Source: an uncultured virus (IMG/VR IMGVR_UViG_3300002026_000101) (Duplodnaviria > Heunggongvirae > Uroviricota > Caudoviricetes). Taken from it: a stretch of 64,000 nt of DNA. Made by a program: the position numbers and the translations under genes. Positions 1 through 64,000 of this stretch are shown here, in pieces. Each line of letters opens with the position of its first letter. Positions within the stretch are counted from its first letter, which is position 1. The notes under the pieces were generated by a model, which saw only the letters and a program-made list of their open reading frames with translations, made no database searches and was not told the DNA's origin. The stretch lies in the IMG/VR virus record IMGVR_UViG_3300002026_000101. One strand, written 5' to 3'.

Positions 1-1
1 C

Positions 2-127
2 CTCGCCACCCTCGACCAAACCATCGCCGTCGCCGAAACCGCGATCAACACACTAACCTACCGCCTATACCACCTTACCCCCGCCGAAATCTCCGCGATC
101 GAGACAAACAAAAGGAGCAACGCATGA
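2..127 (+). CDS. C-terminal end of a Type IIG-like restriction-modification / adenine methyltransferase protein (truncated by window start)
   Basis: Frame 2 reads LDQTIAVAETAINTLTYRLYHLTPAEISAIE...*, like the 'ID.LVY.LY.LT.EEI..IE' tail of Eco57I-like enzymes; TGA overlaps the next ATG (ATGA). Confidence 0.6.
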   Translation, partial: LATLDQTIAVAETAINTLTYRLYHLTPAEISAIETNKRSNA

Positions 128-672
128 CAGACAACACGAATATCGACACCGCCCCCCAGATCGAACCCTACGGCGTTGCAAGCGAACACCAAGCCACGGA
201 ACAGCGACACGCGGACGAGACGCTATGGGGCAAGCACGGCGATACATTCCGCATCATGAACCGCATTTTCGAAATTTCAGGCACGTCTGAAAATGAGGAC
301 GGTGAGTTCTCGAGAAGATCACCTGCAACGCTTGTCCAGAATTCCCTTCTACACATTGGCGACCGGGTAAGGCACAAACCGTCAAAACCACGAGGCGCTG
401 AGGTTCAAACCATTTTGGATGAAATCGAGGCAGAACTTGTCGTAAACGCGGGGCGGTACGAATTTCAATGGATCAGTGGGGGCAATCACGTTATCAAAGG
501 CACCTATTCGGCCACAGGGCTGCTCGATGCAATCTATAAAGAGAATGACCGCACATGGCACGGCAGCGGCAATACAGGCGCTGGCTCGTATCATCAGGGC
601 CACATGCAGGAGCGAAACTTACAGAACCCTTGGACAAGAAAGGCGAAAGCACAACGGAAGATTCTCGCTTAA
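124..672 (+). CDS. hypothetical protein
   Basis: 182-aa ORF, AAGGAG RBS upstream, coupled to previous stop. Confidence 0.7.
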   Translation: MTDNTNIDTAPQIEPYGVASEHQATEQRHADETLWGKHGDTFRIMNRIFEISGTSENEDGEFSRRSPATLVQNSLLHIGDRVRHKPSKPRGAEVQTILDEIEAELVVNAGRYEFQWISGGNHVIKGTYSATGLLDAIYKENDRTWHGSGNTGAGSYHQGHMQERNLQNPWTRKAKAQRKILA

Positions 673-754
673 TGACCTGTATTGACGAGCATCGTCAGCT
701 TGTAGATACCTTTCTGACCGGACATCGCGAAGTAATTGATTTAATTGGTGGGGT

Positions 755-955
755 TTGCTTTGGTGGCAGGTCGGGGCAATTTTCGTACAGCATCTGATTC
801 AGGACAGGACGGGGTTTGTAGTCTGGTTCATGCGTGTGACTGGAAAGCGGGAGTTCCTGCAACCTCCGTTCGCACCGTGGCGTATAATACTGATAGACAA
901 TCTGCTTCATATCCTGTGGATTGCGGTAGTGGCAAAAAGTGGTGAGTGGGTTTAA
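755..955 (+). pseudogene. DUF3307-like membrane protein fragment
   Basis: QHLIQDRT...IDNLLHILW resembles paired His/Asp motifs of DUF3307; no good start or N-terminal half. Confidence 0.35.
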
Positions 956-1644
956 GCGGAGGAAATCGGCAAGGGAGGTGGGCAGTGAGTTTTATGGCAG
1001 GAGTGACAGGTATTGACGAAGCAGCGGCGGAGCGGGTCCTGTACTGCATTGAGCGGTGGGAGCTGGGGTGGGTTGTCTGTAGTCCTATGGGCCTTCATGG
1101 CGTCCCGATGACGGCGATGCAGGAGGTGATGGAACTTTTAGGGAAGGCGGCCAAGGGAGCGATTCTTGATCCGGGGATCGTCCATCACCTGATCGTGTCT
1201 TTCAAGTCTCCAAAGGCTATCATGGCGATATGCTCCCCCAAGGCGTCCCAAGCGTGGCGGGAGTCGATCAAGCGGGAAAACAAGATCTATTCTCTGGAAC
1301 GTCAATGGTGGCTGGGGTGTGACGTGGGAACAAGTTCAGCATCCATATTCAGGGCACTGACAAACGACACGCATCTGAAGACTGGGATTGCTGTCAAGTT
1401 CCCGAAACCAGATGTTCCACGGGACAGCGACGATTTAACCCGTTGCATCAATCTGGTGAACACGATGCAATGGCGCGATTGCCTGTATCGGGTCGAGGAT
1501 GCGTACCCAGAGTTGCCGTGGGGAGAGATTATCAGCAAGTGGGATGACCTTGTGGCAATGGGGTCTAAAGCGCAGACGGAAGAACTGCGGGCTATCTATG
1601 GTCGGTTTGAAAATGACAGGAAGATGGGAGGGGTATCGGTATGA
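946..1644 (+). CDS. hypothetical phage protein (start may be ATG 994)
   Basis: 232-aa ORF overlapping the ruvC start (ATGA). Confidence 0.65.
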   Translation: MGLSGGNRQGRWAVSFMAGVTGIDEAAAERVLYCIERWELGWVVCSPMGLHGVPMTAMQEVMELLGKAAKGAILDPGIVHHLIVSFKSPKAIMAICSPKASQAWRESIKRENKIYSLERQWWLGCDVGTSSASIFRALTNDTHLKTGIAVKFPKPDVPRDSDDLTRCINLVNTMQWRDCLYRVEDAYPELPWGEIISKWDDLVAMGSKAQTEELRAIYGRFENDRKMGGVSV

Positions 1645-2240
1645 GTAAGTTCGTAGGGCTGGATTTGAGTTTGAGTTCAACGGGATTCTCTTCGTTGTTT
1701 GACGGGTTGACTTCAACGGAAACGATCAAGACGGTTCCCAAGGGGTTCGAGGATGACCTTGTGAGGCTGCGGCATATCAGCAATGAGGTGATGAAGCGGA
1801 TTCCGCTGGACGTGGATCTGGTTTGCGTGGAAGATTTCTACACCCCGTCGAATGCCATGCAGATCGGGTCGGCGATCAAGCTCGCGATGCTGGGGGCTAC
1901 GGTTCGCTTGGCGATGAAAGAGCGCGGGGTTCCGTTCATCATCCCGACGGCTGGGCAGATCAAGAAGTACATCACGGGCAAGGGTACGGCCCAGAAGTCC
2001 ACGATCATCATGGAGGTCTACAAGACGTACGGGATTGAAGCGAAAGACGATAACCAAGCCGATGCGTTTTCTATGGCACACCTAGCGAAGACAATTTTTT
2101 CCCTAATGAGTAATGAGGATGTGTCTGAACTGCCGCGATACCAGATAGATGTGGCTATGAAGATTTATCAAGAACGACCAAGATATAATCTTGACTTTCC
2201 CGTCGGGTTTGGATTAAATAAAAGCATCGAAGGGGATTAA
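1641..2240 (+). CDS. ruvC: RuvC-like Holliday junction resolvase
   Basis: VGLDLSLSSTG, VCVED, IKKYITGKGTAQK and DDNQADA acidic catalytic motifs. Confidence 0.9.
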   Translation: MSKFVGLDLSLSSTGFSSLFDGLTSTETIKTVPKGFEDDLVRLRHISNEVMKRIPLDVDLVCVEDFYTPSNAMQIGSAIKLAMLGATVRLAMKERGVPFIIPTAGQIKKYITGKGTAQKSTIIMEVYKTYGIEAKDDNQADAFSMAHLAKTIFSLMSNEDVSELPRYQIDVAMKIYQERPRYNLDFPVGFGLNKSIEGD

Positions 2241-3700
2241 AGGCAAATGAAGACAATGGGCTTTTACAATTTGGTTTCGGAATATCCAGAGATTGCATCT
2301 GAGTTTCATCCAAGGAACAATTGTGAGGCTGCAACTCTTTCTCCGTCTAGCAACAAAAGAGTCTGGTGGGTATGTTCGCATGGTCATGAGTGGATGGCAA
2401 CCGTGAACTCAAGGACAAACAGTAAGTCTGGTTGTCCGTATTGTTCGGGTAGACGTGCAACGACAGAATCAAATCTTGCGGTTTTGTTTCCCGACCTATT
2501 GTCGGAGTGGGATTTCCTAGGGAACAAGTCTTTAAGACCAGAAGAAGTGAAGGCGGGATCACAGCGGGTTGTGTGGTGGAAGTGTTCTATGGGGCATCGG
2601 TGGGAGATGTCTATAAAGGCAAGGACTGGGCAAAAGCAGGGCTGTCCGTATTGTTCTGGGCGTCGTGTCGGGTATGGTAATTCGCTTGCAGACTTAAGAC
2701 CCGACATTGCGAGGCAGTGGGATTTTGAAAGAAACAAATCGTTCACGCCTCATGACGTGGTAGTTGGATCGAAGAGGCAGGCGTGGTTTGTCTGTCCGAG
2801 TGGACACAATCACTTAGCACGTGTTTACTTGTGGGTAAAGGCTGGTTGTCCGTATTGTTCGGGGCGTGTAGCTTGTTCTGACAATAATCTATCTGTCACC
2901 CATCCCGAGATTGCGTCTCAGTGGGATCATAGTCAGAACAAAATAGGCCCTGAAAAAGTTGTTGCAGGATCGCATCATAAGGTATGGTGGGACTGCGGCA
3001 ACGGACATGGTTGGCAGGCAAAAGTGTACAGCAGGACAAAGCTCGGTTCTGGGTGTCCAATTTGCACAACAAGGAGGCAGGTTTCAAAATTGGAGATGCG
3101 GGTGTATGCAGAGTTGAAATCGTTGTTTCCAGATTGTGTTCATAGTCAGAAAGTTAATGGCGTCGAGGTTGACGTCTTGATTCCGTCAATCGGTGTGGCG
3201 ATAGAAGTAGATGGCTCTCATTGGCATGGGAAAGCCACAATCAGAGACTTGCGAAAGAATAAAGTGTTAAGTTTGGCGGGGTTAAATGTAATCCGATTGC
3301 GGGAAAGTCCTTTGGTTCCAATCGGGAGGAATGATGTCGTTTTTGACGGGGAGGCTAGTGTAGAGACGATCAACTTGCTGTTGTCAAGTGTACGATCTGT
3401 ATCTGGAGTAAGCGTGCCACTTCTGGGTTGTTTTAACAATGACGCTTTGTACCTTGAGCTTATGTCGAACTTGTACGTGAAGCCCGGGAATACTTTGAGT
3501 GAAAAGTTCCCAAATGTCGCTAAACAGTGGCATCCAACAAAGAACGGGAAACTCAGTCCATGGAATGTAAGTTATGGCTCTAAAGAGCGGGTTTGGTGGG
3601 TTTGTGAAAGGGGGCACGAATGGAAGGTTGGCATAAACTCAAGAACGTCTCTTGGTTGTGGTTGCAAGAAGTGTCATCTCGAAAGGATTAAAGCATGAAA
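2058..3700 (+). mobile_element. endonuclease element inserted in ruvC carrying a replacement 3' end
   Basis: The ruvC C-terminus occurs twice (2058-2240 and 3701-3865) on either side of the endonuclease; boundaries approximate. Confidence 0.75.
2247..3698 (+). CDS. zinc-ribbon-repeat (DUF4379-like) protein with PD-(D/E)XK/Vsr-like nuclease domain; putative homing endonuclease
   Basis: Five W-W-x-C-x2-GH-x-W...GCPYC-type repeats; nuclease core EVDVLIP..GVAIEVDGSHWH...DLRKN...VIRLRE; visibly more AT-rich than flanks. Confidence 0.85.
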   Translation: MKTMGFYNLVSEYPEIASEFHPRNNCEAATLSPSSNKRVWWVCSHGHEWMATVNSRTNSKSGCPYCSGRRATTESNLAVLFPDLLSEWDFLGNKSLRPEEVKAGSQRVVWWKCSMGHRWEMSIKARTGQKQGCPYCSGRRVGYGNSLADLRPDIARQWDFERNKSFTPHDVVVGSKRQAWFVCPSGHNHLARVYLWVKAGCPYCSGRVACSDNNLSVTHPEIASQWDHSQNKIGPEKVVAGSHHKVWWDCGNGHGWQAKVYSRTKLGSGCPICTTRRQVSKLEMRVYAELKSLFPDCVHSQKVNGVEVDVLIPSIGVAIEVDGSHWHGKATIRDLRKNKVLSLAGLNVIRLRESPLVPIGRNDVVFDGEASVETINLLLSSVRSVSGVSVPLLGCFNNDALYLELMSNLYVKPGNTLSEKFPNVAKQWHPTKNGKLSPWNVSYGSKERVWWVCERGHEWKVGINSRTSLGCGCKKCHLERIKA

Positions 3701-3865
3701 GCGGACAGTTTAGGTATGGCGCACTTGGCGGAGTCTATCTACCTGTTGTCTAAGGGCGAATCTGATGACAAGCTGACAAAGCCAGCACACGAGGTGGTAG
3801 GGGTCATCTTCAGGGATCGGCCACGGTACAACTTTGGAAAACCGTTAGGGCAAGACGATGTCTGA
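3695..3865 (+). pseudogene. displaced original C-terminus of ruvC
   Basis: MKADSLGMAHLAESIYLL...IFRDRPRYNFGKPLG aligns without gaps (20/50 identical) to ADAFSMAHLAKTIFSL...IYQERPRYNLDFPVG of RuvC. Confidence 0.85.
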
Positions 3866-4358
3866 GGAACGGGCGGAGTACGGTAGTGAACAGGTGTTGC
3901 TTGGAAAAGCGATCCTAGGGGCTTTGGCTGCGATGCACAGCCGCATGGGGTGGCTGTTTGTGCCCGAGTTAAGGGCTGGGACGGGCTACGGCGCGTTGAA
4001 GGAGCAGCGGCTGGATGGTTGGGCGATTCAGGCTTGGGCGTCTGTAAAGGCCAGCAAGGGGGTCGTGGCCCCGCACCTACGCAGGGCTTTTGAGATCAAG
4101 GTGTCGGCGGCTGACCTGAAGACGGAGCTTCGGAATCCTGATAAGCGGTGGTTTGCGTATGCCGTCAGTCACGAGTTCTACTTCGTGGCTCCCGCTGGGC
4201 TGGTTGACCCCGCGCTCCTTGACAGCGATGACGGGTTGATGGAATGGGACGGGGTAGCACTTAAAGTCGTGAAGCAGCCTCCGGTTCGCACGACCATGCC
4301 TCCCCGCTGGGACTTCGTGGCCTCCGTTGTAAGAACGCTTACCAAAGAGCCGCTGTAG
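3858..4358 (+). CDS. MmcB-like PD-(D/E)XK nuclease
   Basis: RLDGWAI...AFEIKVSAADLKTEL...HEFYFVAP. Confidence 0.75.
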   Translation: MSEERAEYGSEQVLLGKAILGALAAMHSRMGWLFVPELRAGTGYGALKEQRLDGWAIQAWASVKASKGVVAPHLRRAFEIKVSAADLKTELRNPDKRWFAYAVSHEFYFVAPAGLVDPALLDSDDGLMEWDGVALKVVKQPPVRTTMPPRWDFVASVVRTLTKEPL

Positions 4359-4409
4359 AAAATCCATCCCCTATGGTGATAGGGGGTTGTAAGCGATGGG
4401 GCTTGCAAC
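4356..4409 (+). promoter_or_regulatory. motif A promoter (TAGAAA-N13-GGTGATAG) plus leader hairpin
   Basis: One of 14 copies; TAG doubles as stop of the upstream gene; 9-bp hairpin GTTGTAAGC/GCTTGCAAC. Confidence 0.75.
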
Positions 4410-4562
4410 GACCAGGGGAGACACGATGAGCATCGAGACGCAGATGAAACTGGCAGGAACGCGGGTTGGTCGGGTAGTTCTTCATCTGGTCGGGCTGGCG
4501 ATGGACAATCGGGCCAAGTGGCACTATCAGGGAATCATGCGGGAAGTGATGGGGGTATAATC

Positions 4563-4850
4563 ATGGCGGAGAAGATAAGGGTCGAGATTTACGGCGAGGC
4601 CGATGCGCTGCGGGAGCTGGAGCGTCGGGGTATAATAGAGATCGAGTGGGTTGATCCAGAGCGCAACGAGTTGTCCCGACAGGCCAAGGTCGAGAAGTCG
4701 TGTATAGAGCTGGGGGGGCAGGGGTACGTGGTGGAGGAGGAGTATAGAGACCACATTGCGTACATGAATCCGCAAACGATGGAGCGGGCTAGGGTGTACC
4801 GAGACGGGGAGATATACGGGAATGGGCGGTATATGTCAAAGAAGGAATAA
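4563..4850 (+). CDS. hypothetical protein
   Basis: ORF from ATG (MAEKIRVE...) with acidic phage-like composition. Confidence 0.55.
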   Translation: MAEKIRVEIYGEADALRELERRGIIEIEWVDPERNELSRQAKVEKSCIELGGQGYVVEEEYRDHIAYMNPQTMERARVYRDGEIYGNGRYMSKKE

Positions 4851-6183
4851 AGGGGGGGGCTGAAGGAGAATGGAAACGGTTATGAAAAACAAAACAGATT
4901 ATTCAAAGTGCAAATGTCCGTACTCTCACATCAAAAAGGACTATGGGCACGAGTTGCACGAACCTTCTGGTTATCAATCTGAGTATGGTGTGACTGTGGG
5001 TTTCGCGGCCCAGCGTTTTGCCTTGATCCTGTAGAGTTGGGCTTTTCCCTTAAATCTACCGACAACGGGAGCATTTCGGTTGACGAGTCAGGATATGCTA
5101 TGCTTCGCTGTGCGCTGGCTGGGGTTGTAGAAGCGAGCGACAAAGACGAACTGGAATAGATGGAACTGGCAATACGTGGGATGACAGGGACAGACGACTC
5201 GAAGACAGTGAGTATTCGTGCGATAGCAAGTAGGCTCGATTTTGTTGTCTGGTTTTAACAGTGAAAGGAAGTGATTATGGACAAGTTCAATGTTTTTGTG
5301 GCTAAAAGAAAGTTGTATTTGGCTCTGTTGGAGATTCCTCCAGATGAACTCACGGAAGACGATTTGCGGGTGAAGAAGTGTCTTTGTGTAGATCGAGAGA
5401 TACAGGGTTATCTTAGGGATGTTTTGAAGACAAAACACAAATGAGTATAAAGTCAAACACATCTATCGGGAAACCAATGCCTCCCGACCTCCGTACGACC
5501 TCCGTGAGTACACGGTTGATCTGACTGGGCCAGGATTTATTATCCACGAGAGACCAGGTGTGCAGCGTGACCGCCCAGTGATAATAGAATGTCCAGTCTC
5601 GTTGTGGGGCGAGTCAAAACCTGTTTAACCGGGCTCATCATTGATCCAACATTATGCCAAACCGTCCAGCGGGGCGTTGTGTTAAATAAAAAGGAAGTGA
5701 TTAGGAGATGGAAACCTATTCATACCGCCCCACAAGACGGGACGCAGATTCTATTGCTGGTCCGCCCCGAAGACTCTGATCCGAACGTGATAGACGCTAA
5801 TCCGATGCGAGATGAAGAGGTGGTTGTAACGATTGGGCACTACAACCATAATGATGACGAGGCAGATACATGGCATATCTTGAATCGTTGGCGTATAGTA
5901 AGAGTGGTGTTGCCGTGCAAGGTGATTCCATAATGTGGAGGTAGTGATGAGTCGGAAACAGAAACTTGACAAGATACTCGGGTGGTTAAAGAAGCACAGG
6001 ATGACCCCAGAGGACATCGGTGTTGACGGGGATCTGGCGGATGCTGACGATGACGTTCTCCTGTCGGTTCTGGAGGACATTGACGAAGACGAGGCGCGGG
6101 ATGAGGGCTGGAACGCTGAAGCGAGGGAGGCCGACAGGCAGAGCCGTGTTTGCAATGACGGTTGCTGTCAGGCAAGGTGATTT

Positions 6184-6471
6184 ATGAACATCCTGATTGA
6201 GGCAATCAAGGGCGGGTTCAGGGTGTCGGTTCCAGAACGTCGATGGACGTGGTGGGTGTATCCAGAAGACCATGAGATACGGAACAATGGGCCTAGGTAC
6301 TTTTGCAAGCACGAGATTGTCGCCCCCGGAGTGACGCTCCCTATGGGGTGGACGCTGGGTGATGTGATTGACGATGTGGTCTGGCGGTATGTTGAGACGG
6401 TTAATATGTTTCCACCAGCCGACTGCGGGATAGACGACAGGGATGATTCCAAGATGGAGCCAGAGGTATGA
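6184..6471 (+). CDS. hypothetical protein
   Basis: 95-aa ORF in a run of coupled + strand ORFs. Confidence 0.5.
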   Translation: MNILIEAIKGGFRVSVPERRWTWWVYPEDHEIRNNGPRYFCKHEIVAPGVTLPMGWTLGDVIDDVVWRYVETVNMFPPADCGIDDRDDSKMEPEV

Positions 6472-6958
6472 ACTGTTCTGCTTTCATAGCGGTCAAGCGT
6501 CCACGGTATGCTGTGGACAAGGTTGTCACCGCTGGTATGAGGATTTACATAGAGGACGGGGCTGTAGTGGCAAGACGCCGTGCCCCTGACGGTGGGGGCA
6601 GGTGTGTCGGTGTGGTTGCCGATGGAATGGGTCAGGGCAAGGCGGATGGTTATGGGGCGGATGATCGGGATATGATGTGGTCTGGGGAGTAAAGTGGGAT
6701 ATGACAATGGACTTAACGCGAACAGCGATGGCGATTCTGGAATATGACAAGGCAAAGACCTACGAGGAGATAGAGCAGGCTTTGTTGAATGTCAAGGAGG
6801 CGTTTGCCTTGGATTCGGCATCCGTCAACAGCAGGGACTGTGCGATGCTGGTGTCCCCGAATGGTGGCAATGGGTGGCTGCGTAAGATGGCGGTCAAGGC
6901 TGGGTTCACGGAGTGCGGGCTAACGCCAGAGGTTCGGAGGAGTCGCGGGTGGGGTTGG

Positions 6959-6986
6959 TAGAAAATCGTTCCGTCTGGTGATAGGG
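6959..6986 (+). promoter_or_regulatory. motif A promoter
   Basis: TAGAAA-N12-GGTGATAGGG; TAG is the stop of ORF 6677-6961. Confidence 0.7.
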
Positions 6987-7593
6987 AGTTGTAGGGGCAC
7001 AGAGGAGGGAGCGATATATATGCAGGTGATCAATAAGGCTTGGGTTGAAAACGACAGCACGGGCGGGTTCAAGCTGTGCGTGCGGTATGTCAAGGATACG
7101 GGGGCGGAGAACTTCGGTTGCTTCTTCAAGGAGCACAAGATCGTTCCAGCCGAGTTCGAGGGGCTAAGCGTTGCAGATGCTTGTCGCAAGTTCAAAAGCA
7201 TCGTGTATTCACACATCAAATCGTAGGGGGCGTGATGATCAGGATAATGGATGATTACAAGTTGGTTCCAAATCGCAACCCTGTTTCGCGTCACGAGTGG
7301 AATGATGTCGTCTTGACGAAGAGGTTAAAGGTGTCCGGTGGGTTTTTCCAGACGACTTTCCACCAGACACAGAAGTCTGCGGAGGAGGAGGAGAAGTCTT
7401 TGCGGGAAAGTATGGTGGCAAAGTTCCCGTTCACGCCCCCGAGGAGCGAGTGGGAGTTAGAGAAGGCAAAAAAGCTGGGGCTACTGTAAGGGCATTTTAC
7501 CGTAGCCCGTGGCACACAAAGAGCGTGAGGTTTTTCTACCTTTTGTTCAACGGTCTAAGCCATATTCTGAACACCGTCTTTCGGGCGGTACTT

Positions 7594-7630
7594 ACCCACA
7601 AGTCTTTCGTGGCTTGTGGGTTTTTCTTTT
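7594..7630 (+). terminator. intrinsic terminator
   Basis: ACCCACAAGTC/GGCTTGTGGGT stem followed by T-run. Confidence 0.75.
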
Positions 7631-7645
7631 GTTGGCGTTTTTCTT

Positions 7646-8617
7646 TTACTGTGCGCTGTCTAGCGCGTCCTGAAGGGAACGTCTAAGGGAATGTATGGGT
7701 ACTGCGCCCCGACGCCTTGTGGCAAAGACAACGCGTTCTTTGGATGCCTCCGCGATCTTCAGCCAAGGTATCTCCTTCAGGGCTGCTTTCACTGATTCGA
7801 TCAGTTCCGACGGTCGCCTGTACTTTATCCCAACCTTGGCAGCTAGGGCATAGGGGGCGAAGGAGATTGTTTCCTTGCCGCCGTCGAATGATGCCAGCCA
7901 TTTCAGATTTATGGCAAGCGGGATATCGGTCTTTATGTCTTTCAGGGGGTAGAACCACGGGGACTGGGCGATCAGGTCGAGGTAGGTCTGGGACAGGTGG
8001 ATTTCCGTGCTATCGGTGCTTGCGTGGTGAATGGCTGTGATCATCTCCAGTTCCTCCAATTCGTCAAGGGAGCGGGAGATTGCGCTGAGGGTGGAGGTAC
8101 AGGGGGGTTTTTGCAGAAGTTCTGCAAATCTGCGGGGGTGGATGGTCAGAATCTTGCTTTCGACATTCCCGTTCAGCAGGTGCCAGCCTATCCCGATGAT
8201 GGTTTGCAAAGCTGTGGGGGTGATACAGGGTGGGTCTGACATTAGCTGTGGTCTAGCGATAAGGGGGGTTGGCAGGATGCGGGGTACGGCGCACCAAGGG
8301 GTGAGGCGGATGGTGGGTGGGGCGACGGGGTGGCTTTTCCTGCTGTGCCGCTTGTTGTGGCAGGCGTGGCAGAGGGTGACGTTGTCGACGAGGTCGTTGG
8401 AGTGGAGGGAGAGGAGGTGGGAGTAGGCGCGGGGGAGGTCTTGGTAGAGGGCTAGGGCGGACTGGGCTAGGTGATATAGGGGGGTGACGTGGTGTACGTT
8501 GCTGGGTTCGGTGGGGGAGTGGCAGGAGAAGCAGGCTGGGGTTCGGTTGCGCTGCGACCATAGGTGGTATTCGCGGGATGCCCTGATGCGTTGTGTTAGT
8601 GTCTGTGTTCTGTTCAA
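7646..8617 (-). CDS. HNH-domain protein with possible Rep_3-like winged-helix C-terminus
   Basis: CFSC...NVHHVTP...NVTLCHACHNKRH (HNH); LAAKVGIKYRRPSELIESVKAALKEI resembles initiator WH2; only clear minus-strand gene. Confidence 0.65.
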   Translation of the reverse strand: MNRTQTLTQRIRASREYHLWSQRNRTPACFSCHSPTEPSNVHHVTPLYHLAQSALALYQDLPRAYSHLLSLHSNDLVDNVTLCHACHNKRHSRKSHPVAPPTIRLTPWCAVPRILPTPLIARPQLMSDPPCITPTALQTIIGIGWHLLNGNVESKILTIHPRRFAELLQKPPCTSTLSAISRSLDELEELEMITAIHHASTDSTEIHLSQTYLDLIAQSPWFYPLKDIKTDIPLAINLKWLASFDGGKETISFAPYALAAKVGIKYRRPSELIESVKAALKEIPWLKIAEASKERVVFATRRRGAVPIHSLRRSLQDALDSAQ

Positions 8618-9170
8618 CTTTCGTCCTTTCGCTTGCTGTTTTGATTATACGCCTATTGATGGGATTTCGGGCGGCGAAGTATAGGATTTCGGGTGGCGTT
8701 TTAAGGTTTTGCTATTTTGAAAACAGCGGTTTCATTGGGGTTTTTGCTTACTGTGGGGGTACGTTTTCTGGTATAGTTATGGATAGTGTGATGTTCAGTG
8801 GGACGGCTTTAGCCTTGTTTTCTAGTGGTTATGGGGGTGGTTATTTGCCTATGTGTAGTGTGCTGTTTGGTGCTATGGCTTTGGGCTTGTTTTTCTAGGT
8901 ATATTGCTTATGGTTTTGGTGTGTGTTGGTAGGGGGTGTTGTTCTTAGTATCTTTTGATATGGGGGTGGGTGTATAATGGGGTTGTTATGCTTTGCTGAT
9001 TGTGGTGGTAGATGGGAGGGGTGTTTCGATGTGGGGGTGACTTAGCGAGGGGGTTATCGGTTGTGATGCTGCCGTTGTTGGTGGGGGAGGTGTATAGGGG
9101 AGGGTTGTTTGGGGAGGATGTGGTAGGGGTTGCGGTGTAAGCGGGACAAGACAGATTCTGGGGCTGCAAG

Positions 9171-9208
9171 GCGCATGGGGGCGTGATTCCTCCCGTGCGC
9201 TTTTTTTT
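9171..9208 (+). terminator. intrinsic terminator
   Basis: GCGCATGGG/CCCGTGCGC stem followed by T8. Confidence 0.7.
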
Positions 9209-9226
9209 ATAAAATGGTGCTTTGTA
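9207..9226 (+). promoter_or_regulatory. motif B putative late promoter (T(G/T)ATA-N11-TGTA)
   Basis: Same spacing at 18320, 22738, 62418; variants at 20793 and 43294. Confidence 0.5.
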
Positions 9227-9268
9227 GTGACAGGTTGATTTTGGTAGTGGTGAATTAGGGGGGCTGTT

Positions 9269-9694
9269 ATGAGGACATATTCTGTAGTGAAGCGGTTTTT
9301 TGTTGCTGACCTGAATCGGTACATCCCGCAGGGGGCGTTGATCGGGGAGTACGAGAATGCGAGCAAGCTGGTGCTCTGGGACGCTCCCGTCCCGTTGACG
9401 CCTAGTATCGAGTTGGACGGGCTGACGTACTTGAAGCCGGAGGAGATCGGGTGGCTGTCGTTGCTTCGGGTCAACACAGCGGTATTTTCGGAGTTCATGA
9501 CGCCGTCGGTCGTGGTGCCAGAGGATCAGTACGGCAATCTGCTGATTGTTGGGGGGGACGGGGATGGGCTGGTCGTGCGCAATGGTGTTCCTTACCTGCT
9601 GAACGCTGACACGGCAATGTACAATGCTGTTCGTACGGCTGGTGCTGACGGTTCGGTGGGTCTGGAGGTCAACCAGACTGGGGTCAACCTCTAG
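9269..9694 (+). CDS. hypothetical protein
   Basis: 141-aa ORF after motif B. Confidence 0.7.
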   Translation: MRTYSVVKRFFVADLNRYIPQGALIGEYENASKLVLWDAPVPLTPSIELDGLTYLKPEEIGWLSLLRVNTAVFSEFMTPSVVVPEDQYGNLLIVGGDGDGLVVRNGVPYLLNADTAMYNAVRTAGADGSVGLEVNQTGVNL

Positions 9695-9757
9695 GTGTTG
9701 CTGTTTTGATGTATTGGTCGAGTGTGGGTGTGCTTGAGGATAAAGGAGGAATGGGTT

Positions 9758-10867
9758 ATGAAACGGATGTTGATGTTGCTTGCTGGTGTGTTGCTGACTG
9801 CTGGGTCTGCTGTCGCGCAGGGTACGAACTGGGCAAAGGCGGTGATGTACGATCCCGCGACGGGGCTTTTTACTGACCCGACGATCATGGTGACCAATGT
9901 GGTTCAGGCAGGTGGGTGGGTTAATCAAGCATCTGTCACGAACTGGGGTTGGTCTAGTGACGGTGTTCAGGTCACTTTGACAAATTACACAGGGCCAAAC
10001 GACGTAGTGATCCCAGATATGCTGGATGGGTTGCCCGTGACTATGCTGCGGGATGAGTTGTTCTTAGGCTATGCAATAACATCTGTGACTGGTGGGGGCA
10101 ATCTAACGGCGATTGAGGAACAGGGGTTTTATAATTGTTCGAGCCTGTCGTCGGTGTCGTTGCTTAGTGTGCAGTTGGTTGGGGCAGAGGCGTTTGGAGA
10201 TTGCCATACGTTGGTCAGTGTCAACTTGCCTAATGCCACTGCGATTGGTATGCTTGCATTCTATCGGTGTACTAATTTAACCAGCATCACATTGCCTAGT
10301 GCGGTGACGATTGCAGAGGGGGCAATATATGAGTTATACAGTTTGACAAACGCGTACCTTCCGACCGTAACTACACTTGGGGCGTCGGCGTTCTGGGGCT
10401 GTACTAATTTAACCAGCATCACATTGCCTAGTGCAGTGACGATTGGAGTTAATTCATTTCGGAATTGTACTAGGCTTACCAGCGTGGACTGGGGACACAA
10501 TGCCCCGAGTACACAGTCTGGGGTATTTTCGTTAATTCCTGCTAATCAAGTTACTAATTATGTCACAAATCCGACTGCTACGGGGTGGGGGTCTACGTTT
10601 GGTAATATGCCTGTTGTACGGATGCCTATAACAGCCGACAGCGGTATGGTCAAGATCACAGGAACGAACTCTACCGCCATCGTCAACTACCAGACGATGA
10701 CGAATTACGTGGCTGGCTTTACGTCTTTAACCTTTGGTACTGCCCCTGTGGCGACGAACAGCACGGGTACTGCGGGCGATATGGTCTATGATGCTGCGCA
10801 ACCCAATTACCTTTACATCGGTGTTGGCACGGACACATGGAGGCGGGTGCAGTTGCTGGACTGGTAG
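9758..10867 (+). CDS. BspA-type leucine-rich-repeat protein with signal-peptide-like N-terminus and fibre-type C-terminal module
   Basis: AAGGAGG RBS; MKRMLMLLAGVLLTAGSAVAQ; repeats AFxxCTNLTSITLPSAVTI; C-terminal STGTAGDMVYD...YLYIGVGTDTWRRV. Confidence 0.85.
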   Translation: MKRMLMLLAGVLLTAGSAVAQGTNWAKAVMYDPATGLFTDPTIMVTNVVQAGGWVNQASVTNWGWSSDGVQVTLTNYTGPNDVVIPDMLDGLPVTMLRDELFLGYAITSVTGGGNLTAIEEQGFYNCSSLSSVSLLSVQLVGAEAFGDCHTLVSVNLPNATAIGMLAFYRCTNLTSITLPSAVTIAEGAIYELYSLTNAYLPTVTTLGASAFWGCTNLTSITLPSAVTIGVNSFRNCTRLTSVDWGHNAPSTQSGVFSLIPANQVTNYVTNPTATGWGSTFGNMPVVRMPITADSGMVKITGTNSTAIVNYQTMTNYVAGFTSLTFGTAPVATNSTGTAGDMVYDAAQPNYLYIGVGTDTWRRVQLLDW

Positions 10868-10929
10868 TCAAGTTTGCTGGTTTTGGTTGCTTAAAGCGTA
10901 ATGGGGAGTGATGGAAGGCTGTTAAGATT

Positions 10930-11613
10930 ATGGCAGAAAAAGACATAAAGTTGGTTCAGGTGCAGGGGGACGGCGGGCTTAAGGAGGTGACGGTCACACC
11001 CGTTGCGGGTCAGGTTCTGGGGTTTGACGGGAATCAGGACCCGACCATGCAGGTCGGCGGTGCGAATGGTGCCACTGGGCCTACGGGGCCGAGCGGCGGG
11101 CCTGTCGGGCCTACAGGGCCTGCTGGGCTGAATGGTGCTACGGGGCCTGCTGGACTGAATGGTGTCACGGGGCCTGCTGGGCTGAATGGTGTCACGGGGC
11201 CTGCTGGACTGGACGGTGTCACGGGTGCAACAGGGCCGATGGGGGCGACGGGGCCTAGCGTCACGCTGCTTGACGATTCGTACCGCGCCTCCCATATCAT
11301 CACCCCCGATGGCATCAATTTCACGATTGCGATTGACCGTTCAATGGGGTCGGAGGTTTCCGTTTCGTTGCCTACTGATGGGTACACGATTTCGGTTGAC
11401 GATCTGTCGTATCCCACGGAGGGTGCGTCGATCATCGGTCTGGACATCAACACGAATGGTCACACCTACACGTTTGACGGGTTGTTGTTCAACAACGTCG
11501 CCAACGTGACCCCGTACATTGACGCTTACCCCCTCCTGTATCATCGGATCATCATCAGCCGTGGCTATGGAGCTGCGAAGTGGTGGCTGTCCGTGGTCAA
11601 TGAGGTTCTGTAG
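10930..11613 (+). CDS. collagen-like (Gly-X-Y) fibre protein
   Basis: [10 protein letters not shown]...(GPAGLNGVT)n triplet repeats, 27-bp nucleotide units. Confidence 0.85.
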
Positions 11614-11710
11614 TCGCCTTTGAGAGGATATAGGGAGAACGGGAACACTTCAATGCAGTGGGCTTCGGTTTTCGAGTCGCCCCGTCCCGTGATGAGTTAG
11701 GAGCTGTGAT

Positions 11711-13765
11711 ATGAGTCGTTTAATGCAGGGATGGTCGTCCGCGACAAACGCGGCGGCAGCGGTTCCGAAGGCAGTGTATGTGATGGAGGCGCAGGCGGGG
11801 TTGCAGTCTGCGACGGTTAAGGCGCAAGCTGACGGGGATAGCCGCTTGGGTATGGCCTGTGTAAAAGCCTTGCTTGAAGTGGCGAGGGCGGAGTTGCTAG
11901 CTGTTGACGGAATCGCTAGGGTGGCCGTGTTTGTTGATGCTGACGGGCTGTACGTTCGGGCAACGCTGTCTGTAGGGGCTGACGTTCGCAAGCAATATCC
12001 TGATCGTCTTGCAGACGGGACGAGGGTCGTGGTGGGATCACAGCCGATCATAAAGTCGCTTGCTGCGGCGAGGTTGCCTGTGGCTAATCATCCGAACACG
12101 GGTACGTTCCCAGAGAACGGTGGGAATACTGTTGCATCGCTTACGGGGGGAGACAAGGTTTCTGTCACCAATGGTACTGGTACTGGCGGGCTTGTCGTAC
12201 AGGACTTCTACAACAACACGCTGGCGATGCTGACGTGCGGTCATGTCGTTGCAACTACCAATGGCGATGTCATTGTCGGTCGCAAGGTGTTTGATATGTA
12301 CGATCTTGCTTTCGGGCGGGTGCTTCGGGGTGAGTACGTGGAACGGCAATACGGGACGGTTGTCGGTCAGGATTATGCCTTGGTGGACATAGAGCCGATC
12401 AACAACCCGAACAGCAAGATCAATAACCTTCCATACTGGAAATATGAGTTCGGGGTTCCTGCTTTTTCAGCCCCCAGCGTGGTAAAGGTCGGCGCGGCAA
12501 CTGGGCTTACCTCTGGAACCTATGTCGGGCTTGACGATGAAATGATTTATGTACTAGGGTCGCCCGACTTTGCGGCTGATGGTGATTCTGGTGCGATGGT
12601 CTTGAATGAGGACTCGAACTATGTTGTCGGAATGCTTCTTTCGACGGAAATCATGGTTGACCTTATTATTGGAGGGCTAACGCTTAGTCCCGTGTTCTGC
12701 ATAACGGACTGGGAGTCGTATCTCGCCCCCGAGGGGTCGCCGATCATAAGCTACGGGACGATCACAGAATACAATGTCGGCCCCGGCACCGTGGCCGAGG
12801 GGGCTGGTGCGATTCGGGCTATGCTTGTCGGGGAGGCCATAGTCGGGTCGACGGACAAGATGTTCAAGCTGTTGATTACGATTAGCTATAACGATCAGGC
12901 ACGGCCCGGCATGGAACTGAAGACCAATTCTGTTCAGTTGCCGAACTGGGAGGCGTTTTACACGACAGGGGTCGTTGCTGGGCTATTCATATCCTATGTC
13001 TCCAGCGGGATTCAGATACTGGGGACTTCCGTTGCCTTAGGGGCGGGTTTTGACGGGGTGCTTGCAAACGTCATGCGCATAGACAGGCTGGAGAATAACG
13101 CTCGTATCGTGGCGTGGGACGGGACGCTTGTTATGGGGCGGGAGTATATTCCAGAGGTGTTGCCGTTGAAGATAGAATGGCGGGGGCGCAGCTACAGCTT
13201 TAGCGGGTTCGATGCGAGCGTGTCCCCGACCCATGACCTTGCGCTCTACAGGGACATATACATCGTGCTTTACATAGACGAGGTGTATATGGGCGGGAAG
13301 ACAGAGGAGGGGTACTACGACAATGACCCGCTGTTCGATGAGTATGGTCGTGGGAAGTGGAAAGAACACTGCGATCACTGGAACAAGGACTATGCCGTTC
13401 ATTACACGGATGGGGCAAACAGGTTCAAGATCATCAACGTGGCAAAGCCGACGGGCAACAATATCATCATTCCGCCGAACGAGACGCTGATGCCAGCGCA
13501 GGTGGACTTGTCGCTAACGACCGCCCCAGGGGTGGTGACGTTTACGCCGCCAGACATCACGTTTTCAGATACGGCGGAGCAGTTGTTTGTGTTTTACGAT
13601 AACGTGTCGATGCCACAGAACGTAGGGTTCGTTCCCGCACTGCTTGCTCACTACGCCCAGTTCGCTGTTGATCATCCGACGATCCCAGTGACGGTTACGC
13701 CGACAAGTGATGAACGGTGGGTTCAGTGGTTTATTGATGCGTTCAACTTACCCCGTGTCCAATAG
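11711..13765 (+). CDS. protein with trypsin-like (S1) serine protease domain
   Basis: LTCGHVV (His), DYALV (Asp), GDSGA (Ser) in correct order. Confidence 0.75.
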   Translation: MSRLMQGWSSATNAAAAVPKAVYVMEAQAGLQSATVKAQADGDSRLGMACVKALLEVARAELLAVDGIARVAVFVDADGLYVRATLSVGADVRKQYPDRLADGTRVVVGSQPIIKSLAAARLPVANHPNTGTFPENGGNTVASLTGGDKVSVTNGTGTGGLVVQDFYNNTLAMLTCGHVVATTNGDVIVGRKVFDMYDLAFGRVLRGEYVERQYGTVVGQDYALVDIEPINNPNSKINNLPYWKYEFGVPAFSAPSVVKVGAATGLTSGTYVGLDDEMIYVLGSPDFAADGDSGAMVLNEDSNYVVGMLLSTEIMVDLIIGGLTLSPVFCITDWESYLAPEGSPIISYGTITEYNVGPGTVAEGAGAIRAMLVGEAIVGSTDKMFKLLITISYNDQARPGMELKTNSVQLPNWEAFYTTGVVAGLFISYVSSGIQILGTSVALGAGFDGVLANVMRIDRLENNARIVAWDGTLVMGREYIPEVLPLKIEWRGRSYSFSGFDASVSPTHDLALYRDIYIVLYIDEVYMGGKTEEGYYDNDPLFDEYGRGKWKEHCDHWNKDYAVHYTDGANRFKIINVAKPTGNNIIIPPNETLMPAQVDLSLTTAPGVVTFTPPDITFSDTAEQLFVFYDNVSMPQNVGFVPALLAHYAQFAVDHPTIPVTVTPTSDERWVQWFIDAFNLPRVQ

Positions 13766-13783
13766 GGAGTGTCTGGCATATCC

Positions 13784-13817
13784 AAGCGCGGGGGTTAATC
13801 ACCTACCGCGCTTTTTT
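13784..13817 (+). terminator. intrinsic terminator
   Basis: AAGCGCGG/CCGCGCTT stem plus T-run. Confidence 0.7.
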
Positions 13818-13821
13818 ATTG

Positions 13822-13850
13822 TAGAAACTTTCAGGCTGCTGGTGATAGGG
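13822..13850 (+). promoter_or_regulatory. motif A promoter
   Basis: TAGAAA-N13-GGTGATAGGG directly after terminator. Confidence 0.75.
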
Positions 13851-13997
13851 GCGTGTTGGGGATCGGATGGCGTATAGTGGATTTACAAGACCTGTTTCGG
13901 GGCAACCTCCCGCCTAGGCACATTCTGGGTGGTCAAAACAACGAATAGGGAGGGTACAGGGAGTTGACCTGTCCTGCACTTGCATAAAGGGGGATGA

Positions 13998-14543
13998 ATG
14001 AGGATTGAGGAGATAAAGGCGGCGTTAGACGGGGTCGCTTCTAACTTGAAGCTGTTTGATACGATTATTGAGCAGGACTACACGACGGGTGAGGGCCGAA
14101 TAACCGCCACGCAGGTAGAGTTGGTTCAGAACTTGATTGACCTGTTTAGGGCGATGCGCTGGGGGGTGTCGCTGGAGGTGCACAAGCAGGTGGAGGTCGG
14201 GGAGCAGTCGGCGATCAGGAAGCCGCTAGGGCATAAACAGGGGGCCTTGGTCTCGGTCAGGTCGTGTCGCAAGGAGCATGGGGATAAGACGTATCTGGGA
14301 ATCCTTATCGGGGATGTTGCAACGGGTATTCATACGGCTGTCAACGGTGAAACGCTAAAGGTCGGGATGTCGCATTACAATCCAGCGATTCTGATTCCAG
14401 GGCTGGGGGAGATTGTCTACGGGTGCGAGTCGTGGTGGGGGGTGATCGAATCGGAGGATGACCTGAAGGAGGTGATCACAGACGAAACGATCCAGAGCGT
14501 GTGGTACGTGAAAGCGTTGCTGGGAATGTGCGGGAAATCCTAG
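13998..14543 (+). CDS. hypothetical phage protein
   Basis: 181-aa ORF with RBS. Confidence 0.7.
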   Translation: MRIEEIKAALDGVASNLKLFDTIIEQDYTTGEGRITATQVELVQNLIDLFRAMRWGVSLEVHKQVEVGEQSAIRKPLGHKQGALVSVRSCRKEHGDKTYLGILIGDVATGIHTAVNGETLKVGMSHYNPAILIPGLGEIVYGCESWWGVIESEDDLKEVITDETIQSVWYVKALLGMCGKS

Positions 14544-14986
14544 TCAGTGGTGGGTGTGGGAGGGGGATGGGGTATGAGCAAGCACACAAAGGAGGCGGGG
14601 ATGGATGGGATTTCAACCGATGCGGAAGGCGTGGCGGAAGCGACGGCCGGTGGCGGTGCNNNNNNNNNNNNNNNNNNNNGGCGTGGCGGAAGCGACGGCC
14701 GGTGGCGGTGCGCAGGTGGATGCTGTAGCGGCCGGGGCCGCGCCCGAAGCGGGTGAAGCGGTAGGCGCTGGCGGCGGGTGCCTTTGCTGTCTCTGCCAAT
14801 CTCATGCAGCTCTTTTCCGAGCGCTTGCAGACTTTGTTCAAGGGGTTTGTTCATGCGGGAGGTAATAGCAGGGGCGGTGGGGTGTTGCAAAGGGGAAACT
14901 TTAACGGGGAATGGCGGGCGTCCCGCCCGCGCTCCCAGGAAGGGGGGATGGCGATGATGAAGGCGGCGTTTGAGGTGGTGTGGTAG

Positions 14987-15015
14987 TAGAAAGATTAGGG
15001 GGTGTGGTGATAGGG
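14987..15015 (+). promoter_or_regulatory. motif A promoter
   Basis: TAGAAA-N13-GGTGATAGGG. Confidence 0.7.
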
Positions 15016-15590
15016 GGGCAGGAGGTGGGATTATGGGTGATGGACTGGTTGGCAAGGCGGTTGTGGTAAAACCTACGCAGGGTGTGTATCAGGGGGATTT
15101 GTGTGGGGTGGTTGTGCGGGGGACGGCGACGCGGGTGATAGTTCGTGTTGACGGGATGTACCTGTGGACATTCAGAAAGTGTGACGGTCTTCGTCTGGGG
15201 TATCAGAGGAATGAGTTTCCGCGTTATCAGGTGGTTCTGGACTAGGTTTGTGTGGGGGTTGTGATGGGTGATGTGAATAAACGGGTTGATGGAGGTTGCC
15301 GTATGCCTTGTAATCAGGGGCTGATACCTGCGTTCCGTTCCACGGATAGGGACGTGGTTTGCCCAGAAAACGCTTGTCCGTACAACAAATACGGGAAACG
15401 GTTTAACAAGTGGTCTGTTGAGGTTCCAGAGCTTGGCGGTGGCAGCGGGACATTTTGAGCGGTACAATGGGGGGGGGGCGCACGCAGTACGCGGTGTGCG
15501 ATAAGGCACAGGGAAGACAAGGGAAAGGCCGTCGATGTGGTGGCGGACGGTATGGTTATTGGTGGAACAGATCGGATGGGGGTGTACTAG

Positions 15591-16013
15591 ATGAAGAATG
15601 CTGTATTTGTGCTGGTAATGACGGTGGCTGGCGTGTCATTTTACTCGAACATAAAGAACGCGTGTGGGTGTTCGGAGGCGGATCGGTCGCCGTTCCGTAC
15701 GATGACGAACTATATTGGCGATAGCGTCCAAGCTACAACCACGAACGGGACGCGGTCTGGGGCGTGGTCTGTCGACACGAACTGGTGTTCATCGACGGGG
15801 AGTATTCACTGGAATATTGGATGCACGGGAGTCGTTGAGATAGCGCGGGTCACGCCGACGAAGCTGGTGATGGGGCCAGTAGAGATCGACGGTTCGACGG
15901 GGCGGGTGACAATCGAGGAGGGGGTGACGCTGGACGAGGCGAGTCGGGAGTTCTGGCGGCGAGTGGAGCAGGCGTACCCTGTGCTGTTTGTGGACAAGGT
16001 GAAAAAAGAATAG
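15591..16013 (+). CDS. hypothetical protein with hydrophobic N-terminus
   Basis: 140-aa ORF. Confidence 0.55.
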   Translation: MKNAVFVLVMTVAGVSFYSNIKNACGCSEADRSPFRTMTNYIGDSVQATTTNGTRSGAWSVDTNWCSSTGSIHWNIGCTGVVEIARVTPTKLVMGPVEIDGSTGRVTIEEGVTLDEASREFWRRVEQAYPVLFVDKVKKE

Positions 16014-16015
16014 GG

Positions 16016-16477
16016 GTGGCAGGAATGATCGAGGCGTACGGGAGGCTGGGGAGAGTGGAGGTTAGCTGCGTGTCGACGCGTACGGTGCTTGACGTGGGGT
16101 CTGCCTACGTGCTGCTTGGCAAGCTCCAGCAGGCGATTGGGGACTGCGAGGCGGGGAGCGGGGAGTTGGGGATTACACCAGGGTCGCAGGGGACGGCGTC
16201 GCATATCGTGTGTGGTCGGGGCTGCAAGGACTCGTTTGAGTCCTGTTCGCATGGGGCTGGTCGCCGCATGGGTCGCAAGCAGGCACAGCGGGAGTTGAGT
16301 CTTGGGGACGAGATCAGGCGGCTGGACGATGCTGGGGTTGTTCACGGGATCAGTTCCGTGAAGGACTTGGACGAGGCGTCGGGGGCTTACAAGGACATCG
16401 GTCAGGTGATGATGAACCAGACGGATCTGGTGGAGATTGTGGAGACGCTGCGTCCGCTGGGCGTTGTTAAAGGTTGA
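16016..16477 (+). pseudogene. rtcB: C-terminal fragment of RtcB RNA ligase fused to an unrelated N-terminus
   Basis: GITPGSQGT, SCSHGAGRRMGR, DEASGAYKDI, LRPLGVVKG are RtcB C-terminal motifs; metal-binding N-terminal part absent. Confidence 0.8.
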
Positions 16478-17745
16478 TTGCTTTTGATTGATATTTTTTT
16501 TATATTTCGCGCTAGGTGTTGAATCTATCAATCTAAAAGGAGCGTGTGGAATGGACTCAGTTATTAAGACTAAGAGGGACGCAGCAGAGCGGGCGATCTG
16601 GGAGGCGGAGGCGGCTCAGCGGGCGTACCATGTTGCTTTGAAGCGTGCAAAGCAACATGGAATTGATGTTGAGGATGCGATTCCTATAGACGTTCTTGTT
16701 TCCGATTCAAGGCAGGTATTAGACAAATTGTTAGACATACGCGGTGGATATGGGGCGCGGAGATCAAGCGTTTCGCAGGACTTGGTGTCCCGTGTTGCCG
16801 ACAGTCGGTTCAGGATGATCCTCGGTGGATGAAGGCCAAGTATCCAGGGAAAGCGCAGGACGGTACGTCGTTCAAGAAGGGCGAGGACGCGTCAGTTCTT
16901 TGTGGGGAAGCAGGCGGAGCGGGAGGGGGCTGATTTTGAGTCCAATGCGGCGGACGAGGATGCGTACAATGCGTCGGTGGAAAGGGAGCTGGTGGCCGTG
17001 GCGGGGCTTTTGCGCGGGGCAAAGCTATTAAGCCCGAAGTCCAATGCGGCGATGGCGCTCGTCGGGAGACGGCGGGGAAGAAGGCGGTGAACTACGTCAA
17101 GAAGCTGGACGTGGACGATGAGTACAAGAGGGGGAGGGGCTTATGTGGTACTGGCCAGGGTGGCTGGATCGGGAGGGTATGTAAATGGGATCGCCAATGC
17201 TACATGTGGTTTGCGGGAACTGCGGATGCAACAGCATGTTCACGTTCGGGATTATACCCGAGGGGCATTGCGTGTCGGGGGATGAGGGGGGGACGGAGGA
17301 CAGGTTTGAACCGGCGGTGTGGCTTGAGTGCGGCAAGTGTTCGACGATTTACGATCTTTGGGACGTGATGCCTGCCAAAGTCAAGGCGGCGAAAGAAAGC
17401 GAGACGGAATGAGCAGCATCCAAAGTTCGACGGTTTTGCTGGTTAAAAACGACGCTTCGCAAAGCGGGATACGAAATTAGAAGGAGAGAATCGTTATGAC
17501 AAAAAAGACAGCGATTGATACTATCAGGCAACGGGCGGAAAGATATCTTGAATCGGCCAAGCAAGCAGCCTTGCAGTCGGTTGTTGATGACAGCGTTACG
17601 CCTGAAATCCAAGCGGGTCGGGTGTTGAGGGTCAAGATGGACAAGGCGGTGTACGATGAGTTGAATATCGTTATTGCGTACGTGGAGCAGATCAAGGAGG
17701 GGACGCCATACGCGGCGGTTGCTGTGGATTGATTGGGTCTTGCGG

Positions 17746-17775
17746 TAGAAAACCAGCGTGGTGCTGGTGATAGGG
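17746..17775 (+). promoter_or_regulatory. motif A promoter
   Basis: TAGAAA-N14-GGTGATAGGG. Confidence 0.65.
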
Positions 17776-17800
17776 TGTTTATTCAGGGGAGGGGCGGGTT

Positions 17801-18250
17801 ATGGGGTACGAGGTAAAGGGGGCGAAGTATCACAAGGGCGGGGATGGGTTGGGGGTCAACTGCAATATTTACAGGGACGGGAAGCGGGTTGCGTCCTATC
17901 GGGATGACGGGAACGGTGGGATGCCGATCATGGATTTTGCGTCCGCTGACGAACGGGTGGCGTTTGAGGCATACGTCGCGATGTGGCCTAATTTCGAGAT
18001 TATCAAGGGTCGTATGTACTCCCCAAGCTACGATCTGGTGGTCGGGGAGTTGCTGGAGTGGAAGGATATTGCGGCGGAGGCCAAGAAGGAGACCTTGTTT
18101 CGCATCGCGGGTCAGGCGTATAAGCGTGGGGAGTGGTCTATTGTTGACAAGCCGTACAGCCAGTCGGTTAGGGAGATGGCAGTCAATCGGTACAAGGCTG
18201 TGGTGTTCAGGGTGGATCAGGTCGGGCAGATGGTTCCGATTACGGGGTAG
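17801..18250 (+). CDS. hypothetical phage protein
   Basis: 149-aa ORF after motif A and GGGAGG RBS. Confidence 0.7.
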   Translation: MGYEVKGAKYHKGGDGLGVNCNIYRDGKRVASYRDDGNGGMPIMDFASADERVAFEAYVAMWPNFEIIKGRMYSPSYDLVVGELLEWKDIAAEAKKETLFRIAGQAYKRGEWSIVDKPYSQSVREMAVNRYKAVVFRVDQVGQMVPITG

Positions 18251-18273
18251 GGTGAAATCCGATAGGGTTAGTG

Positions 18274-18320
18274 AAACAGGGAGCAGTCTGGGAACGGGCT
18301 GTGTCCCTGTTTGTTTTTTT
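18274..18320 (+). terminator. intrinsic terminator
   Basis: AAACAGGGA...TCCCTGTTT stem plus T-run. Confidence 0.7.
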
Positions 18321-18366
18321 GATAAATACGGGTTATGTATGCGGGTATGACTAATTAGGGGGCGTT

Positions 18367-18630
18367 ATGAATGATGTTTGGGTTGCCAAAGAGCTGCGGA
18401 TTGTAGCCAAGATGGTTAAGGCGAGGCAAGAGATGCCAGTCCATAAAAAGACGGCATTTGAAAGAATAGGCAGATCGGTCTCATCAAAACGTCTTGCTGC
18501 TGACTTAAAGGGTGGGGAGCAGAAGGCTTACGACATGGGGTTTAACGATGGGCGTATGGGTCGTAAGAAAACCAAGTCGGCAGTGGAGGGTAGTTTTGGA
18601 GTCAATGCGGAGATTACTGGCGACGTTTAG
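18367..18630 (+). CDS. hypothetical protein with MND..VAKEL N-terminal motif
   Basis: Follows motif B at 18320; N-terminus shared with the ORF at 43343. Confidence 0.6.
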   Translation: MNDVWVAKELRIVAKMVKARQEMPVHKKTAFERIGRSVSSKRLAADLKGGEQKAYDMGFNDGRMGRKKTKSAVEGSFGVNAEITGDV

Positions 18631-19204
18631 AAACAGTACTCTCGGTACTCGCGGGGTGAATGGATTTATGAGCCTAAGCCTGAAAACATTGAGGTGATAG
18701 TAAGCGACCTTGACCATCGCATTGAGATGGCTGATACATCAGATCTCTGGGAACACATTGTTGAAAACGCTGAAGAACCCAGAGATTAGTGAAATATACG
18801 AATGGGAATGATGTAGTGAAAATTGAAACCAAAGGTTGCTGGAACTGCGCTCGCAAACACCTAGGGGAGGCGGTGACGTGGTTTCAGGAGAGTGAGATGG
18901 GGCACCCCGAGCATTTCTGGGCTGGGGTCGGGGCGTTGTCCCATGCGGAGCGGGAGGTGTTGCCTTTGGATCAGGAGGCTGCGAATGCGATAAGGCAGGC
19001 GCGTCATGGGTGCTACGGCGGGGTTCTACCCGATGTGATGCTGTTTATAAGGCTGGTGAACGATAAGTGCGGTAGTGTATTCGGGGTCGGGGTTGAAAGC
19101 GATTGTGGGGCTTGTAAGGCGGCTTGCAGGCTGTCTTATGATGGTTCCCCGCTGCGTAGTCAGCCCGACTATGGTGAACGGGAAGTGGTTGGCAGGAGAA
19201 GCAG

Positions 19205-19642
19205 ATGCGCTTTGAAAAAGTAATAGGTCGAATAGCGAGTCGGGTTGTTTCAGCGGGAAACCCAGACAGGCGACTTGAGATGATGTGTGATAAGCTGTAT
19301 GATGTTTTTCGTCGGCTTTCGTCGGGGGAGATCGACAAAACGACTCCCGATCAGGCTGATCGGGTCTGGATGGGGGTCAGAGCGTCTGGTCAGGAGGCGG
19401 TTGTGCTCGCAAAGCGTATTGACCTGTCAAGACCAGGGTCAAGCTGGGAGAAGGCGGTTTCCGAACTTGTGTCCAAAGCAATTCGGCTTGCGTTAAGTTA
19501 TCAGGATTTGTCAACTTCCAGAAAAATCATTCAGGATCAGGAGCTTGAAATGGAGTTTGACCTGAAAGCGGCCAAACGCGACTGGGAGTCTCTTTCCAAT
19601 GAGTGGGCCGAGGTCAAGGGGAATATAGAGAGGTTGAAATGA
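19205..19642 (+). CDS. hypothetical helical protein
   Basis: 145-aa ORF coupled (ATGA) to next gene. Confidence 0.65.
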   Translation: MRFEKVIGRIASRVVSAGNPDRRLEMMCDKLYDVFRRLSSGEIDKTTPDQADRVWMGVRASGQEAVVLAKRIDLSRPGSSWEKAVSELVSKAIRLALSYQDLSTSRKIIQDQELEMEFDLKAAKRDWESLSNEWAEVKGNIERLK

Positions 19643-19754
19643 ACATGAAAAAAGCGGCATACGGAGAAGAGGTTGAAATGAACATGAAAAAAGCGGCCTA
19701 CGGAGAAGAGGTTGAAATGAACATGAAAAAAGCGGCCTACGGAGAAGAGGTTGA
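19629..19754 (+). repeat. 39-bp tandem repeat x3 spanning RBS and start codon
   Basis: AGAGGTTGAAATGAACATGAAAAAAGCGGC(A/C)TACGGAGA at 19629, 19668, 19707 plus partial at 19746. Confidence 0.95.
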
Positions 19755-20415
19755 CACGGTCATCAATGGCCTACAGGGCATGATTTCAGAGACGCAGGGG
19801 CTTTTGACAAACAAGCCAGATATGGCAGCATACAAGCAGGCATTGCGTGGGTTGGAGCAACTGGGGCATAGTCTTGTCAAGCCAGCCCGTATGCTTTCCC
19901 TGCGACTGTCTGATACATCGGTGGCGGGGGAGGTCGAGGAACTTGTCGCGGCTATCCTGTCTATTGCCAGAGAGGGTCTGTTTGCTGCGCTGAATATCAT
20001 CCGCCGTCAGGAGGAGGACAAGGCGCAACGGGATGAGTTGGCGATGCAATTGCGAGAGGTCGAACGGAGTATGGGTAGCCTTGATCGGCTGGTGAACCAG
20101 AATCTATCTAGGGCGGCGGCAGACGGCAAGCGGGTGACAATGGCGACTGCAAAGGCGGTGCTGAAGAAGATGGGGGTTACCCCGACCCAGTACGAGTTCA
20201 GCGGCAACGATGAGGTGACATTCTATCCAGACCCGAACGGGGAGGAGACACTGAAGAGTGTTGGGGATGCAAAGCGCAATGCGTATGCGTTCGCAAAGGC
20301 TATTGGGGTTCGCGGGGTTTCGTCGAACGGGAGTATGTTCTGGGTTAAGTGGGGCGGTCGGGTGGTACAGGACATGGGGGATTACAATAACCCGTCAAGC
20401 CGTTGGCATTACTGA
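19639..20415 (+). CDS. hypothetical protein
   Basis: ORF beginning with MNMKKAAYGEEV three times. Confidence 0.7.
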   Translation: MNMKKAAYGEEVEMNMKKAAYGEEVEMNMKKAAYGEEVDTVINGLQGMISETQGLLTNKPDMAAYKQALRGLEQLGHSLVKPARMLSLRLSDTSVAGEVEELVAAILSIAREGLFAALNIIRRQEEDKAQRDELAMQLREVERSMGSLDRLVNQNLSRAAADGKRVTMATAKAVLKKMGVTPTQYEFSGNDEVTFYPDPNGEETLKSVGDAKRNAYAFAKAIGVRGVSSNGSMFWVKWGGRVVQDMGDYNNPSSRWHY

Positions 20416-20440
20416 TTTTTTAGAGTAAGGTGGTGATATT

Positions 20441-20779
20441 ATGGCGAATGAACGGGTAGAGACATCGGCGGGTGATACGGCGTGGCAGCAGGCTGCGGCG
20501 GCACAGGCGGCAAGATCCATGTTTGTTGCTGGCAAGGCTGTGTCTAGGACGCTTGACGCCAACTGGGAACGTGATTATCGTATTCCAGTCGGTACGGCTG
20601 CGATTGACGGCGGGGTGACGGGAATGATCGCGATGGACTATACGCGGGTTATCAAGGTGGGTCGAAACGTCGTGTGCGATACGACGCTGGTGTCAAAGCC
20701 TGCTGACCCGTCGATCACTACGCAGTTGAATAATGGGACGCGGGAGCGCGGGAGCGGGTTTAATTCTGTGGGGATTTGA
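20441..20779 (+). CDS. hypothetical protein
   Basis: 112-aa ORF with AAGGTGG RBS. Confidence 0.65.
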   Translation: MANERVETSAGDTAWQQAAAAQAARSMFVAGKAVSRTLDANWERDYRIPVGTAAIDGGVTGMIAMDYTRVIKVGRNVVCDTTLVSKPADPSITTQLNNGTRERGSGFNSVGI

Positions 20780-20866
20780 TTGTAAATATCTTTTATAATC
20801 AGTTGGTTTGTGTGGGTGGCAGATGTTGTCACCAGCGTATGAAACAATAGGTAAGGAGTTGGTAAG

Positions 20867-21667
20867 ATGATCAAGAGTAAGCAGGCGGCGTATCGGGATT
20901 TGTGTGAGGCGAGGGAGATTGTGGCGTCTATGGGGAAGGTCGGTAAGACGGCTGCTGCTCCCAAGATGCCAACGGTCACTTTGGATCGGCTCCCTGGCCT
21001 TTCCAAGATGCAGACGGATCAGAAGGTTTCGCAGATGGTGAAACTTGACCTTCGTCGCAAGCAGATTCTGGCGCAGGCGGAGGCGGTCATTCGCGAGTGG
21101 CAGTCTATCGACAAGGATGAGGAAGCAGGATTGGAAGAGCTGAAGAATGCCGCCAAACTGGTCAAGGATAAGGGCAATTATATTGTCGAGGCGACGGATG
21201 GATTGATTCAGTTCGGGGCGTTTATGAAGGCGAATACGCCGGGGGTGATGCAGATGATTAACGACGCGGAGTGGGCGGCGAAGAATCCGGACAAGAAGGC
21301 TGGTCAGTTCCTGACTCGCATCGGCACTGCGCTTGGGAAAGAGATTGAGGAAAAGGTCGAGGCGATTTATCGCGAGACAATTGCTGATCTTCAGGACTTT
21401 GGAACCATGATTCGTCAGTTGACGGTTGTCACCAAGACGGCAAGCGTGACACTAGGCACGCTGCGCAAGGCTGGCATTGCCGATAAGGTTCAAGCAATAA
21501 AGAGCTGGCTGTCTGGGAAAGCGTCTGATGTCGCTGGTATGGCTGGAAACATCAAGGCGTGGGTCAAGGGATTTGCTCAGCGCACCAAGATCGTTAAGGA
21601 TTCCAGCGTGTCTTTGGTTCGTTCATTAACCAAGGCTCAGGCTGAAATCGAAAAGTTCATGGGCTAG
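20867..21667 (+). CDS. hypothetical coiled-coil protein
   Basis: 266-aa ORF with AAGGAG RBS, after a motif B variant. Confidence 0.75.
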   Translation: MIKSKQAAYRDLCEAREIVASMGKVGKTAAAPKMPTVTLDRLPGLSKMQTDQKVSQMVKLDLRRKQILAQAEAVIREWQSIDKDEEAGLEELKNAAKLVKDKGNYIVEATDGLIQFGAFMKANTPGVMQMINDAEWAAKNPDKKAGQFLTRIGTALGKEIEEKVEAIYRETIADLQDFGTMIRQLTVVTKTASVTLGTLRKAGIADKVQAIKSWLSGKASDVAGMAGNIKAWVKGFAQRTKIVKDSSVSLVRSLTKAQAEIEKFMG

Positions 21668-21775
21668 AGATTGTCCTACCCGCTGCTCCCCGACTAGCGG
21701 CATGTCACGGATTTACCTCTTTTTTACATCCCTATTTAGATGTTGGAAAAGATGCCAAAACAGACTTGACGGGGG

Positions 21776-22017
21776 CAGGTGGAGTGGGAGCGGGAGGATG
21801 TCATTGCGATGTATTTTGATCCTGCTGGCAAAGCTCCGATCAGCTTGAGCTCGGGTTGCACGCGAAGTCGGAGAAGCTGATCGTGTACGGCCCAGATGGG
21901 TACTGGCGCAAGGGTAATGTCGATGTGACCTGTTCGCGGTACGGGGTTCCTGTCTACGAGGATTATGAGGGGTTCTTGAATGCTGTCAGGAATAGGATCG
22001 TGGAGGTCACGAGATGA
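21776..22017 (+). pseudogene. nucleoside 2-deoxyribosyltransferase-like gene remnant
   Basis: QVEWERE-DVIAMYFDPAGKAPIS / frameshift / ELGLHAKSEKLIVYGPDGYWRKGNVDVTCSRYGVP; no start. Confidence 0.7.
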
Positions 22018-22244
22018 GGGATAAGAACGGGGTGTATTGCGGGGATTCCTTGTGCAAGTGGTGGCGGGGGGTCAAGGCGGTTGTAGACGAGGAGTGCTGC
22101 GGGGGAAAGAAGGTCAAGCGGGCAAAAGTCGATTGTGGTCTGTTCGGGGTGGTAAAGGCGGAGCCAGTGTGCAATCCTACCTGTACGAATCGCACCATTC
22201 GTAGTTAGTGGTGCGGCGTATAATGGTGGAAAGGGGGATTCGCA

Positions 22245-22532
22245 ATGACTGGTAAGGTGGATAGGTTGTTTCTGGAGCGTGGGTGTCCTGCGTGCGCGGC
22301 TGTTCGTGCGTCTGTAAGCATGGACACAATGATCAGTGATTCTGTTCTCGGGGCTGACGGTCAGCAGCTCCATGTCTTCGGGGCTTTGTCTTCGATGGCA
22401 TCCGCTGATATGCTTGATCACTATAACCAGTCGGGACAGCGTGCTCCCCTGTTGGTAAAGGATAGCGGGGAGGCACTATCAGAGCCGAACCGCATTGTTG
22501 CTTACCTGAAACAGCAGTGCTTCGGTCTGTAA
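22245..22532 (+). CDS. glutaredoxin/thioredoxin-like protein
   Basis: N-terminal GCPAC and a late RAPLLV strand; preceded by GGCGTATAAT. Confidence 0.55.
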   Translation: MTGKVDRLFLERGCPACAAVRASVSMDTMISDSVLGADGQQLHVFGALSSMASADMLDHYNQSGQRAPLLVKDSGEALSEPNRIVAYLKQQCFGL

Positions 22533-22776
22533 GGGGGCTTGCCCAGCAGACGACAATGATGTTCAGCTTGCGGTGGCTTGTATCAAGCAGTGGTGCTTGA
22601 AGTATCTTGAGCAGGAGTTGGAAGTGACCTGCCAGAAGGATCACCGGATGGATCTGATATTTGATGACAAGGCAAGACAGGTGCGGAGGAACAGAGGGGT
22701 GATTGTCGGGCAGGAGACAAAGCCTGTTAGGAAAGATTGATATTTGCGGCATTTGTAAAGAAGGAGGTAGGAGAGA

Positions 22777-23730
22777 ATGAGCTTTAATGTATTTGTGGCG
22801 GCGAGGCGGTTGTTGGCACGGGAGCTTTCCTGGCTCGGGCCGATTGTGAAAGAGGTCATCGAGGAGCAGTATATCCCAGAGCTCCAGGAGAAGGCTGAAA
22901 AGGCTGATGGGGCGAAGCGGGATGCGTACGGGACGCTGATCGAGGAGTATCGGGAGTATGCCGACCCCCGCAATCCTAAGTATGGTGTCTTTGACAAGCA
23001 GGCTTACATTGTCATGTCCGACACTGCCCGCTCCTTCAAGTTCGACGAGTTCGCCAAGGATGATATGGTTCAGAGTCTGGCAGTCAAGTTTATCACCGAT
23101 CCCGCTTTCAAACGGGTCTTTGACGGGTTCAATGTCGAGAACGGGCCGAAAAGTCTTGCTGGGTTGATGAATCGGGTGATCCGCCTTCGTTCAAAGAACA
23201 TTGTGCGGGATGAGTTGCGGCATAACCCGATGTTCCATCAGGAGCCGATGTTGGATGATTCGGAAGATATTCATAGCGACAGTGAGGACTTTGACCAGCC
23301 CGCTGCGGTCGGGGAGGCGACGGATGATGAGGAAGGGCTGTTGCAGAACGAGCGGATGGCTTTGCGGGATATGCAAGATGACATGGTTCGTTATATGCGG
23401 CAGAACCTAAAGAGTGATTCCGCGAAGGTCATCTTCACGTCATGGGTCAATCATGCGACGGAGCGCGGGCCGAGCAACGTGAAAATGGGACAGGTTTTTG
23501 ATGATGCTTTGAGAATGATGGGTGATATGAACATGGAGCCGATCAAACAAGCTATGCTGTATCGGCTGTGGACTCATGTGAAGGTGGAGATGGCTAACTT
23601 CTTCGAGAAGGAGCTGAAAGTCAAGCTGACGCCAAGCATGAAACAGAAATTAAAGATTGCGGGCGATCTTGCGGTTGCTTATGTTTCGTTCAGGCGTAAA
23701 ATAGCAGCGTGGGTACTGGGGCGGATGTAA
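22777..23730 (+). CDS. divergent sigma-70/ECF-like factor
   Basis: DDMVQSL...FDGF...SLAGLMNRVIRLRSKNIVRDELR resembles region 2; helical C-terminus may be region 4. Confidence 0.5.
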   Translation: MSFNVFVAARRLLARELSWLGPIVKEVIEEQYIPELQEKAEKADGAKRDAYGTLIEEYREYADPRNPKYGVFDKQAYIVMSDTARSFKFDEFAKDDMVQSLAVKFITDPAFKRVFDGFNVENGPKSLAGLMNRVIRLRSKNIVRDELRHNPMFHQEPMLDDSEDIHSDSEDFDQPAAVGEATDDEEGLLQNERMALRDMQDDMVRYMRQNLKSDSAKVIFTSWVNHATERGPSNVKMGQVFDDALRMMGDMNMEPIKQAMLYRLWTHVKVEMANFFEKELKVKLTPSMKQKLKIAGDLAVAYVSFRRKIAAWVLGRM

Positions 23731-23756
23731 GGGTATTAAAGCGGGAGGCGAGGGGT

Positions 23757-24209
23757 ATGCCGGTCTATGACTATGAGTGTAAGAAGTGCGGTGAAGGCAC
23801 CGAGATTTCACACAAGGCGGGGGAGGAGAAGTTCATCAAGTGCGTGGCTTGCGGCGGGAAGATGCGCAAGGTCGTGTCAGGGTTCTACGTGGGGAACCTT
23901 GGACGGCCAAGAACGTCTGGACGTAACTGCGAGTCGGATATGCGGGCGGAGATGAAGGAGGACTTCGGCATCGAGGACTTCAAGCCGATTACCGCCAAGG
24001 GCGTCGGGGAGGTTTATCAGAACGTCAAGCAGCAGGGTGGATTGGTCAAGGAACAGATGGCGGCAAGGCGCGAGCAGACGGATAGGACGCAGAAGGACAA
24101 GATGAAAAGCTGGCATCGGGACGCAGTAAAGCGAACACCAGAGCGGGCGCGGGAGAAGATTGATCGGCGCAAGGCGGAGGATTACTCCAAGCGTCGTGTG
24201 TCGGTGTAG
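23757..24209 (+). CDS. FmdB-family zinc-ribbon protein
   Basis: MPVYDYECKKCG...KCVACGGKMRKVVS. Confidence 0.8.
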   Translation: MPVYDYECKKCGEGTEISHKAGEEKFIKCVACGGKMRKVVSGFYVGNLGRPRTSGRNCESDMRAEMKEDFGIEDFKPITAKGVGEVYQNVKQQGGLVKEQMAARREQTDRTQKDKMKSWHRDAVKRTPERAREKIDRRKAEDYSKRRVSV

Positions 24210-24263
24210 GTTTTGTTTTCAGGCTGGTTTCAGTCTGACAGTATTCAAACAGAGGGTGAGATT

Positions 24264-24644
24264 ATGGCGTTCGAGTTCAAGGACTGCGAGATCAGGCACG
24301 TACCCATTTCGGTACTGCGGCCAGCGGAGTACCTTGAGTTTGGAAATTGGTTTGCGGGGTTCATTGCTGCTGAACGGTTGTCAGCTTCTTTTGTCATAAA
24401 AAGAGGCAGTAAATTTCCAGTGTTAGACATGCAAGTTAGAGGGATCTCAAGATGTAAAAAGTTAATTGAAGTTTTTGGCAAACACAAACTTCGGTCTAAA
24501 AAGCTACGAGACTTCGAGCAATGGAGTAATATCACTTCTACCCTTTCCGAGTTGCCTCGTGGGGATAGAAATGGTGGTGTATACAAAACCATGGTATTAG
24601 AGCTTATAGAAAAATTCAGGAGAGACCGAAGATATGAATGCTGA
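24264..24644 (+). pseudogene. degenerate LAGLIDADG endonuclease fused to the original ParB N-terminus
   Basis: MAFEFKDCEIRHVPISVLRPAEY then NWFAGFIAAE and FGKHKLRSKKLRDFEQW; central part appears deleted; AT-rich. Confidence 0.7.
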
Positions 24645-24693
24645 AATGGTGATAAAAAGAAAAAGTCTGTCAGATTTACATGGTGCGGAGTAC
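24324..24693 (+). mobile_element. LAGLIDADG element bounded by GCGGAGTAC direct repeats, carrying a replacement ParB 5' end
   Basis: GCGGAGTAC (AEY) at 24324-24332 and 24685-24693. Confidence 0.7.
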
Positions 24694-25206
24694 AACCCGC
24701 GTACGATCAGACCCGAGGCGCTAGAGAGTCTTGGGGTCAGCATGTCCCGTTTCGGGATGATGGTTCCTATCGTCTGGAATGAGCGGACGGGCAATGTCGT
24801 TGGTGGTCATCAGCGGCTTAACAGGCTTGTCGAGAGCGGGGAGACGGAGACGGACGTTGTCGTCGTTGACCTAGACCATAACGAGGAGGTCGCGCTGAAC
24901 ATCACCCTGAATAACCCTAAGATCAGGGGCAGGTTCACAAAGGACGTGGTAGAGGCACTGGAGCGGACGAAGGAGTACATGGGGGATGCGTTCGCGGAGA
25001 TCGGGCTGAAAGACCTGCTGGATTTCATGGGTAAGTTGAAGTTCGATGCGCCAGAGCCAAAGTCAAGCAAGCCAGTTGACCACACGGATGATGGTGGGGG
25101 TGAAGGGGGAGGGGCGCAAAAGGTGTTGGTCGTATGTCCACGGTGCAGGGGGAAGTTCACGCTGGAGGGGCGCAAGATAGTCAACGCGGGGGAGGCGGCA
25201 GAATGA
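24634..25206 (+). CDS. ParB/Srx N-terminal-domain protein
   Basis: AEYNPR...SMSRFG...PIVWNERTGNVVGGHQRL; C-terminal CPRC. Confidence 0.85.
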   Translation: MNAEMVIKRKSLSDLHGAEYNPRTIRPEALESLGVSMSRFGMMVPIVWNERTGNVVGGHQRLNRLVESGETETDVVVVDLDHNEEVALNITLNNPKIRGRFTKDVVEALERTKEYMGDAFAEIGLKDLLDFMGKLKFDAPEPKSSKPVDHTDDGGGEGGGAQKVLVVCPRCRGKFTLEGRKIVNAGEAAE

Positions 25207-25754
25207 CCACTTGGGAAATCGTAAAGATGAAACTGGAGGAGTTGAGGCCGTACCGAGGGAATCCACGGGAGATCGCAAAGGACGCGCTTGTGGGGCTGGA
25301 GGAGTCGGTAAAGCGGTTCGGGTACGTGGAGCCGATCATCTGGAACAAGAGAACCAAGCACATCGTTGGGGGGCACCAGCGGTTCGAGGTGCTGCGCAAG
25401 AACGGGGTTGAGGAGGCGTCGGTGGTTGTGGTGGATATGCCACAGGAGGATGAGCTTGCGGCAAACATTACGCTTAACAACCCCGAGGTGGAGGGGGAGT
25501 GGGATTCCACGGCTGGGGATCTTATTGCGTCGGTGGAGCGGGAAACGCCAGACCTTTTCAAGTCTTTACGGATTGACGGGCTTCGGGATAAGCTGGAGGG
25601 GGCAAAGCCGAGGCGGGCGGAGGATTCCTATAAAGACAAGAATAAAGAGATCACGGATACCGACTTGACTGGGAAGGATGATATGGAGTGTCCTTGCTGC
25701 GGGTTCAAGTGGGAGGTTGACGAGAACGATGTCGTATTGTCGGAGGCCGAATGA
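25203..25754 (+). CDS. ParB/Srx N-terminal-domain protein (paralogue)
   Basis: NPREI...SVKRFGYVEPIIWNKRTKHIVGGHQRF; C-terminal CPCCG. Confidence 0.85.
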   Translation: MTTWEIVKMKLEELRPYRGNPREIAKDALVGLEESVKRFGYVEPIIWNKRTKHIVGGHQRFEVLRKNGVEEASVVVVDMPQEDELAANITLNNPEVEGEWDSTAGDLIASVERETPDLFKSLRIDGLRDKLEGAKPRRAEDSYKDKNKEITDTDLTGKDDMECPCCGFKWEVDENDVVLSEAE

Positions 25755-26833
25755 GCGGACATCGTTTCCCGTATAAGTGGCAGAAGACAGATTTGGCGAG
25801 GGTAAAGCCGAACGGACTAAAAGTATTTTCCACGTTTGCTTGTGGCGGCGGGAGCGACTTCGGGTACGAAATGATCGGGTGTGACGTTCTCGGTATAAAC
25901 GAGATCGACAAGGAGATGGTGGCATTCTATAAGGTCAATCATCAAGTAGACCATGTCTTCCACGAGCCGATCCAGACATTCAAACTGCGGGATGACTTGC
26001 CGAAAGATCTGTTCAACTTGGACATATTTTCGGGATCGCCACCCTGTTCCACATTCTCAATGTCGGGGTTTAGAGAGGCGGCATGGGGAAAGGAAAAGAA
26101 GTTCAAAGAGGGGCAGTCCGAGCAGGTGTTGTCAGACTTGTTCTTTGACTATCTTGATGTGGTTGAAAAGCTGCGGCCCAAGGTGGCGATTGCGGAAAAT
26201 GTCAAGGGGATGATTTCAGGCAAGGCGAAAGGATATTGTCGGCTTGTGCTGGACCGATTCAGGGATCTGGGGTATGAGCCTCAGCTTTTTCTGCTGAACG
26301 CTGCATCAATGGGTGTGCCGCAGATGCGGGAGAGGGTGTTTTTCATTGCGAGGCGCAAGGAATTACAGTTAAAGCCTTTGGTTTTGAACTTCGACGAGAA
26401 ACCGATTACATTCGGCGAGGTAGCGGCCTGCCTGCCTTTCCAAGATTTGGATGAAACAAAGATTAGCGATGCGTTTTTGAGATTATGGGAGATGACAAGG
26501 CAAGGAGGGTCATTCTGCGACGTGCTGGAGGCGGCTGGAAGTTCAAGGAAATTATTTAATTCTTATAGGTTATCTGATACGTCTGTTTGTTTCACGTTGA
26601 CGGCGGTCGGTGGGTTGTATCATCCTACGGAGGTGAGGGCTATAAGCTCGCCGGAGGTTTGTTTAATCGGGTCATATCCTTACGACTACGATTTCCTAGG
26701 GGAGAACTTGGCAAAGAAGATTTATGTGATCGGGATGAGTGTTCCCCCTGTGATGATGGCGCAGATTGCAGCGCAGGTCGCGGAGCAGTTTTTCGGGGTA
26801 AGCGGGGATTCAATATCTGAGGCATGGAGGTGA
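25751..26833 (+). CDS. DNA (cytosine-5) methyltransferase
   Basis: FACGGG (I), GSPPC (IV), ENVKG (VI), QMRERVF (VIII), IGMSVPP (X). Confidence 0.92.
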   Translation: MSGHRFPYKWQKTDLARVKPNGLKVFSTFACGGGSDFGYEMIGCDVLGINEIDKEMVAFYKVNHQVDHVFHEPIQTFKLRDDLPKDLFNLDIFSGSPPCSTFSMSGFREAAWGKEKKFKEGQSEQVLSDLFFDYLDVVEKLRPKVAIAENVKGMISGKAKGYCRLVLDRFRDLGYEPQLFLLNAASMGVPQMRERVFFIARRKELQLKPLVLNFDEKPITFGEVAACLPFQDLDETKISDAFLRLWEMTRQGGSFCDVLEAAGSSRKLFNSYRLSDTSVCFTLTAVGGLYHPTEVRAISSPEVCLIGSYPYDYDFLGENLAKKIYVIGMSVPPVMMAQIAAQVAEQFFGVSGDSISEAWR

Positions 26834-26837
26834 TCGA

Positions 26838-27677
26838 GTGAGGGTGCTTTGCATAGACGGGGGCGGGGTGTTCGGGGTGGGGCCTGCTGCGATCATTGAA
26901 ATGGCTGGGGTTCAGGCAACGATAGACAAGTTCGATGCGTTTGTGGGAACGTCAATCGGGTCGGTGATTGCCGTGTCGCTTGCGATGGGAAAGAACGCGG
27001 CTGTAAGTCGGGACTACTTCCACAACGAGATGCCGAGGATATTCAAGAGGAATGCGTGGAGGCAGAGGTTATCACTGTTTTGCGCAAAGTACGGGGACGA
27101 GGGGCTGAACAAGTCGTTGCAGGGGATATTCGACGGGGCTCCGATGCTCGCTTGCAAGAAGCCCGTGTTCGTGACAGCGGCTGATGTGGGGAGTAGGAAC
27201 CTGAAAGTTTTCAAGTCCACTGACTTCAATGATGGTGCGTGGCGGGCTTGGGAGGTGTGTCGGGCGGCGACGGCTGCGGAGACCTACTTCCCAGCGTGGA
27301 AGGGGCTTGCCGATGGTGGGGTGTTTGCGAACAACCCGACAATGGTAGGGATTGCTGGCGTCAGCAGGTCGTTGAATGTCCCGTTGACGGAAATCGAGGT
27401 GTTCTCCATCGGGACGGGTGACAAGTCGGGATACTCCTCCCGTGTACCCAAGGGCAAGATCGGCTGGGGTGCTTGGCTGATCGAGGCAATGCTTGATGGG
27501 GCTGCGGACAAGATGCACGAGTATTTTGCGAGGTCGATGCCGCTAAAGAGCTATCAGCGGTGGCAGTTCATTCGGAATCCAGAGTGGCAGATGGATGACC
27601 CGAAGTGTATGTTCAAGGCCGAGATGGAATGGGCAAGTGATCTTGCAAAAGCAACGGATGCGTTAAAGGCGTTCTAA
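26838..27677 (+). CDS. patatin-like phospholipase
   Basis: DGGGVFG, GTSIG (nucleophile Ser), DGGVFANNP. Confidence 0.9.
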   Translation: MRVLCIDGGGVFGVGPAAIIEMAGVQATIDKFDAFVGTSIGSVIAVSLAMGKNAAVSRDYFHNEMPRIFKRNAWRQRLSLFCAKYGDEGLNKSLQGIFDGAPMLACKKPVFVTAADVGSRNLKVFKSTDFNDGAWRAWEVCRAATAAETYFPAWKGLADGGVFANNPTMVGIAGVSRSLNVPLTEIEVFSIGTGDKSGYSSRVPKGKIGWGAWLIEAMLDGAADKMHEYFARSMPLKSYQRWQFIRNPEWQMDDPKCMFKAEMEWASDLAKATDALKAF

Positions 27678-27694
27678 GTGGATCGGATTTAATT

Positions 27695-28105
27695 ATGTCT
27701 GAATTATTTGGAGACGTGCTGGGGCGGTTCAAGGCAAGCGAGGACGCGGAGGATCTAACTCCCCTTATCGACGATGGGGTATTGCGCAATGGCGTGGTGG
27801 CTTGGAAGTCCATCAAGGTATCAATCAATGCTGACCTAGCGCAAAATGGCTGTGATTTTGATGACCGCTCCGAGCGGTGGGAATGGCTGTGGTCTTGCGT
27901 GGCATTTGATCTGGGGCAGTTCGCGGTAGTTGCTGGGGCAAGGGCGCAGGATGCCCGAGACCTGTTTATCAGGTTGAAAGGGCTTCGGCTTATCTATCCC
28001 GACGGGACAATAAATAAACTTGCCAAAGACCTGTTGCAGGCGATAATCATGGAACGTATAAGCAAGGCGATGAAATCCAAAGGCGCGAAGGGAGCTGTGA
28101 AATGA
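27695..28105 (+). CDS. hypothetical protein
   Basis: 136-aa ORF coupled to next gene. Confidence 0.7.
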   Translation: MSELFGDVLGRFKASEDAEDLTPLIDDGVLRNGVVAWKSIKVSINADLAQNGCDFDDRSERWEWLWSCVAFDLGQFAVVAGARAQDARDLFIRLKGLRLIYPDGTINKLAKDLLQAIIMERISKAMKSKGAKGAVK

Positions 28106-29337
28106 TAAGCAAGATGTGGGGGCGTCGCAAGGTTTCGGATTCCGAGTTTGATTCGAGGTTGCGGGTGCTGCGGAGCAAGTTCGAGGGGGAGCGCACGACA
28201 CTGTACCTTGACAATGCCGCGACAACGGCGATTGACCCCGAGGTGGTACAGGCAATGGGGCGGCATAATCTGATGGCGAAGAACGCGTCTGCTGTCCATA
28301 TCAACGGGCTTGACGGGGCAGACTGCGTGTGGGAGGGGATTGAGCGGGTTGCGGAATCAATCGGGGCGGAGGATCGGGATATTTATTTCACGTCTGGCGG
28401 TACGGAATCAAATAACTGGGCGTTGAAGGGTGTGGTGGCTAAGACGGGCAAAGGCGGGCTGGTCATCGGGGCTGGCGAACACCAATCCATCTCCAAGTGC
28501 GCACACTGGATGAATGGGGGTATGGCGGAATTATCTATTGCTGGTTTGTTGCCAGATGGCCGCGTGGATATGGATAGCCTTAAAGGGTGTCTGGAGAACG
28601 GAGCGGTAGGACTGGTCAGCATCCAGCACTCCAACAGCGACACGGGCGTAATAAACGACATCCCAGCGATTTCAGAATTAGTTCACAAGGCGGGGGCTTT
28701 GCTCCATGTCGATGCTGTCCAGTCATGGGGCAAGGTTGAATTAAATGTCGGGAAGCTGGGCGTGGATTTAATGACCTTGTCGGGACACAAGATTCACGGG
28801 CCGCAGGGCATTGGCGTATTGTACATTCGTGACGGGGTGGAGATAGAGCCATTGATTCACGGGGGCGGGCAGCAGCGTGGGAAGCGGGCGGGGACATTGC
28901 CTGTCCAATTGATTGTCGGGCTAGGGGTGGCTGCAGCGCAGGCGCGTGTGGACGTAAAGATGAACATGGACGTGGTGCGGGATAGCCAGTATTTCATGGA
29001 GTGTTTGTTAAGGGATCGGTTCGGGGCTAAGATCGCGGGGGACGGTTCGGACAGGCTGCCTACGATATCGAAGATCATTCTGGGTGGTGATGTCGAGGCG
29101 GATATGGTCTGTGCCTTGCTGTCGCAAGATGGGATCATGGTATCTGTCGGGTCTGCGTGTGATTCAGTTAATTCGGGATCATCGCTGGTTTTGCGTGCGA
29201 TGGGGTATAATGAGGTTGAAGCGAGGAGTGCATTCAGGGTTAGCCTGTGCCGAGGGACGACGCGGCGGGATGTGCTTGGGCTTGTCGATGGCCTTGGTAG
29301 GGCACTAAGGCGGGTAAGGGAACAGGGGTTGATATGA
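28102..29337 (+). CDS. cysteine desulfurase (IscS/NifS/DndA type)
   Basis: YLDNAATT, FTSGGTESNN, HVDAVQ, SGHKIHGPQG (PLP Lys), SVGSAC (catalytic Cys). Confidence 0.92.
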   Translation: MISKMWGRRKVSDSEFDSRLRVLRSKFEGERTTLYLDNAATTAIDPEVVQAMGRHNLMAKNASAVHINGLDGADCVWEGIERVAESIGAEDRDIYFTSGGTESNNWALKGVVAKTGKGGLVIGAGEHQSISKCAHWMNGGMAELSIAGLLPDGRVDMDSLKGCLENGAVGLVSIQHSNSDTGVINDIPAISELVHKAGALLHVDAVQSWGKVELNVGKLGVDLMTLSGHKIHGPQGIGVLYIRDGVEIEPLIHGGGQQRGKRAGTLPVQLIVGLGVAAAQARVDVKMNMDVVRDSQYFMECLLRDRFGAKIAGDGSDRLPTISKIILGGDVEADMVCALLSQDGIMVSVGSACDSVNSGSSLVLRAMGYNEVEARSAFRVSLCRGTTRRDVLGLVDGLGRALRRVREQGLI

Positions 29338-29702
29338 ACAAGCAGGAAAGTGATCGATTGCTTTCGATGGCGGGATTCATTGGCATGGTTGCCGTAGGGT
29401 GGGTAGGATACGTTGTGGCAATAGACGGATGGATGCACGGGGGGGTTGAGTTGTCGAAGTTCATGCTGGTGTACGGGGTCGGTTATTCCCTCGGGGTGAT
29501 CAAGGCAACGGAAAAGATACGGAATCAGGTCGGTGGGTTAATTAAAAGCACATCCGCCTCTATGGGGGTTCGTGTCGCAGCCCGTTTGATTCGTGACCTG
29601 GTCAGGAACAAGGAGCAAGCGGAGGCTGCGGCGGTGGATGCGGAGAAGATCGTGGATGAGGAGGTTCAGGCTCAATTAACCGCCTTGGCTCGTTTAATTT
29701 AA
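29334..29702 (+). CDS. two-transmembrane-segment protein
   Basis: Two hydrophobic stretches followed by a coiled tail. Confidence 0.6.
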   Translation: MNKQESDRLLSMAGFIGMVAVGWVGYVVAIDGWMHGGVELSKFMLVYGVGYSLGVIKATEKIRNQVGGLIKSTSASMGVRVAARLIRDLVRNKEQAEAAAVDAEKIVDEEVQAQLTALARLI

Positions 29703-29745
29703 TGATTGCATATAATTCGCAGATTGTTTAATATGATAATCAGTT

Positions 29746-29845
29746 CAAAGGCGCAGTGGTGGAAGGTAGACACGTTGGGAGCCGTCGCTGCCCAGCCCTG
29801 CTTAACGCAGGATTGCCAAGTGACCAATCTTGGCCTGCGCTTTTG
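29746..29845 (+). ncRNA. tRNA-like RNA (long variable arm, atypical anticodon and T loops)
   Basis: Acceptor GGCGCAG/CTGCGCT; D-arm GTG-GAAGGTAGA-CAC; TTGGG/CCCAG; CCTGC/GCAGG; GCCAAG/CTTGGC. Confidence 0.6.
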
Positions 29846-29902
29846 CTTTTAAGACCGTCGGTACAATTGTGCTGGCGGTCTTTTTGTTTAATCAAGGAGG
29901 AG

Positions 29903-31597
29903 ATGATGGATTTGTTTGGACGCGATTTGTTTGGTGATGAAATAAAACAAAAATCACGAGGCCCAGTTGCTGATCGTTTCCTATTCCCACCATTCAGTGT
30001 GATTGATGCAAAACAGGGTGATTGGCAGGAACGGAAGCGGGCATGGGCGGCGATGGGGATTAAGGGGGAATTAGGAAGGTCTGCCAAGTCTTACAACATC
30101 CATGAATGGATAGAGGACAATCGGGATGAAATGAACATTGCTGGTTCTGTTCATGGGGATGGAACGAGTATATTCGACCCCGTTCTATGTGAGCTTGCAT
30201 ATCGTTGGTTTTGCCCCAAAGGCGGTCAAGTTGTTGATCCGTTTGCTGGCGGTTCTGTTCGTGGCATCGTTGCTGCGGCAATGGGTAGGCGGTATTGGGG
30301 GTGTGACTTGCGGGTGGAACAGGTTGAGGCTAATCGGGCGCAAGCTGATGAAATCCTTGATGGAGCGGCTTTTTGTGCTGATTCAATTACCCCAGTAATG
30401 AGGGTTGGAGAGAACTGGATAAAGAGAGATGATCTTTGTGTTATTCATGGAGCAAGAGGGGGTAAAGCGAGGACGTGTTGGCATTTGGCAAAGGACGCAA
30501 CGGCAGGACTAACAACGGCAGGGAGCAGGGAGTCGCCTCAAGTGCTTCTTGTTGCTACGATGGCCAAAGCACTTGGCTTGCCGTGTGTCGCTCACGTTCC
30601 CGAGGGGGATATAACAACAGGGCCAGTTGCCGATGCTGTAAAACTTGGCGCAACTGTTATTCAACACGAAGCGGGATATAACACGGTAATAGCGGCGATG
30701 GCAAATACATACGGGATGGAACATGGATACACGGTTATTCCATTTGGAATGCAATGTGAGGGGGCCGTGGGGCAGACCCGAAAACAAGCCGTGAATATCC
30801 CTAATGATGTTTGTCGGGTAGTGATCCCAGTGGGAAGCGGGATGTCTTTGTCGGGGCTTTTGTGGGGAATGCTTGATGCTGGGAACGTCAAGCCTGTTAT
30901 TGGAGTGGTTGTTGGTGCCGACCCGTCAAAAAGGCTAGACACATACGCCCCTGCAAACTGGCGGGACATGGTGACTCTTGTCCCCTCGTGTGTTGACTAC
31001 AGCAAGCATGTTGATTTGACAATTGGTGGGGTGAAGCTTGATCCGGTATATGAGGCGAAATGCGGGACGGTTTTGACTGCTGGCGATTTACTTTGGATAG
31101 TAGGGCATCGCGACGCTTACTCCGGAGATCAATTTGCTCCGCAGTGGGTTTGCGGTGATAGCACCGAAATGCTAAGCCATGCCCCTGATGCTGACTTTGT
31201 GTTTTCCTGCCCGCCGTACGGTGATCTTGAAAAGTACAGCGACGATCCTAATGACCTAAGTTGTATGGAATACAACGCGTTCAAGGAGGCATACGGGAGG
31301 ATCATACTGCGGGCTGTTCAGAGATTAAAGCAGGATCGGTTTGCCTGTTTTGTCGTGGGTGACTTTAGGGATAAACGCGGGTTCTATCGCGACTTTGTAA
31401 GTGCAACAATTGAGGCGTTTCGCAATGCGGGGGCTGAACTTTACAATGAGGCAATTCTTTGTACGTCTGTTGGTTCGGCGTGCATGAGGGTTACGAAACA
31501 ATTTAATTCAGGTCGCAAGTTTGCAAAAACACACCAGAACGTACTTGTTTTTTGCAAAGGGGATTGGCGGAAAGCAGCGGGGGTCTGCAATGGGTGA
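29903..31597 (+). CDS. amino-methyltransferase-fold protein with inserted fold-type II PLP enzyme domain
   Basis: AAGGAGG RBS; DPFAGGS (SAM), then KRDDL..GGKAR..VIPVGSGMS..LDPVYEAK (PLP, ~30386-31105), then FSCPPY. Confidence 0.85.
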   Translation: MMDLFGRDLFGDEIKQKSRGPVADRFLFPPFSVIDAKQGDWQERKRAWAAMGIKGELGRSAKSYNIHEWIEDNRDEMNIAGSVHGDGTSIFDPVLCELAYRWFCPKGGQVVDPFAGGSVRGIVAAAMGRRYWGCDLRVEQVEANRAQADEILDGAAFCADSITPVMRVGENWIKRDDLCVIHGARGGKARTCWHLAKDATAGLTTAGSRESPQVLLVATMAKALGLPCVAHVPEGDITTGPVADAVKLGATVIQHEAGYNTVIAAMANTYGMEHGYTVIPFGMQCEGAVGQTRKQAVNIPNDVCRVVIPVGSGMSLSGLLWGMLDAGNVKPVIGVVVGADPSKRLDTYAPANWRDMVTLVPSCVDYSKHVDLTIGGVKLDPVYEAKCGTVLTAGDLLWIVGHRDAYSGDQFAPQWVCGDSTEMLSHAPDADFVFSCPPYGDLEKYSDDPNDLSCMEYNAFKEAYGRIILRAVQRLKQDRFACFVVGDFRDKRGFYRDFVSATIEAFRNAGAELYNEAILCTSVGSACMRVTKQFNSGRKFAKTHQNVLVFCKGDWRKAAGVCNG

Positions 31598-31995
31598 TGA
31601 TCAGCTTACAGCATTCGCGTCAACAGATAAATGGACTGTCTACAACGGTGACTGCTTAGACGTGATGCGTAAAATGCCAGACAACAGCGTGGACTCCATT
31701 GTCACAGACCCGCCGTATGGGCTGGGTACACCGCCCGACCCAGTGGAGGTGATGAAGGCGTGGTGTGAGACGGGATTCCACGAGGTTAAAAGTACCAAGG
31801 GCTTCATGGGGGTTCAGGTTTGTGGGGATAGAGCAGAGCGAGGAGTACTGCGAGATCGGTGTTTGCAGGATTGGTCATGCGGAATCGAAAACGGATGGCG
31901 TAGTGGTTGGCAAGCAGACAAAGGCTGCAAAGGTAAAAGATACAGTCGTACAGGATAAGAAGGCGATAGCCAAGGTGCAGTTAGAATTGTTTTGA
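31590..31995 (+). pseudogene. N4/N6 DNA methyltransferase with internal deletion and frameshift
   Basis: GDCLDVM...VTDPPYG joined out of frame near 31810 to GFRFVGIEQSEEYCEI; SAM-binding motif missing. Confidence 0.8.
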
Positions 31996-32007
31996 TTTGG
32001 CGTATAA

Positions 32008-34104
32008 TTGGGTTGGGTGGCTGGTTTTGGGTTGGTCAAGGTGTACACGGTTAGGACAATGGAGGTCGGCATGGGGGAGGAGAAGCAGAAACGGATTTCG
32101 ATCACAAAGAAAACGCTAAAACTGAATGGGGTGAATCGCATAGATGATGCTGTGGGGCTTCAGGCAAGAGTCATGCATCTACGCAAGCTGATGTACGAGC
32201 GGGTGGACTTCGGGCCTGTTGACTATGAGACGTTGGAAGGGTCTGGGGTCATTCCATTTTATGCGATAAACTGTCTGCTGTTCCATCTGGCTCGTAAAGC
32301 GGGTGTGACGACGTCCAAGTGTGAGCAGATACTTCACGGGAACGTAACCGATCCAGACTTGTTCAAGATCCACAAGGGTATTCTTGCCCTCCTCTGTGTT
32401 GACAACACGGTTCGGAATGAAGACAATTCCTCTGCCAACGGGATTATGCGAAGACTTGTTGCGTATCTTGAAGGTCTTCCCGATGGGGTCAAAATTGAGT
32501 GGCCTGCCTTTGCATACAAATATGCGATGCTCGCTGACCTTGGTCACGTCTATTCTCAAACCTTAAAAAAGGCATTCAGTGATGCTGATTACTTGATGTC
32601 AATGGGGTTCTTCAATGGGAAACACCCAGTGGCGGAATCATTCGAGTTCAATTCTGCCAATTCGGATTGGCGTCGGCGGGAGTCAACGCTGTTTGCGGCG
32701 GAGCTGCTGCGCTTTGCGGAGGCGAATGGCAAGGATATTGACTGGGCGCACGGGCAATTCGCTGTCAACAAGTATATGAGATCAAATGATGACCCGATTG
32801 ATACGTCGTATAATAAGGAGGGATTGAAGGCGGAAATCAAATGGGATGGTGAAAAAGTTCATTGGATTGGCGGGAATACGAAAGCAGTGGTAAAGGAAAC
32901 AAAGGGAGAAGGGAATACGAAAGGGATTGGTGGTAAAATGGTTCAGAGCAGTTTGTTTGAAGAAAATGAAGCAGAGCCGATTGTTCGGCGGAGCAAGGAA
33001 ACCCCTGTGCTGGATAAAATGAGGGCGGTGATTAAGGGTGCGTCGGCGGTGATCGTCGAGGAGGTCCCAGATGAGGTTCCAGTCATTGAGGAACCGCAAG
33101 AGGCGAATAACAAGGAGGAGGGGTCAGTGGAAGTTGCAGACGAGGCTATTGTTAGCACGATTGCAGGTTCTGGTGTTGCCGTTGATAATAACGGGAATAC
33201 TAAAAAACGTCGTCATGTTCTAACAAAAGATGTCGGCAAGTTTTTCAAGATCATGCTTCCCAAATACGGAACGATCAAAAAGTCGAATGGGCAGACGAAT
33301 ACGTGGTATGGAGTTGTTCTTTCGGCAGACGATATCGGGAAAGAGTTCTCCCGGCACGGGAAATCGTTCAGGGATGAGTTTGGCGGCGTAAAGGTAATGC
33401 CTGGTCAATTGTGGACTATTGTCGGTGGGGATAAAGACAATAGCGTCCAAGGTTGGAGGGGATTCGGTCTTATGGGCTCTTTTTCTTCTGTTGGGTGTTG
33501 TCTGACGCTTCCAGATAAATCAGTGTTTCATCCGCTCTTGCAACGAGAGAACAAGCCGAGGATGTCGAGTCAAGAACAAGCTATGTTTATAAACAACCTT
33601 GTTAGCAATGACCTGGTTCGGCTATCTCGGTGGTTTATCAACAAGGCAGATAAGTCGACTTTGATGCCACCTGTAAAAGGCGTATTTTTAAGCGGGAGTC
33701 ATATATCCGTCGAACCGTATGATAGACTTTTGTCTATGGCTGAAAATACAATATACTCTGACTCTTGTTTCAAACGTGAATGGGTCAATCGGTCAAATGT
33801 AAAAGCAAAAAAAATGTTTGAGAAAGCTGTTGATCCAGTTTCGATGGAGGAGGTCGAGCCAGTTGTGGAAAAAGTTGAACCAGTGGTGATCGTGAAGGAA
33901 ATAGAGGAGGTAAAGATGCCGACGGAGAAGTTGAAGGTGATTGAGACGGTCAAGGAGGATGCAACCCCGATGGGGCCAGATTCCGTTGTCCAGCAGATGA
34001 TGATTATCGGGTTTGAAGCTGTCTATGGGCAGTTCAAGGCGGGTCAGCGGCCTGCGGTGGACATCGCAAGGGCAGCACAGGCTATGGCGGATCTGCTGAA
34101 GTAG
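32008..34104 (+). CDS. large hypothetical protein (start probably ATG 32071)
   Basis: ~680-aa ORF after GGCGTATAAT. Confidence 0.75.
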   Translation: MGWVAGFGLVKVYTVRTMEVGMGEEKQKRISITKKTLKLNGVNRIDDAVGLQARVMHLRKLMYERVDFGPVDYETLEGSGVIPFYAINCLLFHLARKAGVTTSKCEQILHGNVTDPDLFKIHKGILALLCVDNTVRNEDNSSANGIMRRLVAYLEGLPDGVKIEWPAFAYKYAMLADLGHVYSQTLKKAFSDADYLMSMGFFNGKHPVAESFEFNSANSDWRRRESTLFAAELLRFAEANGKDIDWAHGQFAVNKYMRSNDDPIDTSYNKEGLKAEIKWDGEKVHWIGGNTKAVVKETKGEGNTKGIGGKMVQSSLFEENEAEPIVRRSKETPVLDKMRAVIKGASAVIVEEVPDEVPVIEEPQEANNKEEGSVEVADEAIVSTIAGSGVAVDNNGNTKKRRHVLTKDVGKFFKIMLPKYGTIKKSNGQTNTWYGVVLSADDIGKEFSRHGKSFRDEFGGVKVMPGQLWTIVGGDKDNSVQGWRGFGLMGSFSSVGCCLTLPDKSVFHPLLQRENKPRMSSQEQAMFINNLVSNDLVRLSRWFINKADKSTLMPPVKGVFLSGSHISVEPYDRLLSMAENTIYSDSCFKREWVNRSNVKAKKMFEKAVDPVSMEEVEPVVEKVEPVVIVKEIEEVKMPTEKLKVIETVKEDATPMGPDSVVQQMMIIGFEAVYGQFKAGQRPAVDIARAAQAMADLLK

Positions 34105-34137
34105 GGGGTGTCGGGGTGAAAAAAACAGGAAGGGGAG

Positions 34138-34674
34138 ATGATGCGAAGACTATGGCTGATTGATGGGGCGTATATGTTGAAGGCGCAGCAGACGCGTGGA
34201 AACTTCAAGCTGGATTATATCAAGTTGAGGAATCATCTTGAGCAGATGGGCGGGGAGTTCTTTCAGGTGTACTTTTTGACATCAGAGATCGGGGACGGAT
34301 CGGCTACGGAGTCGTTCTTCACGGTTCTGAAGGCGGCTCCCCCCAAGGGGCCTAAGTTTCAGGTCAAGCTGTATGGCACAAAGCCTTTCGTGGTGGAATG
34401 CCAGAATTGCAAGAACAAGGTTGAGCGGCAGGTGCAGAAGGGCGTTGACGTTGCGTTGGTCACGCTGTTGCTTTCCCTCGTTGACCGCTACGATTCCGTG
34501 ACCCTGTCTACGGGTGACGGGGACTTCATGGAGGCCGTGGAGTATGTTCGCAACATTCTGAACAAGCGGGTGGAGCTGGTAGGGTTCCACACGGGGATGT
34601 CTGCTGACCTGCAAAGCGTAAGCGACAGGGTTCACTGGATCGAGGACTTTTCTGATGTTGTAAGACTGTCTTAA
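34138..34674 (+). CDS. NYN-domain (PIN-like) nuclease
   Basis: LIDGAY, QKGVDVAL, LSTGDGDF. Confidence 0.88.
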   Translation: MMRRLWLIDGAYMLKAQQTRGNFKLDYIKLRNHLEQMGGEFFQVYFLTSEIGDGSATESFFTVLKAAPPKGPKFQVKLYGTKPFVVECQNCKNKVERQVQKGVDVALVTLLLSLVDRYDSVTLSTGDGDFMEAVEYVRNILNKRVELVGFHTGMSADLQSVSDRVHWIEDFSDVVRLS

Positions 34675-34700
34675 TTTGTTTATATTTTGACCAATTCTGT

Positions 34701-35108
34701 ATGGGCCGTAAGTTCGGGGGTGTCGTGGGTACTGGTGATTATGGATATGTCAATCCGTGGAAGCAGAAGCTGGCACGGAAGATGGCAAAGCACATGACAC
34801 GCCCCGAGGCGGCGATGTGGGAAGTGTTGAAGGACGGTATCGGCGGCGCGCACTTTGTTCGTCAAAAAGTTATATTCGGCTACATCGCGGACTATTTTTG
34901 CTCACGAAGCAAACTAGTCGTTGAGGTCGATGGCCCATTGCATTGCAAGCAGAAGGCTTATGATAACCAGCGGGACAAGGTGATGGAGGACGCGGGGCTT
35001 AAAGTCCTGCGGTTCTCCGATCACGCTGTGTACACCAGCATGAGTGCGGTAAAGGCGTGTATCGCCAAAGTGGTTAAGGAAAGGTTGGATATAAAGAATG
35101 AAGAATAA
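34701..35108 (+). CDS. DUF559/Vsr-like endonuclease
   Basis: MTRPEAAMW, FVRQ, YIADYFC, LVVEVDGPLH, DNQRD. Confidence 0.88.
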   Translation: MGRKFGGVVGTGDYGYVNPWKQKLARKMAKHMTRPEAAMWEVLKDGIGGAHFVRQKVIFGYIADYFCSRSKLVVEVDGPLHCKQKAYDNQRDKVMEDAGLKVLRFSDHAVYTSMSAVKACIAKVVKERLDIKNEE

Positions 35109-36129
35109 GATTGATCTGGATGAACCGATTCCGATGTTGCCCCCGTTCGAGGTCACGGCCTGCGTTAGCATACTGTCCGAGGTAAAGGACTATGCGCATG
35201 AGATGTGCAATATCCCAGAGATGTGGAAAAGCACAAAGGGTGCTGGGGTTAAGGTGGTTGTACTGGACACTGGGGTGGCTGAACATCCCGACCTGCAACT
35301 TGCTGGTACGGCTGATTTCACGCGGTCGGGGGCTACGGATCGCAACGGTCATGGCACTCATTGTGCGGGTATAATCGGGGCGATAGCTGACAATGGCATG
35401 GGTATCGCTGGGATTGCCCCCGAGTGCGAGATGTATGCTGGCAAGGTGCTAGGGGATAACGGTTCTGGAAGTTTCAGGGACGTTGCTGCTGGCATCAGGT
35501 GGGCTGTTGACACGGTCAAGGCGGACGTTATCAATTTAAGTCTGGGGGTGCCTGCGGGGTTCCCAGAGGTATCGGAGATGCGCAAGGCTTGTGACTATGC
35601 GCTGGAGCGTGGGGTGATGATTGTGGGGGCTGCTGGCAATGACGCTGGGCTTGTCGGTCAACCCGCCTGCTATGACAGCGTGATGGCGGTTGCGGCGGTG
35701 GATAACCAGAAGCAGCACGCACGGTTTTCCAACAAGGGCAAGCAGGTGGAGTTTGCGGCTGCTGGGGTTGACGTGTACTCGACCTACCTGCGGCGTAGCT
35801 ACGCAAAACTCTCCGGAACTTCCATGGCCTCCCCTGCCATCGCTGGGCTGGTTGCCTTGGTCATTGCGGATGCCAAGAAGGACGGGGAGGTAATCACGCC
35901 TTATGTGGTCAAGCAGAAGCTGCTGCGCATTGCCTTTGATGTCGGGCCGACTGGGTTTGACGAGATGTACGGTCACGGGATTCCCGTGTTCCGTCCGAAA
36001 GCGTTGGATCCGAATCGGGATAACCCCGAGAAGCCGATTGTGGAGGACAAGCAGAAGATTGAGGATATGCGGAGGTTCTGGGGTATTGTGTTTTCACGGA
36101 TACGTCATGTTTTTGCCCCGATCAAGTAG
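35098..36129 (+). CDS. subtilisin-like S8 peptidase
   Basis: VLDTG, HGTHCAG, AAGN, SGTSMASP. Confidence 0.93.
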   Translation: MKNKIDLDEPIPMLPPFEVTACVSILSEVKDYAHEMCNIPEMWKSTKGAGVKVVVLDTGVAEHPDLQLAGTADFTRSGATDRNGHGTHCAGIIGAIADNGMGIAGIAPECEMYAGKVLGDNGSGSFRDVAAGIRWAVDTVKADVINLSLGVPAGFPEVSEMRKACDYALERGVMIVGAAGNDAGLVGQPACYDSVMAVAAVDNQKQHARFSNKGKQVEFAAAGVDVYSTYLRRSYAKLSGTSMASPAIAGLVALVIADAKKDGEVITPYVVKQKLLRIAFDVGPTGFDEMYGHGIPVFRPKALDPNRDNPEKPIVEDKQKIEDMRRFWGIVFSRIRHVFAPIK

Positions 36130-36156
36130 AAGGCGGGGCAAGGCGGGTGATAGGGG
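36127..36156 (+). promoter_or_regulatory. motif A promoter
   Basis: TAGAAG-N13-GGTGATAGGG; TAG is the stop of the S8 gene. Confidence 0.65.
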
Positions 36157-36180
36157 ATCAGGGAATAAGGAGATAGGGAT

Positions 36181-36621
36181 ATGAGGTTTGGTCAGGCGTC
36201 GGTAGGGGATCGCATGGTTTTTGATAATCAGGGCGGCGTGTGGGAGAAGATAGACAACGGACGTGCGAAGCTGGTGTTCGGGAGGCGGGATCGCATGGGG
36301 GAGGTTGTGACTGCTGTGGGCAGTGACTTCGTCTACGTGATAGACGAAAAGCCTGTGGTTGCGGCAAACGGTCAGGAGCCAACGAGGGTACAACCAGCAC
36401 AGCAGCCGATGCGTGGGGGAGACGAGATCAAGGTGGTATTCCACCTTACTGATGATGAAAAGGTTCTGGCTGTTGTTCCGATGTCTCCCGTGAAGGCGTC
36501 TATTCTTGCGCGGTGTGAGAATGTGATGATCATTGTTGACGGGCGGGAGGCGGAGTACGAGGTTGATCAAGTTATGTTCAGGGTGGACAGCAATGAGATG
36601 GGGGTAGGGGTATCAAGGTAG
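36181..36621 (+). CDS. hypothetical protein
   Basis: 146-aa ORF with AAGGAG RBS. Confidence 0.65.
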   Translation: MRFGQASVGDRMVFDNQGGVWEKIDNGRAKLVFGRRDRMGEVVTAVGSDFVYVIDEKPVVAANGQEPTRVQPAQQPMRGGDEIKVVFHLTDDEKVLAVVPMSPVKASILARCENVMIIVDGREAEYEVDQVMFRVDSNEMGVGVSR

Positions 36622-36642
36622 TGGCAAAACTGGGGGTAGGTT

Positions 36643-37080
36643 ATGGGGCTGGAAGTGGAGGAGGCGGATGTTCTTGCGATGCAGGAACGGTTTGAGGGTA
36701 CAATGGATCTGACAAGTCTTGATGACTGTCACGCAATGATGGCAATCCTGCTGAAGAACGTGGATACGACGAGGGCGGAGTATCTGGTATTGCGGCATGG
36801 GGTAGAGGATGTATGCAGGGCGGTGCTTACCGATGATGAAAACGTCAGGGCATTGGCTAAGAAAATGCTCAACGGAGGGACTACCACATCGGTTTTCGCA
36901 ACGGCGTATGATATTGCTATGGCGACAAAGCGTATAATGGGGCTGACGGACGAGCAGGTGGCGGAGGAGGCATTGAAGTCCGTGGCTGATATAGCTGGGT
37001 TTGCTGACAAGGCGGTTGCTGTGGAGGAACTGGCAAGTCGGTTCATGTCGATGAAGGAGAAGGAAAGTGGGAAGGTCTAA
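36643..37080 (+). CDS. hypothetical protein
   Basis: 145-aa ORF. Confidence 0.65.
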   Translation: MGLEVEEADVLAMQERFEGTMDLTSLDDCHAMMAILLKNVDTTRAEYLVLRHGVEDVCRAVLTDDENVRALAKKMLNGGTTTSVFATAYDIAMATKRIMGLTDEQVAEEALKSVADIAGFADKAVAVEELASRFMSMKEKESGKV

Positions 37081-37460
37081 GAAGCTGGAAGGGTTGACGG
37101 GTGCGGCGTGGTTTGAGGCAAAGCATGGACGGGAGCCAAGGCGGGAGCCTGTGAAGTGCAAGTTGCCGAGCTGCGAGAACTGGACGGATCACAATGGCGG
37201 GTACTGTTGTCCCGAGCACTGTGTCGCTCACAAGGAACTGCGCAAGTCGGTTTGCTCTTTATGATATTTTATATTTCCGCGTGCGTGGTGCGGTCAACGG
37301 GTAGTTAGTGGTAGCATCGGTTCGGTTAAATAGGTTATGCCTTACTGATGTGGACTATTCGGGAGTGGTGGTGTGTTATACCTTTCTTCATCACCCCTCA
37401 TCTCCCCTAACACGTCTTTCGTTTAGACAGTGTTTGTAATAGCCTATGATAAGCGGACTG

Positions 37461-37510
37461 GGCGGGGTACATGCTTGATTGGCTGCTTGTAGTACCCCGT
37501 CTTTTTATTT
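37461..37510 (+). terminator. intrinsic terminator
   Basis: GGCGGGGTAC/GTACCCCGTC stem plus T-run. Confidence 0.65.
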
Positions 37511-38351
37511 TAACACAAAGGAAAGAGGTCGGTATGGAATGTAGTTTTGACATGGTGAGGGAAGAATCTGGTTGGCAGTTTCAATCGGCTGGCCAGGGAC
37601 GGGGAGTCGTTGACGGCACGGCAGCGTGGGGAGCTGGAGTATATGCGAAATCAGGTTGTGGCGTTGATCTGCATGTATGACCCGAAGAACCAGCCAGACG
37701 ACTGCAATGCCTTGTCTGATCTGGATGTGGTGGGGGTTGGGGGTCGTTCGCTTTAACAAGGTGCAATGTCTTGGTAGACAAGAGTGGCGTATAATGCTGG
37801 TGTCGGGTTTTGTGTGTGGTAGGGAGTTCGGAAGGAGGTTATGGGGATATGGCAAGGAACTGGTTTGACAAGGTAGTTGATGAAATGGATTCCGAGGAGT
37901 GCGACAGCTTCGTGAAAGCGATCCTGAAGGTTATGTACGAGGAGAACGGGGAGCTTAATCCAGAAAAGGATCATGGCGTTGATACGATTGACGAAATCTA
38001 CGCGGTCATCGAAACCCATAACGTCACCCCCGACAGCGATGACACTGAGGGGGATGACGACGAGGATGGTGAGTAGGATGCCAAGTCCGATGCGTTTTGT
38101 TTCCCGCTGGGCGTCGATTGCGCGTGGGTTTGTGTGGAGCCGCAAGCGGGGGCTTACCCTGCTGCTGGGGCGGTATTCTGATCGGGGGCCTGTTGCCTTT
38201 GTGGGGGCTGTGTCTAACCCGAAGGAAGGGGACGTGTCGCTGCATCAGGTGTTCTGGTTAGGGATGCCCGACGGGGAGTATGCCTCGTACAGCGGGGCGT
38301 CTGCTGCTGAGGCCGCTCGGGTACTTGGTTCTATTATTCCCCAGAACATAG

Positions 38352-38403
38352 TAGAAACTTTTAGCTAGTTGGTGATAGGGGGTTGTAGGCAATGGGGCTT
38401 ACG
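38352..38403 (+). promoter_or_regulatory. motif A promoter plus leader hairpin
   Basis: TAGAAA-N13-GGTGATAGGG; GTAGGC-AATGGG-GCTTAC. Confidence 0.75.
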
Positions 38404-38429
38404 TCAACCGACCAGCAAAGGAGATCATT

Positions 38430-38642
38430 ATGTCAGACTTCATCACCGATTCCGCCGCCAGTGGCAACAGCATTTCGATGGGTATCAGCGACATCCTTGA
38501 GGGGTATGCGGCAGAGCGGGCGAAAGGGAACTGCCCGTTCTGCAAGAAGCCCGTCAACAAGGACGGGTTTGACGATGAAGTTAGCCGTCGTGAGTATGAA
38601 ATCACGGGCCTGTGTCTGGCTTGCCAGAACGAGACGTTCTGA
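38430..38642 (+). CDS. small zinc-finger protein
   Basis: AAGGAG RBS; CPFC...CLACQ. Confidence 0.7.
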   Translation: MSDFITDSAASGNSISMGISDILEGYAAERAKGNCPFCKKPVNKDGFDDEVSRREYEITGLCLACQNETF

Positions 38643-38652
38643 ACGGGGGACG

Positions 38653-41235
38653 ATGAATGAGGACGAGTTAGATTTCATCGGGGGCGGGGCAACGCAGCAA
38701 GAGCTGGTGTTTGTCACGCCTCCGACGGTTAAAGCGACGGGGCTTGACCTCATGGCTGCGTTGAAAGTCATGGGGCATTCGTCTTTCAGGCACGGTCAGG
38801 AGGACATTGTGCGGGCCGTTGTGAAAGATGGCAGTCGGGTGCTTGCGGTTTGCCCGACTTCATTCGGTAAAAGCCTGCTATACCAACTTCCCGCCATTGT
38901 ATGCAATGGACTTGCGATCATCGTCAGTCCTTTGATCTCCCTGATGAAAGATCAGGTTGACAAGCTGAAGGAGTGCGGGGTGTCGGCGGAGCTTATCAAT
39001 TCGTCCTTGACCAAGGTGGAGATGAGGGAGGTCATGGTCAAGCTGGCGATGAACAGGGTAAAGATCGCTTATGTTGCGCCCGAGCGGTTCTCGAACGACG
39101 AGTTTGTGAACGTGATGAAAAGGACAAATGTAGGGCTTTTTGCAATAGATGAATGTCACTGTATATCCAAATACGGCAATGACTTCAGACCTGCTTACAA
39201 GCGGCTAGACGAGGTTATCCGAATGCTAAAGCCTGATCGGGTTGTCGCGTTGACGGCAACAGCGACGCGGGAGGTTCGGAATGATATTCTGGACAGCCTC
39301 AGTATGCCGCAGGCGGAGATGTTCGTTCGGGGCGTGTATCGGCCTAACCTTTGCTTGGCTGCGATGCGTACCCCCAATTCGATGAGGATCAACGCGATGC
39401 TACGGGAGATCAGGAGGCAGCGGGAAGCGGGAAACAACACGGGGATTGTGTATGCCCCGACACGGGATTTGACGGAGAAGCTGGCAAGGGTGTTTAACGG
39501 GATAGCCTATCACGGAGGGATGAAAGATAAGGATCGCACCGAGGCGCAGGACAAGTGGTCATCAGAGGGCGGGTTGGTCGTGGCGACCTGTGCTTTCGGT
39601 ATGGGGATAGATCGGGCTCAACCAGTAACTTCTATGGTGTTGACTCCTGATGGATTTCATTCTATGGGATCAATAAAAGTTGGCGAATATGTTATTGGCG
39701 CAAATGGGAAACCGACAAAAATAATCAAAATACATGAAAGGGGTGTCCTGCCTTCGTATGAGGTAGTTTTTAGTGATGGGTCTAAGACGGAGTGTGCAGA
39801 AGAACATATCTGGAGTGTAAGGTCCGCCAAGGACAAATATCGAGATAAACAATTTAGGCAGATTCGGATGGGAGATATTAAGAAAACGGGTCTTAAAGAC
39901 AAGCATGGTAATAGTCTGTATTTTATCCCAATGACTGAAGCCGTGCAATACTCTGGTGTCGTAAAACTACCAATTCATCCGTATCTTTTAGGCGCACTAA
40001 TTGGGGATGGTTCTTTTGGCAAAGATTGTGTGCGATTTACGAATGCAAATGAAGAAATGGTGAAAATACTCGGCGACTTACTCCCGGATGGATTGTGTTT
40101 TAGAGAAAGAAAAACCTATGATGTGAATAGGAAGTCAAAAGCATATGGAATTGTTAAGGTATCTTCTAAATGTAATGATAGAAGCAACAAAATACTAAAA
40201 GAGATTAGGGACTTGGGATTGTCTGGGTGTACCGCTACTATAAAGTTCATACCAGATATCTACATGAAGGCAAGTATAGAACAAAGAATTGAACTGCTAA
40301 GAGGGCTATTTGACACGGATGGTAGCGCAAGGGGTGGCTGTGTTAATGTGGTTTCGTATGTAACTGTCTCCGATAGATTAAAAGATGGGGTTGTTAACCT
40401 CGTGCAATCTATTGGAGGAGTAGCTACCGCAATTAAGATAGATAGAAAAAAAGAGAACTGGAATGACATTTGGAGAGTGCAGGCAAAATTTCCTTCCAAT
40501 ATCATTCCATTTAAGGTAAAAGAAAAAATTGATGTTTTCTCGCCTCCAAAAAAATATCTCCCCAATAGATCAATTTCTTCTATTGAGTATGTTGGGGACA
40601 AAGAAATGAGATGTATTACGGTTGACAGTGATGATGGCCTGTATCTTACTGACAATTTTATCGTTACTCATAATTGTGACGTTCGGTTCGTGTATCACTG
40701 GGGGTTCAGTCCGAGCGTGGAAGATTGGTATCAGGAGTGCGGGAGAGCGGGCAGGGACGGCAAGGACGCCGATTGCTGTTCGTTCTGGGACTATGGCGAT
40801 TTGAGTATTCAGGAGCTGCTTATCAACAACTCGACCGCCTCCTCGCACGAGGCAGCGGCATTTGCTAAGTGGGTGTACAAGTTCTCGAAAGACAACGCTA
40901 GGGCGAATGCCAAGACGGTACAGTTAAACATGACACAGGCCGACATGGGCGGGCTTGCCTTCGTACAGGGCGTAGGGGCTTGCGTGGCGTTCCTTAGACG
41001 TCACGGGCTGATGGAGACGCTGGGGCGGGGCAAGTATCGCGTGACGCTTGAAGCGGACTGGAATCTTGACTTTTCAGACTTGGACAAGCATCGGGAGCGC
41101 AAGCTGTCGCGGCTGAAGGAGGTGATGGGGTTTTATCAGGATCGGGAGGAGTGTAGGTTCGTGAATGTGTGCGCTTACTTCGGCGACCTGTCGATGAACG
41201 GGGCGTGTGGCAAGTGCGATGTGTGTAGGAGCTAG
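38653..41235 (+). CDS. recQ: RecQ-like helicase containing an intein
   Basis: FRHGQ, PTSFGKSLLYQ, DECHCIS, LTATA, AFGMGID, QECGRAGRDG, C-terminal CGKCDVC. Confidence 0.92.
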   Translation: MNEDELDFIGGGATQQELVFVTPPTVKATGLDLMAALKVMGHSSFRHGQEDIVRAVVKDGSRVLAVCPTSFGKSLLYQLPAIVCNGLAIIVSPLISLMKDQVDKLKECGVSAELINSSLTKVEMREVMVKLAMNRVKIAYVAPERFSNDEFVNVMKRTNVGLFAIDECHCISKYGNDFRPAYKRLDEVIRMLKPDRVVALTATATREVRNDILDSLSMPQAEMFVRGVYRPNLCLAAMRTPNSMRINAMLREIRRQREAGNNTGIVYAPTRDLTEKLARVFNGIAYHGGMKDKDRTEAQDKWSSEGGLVVATCAFGMGIDRAQPVTSMVLTPDGFHSMGSIKVGEYVIGANGKPTKIIKIHERGVLPSYEVVFSDGSKTECAEEHIWSVRSAKDKYRDKQFRQIRMGDIKKTGLKDKHGNSLYFIPMTEAVQYSGVVKLPIHPYLLGALIGDGSFGKDCVRFTNANEEMVKILGDLLPDGLCFRERKTYDVNRKSKAYGIVKVSSKCNDRSNKILKEIRDLGLSGCTATIKFIPDIYMKASIEQRIELLRGLFDTDGSARGGCVNVVSYVTVSDRLKDGVVNLVQSIGGVATAIKIDRKKENWNDIWRVQAKFPSNIIPFKVKEKIDVFSPPKKYLPNRSISSIEYVGDKEMRCITVDSDDGLYLTDNFIVTHNCDVRFVYHWGFSPSVEDWYQECGRAGRDGKDADCCSFWDYGDLSIQELLINNSTASSHEAAAFAKWVYKFSKDNARANAKTVQLNMTQADMGGLAFVQGVGACVAFLRRHGLMETLGRGKYRVTLEADWNLDFSDLDKHRERKLSRLKEVMGFYQDREECRFVNVCAYFGDLSMNGACGKCDVCRS
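39616..40674 (+). mobile_element. class 3 intein with LAGLIDADG endonuclease (353 aa)
   Basis: Starts with Ala (AQPV); EHIW, MRCITV, IVTHN/C give the W-C-T triplet; LGALIGDG and LRGLFDTDG blocks; AT-rich. Confidence 0.9.
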
Positions 41236-41237
41236 TT

Positions 41238-41468
41238 ATGGGAAGCGATAGTGAAAAGATATTGCTAGGGTGTAAGCATTGCGGGCTAACCCCATCGCTG
41301 AAAACCAGAACGGTGGTGTCCTGTGGCGGGTGGTCATACGACGAGATGGGGTGGATCGAGTGCCCGTGCGGGATGAGAACGATAGAGATTGAGTTGACCG
41401 ACAACAAGGTGGACAAGATCAAGTGGCTGATTAACATTTTCAACGGTGTCGATGAATGCTTGGTTTGA
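41238..41468 (+). CDS. Lar-like zinc-finger protein
   Basis: LLGCKHCG...WIECPCG. Confidence 0.45.
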   Translation: MGSDSEKILLGCKHCGLTPSLKTRTVVSCGGWSYDEMGWIECPCGMRTIEIELTDNKVDKIKWLINIFNGVDECLV

Positions 41469-42074
41469 ATGGCGTATGATGTTGGGAAAGGGAGGTGGGC
41501 TATGGATGACGGGAAGATATACATGATGGACGGGGACGGGGACGAGGTGGCAAAGCGGGTGACAAACCTTTGCGGGTGGGTGTCGCGGCACGGTCGCTTT
41601 TTCGGGGATGACGCTGGTGCTGAAAGAACGGCGCGGTGGGACGGGGCGACACACAAGAAGTGCGATACCTGTGATCGGGTGATCGCAAAGTCCTACATCT
41701 ACTGCGATCCCTGTTCTGACAAGCGGGAGAGGGAGCGGTGGGAGAAGCTGCCTCGGGCTAAGTACGATGGCAAGTCGCCTGTCAACATCTACAATGATGA
41801 TCAGTTTTTCAACGACTACGAGGAGTTCCTAGAGTGGTGCGAGGAGGAGGAGGCAAAGCCAGAGGACATTCGGCTGGTGTTATGCCAGAAGGTGTATGCG
41901 GATGCTCGGGATCCTCTTGACCTATATGAGATGCCAGATGAGTGTGACGTGCCTAAAGGGGTGCAGGCTGCATTTGATGCCTTTCTGAAGGAGCTTGAGG
42001 AGTGCAAGGCGAGGGATGAGTTTTTGTACTGGGAGCCGATCAACGTGGTTCCCGTAATCGAGGAGGCAAAGTGA
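41469..42074 (+). CDS. hypothetical phage protein with CxxC pairs
   Basis: 201-aa ORF; CDTC...CDPC. Confidence 0.65.
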   Translation: MAYDVGKGRWAMDDGKIYMMDGDGDEVAKRVTNLCGWVSRHGRFFGDDAGAERTARWDGATHKKCDTCDRVIAKSYIYCDPCSDKRERERWEKLPRAKYDGKSPVNIYNDDQFFNDYEEFLEWCEEEEAKPEDIRLVLCQKVYADARDPLDLYEMPDECDVPKGVQAAFDAFLKELEECKARDEFLYWEPINVVPVIEEAK

Positions 42075-42613
42075 AGGTAAAGATTCTGAAAGAAGAGGGG
42101 TACGGGGAGGCGTTGATCGGGATAGGGCTTAGCTACGGGGTTTCGGATATGGTTAGGCTGAACGATGTGGCACACAATCTTGCGCACAAGGATGGGGGCG
42201 AGAACAAGTTCCTTGAGTCGATGTGTGTCTGGCTGGACATTGACGCTCCCCGATTCTGGTGGCAGCAGTTCGATACCTACCGTGTTGGAATATCGAAGCA
42301 ATCATCAAGCACGATGCACACAATGATGAAGCGGGAGCTTTGTCAGGGGGATTTCGAGGCGGGGATTGATCAGTCTTTCCTTGATGGGTTGAACCAGATG
42401 ATCAGGGACAAGGATTTCGGGAAACTGAAGGGGCATTTGCCAGAGGGGTTCTTGCAGCGGCGGATCGTCTGTACGAACTACAAGCAGATTCGTAATATGT
42501 TCAACCAGCGCAAGAAGCACAAGCTGCGGGAGTGGCAGATGTTCATTGAGGCGTTGGTGTACCTGCAACATCCAGAATACGTCTTCGGGAAGGACTTCAA
42601 TTCATGCCTTTGA
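42071..42613 (+). CDS. divergent ThyX-like protein
   Basis: KFLESM..W.DIDAPRFWWQQFDTYR...SSSTMH; LPEGFLQRR..TNY; canonical RHR motif absent. Confidence 0.55.
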   Translation: MKVKILKEEGYGEALIGIGLSYGVSDMVRLNDVAHNLAHKDGGENKFLESMCVWLDIDAPRFWWQQFDTYRVGISKQSSSTMHTMMKRELCQGDFEAGIDQSFLDGLNQMIRDKDFGKLKGHLPEGFLQRRIVCTNYKQIRNMFNQRKKHKLREWQMFIEALVYLQHPEYVFGKDFNSCL

Positions 42614-43296
42614 AAGTATCTAAAGGGGATATGTACCCGTGGGTCACACACACGCATGTCCACCTTGGTGGACAATGCGTTCACGGGTGTTGCTATTGTT
42701 ATGTGGACAATCCGAGGTTCGGTCGGCATGAAAAGTACACGGGGGACATCAGGCTGGTTGAAAAGGAGTTTCTGGTCAACTACGGGGTTGGCAGGGTGAT
42801 TTTCATAGACAACATGAATGACCTGTTCGCAAAGGCTGTGCCGACGGAGTGGATCGGGCGGGTGCTGGGGCATTGCAACCAGTGGCCTGACAACACGTAT
42901 GTGTTCCAGACGAAGAATCCAGAGAGGTTTCTGGAGTGGGATCCGTTTCCTGTTGCCAATGCGACATTCGGAACAACGATAGAGACGAACAGGTGGGTGC
43001 CAGAGGTCATGGGGCAAAGCCCGAGGCCAGAGGCGCGGGCGGCGGCGATGCAGGTCTTGTCTGCAAAGGCCAAGACGTTCATCACGCTGGAGCCGATCAT
43101 GGACTTCGATGTGGACGAGCTTGCGGATATGGTTGTCGGGGCAAAGCCAGCGTTCGTGAACATCGGGGCTGACTCCAAGCGCAAGGGCCTGCCAGAACCG
43201 ACATGGGGCAAGATCGTTGATCTTGTGGAGCGTCTGCGGGCGGGGGGGGTTGAGATCCGAAAGAAGGTGAACCTTGATCGTTTAATGATTATTTGA
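42604..43296 (+). CDS. DUF5131-family radical-SAM-like protein
   Basis: CVHGCCYCY, MNDLF, FQTKNPER, ITLEPI. Confidence 0.75.
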   Translation: MPLKVSKGDMYPWVTHTHVHLGGQCVHGCCYCYVDNPRFGRHEKYTGDIRLVEKEFLVNYGVGRVIFIDNMNDLFAKAVPTEWIGRVLGHCNQWPDNTYVFQTKNPERFLEWDPFPVANATFGTTIETNRWVPEVMGQSPRPEARAAAMQVLSAKAKTFITLEPIMDFDVDELADMVVGAKPAFVNIGADSKRKGLPEPTWGKIVDLVERLRAGGVEIRKKVNLDRLMII

Positions 43297-43342
43297 TATT
43301 TACATGCCTATGTATGGGTATGGATTTGTCAAAGGAGTTGTT

Positions 43343-43858
43343 ATGAATGATCGGGTTGTTGCTAAGGAGTTGGTTCGGGTGGCTGGTTTGATTCAGTCTG
43401 CGGAGAAGGGGGAAGTCCCAGAGGCGTTCAAGAAGCAGTGGGCTGACAAGGACAAGGACAACGATGGCAAGGAAAGTGAGCCGATGCCAGAGGGGCTGAA
43501 AAAGCACCTCGACAAGAAGGCGTCGAGTCACCGTCTGGCTGGTTCTACGCTTGCTAAAAAGAACTTGGATACCATCGTCGATGGTGGAGAAGAGTATCGG
43601 GATCGGACTCGGAAGATGTATTTGAAATCGACCAAGGGTAAGAAGGCTGGGCGTGCGAGCAAGCGGGCGTCGGTGGGTCATCCAGATTCTGACGACATGA
43701 TGGATGCGTATTCTGATATTATAGACTCCTGTAAAACGCTCGAAAACGCCGCAGAGCAATTAGGAGATTCATCCAGTTTGTTAAAAATATCACAGGCCAA
43801 ACGGTTGATTTCCGACGTGGCAATCAAACTGAAACACAGTTGGAACGATCAGAATTAA
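43343..43858 (+). CDS. hypothetical protein with MND..VAKEL N-terminal motif
   Basis: AAGGAG RBS; follows a motif B variant at 43294. Confidence 0.7.
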   Translation: MNDRVVAKELVRVAGLIQSAEKGEVPEAFKKQWADKDKDNDGKESEPMPEGLKKHLDKKASSHRLAGSTLAKKNLDTIVDGGEEYRDRTRKMYLKSTKGKKAGRASKRASVGHPDSDDMMDAYSDIIDSCKTLENAAEQLGDSSSLLKISQAKRLISDVAIKLKHSWNDQN

Positions 43859-43869
43859 ACATTTCAGCT

Positions 43870-43942
43870 TGCGGGATAGAGCAGTCTGGAAAGCTCGCCG
43901 TGGTTAAACTAGGAGGCCGTTGGTTCAAATCCACTCCCGCAT
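43870..43942 (+). pseudogene. degenerate Met-like tRNA
   Basis: TGCGGGA/TCCCGCA acceptor and GAGC/GCTC D-arm intact, GTTCAAATC present; anticodon arm mispaired and T-stem one base short. Confidence 0.65.
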
Positions 43943-43970
43943 TCGTTTTCGCAGGTAAGGGGTGATCATC

Positions 43971-44396
43971 ATGGGCATACAAGTTTTTGAGCCGACAACG
44001 AATCTGGGAATCCCGAGGGATGAGATGCCACAGATTGATGCTGACGACGTTCAGGCGTTCGTACAGTGGGTTCAAGACTTGGGGGTAGGGGTTGACAAGG
44101 GGTGGTGTCCTGCAAGCAGGCTACGGGCGACACAAAGTGAAATCAACGTCGATAAGGTCAGGACGATGCTAAGCGACCCGAAGATCGGGATAGTGATGCA
44201 GGAGCCGTACCTTGTGTCTAAGGCGGGCTACCTGCTGGACGGGCATCATCGCTGGATGGCCTTGCTGACGCAGGACGAGAATGCTAGGATGCCGATAATC
44301 AGGGTGGGGCTTGGGATCAAGGAATTGCGGAAGACAGCGCGTGGGTATGAAGGGGGAGGCTACAAGGACATTGCGGCAAGCGTGTATGGACGGTAA
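43971..44396 (+). CDS. ParB/Srx-like domain protein
   Basis: LRATQSEINVDKV...YLVSKAGYLLDGHHRW. Confidence 0.7.
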   Translation: MGIQVFEPTTNLGIPRDEMPQIDADDVQAFVQWVQDLGVGVDKGWCPASRLRATQSEINVDKVRTMLSDPKIGIVMQEPYLVSKAGYLLDGHHRWMALLTQDENARMPIIRVGLGIKELRKTARGYEGGGYKDIAASVYGR

Positions 44397-44478
44397 GTAG
44401 GGGCTTGTAAATACGATTGATGGACGGGGCCGCTAGTCACATGGCTGCCCCTTTTCTTTTGGGTGTATAATGCTTTTG

Positions 44479-44507
44479 TAGAAAGTAATCATCGGGTGGT
44501 GATAGGG
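44479..44507 (+). promoter_or_regulatory. motif A promoter
   Basis: TAGAAA-N13-GGTGATAGGG. Confidence 0.7.
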
Positions 44508-44944
44508 ACTTAAAGGGATAGTTATGAATCGGAATATGATAATTGAGGCGGGAGATGAGCTAGAGGTTGTCACGCGGCGGGCAGATGACGGTTGGAATAG
44601 GAAAGGATATTGCGATAATGGCGACGCGGAAACAGGGGGTTCATGCCTGTTGGTGTGAGCAAAAGCGGGGGCTTGCGTGCAACTGCCACCTTGCAAACCG
44701 ATTGATAGATGCGAACGCATCGGTTATAAGGGCTAGCGCGGTAAGCAAAGAGGCGATCAGGAGGAGACTTGACATGGGGTGGACTCGCACCGCGATTTCT
44801 AGGTACTTTCAAATACCTATTAGTCAGGTGTATGATGCCATTGAAAAGCCTAAGCCAGATTCAAAAGCGAAGGCAGTCCTTCCGAGCGGGTTGCGGTATT
44901 TGTGATTTTCATGCGTGGGTGTGTCTAAAAAGGAGGTTGGAGAT

Positions 44945-45262
44945 ATGAACGTGGATATGAATGAGTTGGTAGGGTTGATTCGGCTGTGGGGTGTTGACAA
45001 GGGCTTGACTGGGGCAAATGGCAAAGCGACGGTCGAGGGCCAGTTGGATAAGCTGGACGAGGAGTTTCAGGAACTTGAGGATGGCGTAATGGTGGGGGAT
45101 CGGGCGGAGACGATAGATGCGGTGGGGGACATGACCGTGGTTCTTATCCTTCTGTGTGAACTGCTTGAAATGCGATTCGAGGACTGCGTCCAGTCGGCGT
45201 ATAATGTGATCAAGAATCGGACGGGCAAGATGGTCGCTGGGGTTTTCGTTAAAAATAGTTGA
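44945..45262 (+). CDS. MazG-like nucleotide pyrophosphohydrolase
   Basis: KLDEEFQEL, IDAVGD, AYNVIKNRTGKMVAGVFVK. Confidence 0.8.
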   Translation: MNVDMNELVGLIRLWGVDKGLTGANGKATVEGQLDKLDEEFQELEDGVMVGDRAETIDAVGDMTVVLILLCELLEMRFEDCVQSAYNVIKNRTGKMVAGVFVKNS

Positions 45263-45277
45263 GAGGGGAGTCAAGTC

Positions 45278-45499
45278 ATGGCTGAGGAGTTGCAGGGTAA
45301 GACGCTTGAGATGTGGCAGGTTCGGGTGTTGCGGGAGCGGGACGACTTGACGGACAAAATCCATAAGCTGTCTGAGTTTTTGTCGTCAAGTCAGGTTCAG
45401 GCGGCAAACGGAGATGAAGTTTCCCTGTTGAAGGAGCAGCGGGTGGTGATGCTGGAGTACCAGCGTCTTTTGACGGATCGCATTGATCGTTGGAAATAA
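45278..45499 (+). CDS. small coiled-coil phage protein (crAss001_48-like)
   Basis: WQVRVLRERDDL..KIHKLSEFL...LLKEQ..VM.EY...L..RI. Confidence 0.6.
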   Translation: MAEELQGKTLEMWQVRVLRERDDLTDKIHKLSEFLSSSQVQAANGDEVSLLKEQRVVMLEYQRLLTDRIDRWK

Positions 45500-46601
45500 T
45501 TTATTGGAAGTGGGTGATGATGAGCACAACGGACAATGGCAAGTGGTCGTGGATGATGCAGTACTGCAAGGCGAACGGCTGGGCACCTGCAAATCAGACG
45601 GCGTGGGGGAGCGAGGAGAAAGCGTGGGAGAACAGGCTGGTCTCGGCGGTTGCAAAAGGGTGGCAACGGTAATCGACTGCAAGTGGATACGTCTTGTCGG
45701 ACTGAAATCCACTGGGGTCACTGAACGCAGGCAGGGGGAGACGAAAGACGGGAATGGCATCCTTGGCATTGTCAAGTGGTATCCTCGCTGGCGTCGGTAC
45801 TGCTTCTTCCCCGAGCGGGATGCGGGTTTTGAACAGGATTGCCTGCGGGATATTGCCCAGTTCTGTGAAACGAAAACGAAAGAGCGCAAGGCGATTCGGG
45901 AGCAGGCTGACAAGTAATCAGAGAGTAGGTCACGATGGGTGCTGTGGAGCAGGCTTTGGCCGATTCGTTGAATCAGGCCGTGAGGCAAATAGAGCAGGAC
46001 AACAAGGTGTATCTTGCAAAGTCCTTGATGTCTGACGAGGAGTTGGGGAAAGACATGGCGGCGGGCGGTCTTCCCGATTATGAAAATGAAGCGGGGGTAA
46101 GTCGGTATCGCGCCTTGTGTAGCGGGCGGTATATCCAAGGGTCAACGGATGCCAGTATGGTCAGGAAGCTGATGTGGAAGGTAAGGGGGTATCAAGGTGG
46201 GTGAAAAGAGCCGTGGGAACTTCTCGGTCGGGTGGTGTAGCGAAACCGCATGCTTGAACAGGAATCGGAAATGCGACAAGTGCATCCGCAAGGACAAGCT
46301 GGTGTCTGACGTAAAGCGGTGTCGATTGTGTCGTAAGCCTATCGGCAACGGTGATTGCGTCTGGATGGGTAAAGATGGGTTGACGTGTCGCAACTGCGGG
46401 CAGGACAACTTAGATAGTCTTGGTACGAGTGTTCGGGTGATGGGGTGGTGATCGGAGGTGGGGTGTGAGGCAGTATGAGTTGACCAATGGGTTTCGGTTT
46501 GTGATCGTGGTGGTATCGGGATTTATCCTGACAACGGGCGGGGCGGAGGCGGTGTATCCGTCGAGCTACCCCGTGGTGCGGTACAGGTTCAAGGAATAGG
46601 G

Positions 46602-46629
46602 TAGAAAAGCTGGCTTGGCTGGTGATAGG
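46602..46629 (+). promoter_or_regulatory. motif A promoter
   Basis: TAGAAA-N13-GGTGATAGG. Confidence 0.7.
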
Positions 46630-47089
46630 CAGGCAAAGGAGGTGGACATGAAGAATCCAAAGTACGGCGGGTCAAAGAGAATAAAACCATTGCTTCCACG
46701 GAATCCTATCGGGGTCCGTAAAAAGCAGAAGAACGGGCCTACGAAGCGTACGACCTAGGGGAGGATGACTATGGCTGGTTTTATTTGTGGGACGAATGTC
46801 CACGAGTACGACGGGTGGGTGTTTGAGGTACATTCATACTGCGGGCCTTGGCCTTTGAAGCGGGATGGTGGTTTGAGGGCTCGGGCGGGGCGGAAGTTCT
46901 ATGATATGTGGGATCGGTTCAAGAAGGAACCGAACAAGGATAAGTTCATCTGTCAGCAGGGTGGTTGCAGGCAGATCGGGCAGGAGCGTGGAAATGTCGC
47001 TTAGAGTGTTTGATATACCGTGTGAATGGGAGTTGAAAACCGTCGAAAAGATTTCTGCTCATACCTTGAAATAAGCGGAGTCGATAGCG

Positions 47090-47461
47090 ATGGGGCTTGA
47101 GAAGCAACGATGGAATGTTCTGGACTATCAGGGGGAGCCAGGGATCGGGGTGATCGACTATCCTCGATTCATGGAAATGTACCCGCAGACGAAGCCTGTC
47201 GACCCGATGCAGGGCTGGACAAAGCAGTCCGGTTGTGGTGCGTGCGCTCGGTGGTCTAAATACTGTGGTGTGTCTGTCCTCGTCGTGAATCTGGTCGAGG
47301 CTCCGATTGACGTTGGTATGCAGTTTCCGACTTACCCGTGGTCTTTCCGCAAACACTGGTTAAAAAGCGGAGTCTGTTCGATGGCGGAGGTTTCATCCCG
47401 CCCGGAGGCGCGAGACGAGATTCTTGCGGAGTTCAAAGCGGCAACGGGGCTAGATGCGTGA
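47090..47461 (+). CDS. hypothetical protein
   Basis: 123-aa ORF. Confidence 0.55.
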   Translation: MGLEKQRWNVLDYQGEPGIGVIDYPRFMEMYPQTKPVDPMQGWTKQSGCGACARWSKYCGVSVLVVNLVEAPIDVGMQFPTYPWSFRKHWLKSGVCSMAEVSSRPEARDEILAEFKAATGLDA

Positions 47462-47468
47462 TAGGAGG

Positions 47469-47519
47469 TAGAAAATGGTGGTCGGTCGGTGATAGGGGGG
47501 CGTAAGCGATAAGGCTTAC
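47469..47519 (+). promoter_or_regulatory. motif A promoter plus leader hairpin
   Basis: TAGAAA-N13-GGTGATAGGG; GTAAGC-GATAAG-GCTTAC. Confidence 0.75.
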
Positions 47520-47777
47520 AGAAATGGGGTTGATCATGGGTAGGAGGTTCACGGTTAAGTTGACCGAGAGGGGGCTGGCATCGAAAATTGCTGATCTGGT
47601 GGTCAAGCGGTGTATCTTGGGGTTTGCAAGGCACAAGCCGATTACATCAAGCTGTCCGAGTCAGGGGCTGGTTTTAACTATGGAAGCCTTTTTTGAGCTT
47701 CCTTCTGAGCTTCGTGAACGGGTAAATGCTTGGCGTATGAAGAAGACGAAAGAGGCGTTGGCGGAAGCGGGGATAGC

Positions 47778-48179
47778 ATGACTGTGTACTTATCTGGGCC
47801 GATGCTTGGTCAGGGGTATTACGGATACATGTCGTTCTGGCAGGTCAGCAAGTTCATACGGGAAGCATTGCCAGACTGTGTGATCTTGAACCCCCATGAA
47901 ATGAACACGGGGGTCGCGCTTGATGCTGAAACACTGGCACCGTTTTCAGATTGGGGTGGGTATCCAAGCTGGTTCGACCAAAAGGGCCTCCTGGAACTGA
48001 AAGACAAGGCGTTGCGGGAATGTGACATGGTTGTCATGTTGCCGTACTGGGAGGACGGGAAGGATTCGATGGTGGAGAGGGCACGGGCTGACCAGCTTGG
48101 AAAGACGGTAAGGTATGCGATTCTGGACGCAGAGCGTGTCTGGGGGTTGTGCGAAACGGCCAAGTGGTGTGGCGTATAA
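47778..48179 (+). CDS. DUF4406-like nucleoside deoxyribosyltransferase-fold protein
   Basis: VYLSGPM, LNPHE, LRECD.VVMLPYWE..K.S..E. Confidence 0.7.
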   Translation: MTVYLSGPMLGQGYYGYMSFWQVSKFIREALPDCVILNPHEMNTGVALDAETLAPFSDWGGYPSWFDQKGLLELKDKALRECDMVVMLPYWEDGKDSMVERARADQLGKTVRYAILDAERVWGLCETAKWCGV

Positions 48180-48990
48180 TGGGGTAAGGTAAAACAAGGG
48201 AAACGGAGACGTAGGGATGATTGCATACGTGGTGGGGCCGAGGAGAGGAGTAGCAAAGAAAACGCACAAATAGTTTTATTTACGCTGCTCCGTGTCGTCG
48301 GTCAGGTGGTGCGGGGGGGGGGNNNNNNNNNNNNNNNNNNNNNNNNNNNNNNNNNNNNNNNNNGGGCAGAGCCTGATATTGATTGTCAGGGGGCATAAGC
48401 CGTCCCGTATCTATCTGAATGGGCTTCGCGACAGGGTCGGGGCGTGGTATAAGTGTTCTAGTCCAAAGTCTGTTTAATTGTGTTTAATTAAATGCTGGCG
48501 TATAAACGATTGCAGGGCTGGTGATAGTTAATTGCTGGAGGTCTATATGAATGACTTTGTTTTTGCGCTTCTGTTTGCGGTCGGCTTGTTTGCTTCGATA
48601 ATTATTATCGAGTTCCTGTTTTCTGGTTTCGCAAAGGTGTTCGGATTCCTGTGGGGCAGGCCAGACGATCCAGTTGAAAAGAAATAGATGTGCCCCTGAT
48701 CCACCCCCGCATTTAGACAACAAAATGAGTGGCAAAGTCGGCTGAGTGGCCGATGGTGGGTCAGGGGTTTTAATTAAATGGGGTGATCGGTATGATTGCG
48801 ATTGTGAACGTAGGACTGTTCGACGATGACCATGCTGGGGTCAGGGACTATGAGGTCAGGATCAACAGTGAGGTCAAGTGCAGGTTCAAGCACAAACGTA
48901 GCGACGGGCTTGAGGTGTGTTTGCGCAAGGCGGCGGATGCTGTGCGTGATGCGCAGTGGCGGGAGGTGGCGAATAATCTGGAGTGGGTAA

Positions 48991-49353
48991 ATGGGAAAGT
49001 GTAAAAAGCCGAAGCGGATCAAGTTGCCGTCCGTGATTCGTGTTGCCGCGTTTGATGTTGCCATAAAGAACTGGAATCACCTGTCGGCAACTGCGAATGG
49101 GATGTTCGGGTCATGGTCTGCGGTTGAAAGCACGGTCCGTGTCGATACAACCGTCGCGCCGATGAAGGTTCTGGACACGCTGCTTCACGAACTCGGTCAC
49201 GCAATCTACTGGGCGTACGGCATGGATGACGAGGACAAGGAGGAGCGGATTGTGGGTACGTTCGCAACGGCATGGGCTCAGATCTATCGTGATAATCCCG
49301 ACTTCTTGAAATTGATTCCAGAGATAATTGCAATGGCCGACAGCAGGGTATAA
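48991..49353 (+). CDS. small HExxH metallopeptidase-like protein
   Basis: DTLLHELGHAI...EERIV. Confidence 0.65.
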   Translation: MGKCKKPKRIKLPSVIRVAAFDVAIKNWNHLSATANGMFGSWSAVESTVRVDTTVAPMKVLDTLLHELGHAIYWAYGMDDEDKEERIVGTFATAWAQIYRDNPDFLKLIPEIIAMADSRV

Positions 49354-49993
49354 TTAGATCAGTAGAGGCAAAGTGAGACTTCGGGATAGGAAAAGGATTT
49401 TTGACAAGTGGGTTCGCGGGGAGTCGATCTGCGATCTTGCGTACCGGAAGGTGTTTGACAAGTTGCCGTCGGATCAATCCGTCTGGTGTATTGAGGCGAT
49501 TGTCAGGGGGGGGGGGGNNNNNNNNNNNNNNNNNNNNNNNNNNNNNNNNNGGGGGGGGGGGGGGGGGGGGGGGCGGAGGGAGCGGGGGGAAACCCCGAAT
49601 ATGGGAAAGCCATTCAAGGTGACGCTTAGGGAGAGGACGGGAAGGAGATGATCATGGAGTTTGCGGTTGGAGTTATTTGCGGGGTGGCGTTGTCATTTTT
49701 GGCGGGTCTGCTTTTGTCTGTCTGGGCGTTTGACGATAAGGGGAGGGGGTTTAATCCAGACGATGGCTGCTGAATTAAATAGGGTTCAATTAAGAACAAG
49801 GAGACGAAATGAAGTATATCGTGGTGACAGCATCGAGTGATGGGGAATTGGAACAGAAGGTTGCCGCCAAGCTGGGGGATGGGTGTCAGCTTGTGGGAGG
49901 GGTTTCGGTGGTGTGGGTGCCGGGGGCGGGCGAGACGTGGGCTCAGGCAATGGTCTTGTGGCATCAGGAGTAATTAGATAGGAGGTGGAGATC

Positions 49994-51253
49994 ATGGAGT
50001 TTGTGGCATTTCCTAAAATCGCGAGGTTCAGCAGGGAAGTTATCGTAACGGAGAAAATTGATGGGACAAATGGTCAGATAGCGATAAACGAGGCGGGGGA
50101 GTTTCGGGTCGGGAGTCGGGAGAGGTGGATAACCCCGGAGGATGATAACCACGGGTTCGCTGCTTGGGCATACGCCCACAAGGATGAACTGATGGGGCTG
50201 GGGGTAGGCAGGCACGCGGGGGAATGGTGGGGATGTCTTACCCGTGAAACCTCGGTAAGACTCGCGGATGGCAGTCTTGAGAAAATAGGAAAGATTGTGA
50301 ACAACAAACTTGAAGTCGAAGTTATGTCGTATAATTTTGCAACAGGCGTGATAGAGCCAAAGCGGGTTGTTGGATATAAAGTCGCAGAAAAAACCGACGA
50401 TTGGCTGACTATCGAGTTTAAGAGGAAACATAAAGGTGGAAATCAGCCACATCTAAATGTGACTCCGAATCATATTCTATACACTAAAGACGATAGCGGT
50501 CTCATAAAAGAAATATCTGCTGGCGAATTAAAAGTCGGAGACCGAGTTTTTCTGGCTGGGAAAAGAATAACAGAATTGCAAAAGCAACTCCCGTTTGGAT
50601 CAAACGTCGGAGACGGGAGTACCGGGGGTTACAGCTTTCACGTCGGGCACTCCAATCACGATCTGGTTGATGAAGAAATATCCGTATTAGGTGGTCTTAT
50701 ATCAAACGTTCGGTTTCAAACCATTTGGGAATCCCCTCATGCTTCAAATGCTTGTACAATGCAATTGATCGAGACCGAGGTCACGGCTATTACCCGTGAT
50801 TATGCGAATGCGAATCGGTGTAAAAACCGCTACGACATAGAGGTGGAAGACAATCACAACTTTTTTGCAAATGGTGTTCTTGTCCATAATTCGGGGATCC
50901 AGAGGAAGTACGGGCTGGTGAACGAGGACAAGCGATTCAGCCTGTTCAACGTGCAACGCTGGTGCTTGCAGGGGCAGGAGCCGGAGCAGATACAGACGGA
51001 AGACCCACGGGGGGGCAAGATGCAGGAGGTGCTGCCAGCGTGCGTAGGGCTGGTTCCCGTGCTGTGGCGGGGCAAGTTCGATGATCTTGACATACCAGCA
51101 ATCATGGACGGGCTGCGGGAGAACGGGAGCGGTGCGGTCAAGGGCTTTCAACGCCCAGAGGGGATTGTGATCTACCATGTCGCAGGGAACGTGGGCTTTA
51201 AGAAAACATTAGGGAATGATGACATTCCGAAGTCAAGGGTGCGTGGCGTATAA
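49994..51253 (+). CDS. RNA ligase (Rnl2-like nucleotidyltransferase) containing an intein
   Basis: TEKIDGTN (motif I), GSR, GEWWG/SGIQR, PEGIVI. Confidence 0.85.
   Translation: MEFVAFPKIARFSREVIVTEKIDGTNGQIAINEAGEFRVGSRERWITPEDDNHGFAAWAYAHKDELMGLGVGRHAGEWWGCLTRETSVRLADGSLEKIGKIVNNKLEVEVMSYNFATGVIEPKRVVGYKVAEKTDDWLTIEFKRKHKGGNQPHLNVTPNHILYTKDDSGLIKEISAGELKVGDRVFLAGKRITELQKQLPFGSNVGDGSTGGYSFHVGHSNHDLVDEEISVLGGLISNVRFQTIWESPHASNACTMQLIETEVTAITRDYANANRCKNRYDIEVEDNHNFFANGVLVHNSGIQRKYGLVNEDKRFSLFNVQRWCLQGQEPEQIQTEDPRGGKMQEVLPACVGLVPVLWRGKFDDLDIPAIMDGLRENGSGAVKGFQRPEGIVIYHVAGNVGFKKTLGNDDIPKSRVRGV
50234..50890 (+). mobile_element. intein (219 aa) with degenerate endonuclease
   Basis: CLTRET start, VTPNH block B, YDIEVEDNHNFFANGVLVHN/S end; remnant GSNVGDGS. 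Confidence 0.9.
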
Positions 51254-51306
51254 TGGTTGCAGGCAAGGGGATCGGATTTAATTAAATACAAGGGGGATGC
51301 AATTAG

Positions 51307-52404
51307 ATGAAAAAGATTCTGGGGGAAGCGGACAGGGCGTGGCTGGCGGGGCTGAAGGTCGGGGACAAGGCGATTGTGTTGCAGGAGTGCAGTCAGCCGG
51401 TGGAGGCCAAGGTTGCCAGCATGGGTAAGAAGGTCATTAACATTGACGCAATGGACGGCGTGGCAATCAAAATGCGGCTGTATATGTCGCGGGCTACGGG
51501 GCGGGAGCTTAAGCGGGATTTCGATTGCCTGATGGTCAAGCCCACCCCAGCTTTGTTAAAGGAGGCGAGAATCGCAAACGCCAAGGCCCGTATTGATGAT
51601 CTGCTGTGGGGCATGACGACAAAGAGCTTGTCGGTGTATAATACGATTGAGAAGATGATGATCTGGGGAACGGAAAAAGCCAAACCAGTCAAGGCGGTTG
51701 ACAAGGGACGGGNNNNAATTTGGCCCGCGAAAAGTGTTTTTCTTTCATTTTGGCTTCAAGCCATTCATCAAAACGGGGGGGAGGGCAGGGGGAAGGCGCA
51801 GCAGGCGGTTTCCGATCTGCTGGTTGTCATGGCGGCAAATGACATCACGGCGTTCGGGTGTATCCCGAACAGGATACTGGGGTTCAAGACGATCCTGCCA
51901 GCCAAGGTGGAGGGGTGGGTGGAGATTGTTGTCATGGGGCGGGGGTTGCCGAGCTGTGACTGCGACGAAACGGACGATCCTATTCAAGAGGATTGTTGCG
52001 ACAGGGAAGATTGCCCCTGCCACGAGGAATCAGAGCAGCAGGACGAAGGGGACGACATCATCGAGGCCAAGGTGCTTGTGAAGCAGTCGTGGATTGACGC
52101 GTTCATAGGGGTGCCGCTGGAGTACCCGTACGTGGAGATCAGGAATAACGTATCCAAGGAGCTGCGGGGGGAGATGGGGCGGGAGCAGGCGCGGGTCAGG
52201 ATGACCATTGCGGCGATCCGCTACAGGCAGCTCCTCGAATCCGCCTCCCAGCGGCTGCGGCAGGTGGAGCAGGATATGATTGATGCGGGCTTCGTGACCC
52301 CGCCCGATAAGATGTGTCTAGCGGAGCAGTGCGGGGCGTTGTCTGTTGACATTCTTTCAGGCAATACACGCCCGTATGAAACCATGATTAAAGACTTGAA
52401 TTAA
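51307..52404 (+). CDS. hypothetical protein(s); ORF crosses a 4-N gap and may be two genes
   Basis: ORF track, N run at 51713-51716. Confidence 0.45.
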   Translation: MKKILGEADRAWLAGLKVGDKAIVLQECSQPVEAKVASMGKKVINIDAMDGVAIKMRLYMSRATGRELKRDFDCLMVKPTPALLKEARIANAKARIDDLLWGMTTKSLSVYNTIEKMMIWGTEKAKPVKAVDKGRXXIWPAKSVFLSFWLQAIHQNGGEGRGKAQQAVSDLLVVMAANDITAFGCIPNRILGFKTILPAKVEGWVEIVVMGRGLPSCDCDETDDPIQEDCCDREDCPCHEESEQQDEGDDIIEAKVLVKQSWIDAFIGVPLEYPYVEIRNNVSKELRGEMGREQARVRMTIAAIRYRQLLESASQRLRQVEQDMIDAGFVTPPDKMCLAEQCGALSVDILSGNTRPYETMIKDLN

Positions 52405-52620
52405 ATAAGGGAATTAGATATATGTCATTCCTGATTGAAACCAACTCGGTCGGCCAATCCACCCTCGCCGAGCAGGTAGTGGATCAAGGGGAAGACGCCC
52501 GCTTGCCAGACAGGATCGTGTGTCCTATGTGCGGCGGGTTATTTTTCTGCGAGGGCGTGGGGGAGTGCGCTTATTGCTTTCTAGGGTACATCGAGTGCGG
52601 GGAGGGGGGGGGGGACAGCC

Positions 52621-52950
52621 ATGAGGAAACCAAAACCCAAGCAGAGTGAAACAGACGCTTTCATAGCGGACTGGGTCTACTGGGATGTGGCAGATGCAAG
52701 GGTCAACGGGCTGATTGAACTGTGCAAGCGGGTGGAGGAGGAGCGGAATGCTGCGCAAGAGGCGTTCAGGCAGGCCAACAGGGATTTCGGGTGTGAGGGG
52801 AGGGACCCGTACGGTACGATCTGGGACTATGCGGCAAAGCTGCAAGAGGAAAACAAGGCGTTGAAGGACGAGCGGGAGGGCATCGTGAAAGCGGCCACAA
52901 GGCGGCGCAGCGAGCGGGAGGGAATCGGTCAAGGGGAAGGTAGGGGGTAG
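52621..52950 (+). CDS. hypothetical coiled-coil protein
   Basis: 109-aa ORF. Confidence 0.55.
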   Translation: MRKPKPKQSETDAFIADWVYWDVADARVNGLIELCKRVEEERNAAQEAFRQANRDFGCEGRDPYGTIWDYAAKLQEENKALKDEREGIVKAATRRRSEREGIGQGEGRG

Positions 52951-52952
52951 GT

Positions 52953-53315
52953 ATGGCAAACGCGTCAGAATGGCAACCAGACGGCAAAATCGGGAAATCA
53001 ACGAAGCAACCGATTTGCGACGAAGACGGGCTCGGGAAAGAGGATGACTGGTGGGAACCACGATGGACGATAGCGGCGTTCGATGACGGGTCGGGAATGT
53101 GGCTGACGGAGTGGCGGAACTACAGGACGTTCCGAACACACAACGACGACGGAACCGTTTCCCCGTGGTTCGATTCGATCAAGGACTGCAATTCGACGTG
53201 GCAACTGGAACATTCCTATGTCCAGTCGGATATGGCAAAGGCGATCATGGCCTGCTGGAAACACAGCAAGAAGCGAAAGAAGCATAGACGCAGGGAGAGG
53301 GGTGGGAATGAGTGA
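52953..53315 (+). CDS. hypothetical protein
   Basis: 120-aa ORF overlapping the next start. Confidence 0.55.
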   Translation: MANASEWQPDGKIGKSTKQPICDEDGLGKEDDWWEPRWTIAAFDDGSGMWLTEWRNYRTFRTHNDDGTVSPWFDSIKDCNSTWQLEHSYVQSDMAKAIMACWKHSKKRKKHRRRERGGNE

Positions 53316-54390
53316 TTACGAAAAGAAAGGAGCACGCGGGACGGGGTTCATCAAAACTCCGTTCCCGTAGGTAGCGTGGTTCGGTGGAAAGTCAAAAGCG
53401 TCAAGTCTAATCTGGAAGCGACTTGGGGCTGAATGCGGGAATTACATAGAACCATTCTTTGGCTCGGGTACAATCTGCGTCAACAGACCGGAGGCATTCT
53501 CGGGCTGGCTTACGGTTAATGATCTAGACGGCAACATAGCCAACTTCTGGCGGGCTATGCAGCAGGCAGCGGACGCCGTTGCGGAGGCCGCTTGTTGGCC
53601 AGTCAATGAGTGCGATCTCCATGCCAAGCATTTGTGGCTTGTCAACAACCTGCCAAAGCTTGCACCGCGTCTGATGGCCGATCCCGACTATTGCGAGCCG
53701 AGGACGGCGGGCTGGTGGGCTTGGGGGGCGTGCCTGTGGATTGGCAGTTGCTGGTGTGACGGCTCGGGCTCGTGGGGGGCTGCGCCTGATGCTGATGGCG
53801 TGATGGCATTTACAAACGGCGACGGCGGCACGGGCGTCAGCCGGAAGCTCCCCCACCTCGGCGACGGCGGCACGGGCGTCAGCAGGCAGCTCCCCCACCT
53901 CGGCGGCGGCGGCACGGGCGTCAGCCGGAAGCTCCCGCCCATAGGACATGCAGCGCCCGTGACCCCCGGAAACCATCCCGACCGCCTCGAATGGCTGCAA
54001 GCATGGTTTCGCCAAATCCAAGCACGCCTTGCCGACGTCCGTGTCTGCTGTGGCGATTGGGAGCGGATCTGCAGCGTCGGCAGTATGACCCGCAATGGCA
54101 TATGTGCCGTGGTCATGGATCCGCCATACAGCACAACCGAGGCCGTCTATGCGCATGATTCCAGCACGGTATCAACCGAAGTGCGCGAGTGGTGCAAAGC
54201 CAACGGCGGAAACCCGCAGCTACGCATAGCCCTATGCGGACACGATAGCGAACATGGAGAGCTGGAAAAGCAAGGCTGGACGGTAGAAACATGGGATAAA
54301 GCGGGCGGGTACCAAGGCAGTGATGACCGGGAACGGATCTGGTTCTCCCCCCCCTGCAAGCACGACGGCAAACAGATGGACCTCTTTTAA
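53308..54390 (+). pseudogene. Dam-like (D12 class) adenine methyltransferase interrupted by an in-frame TAG
   Basis: KTPFP*VAWFGGKS, YIEPFFGSG, TVNDLDG.IANFWRA and MDPPY all in one frame; TAG at 53368-53370. Confidence 0.8.
53818..53936 (+). repeat. 42-bp tandem repeat x3 inside the Dam-like gene
   Basis: GGCG(A/G)CGGCGGCACGGGCGTCAGC... at 53818, 53860, 53902 encoding GDGGTGVSRKLPHL variants. Confidence 0.92.
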
Positions 54391-54954
54391 CTATACGCGG
54401 GGATAAGCAGTATCAGGAGATGAGACCAGACGAGGATAAACAGGAATCAAAGACCTTATCAAAAACACAGCAAATCAGACGAAAACGCAGGATGCCTTGT
54501 CCTTATCATCCTAGCCCTGTCCATCGCGGGATGCCCCAAAGGATGCGGGTACTAACTAAACCCCAAAATCACACAAACCACACCACCCTACCACACTACT
54601 GCAAACCTATCCTAAAATCACTTTCGCAAAAATGACAATAAGCCAAACCCACATAAATACTTGAACACCCCTATCCACCTATCCACAACCACATATCATA
54701 AACCACTCAAACAAATAAACACGTCAGCGCAAACCACAACTGAATACAGCATAAGGGTAAGGATATATATACACACAACGGGTAGACAACACTGGGTAGC
54801 CCTATAGATATACCACAGTAGGTAAGTGGTCACATATACCCCCACCTGTTACTAACCCCATATTACTACCCACATATTACTACCCCCCCCACATACCCAC
54901 CTACCCCACACCTGTTAACAGATGCACCCGTTAGGTAGCAACTGGTGTAGCCAC

Positions 54955-55085
54955 CTGTTAACATACCTACATATTAACATACCTACAGATTAACATACCC
55001 ACAGATCCCCCCTACATATTAACATACCTACATATTAACATACCCACAGATCCCCCCTACATATTAACATACCTACAGATCCCCC
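54955..55085. repeat. iteron-like 16-bp tandem array
   Basis: ACATACCTACATATTA units with ACAGATCCCCC variants in a non-coding C/A-rich island. Confidence 0.85.
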
Positions 55086-55772
55086 TATCTGTTAGGCAAA
55101 CGGGCGGGGATTTTAGATTTGGCGTGGTTTTCAATTTTGCAATTTTGTGAAATCTGGAAAGATCGGGGGCGGTGTAGAAGTTTTCAACCCAGTGTCGATA
55201 GGGTCGGTGTCGGGGTGGGTGTTTGATTTTGGCGGGAGTGATAAACCGATGGGGGTGTGGGAACACATACATCATATACCTGGGAAAGGCCTGAAATAGG
55301 ACGGCTAATTTTCCAAAGGCAGGTCGCGGGTCGGACAGGGGCAGTTCTACGTGGGGTAATTTTTGTGATTTTTGATTTTGGTAAATAGGACGGTTAAAAT
55401 CACAGTTGGTTTGGGTGTGGTGGTGCGGGGCAGTTGTATGTGGCAAAGTTTTTCTTAATTTTGATTTTGGGATTTTGATTTTTGGGGTATAATAGGGTTG
55501 TGGGGGGTTGTCTGGTGATAGGGGGGGGTGTGATGGGGTGGTTGTCGTGGGGGGTTGCCTGCGACTTAAATGCGGGGGTTGATTATGAAATGTTCGGATT
55601 GTGTGAAGTGGGTAGGTGGGTATTGCGAGGGGGTTGGGGAGAGGGATTGGGGGTTTGGGTGGTGTCAGGATCCAGAGCGGGTGTTTGAGGTTGATGCTGT
55701 GGTGGATGATGACAGTGGTTTGGTGGTGCGATTGAAGACTGGACCTGCGTTTGGGTGTGTTCGGTTTTGTGG

Positions 55773-55801
55773 TAGAAAATCATAGTTGCCTGGTGATAGG
55801 G
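55773..55801 (+). promoter_or_regulatory. motif A promoter
   Basis: TAGAAA-N13-GGTGATAGGG. Confidence 0.7.
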
Positions 55802-57211
55802 TGGTTGTTGGGGGGGTTGGTTCTGGTGGGGTTTAACGGTTTCAGGGTGAGGGGGGGGGGCATGGTATGGGCAAGGCGAGGATGGTGTTTTTTGAGAACA
55901 CGGAGGGCGGGTTTCCCGCCTATGTGAGTTTCCGGAATGGGAGTTTTTGTATGTGGCACTGTGGCTGTGGGCACTACTTCCGGGATGCGGGGATCTGGGG
56001 GATCTACGCGGCGGGGGGGGAGGGTGCTCGGCTTGTGTCGAAGCGGTCGAGAGGCGACACCAGTCATTTTGGTGGGATGGGGCTTGTCGGGGTTAGCGGG
56101 GAGGAGGAGGAGGGCAAAGGACAACAAGGGGTATTTACCAGATGGGGTGGGGTATGACGAAAGCTGAGTTGGATGCGGAGTACGAGGGGCGGCTGCTGGA
56201 GTTGCAGGTCGGGTGTGACCATGTTTTGGATGGGGTTTCTGTTGGGGCTTTTAGTTGTGATTGCTATGGTATGTGTTCGCTGTGCGGGGCGGAGGTTTGG
56301 TTTGAGGTTCGGTTGGAGAGGGATGGGGATGGTTCGGTGGAGGTGGTTTCGTGGCGGCGGTGTGGGGGGCGTGTTGATGGGGGAGGGGTGATTCATCGGT
56401 TTGGAGTTTTGTTGTCCCATGCGGCGATTGCGGAGTACTATCGGAACAATTTTGAGTGGAGTGGGAGGCGAGCGTTGGCGGAGATTATTGGTCTTAGGAT
56501 CAGGGGCAAGGCTATGTCGGAGTGGGGGGGGGCGTTGGGGGGGTAGGGTATGAAAGCTGTCTGGAAGTGGGGGGGTTGCTGGGTTTCTCGGGATGCCGTG
56601 CGATGTGCGAAGAATGGGGGGGGGGGGGGTGATCATGGGTGGTATAGTGGATCGGGTTGATGATTTGACGGACAGGTTGTCTGGGGTTGTGGAGGAGGCG
56701 TATTTGCGTGGGCTGGATCGGGGGTTGTTGAAGGGGGTATCGCGGTTGGAGTGGTTGGCGTCCGTGGTGCCGTCGTCGGTGACAAAGCAGTGGATACTGG
56801 ATCAGGCGGGGCGTCAGGGGCGGGTGTTGGCGGCGATGATGTCTGGGGGGGATGGGGTGGGACGTGGTGGTTCATCCTAAAAACTAGGGGTGCGGTTATG
56901 GGTGGTAAGAAATATGATCCTGCTGACAATTACAGGCCGCTGGCGGATTCGCGGTTCTGCGACATTGATGGTCGCACGGTCAAGTTGACGGTGGGGCAGC
57001 GGGGGGAGTTGGAGGGGGTGGGGCGGGAGCATGATCTGGTGCGTAGCTGGTTCGCGCTGGAGCGGGGGAGGAGTCGGTACAATCGGGTGGGGGAGACGGG
57101 GGCGGAGTTGGTTCGGGTACAGGCAAAGCTGGGGGTGTGGTTGATACACCCGTGCAATGCACATGCTGGGCTTTCCGTGGATGACCCGGGGATTGTGGAG
57201 GACTTGGTGGT

Positions 57212-57484
57212 ATGAAGCGGTTTTACAGTGACTGCGTTGGGTGGCCGAAGGCTGATGTCCGGGACGGGCTGATGGCGATGGTTGACGGTGGGCGGCAGAT
57301 AACGCGGGGTACGTTCTTGCGTCATGTTGATAGGGGGGGGGTTGCGGAGTTGGAGGAGCGGCTCGGGTACGGGGCGTGGATGCGGATGAGCGGGGATAGG
57401 TACGTTCGGTATTTCAAGGGCAAGCTGCACGGCAAGGTGGCGGTGTGGTTTGAGCATTCCGCGATAGAGTACGTGTTCGTGTAA
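57212..57484 (+). CDS. hypothetical phage protein
   Basis: 90-aa ORF coupled to upstream stop. Confidence 0.6.
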   Translation: MKRFYSDCVGWPKADVRDGLMAMVDGGRQITRGTFLRHVDRGGVAELEERLGYGAWMRMSGDRYVRYFKGKLHGKVAVWFEHSAIEYVFV

Positions 57485-57904
57485 GGGGGTATGATATGGG
57501 TGAGTGCAAGGCTGATGTAGGCTGCTGGGTGTGTCAGCATCGCGGGGAGATTGGGGGGGGGGNNNNNNNNNNNNNNNNNNNNNNNNNNNNNNNNNNNNNN
57601 NNNNNNNNNNNNNNNNNNNNNNNNNGGGGGGGTATTGCAGGGGGTTACGATCTGCTGCTGGGGCTGCGTGCGATTCGTTTGCACTTGACGGGGGTTATAT
57701 CGGGAGGAGGACGGCTGACCGGCTGGCGGGCGACGTGGTGGTTTTTGCTGACATTCGGGACGGGGTGGTAGGGATGACGGGGGATGATCGTGCGTTTCGG
57801 GTGGAGGTGTTGCGGCGGTTCGTGCCGCCGCGTGACGGGGAGCCCGTGCGGGCCTTGTTTTTCGCTGGGTCGGAGTCGACGCAGGGGGTGGTTTGTTCGG
57901 CGGA

Positions 57905-57962
57905 GTAGAAAAGCTGGCGTTGTTGGTGATAGGGGAGTGTAGGCAATGGGGCCTGCAAAGAA
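57905..57962 (+). repeat. 58-bp promoter/hairpin cassette, copy 1 of 3 identical
   Basis: GTAGAAAAGCTGGCGTTGTTGGTGATAGGGGAGTGTAGGCAATGGGGCCTGCAAAGAA. Confidence 0.95.
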
Positions 57963-57975
57963 GCGGGAGGTTCGG

Positions 57976-58164
57976 ATGAGGGCTCGGAATCAGAAGCGGT
58001 TTTCGGTGAAGGCAGACGCAGTGTCATTTGCCAAGCAGCAACAGGCTGCTGGGCATCGGGTTAGAATTGCACACCAGGGGATTCGCGATTGGTGCGACGT
58101 GGTGTCGGCTGACTATTATTATGCGATTTATGGAATCGCAGTCCGCCACCCGCAGCAGTTTTAA
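57976..58164 (+). CDS. hypothetical protein
   Basis: ATG after the GGGAGG RBS of the cassette. Confidence 0.6.
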   Translation: MRARNQKRFSVKADAVSFAKQQQAAGHRVRIAHQGIRDWCDVVSADYYYAIYGIAVRHPQQF

Positions 58165-59108
58165 TTTTGAAGGGGGGGGNNNNNNNNNNNNNNNNNNNNN
58201 NNNNNNNNNNNNNNNNGGGGGGGGGGGGGGGGGGGGTGACGGTTTACGAATTACAGGATAAGATTTTGGGGCAGTTGCCGTGGGGGACTGTTGTCGTGGG
58301 GGAGGTGTTCATGTTTATTCGACATTGTCGGGACAATTTCATGGATTGCTTGGCGGCGTTGATCGCTGGGAATGACACGCAGCATCTGATGGGGGATTGC
58401 CAGACTTGCAAGCTGATCAAACGGTTGGAGGAGGAGGAGGTGGTGGGATGTTAGGGGTAGTTCGATTTTCACTCTGTATTGTGTTTTCCGTAGCGTACAT
58501 TTGGTTGCTTGGTCTGGCGATACTTTTCGGGGTTGCCACGATGCCAAAACGGGGGGAAGTGGATCCGTTCCTGAAGGGGCTGTGGAGGTGGCTGTCGGAT
58601 ACCAAGGGGCTGACCTGCTGATTCCCGCAACCGCCCGGCAACGGTGTGAAGCGTTTCTTATAGTTATGGGGGCGGGTAAGGCATGAATGATTATTGGGAT
58701 AAGGATGGTACAATCTGCCCGTCGTGCCCGCATTGCGGTAGCGATGTGGTGGAGGACGAGGAATGGGGTGACGGGGGTTGTCACTACAGGTACGTGTACG
58801 GTAAGTGTGGTGAATGCAACCACGGGTGGCCGATAAGGCGTTTGGAGAACTACGGGGGTACGATCACTGTTGTACCGCTGGGTCTGGACGGACGGCCTGT
58901 TGGGGTAGGTTATGCGGTGCTTGGTGAATAAGGAGGTGGGTTATGGATGCTAAGGGTGGTTGGCAGGGGTTGCTGGGGCGGAAAACGGAGCCGTTGAAGA
59001 AGGGGGACGAAAAGGTTTATTTCTTCGAGCCTTTGGAAAAAGAAATATCCGTTGAGGATATGCAGAAGATTATGGATGTAAACGAGAAAATAGTTAAGGG
59101 GTTGAAAG

Positions 59109-59867
59109 ATGTCAAAGATTGAATTGATACAAGGCGATTGCTTGGATGTGATGAGACATATTCCCGACAAAAGCGTTGATATGATTCTCTGTGATCTGCC
59201 ATATGGAACGACTGCCTGCAAATGGGATGTTGTTATTCCCTTTGAACCTCTTTGGGAGCAATATAAACGGCTGATTAAAAATAACGGGGCGATAGTGCTG
59301 ACGGCAAGCCAACCGTTTACAAGTGCGCTGGTGATGAGTAATCCGGGGATGTTTAAGTATGAGTGGATTTGGGATAAAGTACAACCGACTGGGGCATTAA
59401 CCGTAAAGAAGATGCCAATGAAGCAACATGAGAATATCCTTGTTTTTTATAATCAACAGCCGACATATAATCGACAAATGGCTGATAGAAAAAAAGAAGA
59501 TTTGAGAGTGAATGCGGTTAGGAACAAGAATAATCAAAAAACAAACTTTGGATATGAACATATTGGTGGGATGGTAATGAAGTACGCTGCCGATTATGAC
59601 CAAACGAAAGTTAATCCAAAAACAATTATTACTTTTTCAAAACAGCCGACAAGGACGAAGAATGAACACCCCACCCAAAAACCAGTAGCCCTCTTTGAAT
59701 ACCTTATCAAAACCTACACCAACGAAGGCGACCTAGTATTAGATAACTGCGCGGGTAGTGGAACAACTGGCGTGGCTTGTAAAAATCTCAACCGCAACTT
59801 TATCGGAATAGAGAAAGACCCTGAGTATTTCAAAATTGCAGAGAAGCGAATAAATGAAAATCTATAA
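59109..59867 (+). CDS. N4/N6 DNA methyltransferase (beta class)
   Basis: GDCLDVM, CDLPYG, HPTQKP, VLDNCAGSGTT; AT-rich. Confidence 0.92.
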   Translation: MSKIELIQGDCLDVMRHIPDKSVDMILCDLPYGTTACKWDVVIPFEPLWEQYKRLIKNNGAIVLTASQPFTSALVMSNPGMFKYEWIWDKVQPTGALTVKKMPMKQHENILVFYNQQPTYNRQMADRKKEDLRVNAVRNKNNQKTNFGYEHIGGMVMKYAADYDQTKVNPKTIITFSKQPTRTKNEHPTQKPVALFEYLIKTYTNEGDLVLDNCAGSGTTGVACKNLNRNFIGIEKDPEYFKIAEKRINENL

Positions 59868-60022
59868 AATCACAGGATTTATTTATGTCTAAAACAATAT
59901 CAGAAGAACAAAGAAAGAAGATAAGCGAGTCGATGAATGGTCGCAAACTATCTAAAGAACATAAAGCCAAACTTCGTGAATCTATGAAGGCCAGGGGTAG
60001 GGATTTTCTGGATGAGCTTTGA
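59854..60022 (+). pseudogene. GIY-YIG/NUMOD3 homing endonuclease remnant
   Basis: MKIYKIT...* followed in another frame by SEEQRKKISES.NG and LSKEHKAKLRES. Confidence 0.6.
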
Positions 60023-60358
60023 CGGCAAAAAGTCCTTTTCAAAGACGATCCCGATCCGGGAGGCGGATACATACGGGGAGTTCAGGATGTACGATGTCTC
60101 CCGCACTACGAGGTGTGGAAAGAGGCGGTGCGCAAGTATCCCGAGTGGCGGGGTAAGGAGTATGAGGATGTTCCACGGGGGCGGGTCGTGCTGCGCGTCA
60201 AACCAAGCGACAACAAGTTCATCGTGTACATGCCGAGGGAGCTTAGGAGGCATGAGCCGAGGGTTCTGGCGATGCTGCGAATACCGTCTGCGTTTGCTGG
60301 GTTTGACTATTCCGACCTGCACTACAAGTATTCGTCGGCAAAGGGGATCGGTGATTAG
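59997..60358 (+). pseudogene. frameshifted hypothetical protein
   Basis: VGIFWMSFDG...EADTYGEF and HYEVW...EYEDVPRGRVV lie in different frames, junction near 60100. Confidence 0.45.
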
Positions 60359-60372
60359 GGTTGGTGTTTGTT

Positions 60373-60430
60373 GTAGAAAAGCTGGCGTTGTTGGTGATAG
60401 GGGAGTGTAGGCAATGGGGCCTGCAAAGAA
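60373..60430 (+). repeat. 58-bp promoter/hairpin cassette, copy 2
   Basis: Identical to 57905-57962. Confidence 0.95.
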
Positions 60431-60445
60431 GCAGAGGAGGCGGTT

Positions 60446-60937
60446 ATGATGGTGGACAAACCAGTTAGTCAGATTTCGGCGGATGCCTCGATTGAGGTCA
60501 AGTCGGCGTTTCGCGAAGAATGGGTGGCATACGCTACCCTGACGGGTATCGCACCCGTCGTGAAGGTTGTCACCTTCACGGATGCGCCAGCAGTCGGGGA
60601 TGTTGTCAAGGCGATTTCCGATAAGGCCAAAGAGATTCTGGGCTCGGTGGGGCACGTTGGTTGCGTCGCCGCTGATTGTTTTCCAGAGATCGGCGATGTG
60701 ACGGTTGATCGCGTGATTCGCAAGACTGGAATCGGGGTGGTGGAGGCGACATACATTGCGGCGGAGCTGAATGCGGTGTACAAGGGGATGATCACCGGAG
60801 TGACGAAGATCGTGGTTGCCAACAATTCGGACTTCCCGAGCGAGTGGGTTTCGGAGGACGTCGTGGAGGCACGGGCAAAGGCGAATCGGTACGTAGGGAA
60901 TGACGGGGCTGGCTACGGAATGAACACTGACGAGTAG
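60446..60937 (+). CDS. hypothetical protein bracketed by two cassette copies
   Basis: GAGGAGG RBS; its stop is the TAG of cassette copy 3. Confidence 0.75.
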   Translation: MMVDKPVSQISADASIEVKSAFREEWVAYATLTGIAPVVKVVTFTDAPAVGDVVKAISDKAKEILGSVGHVGCVAADCFPEIGDVTVDRVIRKTGIGVVEATYIAAELNAVYKGMITGVTKIVVANNSDFPSEWVSEDVVEARAKANRYVGNDGAGYGMNTDE

Positions 60938-60991
60938 AAAAGCTGGCGTTGTTGGTGATAGGGGAGTGTAGGCAATGGGGCCTGCAAAGAA
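60934..60991 (+). repeat. 58-bp promoter/hairpin cassette, copy 3
   Basis: Identical core; matches copy 1 through the ATG with one mismatch. Confidence 0.95.
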
Positions 60992-61004
60992 ACGGGAGGT
61001 TCGG

Positions 61005-61367
61005 ATGAGGAAGGCGATATGGTTTTCGAGGCACGCGGTGACGGAGGCGCAGGTGGCAGACGCAGCCAGCATGGGTTGGGAGTTCGTCGGGGGAGAGGAT
61101 GGGATTTGGCTTGGCGGATTTAACATCAACTCGATTGGCGATTTGACGTATGTGTTTGAGGCATTGAAGGGGCTTGTTCGCAAACACGGGGCCGAGGGGG
61201 TGTTCGGGGTGTTTGCGGTACCGATGCAGGGGCTGATCTGTACGGCCCCGACGCTTGGCAAGGTTCCCTGCTTCGGGGCGTGGAACGTGATGCGATCAGT
61301 GGAGGGTGGGAAACCGACCTTTGAACACAAGCTGTTTGTCGAGGTTGGATGGCTTGCCGTGGCATAG
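61005..61367 (+). CDS. hypothetical protein
   Basis: ATG after cassette RBS. Confidence 0.7.
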   Translation: MRKAIWFSRHAVTEAQVADAASMGWEFVGGEDGIWLGGFNINSIGDLTYVFEALKGLVRKHGAEGVFGVFAVPMQGLICTAPTLGKVPCFGAWNVMRSVEGGKPTFEHKLFVEVGWLAVA

Positions 61368-61397
61368 GATGGATGTTATTTTGTTGGGAACGAGTAA

Positions 61398-61475
61398 GGC
61401 GGGATGAGGCTAATGGGATGCAGGGTACAGCGAAACCTAGTACTGATGTGGGTTCGACTCCCCCTCCCTCCTCCA
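61398..61475 (+). pseudogene. degenerate tRNA-like sequence ending in CCA
   Basis: GGCGGGA/TCCCTCC acceptor (one mismatch), GGTTCGACTCC T-loop, 3' CCA; anticodon arm unclear. Confidence 0.5.
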
Positions 61476-61481
61476 GTTTTT

Positions 61482-61495
61482 TGATCTTTGAAAAC
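61482..61495 (+). promoter_or_regulatory. boxA-like antitermination signal
   Basis: TGATCTTTGAAAAC resembles rRNA-operon boxA and lies immediately before the rRNA-like RNA. Confidence 0.45.
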
Positions 61496-61505
61496 ATATA
61501 AAATA

Positions 61506-61784
61506 CAGGATGTGGGCTTTGAAGCAGCCATCATATAATGAGTGGGATCCCTCGCCCTTGTGACATTGTAGCTACTGAACAGTCTTTTATAGTAGGTATC
61601 GAAAGATTATACAGCCTCTATCGGTTCGGTAAAGAAAATGCGAATATGCTGTAAAGTCGAATTGCTGGGGCCAGACTGGCGTTGACTCCGTAAGAACCTT
61701 GGAATTGACCGAGGCAGGAGATTGATCATCCAGCTAGTTGGGTTTCAAAACTGTCCCTTTGGCGTAATAGCACACTTTATCCTG
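61506..61784 (+). ncRNA. 23S rRNA L11-binding-domain (H43/H44) mimic with ~218-nt structured insertion
   Basis: CAGGATGTGGGCTTTGAAGCAGCCATCATATAATGAGTG at 61506-61544 and GCGTAATAGCACACT at 61762-61776. Confidence 0.8.
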
Positions 61785-61793
61785 ATGTTTTCA

Positions 61794-61879
61794 GCGCGTA
61801 GTACCTAGCGGTAGGGATATGGGTTAGGGTTGATCACCTAGCTTGTAGGATGGCAGATTCAGAATCCCCTACTACGTGT
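61794..61879 (+). ncRNA. cloverleaf-like structured RNA candidate
   Basis: GCGCGTAGTA/TACTACGTGT closing stem, CCTA/TAGG and GGGTTAGG/CCTAGCTT hairpins, then T-run. Confidence 0.4.
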
Positions 61880-62006
61880 CTTTTCTTTTTGTTGTATAAC
61901 CTTGATTGTTGTTGCTAAAGTAAAGCAAGTGGTTCGGCGTTCGCGCTGGGCTGCTTGCTTTTTCTTTTTGATAAACCTCTCCTTTTTGTTTGGAGGTGTG
62001 AAGAAC

Positions 62007-62408
62007 GTGTCTCGGGATAGGATAATCAGGCGGATAGACCAGTTTGTCGTGGGGGACAGGGTTGAGCTCCTTGCGGGTCAGGGCGGGGAGTACGAGGTGT
62101 CGGGGCTTGACGCGGTCAAGGGCGTTGTCAGGTTGGCCGACACCAAGGGGGATGTTCGTACTTGGTTCAGGGAACACTGGCGGGGGAAGTTCAGGCGGAT
62201 AGTGGCCTACGCGGATGAGGGGGTATTGCCGAGCGGGAGATGGTGGATCGGGTTTTCCGATGATCGGCAGCGGTGGCAGGTCTGCGACGTCTTCTCCGAT
62301 GATCGGGTCGTGGCGGAGTGCGGGGAGCAGTCGGATGCGGAGCTTGTCGTGCGGGGGCTGGGGGAGCTTGGGGATCTGTTTCCCGTCTGCGGGAGGCACG
62401 GGGAGTGA
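62007..62408 (+). CDS. hypothetical protein
   Basis: GTG start (MSRDRII...) near a GGAGGT RBS; start uncertain. Confidence 0.55.
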   Translation: MSRDRIIRRIDQFVVGDRVELLAGQGGEYEVSGLDAVKGVVRLADTKGDVRTWFREHWRGKFRRIVAYADEGVLPSGRWWIGFSDDRQRWQVCDVFSDDRVVAECGEQSDAELVVRGLGELGDLFPVCGRHGE

Positions 62409-62462
62409 TTGTTTTTATGATATTCCTGTCCATTGTAGGGGTGTCTTTATAAGGAATAAGAG

Positions 62463-62732
62463 ATGAAGGGTGTACGAAAGACAAAAAGCAAAGTGGTTCC
62501 TGTGGCTGATCCGTCTGTCGGGATTGCTGTTCCTGTGGTGCGGGGGGCGGAGATGTCGGAGCTTTTGCCTAGCGTCAGCGCGACTGGGGACGTGCCTCGA
62601 ACGCCTTCCCCCATTCCGTCGACTGGGTCATCTACGGGTACACAAGGTAGCTGGTCATGGGACGGGACTTATATGTACTGGTGTGTACAGACTGACAAGT
62701 GGGTTCGGTGGTTGCCGATTCGTGTGTTCTGA
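62463..62732 (+). CDS. small protein with fibre-type C-terminal module
   Basis: PSTGSSTGTQGSWSWDGTYMYWCVQTDKWVR; follows motif B at 62418. Confidence 0.7.
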   Translation: MKGVRKTKSKVVPVADPSVGIAVPVVRGAEMSELLPSVSATGDVPRTPSPIPSTGSSTGTQGSWSWDGTYMYWCVQTDKWVRWLPIRVF

Positions 62733-62746
62733 TTTGGGGGTGTAGT

Positions 62747-64000
62747 ATGCTTGGTCGTATTCTTTGCAAGGCTGTGGTTGGTGTTCTTTTTATTTCCGTG
62801 TCGGCGTTTGCACGCATTGGCGGTCTGACTGATGTGGATACGGGGATGGAGGTCTGGGACGCGGATCAGCGGTATCTAAGACCGGGTTTCGAGGGTGACG
62901 TGAACATCACGGGGACGGTGTCCGTTGTCGGGGATGTTCGTGTGAATGGGGCCAGTGTGACAAACACGATGGGCAACGCCTTGCTGCGGACGGGCGGGGA
63001 GATGTCTGGGGTGCTGGTTGCGGGTCGGGTTCACTACCTGCCAGTGGGTACGGACATCGGGGCGTACATCGCAAGCACGAACGTGGTTGCGGGTGACGTT
63101 GTCAAGCTGGGGGCAGGGGAGTGGGCGATGGGGGCGACGCAGTTGGTGATTGGGAAAGCCATTACGTTGTCTGGGCAGGGTGCTGGGTCGACTGTGCTTT
63201 CGTGGAATGGGCCTGTTGGCAGCTTTGCAGGGGCGGTGTTGGTGAGTGCTGCGGGTGTCGTCTTGGAGGGGCTAACGCTGAACTGGGACGGGATTCTTGC
63301 ATACAACGAGACGGTGGTTCGTGTGGACGCGGGAGTGTCGGCGAGGATCGACAGGGTGACGATCTTAGGGGAGAGCGGGAGCGGGTCGATTCGTGGCATT
63401 ACGGCCTATGGGCCAAGTGGGAAGGTAGAGTTAAACGATAGCATTGTGGATGTCAATATGGGGGCGCAAGTCGGATCGGAGCGTGGTTCGGGGCTTCTTT
63501 TGCTAAGCACAAGCACGGGTGTTGTCCGCCGAAGCTCAATCCGAATCGGGACGGCTTCCTTGATGCAAGCCTGTGGGGTTGAGGGGCAAGGCTCTGGTTC
63601 TCTTTCCCTAGCCGATAGTCGTGTCGTGGCGTCTGGGGCGGGGTCATCTTATGGGGTGTTCCTGTTTACAAGCTGCACAATAGACGGTGGTTATGTTTCG
63701 GGAGGAACCTATGACTTGTTAACATTTGGCACTGGGCCGTATGTCTATCCCGTATTGTCACCTTTAACGCTTGGTAATGGATCGGTATCTACGAACATCG
63801 TTCTGGATTACACCGTCCCGTCTGGTTCTGACGGGCAGTTGATCGCTGGGGCGGCTAGGTTTGCTGGGAACGTCGTTGCGACCAACGGCACCATAAAGGC
63901 TCGTTTCATCGAGGGGGGGGCGCAAACAACCCCGTCTGGGACTGTTGGGTTGACAATGACCGCTGGGGTCGATGCTGACAATTTCACGGCTGCTGGGCTG
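62747..64000 (+). CDS. beta-helix tailspike/adhesin-like protein (runs off window end)
   Basis: Frame from ATG 62747, read at both ends without a stop: hydrophobic N-terminus, GDVVKLGAGEW...KAITLSGQGAGSTV beta-helix cap. Confidence 0.65.
   Translation, partial: MLGRILCKAVVGVLFISVSAFARIGGLTDVDTGMEVWDADQRYLRPGFEGDVNITGTVSVVGDVRVNGASVTNTMGNALLRTGGEMSGVLVAGRVHYLPVGTDIGAYIASTNVVAGDVVKLGAGEWAMGATQLVIGKAITLSGQGAGSTVLSWNGPVGSFAGAVLVSAAGVVLEGLTLNWDGILAYNETVVRVDAGVSARIDRVTILGESGSGSIRGITAYGPSGKVELNDSIVDVNMGAQVGSERGSGLLLLSTSTGVVRRSSIRIGTASLMQACGVEGQGSGSLSLADSRVVASGAGSSYGVFLFTSCTIDGGYVSGGTYDLLTFGTGPYVYPVLSPLTLGNGSVSTNIVLDYTVPSGSDGQLIAGAARFAGNVVATNGTIKARFIEGGAQTTPSGTVGLTMTAGVDADNFTAAGL

Follow-up and report, generated by a model that had tools for sequence, protein, structure and literature searches.

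The stretch of DNA analysed here (the window; 64,000 nucleotides from an uncultured virus) reads like a large phage fragment, judging by its strand-biased genes, ParB genes, several methyltransferases, RuvC, RNA ligase and RecQ-like helicase. On its plus strand, at 29903..31597, lies a single ORF of 564 residues, directly preceded by the ribosome-binding site AAGGAGGAG. The encoded protein is a fusion, in the order transferase N-terminal half, PLP domain, transferase C-terminal half. The N-terminal half of the SAM-dependent transferase (29903..30361, +) contains a motif X-like SIFDP, motif I and the motif II CDLR. Motif I, DPFAGGSVRG (30236..30265, +), begins with DPFAGGS at residue 112 (nt 30236) and includes Gly117 and Arg120, which are Asp and Phe in a sister clade linked to the SAM decarboxylase SpeD. 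The inserted PLP domain, of fold type II, spans 245 residues (159-403; 30377..31111, +), with the motifs KRDD (from residue 174), GGKAR (186), PVGSGMS (309) and LDPVYEAK (379); its Schiff-base lysine, Lys188, lies at nt 30464-30466. The C-terminal half (31136..31594, +) contains motif III GDS and then motif IV CPPY (nt 31208-31219, within SCPPY starting at residue 435, nt 31205), and has the conserved basic residues R489, R529, K539, K542, H544 and K552. The insertion thus falls between motifs II and III of the amino-methyltransferase fold, in the loop before strand 3.

Pfam recognizes PALP (PF00291) at residues 172-342 (E 2e-10; 40.9 bits, above the cut-off of 35) and N6_N4_Mtase at residues 102-143 (E 4.7e-9). 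By Pfam, the N-terminal half lacks the ParB domain that many relatives carry. In an AlphaFold2 model of the fusion protein (pLDDT 88.7, pTM 0.76), residues 157-405 form a complete fold-type II PLP domain, matched by the ACC-deaminase homologue 1j0a (Z 23.4, rmsd 2.7, 246 aligned). Taken jointly (27-553), both flanks fit the Rossmann fold of TrmN (Z 18.4, rmsd 2.0, 178 aligned), indicating that the transferase halves reassemble into one class I Rossmann fold bearing motif I and the xPPY of motif IV on either side of the insert in sequence. The original prediction, made from the sequence alone, had read the ORF as a SAM-binding half, a fold-type II PLP insert and a catalytic half, and had suggested structure prediction of both domains; the ORF, its motifs, Pfam and the model all agree with that reading. 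The prediction had also noted no intein termini around the insert. Consistent with this, the fusion protein has no Hint or intein Pfam family in a scan that detected an intein in another gene of the window, and an intein was rejected as the origin of the insert, which is a full PLP fold.

Upstream of the fusion gene, 29750..29890 (+) can be folded into a cloverleaf-like RNA whose variable arm is long; behind it comes a 14-bp terminator-like hairpin, the end of which lies about 13 nt before the fusion start codon. The folding z-score of 29700-29905 is -5.35. The element at 29750-29890 has no Rfam or ARAGORN match and was seen elsewhere only in the identical contig L367; it may be a tRNA that has degenerated or a regulatory element. 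An IscS/NifS-like cysteine desulfurase gene (28102-29337, +) lies just upstream of the fusion gene, and cysteine desulfurase is absent from the frequent neighbour clusters of relatives. Downstream, a remnant of a beta-class DNA methyltransferase (31590-31995, +) overlaps the fusion stop codon; it retains DPPY, has lost motif I and contains a frameshift.

Distribution of the PLP-transferase pairing

The best 120 of 6857 homologue matches gave 121 proteins, namely the query, its database entry and 119 further ones. The PLP insertion is present in 115 of the 121, and in the remaining 6 the PLP domain is C-terminal; among the 119 best non-self homologues the numbers are 113 and 6. The fear that the fusion might be unique to one assembly is ruled out by these homologues and by the recurrence of the protein itself. 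An assembly artefact was rejected, since the identical protein occurs on four contigs and a second assembly (L368) covers residues 233-564 at 100%.

Viral loci seeded with the PLP domain (31, of which eight, L002-L009, are near-copies) all contain a transferase of the same family, as one ORF in 22 and as separate genes in 9. Among cultured phages, the PLP domain is inserted in Pam4 and R6L/ZS04, and is encoded by a separate, adjacent gene in Vincenzo and Mae-JY30; P2559S and ZRG1 have SpeD, and phiFL3A and HCTV-2 have a solo transferase. The search for the same fusion and its gene neighbours, proposed with the original prediction, therefore revealed a pairing that recurs widely, in three layouts, beside a sister clade paired with SpeD. 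When loci were seeded with un-inserted transferases (159 loci, from the best 80 of 585 viral and the best 80 of 335 genome matches), a PLP gene was found in only 12 and in none of the other 147, many of the loci being short. A whole-record search with PF00291 recovered all four known positives and found no match in 21 Arg-type solo viral contigs (14 of them at least 90% complete), 15 Asp-clade contigs and 9 other cultured phages. PLP loci always have the transferase and transferase loci mostly lack PLP, indicating that the PLP enzyme depends on the transferase and not the reverse. This would be expected of a tailoring enzyme, with the PLP step accessory.

PLP-linked members of the transferase tree are interspersed with solo ones. 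A single clade for all PLP inserts is rejected (AU p 1.7e-5, on a tree of 40 selected rows), and the transferase is served by two PLP subclades, the ZS04 insert belonging to the second. Repeated insertion, replacement or fission may account for this non-monophyly.

Relatives of the PLP domain

The best PHROG of the PLP domain is phrog_3650 (E 6e-27), the family of ViI gp226 (gp226 itself scores 2.5e-241), and the second is phrog_7093 (E 5e-13), the family of M6 gp52. A profile built from the 121 PLP domains matches gp226 (4e-14) and gp52 (5e-10) at Z=1000; in the PLP tree both proteins attach by long-branch joins. The motifs SPQ, GYN, PFG, PVGSG, YEAK and WIVG are largely common to the PLP domain and ViI gp226, as are a Q-V/A-x-N-I-P stretch and YExK. 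Lys188 aligns with the lysine of D-cysteine desulfhydrase, and K188, G311 and S312 are invariant in 64 sequences. Sequence matches to D-cysteine desulfhydrase are weak (best E 0.011), and its substrate loop reads SNH versus SPQ here. No ACC deaminase or D-cysteine desulfhydrase equivalog is matched, the best NCBIfam score being 26.5 bits against a cut-off of 289, and the SN[HQ] loop is absent. By these comparisons the nearest kin of the PLP domain appear to be ViI gp226 and M6 gp52, decarboxylases that act on DNA, and metabolic enzymes stand further off. According to the available text of PMC8989533, gp226 and gp52, which share PLP subfamilies with the window protein, remove CO2 from serine or glycine carried on thymine in DNA, acting or being proposed to act on a base-tethered amino acid.

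The closest folds, as distinct from the closest sequences, are ACC deaminase and D-cysteine desulfhydrase. They would suit a scheme in which the transferase places an aminocarboxypropyl (ACP) group on DNA and the PLP domain then performs an ACC-deaminase-like elimination or deamination, leaving a keto-acid handle without decarboxylation. This scheme is highly unlikely, given that the substrate loop SPQ resembles that of gp226 and not the desulfhydrase SNH, and that the parallel with SpeD indicates loss of CO2. Decarboxylation of a DNA-bound amino acid is the preferred role of the PLP domain.

In ViI and M6, thymidine hypermodification employs an amino-acid:DNA transferase (PF18724). This family was recovered from both controls, M6 and ViI, but is missing from all 29 PLP-plus-transferase records (13 complete or at least 90% complete) and from 67 scanned proteins, 66 of them ORFs of the window. 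The amino-acid donor of the PLP-plus-transferase records must therefore be another, and the 5-hmU pathway was rejected as the source of the PLP substrate in the relatives. Here the PLP domain is partnered by a SAM-fold enzyme, in many cases within one polypeptide.

Vincenzo retains a gene for P-loop kinase 3 nearby. In phage Alsa_1 (L035:4915-7675), a member of this PLP family is encoded four genes away from a methyltransferase that is more distant and keeps Arg at the equivalent motif I position (CCGWGMR). The 171-residue gp52 of phage phiCTP1 (L045:4875-5387) was considered as a PALP protein and rejected, having PALP-like short motifs by eye and no profile match; its gene adjoins a transferase with the variant motif I FGGEQTK.

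The SpeD-linked clade and the motif I pocket

In phages ZRG1 and P2559S, an un-inserted transferase gene overlaps a SAM decarboxylase gene. The P2559S enzyme is a bona fide SAM decarboxylase in the available portion of PMC9992855; the gene tested there is taken to be the P2559S SpeD because the genome has a single SpeD gene. Among the best 80 of 274 SpeD-seeded loci, the transferase lies directly upstream of SpeD in 78 and a PLP gene in none. In the reciprocal direction, SpeD is adjacent in 73 of the best 80 of 560 loci seeded with the Asp-type transferase (70 by strict distance and 3 with long ORF overlaps); one of the remaining loci is cut at the contig end, six lack SpeD, and again none of the 80 has a PLP gene. 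SpeD is present in 41 of 47 cores not already in the SpeD-seeded set. The SpeD profile was built on 83 sequences and gave the same counts in L001-L206 as a weak two-sequence profile; the seed sequence was itself drawn from the SpeD/Asp clade. Seeding with the ZRG1-type SpeD gave three loci, only one of them with the transferase, indicating that not every phage SpeD is linked to it. SpeD was not found in 39 records, comprising 3 PLP phages and 36 others, six of which are SpeD-less Asp-clade members. PLP and SpeD are mutually exclusive partners of the transferase. The SpeD/Asp link forms a single clade on the transferase tree (support 0.90) and, being confined to one branch, counts as one event.

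The partner of the transferase is mirrored in its motif I. After dereplication at 90% there were 38 PLP-linked, 30 SpeD-linked and 125 solo cores. All 38 PLP-linked cores have Gly117 and Arg120, with the motif I DPFAGGSVRG, whereas the SpeD-linked cores have Asp at position 117 (30/30) and Phe at position 120 (29/30). GGSVR becomes GD[ST]VF in the SpeD-linked clade with the C-terminal basic residues unchanged and CPPY invariant in all three groups. Motif I played no part in selecting the PLP-seeded and SpeD-seeded sets; the near-constant Gly117 of the solo enzymes is circular, the search pattern having contained Gly117, and was not used. Four SpeD-less members of the Asp clade still keep Asp, and two others, L327 and L333, lack both SpeD and Asp.

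In the available text of PMC1282579 and PMC3725402, a mid-motif-I Asp (Asp101/103) lets spermidine synthase exclude the carboxylate of SAM, the position +3 from it is a carboxyl-binding Thr in SAM-using putrescine N-methyltransferase (PMT), and D103I plus V106T converts spermidine synthase to a SAM-using methyltransferase whose Thr binds the carboxylate. By motif register, rather than a ligand-bound structure, positions 117 and 120 would be these two donor-setting sites, and both switch here. Spermidine synthase itself belongs to an unrelated family, PF01564, with a small-molecule acceptor, and that family was found in none of 34 records, P2559S included. With Asp and Phe at the putative donor-setting sites, the SpeD clade seems adapted to decarboxylated SAM, and with Gly and Arg the window enzyme seems adapted to intact SAM; the motif I Asp of aminopropyltransferases that use decarboxylated SAM is absent from the window protein and occurs only in the SpeD-linked sister clade. 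The group usually donated by decarboxylated SAM is aminopropyl.

The exclusivity of PLP and SpeD could also be explained if the PLP domain were itself a SAM decarboxylase supplying its own transferase, which would give the same aminopropyl-DNA in the reverse order. An insert beside the SAM pocket would suit channelling, and the available text of PMC10491745 leaves an analogous route b possible even for the microcin C enzymes MccD/MccE. This order nevertheless seems quite improbable, as the PLP-linked cores have Gly117 and Arg120 without exception and never the Asp/Phe pocket of the SpeD clade, and as the characterised PLP relatives work on DNA-bound amino acids in what is available of PMC8989533. 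Use of intact SAM by the Arg-type transferase is preferred.

Intact SAM is also the donor of ordinary methyltransferases. An Arg that binds the SAM carboxylate would suit methyl transfer equally well, PMT being a methyltransferase. It is conceivable that the Arg-type enzyme is nothing more than an orphan m6A/m4C methyltransferase of the usual kind, that the PLP domain is a passenger or acts on another substrate, and that the chemistry changed only in the SpeD clade. The solved sequences nearest to the window transferase are DNA N4/N6 methyltransferases, the large majority of transferase-seeded loci lack a PLP gene, and an unrelated CxxCxxCC domain is found in the insertion loop as well. However, a methyl group offers a PLP enzyme no substrate, Lys188 is invariant, and every PLP locus has the transferase, in three layouts and with two PLP subclades. 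The motifs are also atypical. Solved DNA methyltransferases read T/S-G-T-T/A at positions 117-120, and the nearest of them FAG[ST]GT and [SD]PPY; the window family departs from the canonical FxGxG and [DNS]PP[YF], with FAGGSVR (FAGGS, not FAGSG) and CPPY. On balance plain methylation is unlikely. The original prediction had proposed transfer of a non-methyl group from SAM followed by PLP chemistry. The kinship with gp226 and gp52, the wide recurrence, and the replacement of PLP by SpeD in a clade with a retuned pocket all strengthen the proposed partnership, while its chemistry is still conjectural beside plain methylation by Arg-type enzymes.

The acceptor

A ParB domain is fused to 21 of 21 SpeD-linked, 12 of 16 PLP-inserted and 46 of 82 Arg-type solo representatives, and the commonest neighbour of the transferase family is terminase. 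The window has two stand-alone ParB_N genes (24634..25754, +) about 4 kb upstream of the fusion gene; given the ParB fusions of relatives, it is possible that they are partners in trans of the fusion enzyme. Together, the ParB fusions, the kinship with DNA N4/N6 methyltransferases, the linkage to terminase and the relatives of the PLP domain point to DNA as the likely acceptor. The best structural matches of the window transferase are tRNA m2G methyltransferases, with MccD at rank 44 (Z 14.7), and generic methyltransferases rank above every known ACP transferase in the fold searches, a ranking too weak to exclude ACP transfer.

The same fold matches would suit a tRNA as acceptor, and a protein has to be considered along with it. 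The terminase neighbourhood would likewise suit a packaging polyamine (carboxyspermidine-like, or spermidine in the SpeD clade), and phage SpeDs are interpreted as polyamine enzymes in the available text of PMC9992855. An acceptor other than DNA is nonetheless rather unlikely. The ParB fusions argue against it, as do the invariant PPY motif, which is of the base-stacking kind, the basic C-terminal residues, and the frequent neighbour clusters, in which inspection by eye recognised no putrescine-pathway gene. The PLP relatives, as far as the available text of PMC8989533 goes, act on DNA. DNA is therefore retained as the acceptor in what follows.

Proposed mechanism

ACP groups are known on tRNA and rRNA. 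It is proposed that the Arg-type transferase would move an ACP group from SAM onto a DNA base. The PLP domain, by analogy with its family, would then bind the ACP on DNA through its free alpha-amine as a Schiff base and remove CO2, leaving a cationic 3-aminopropyl base. In the SpeD relatives, an Asp-type transferase using decarboxylated SAM would reach the same aminopropyl end group, and in relatives without any decarboxylase the end product would be ACP. The modification might serve as anti-restriction armour, in charge neutralisation during packaging, or in both. Transfer of ACP followed by PLP decarboxylation is the simplest common account if one branch uses decarboxylated SAM and the other recruits decarboxylases of DNA-bound amino acids. 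The probability that both steps occur in this way in one chain is put at roughly 50%, and aminopropyl-DNA made by any route is somewhat favoured.

The nearest chemical precedent is microcin C, where, in the available text of PMC10491745, ACP transfer by the methyltransferase-fold MccD is followed by PLP decarboxylation to aminopropyl by the MccE N-terminal domain. The acceptor there is a peptide-nucleotide phosphate, and MccD is only a generic fold match to the window transferase. A second parallel is CmoX of phage S-B43, which, as presented in the available part of PMC12783734, has a DNA-methyltransferase fold, a non-methyl SAM donor, an active-site Arg that recognises this donor and a product that serves as a handle for tailoring. 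CmoX differs in belonging to the C5-cytosine family, in using carboxy-SAM as donor and in having a ligase as second step. The closest relatives of the window transferase by sequence are the phage amino-methyltransferases of ParB-terminase loci, phrog_12517 (E 2e-97) and phrog_498 (E 4e-77) (PF01555; available text of PMC4738411). They share the ParB fusion and terminase linkage, and their methyltransferase label is by prediction only. The atypical motifs I and IV and the decarboxylase partners argue for non-methyl group transfer in this family.

The literature consulted holds no account of a PLP-transferase fusion or of ACP or aminopropyl transfer to DNA; its coverage is thin for subscription papers, and the 2013 Iyer survey may bear on the point. 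A polyamine aminopropyltransferase in one TET contig is offered as speculation in the available text of PMC8256090. The fusion enzyme is real, widespread and uncharacterised, a putative variant of phage DNA hypermodification. If the proposed mechanism is true, it gives phages a new way of making DNA cationic after replication, calls for re-annotation of a large family of presumed methyltransferases, and explains the presence of SAM decarboxylase without spermidine synthase in some phages. The enzyme would also be a one-gene tool to amine-label DNA from natural SAM.

A further domain, with a CxxCxxCC motif (PF03692-like), sits in the loop that takes the PLP insert, either by itself or after the PLP domain (L372:118-645, L391:626-1138, P0064, P0100, P0115, L010 and L017), and also as an adjacent gene or fusion (L020, L022, L024, L045:3382-3990, L176 and L306, the last with an Asp-type enzyme). 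It has only a faint match to FliB (E 0.026) and is a candidate for a third tailoring step. It is tentatively suggested, at somewhat less than even odds, that phrog_498/12517 in its entirety, a family with hundreds of genes in phages and prophages that are annotated as DNA methyltransferases, consists of SAM-dependent DNA aminoalkyltransferases. Arg-type members would transfer ACP for trimming by the two PLP subclades, Asp-type members would work with SpeD through a convergent spermidine-synthase pocket, and the CxxCxxCC domain would tailor the amine further. If true, this would be DNA modification chemistry of a new class and provide a natural enzyme for placing amine handles on DNA.

Other features of the window

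Directly behind the two ParB genes lies a C5-methyltransferase gene (25751-26833, +) with an SPPC motif and an unusual GMS motif X. The layout resembles that of CmoX loci, but the CmoX arginine is not evident by eye. Further downstream in the window are a RecQ-like helicase gene with a LAGLIDADG-bearing insert (38650-41235, +) and an RNA ligase gene with an intein (49985-51250, +). CCGG is strongly depleted across the whole window (observed/expected 0.16), followed by GGCC, GCGC and CGCG.
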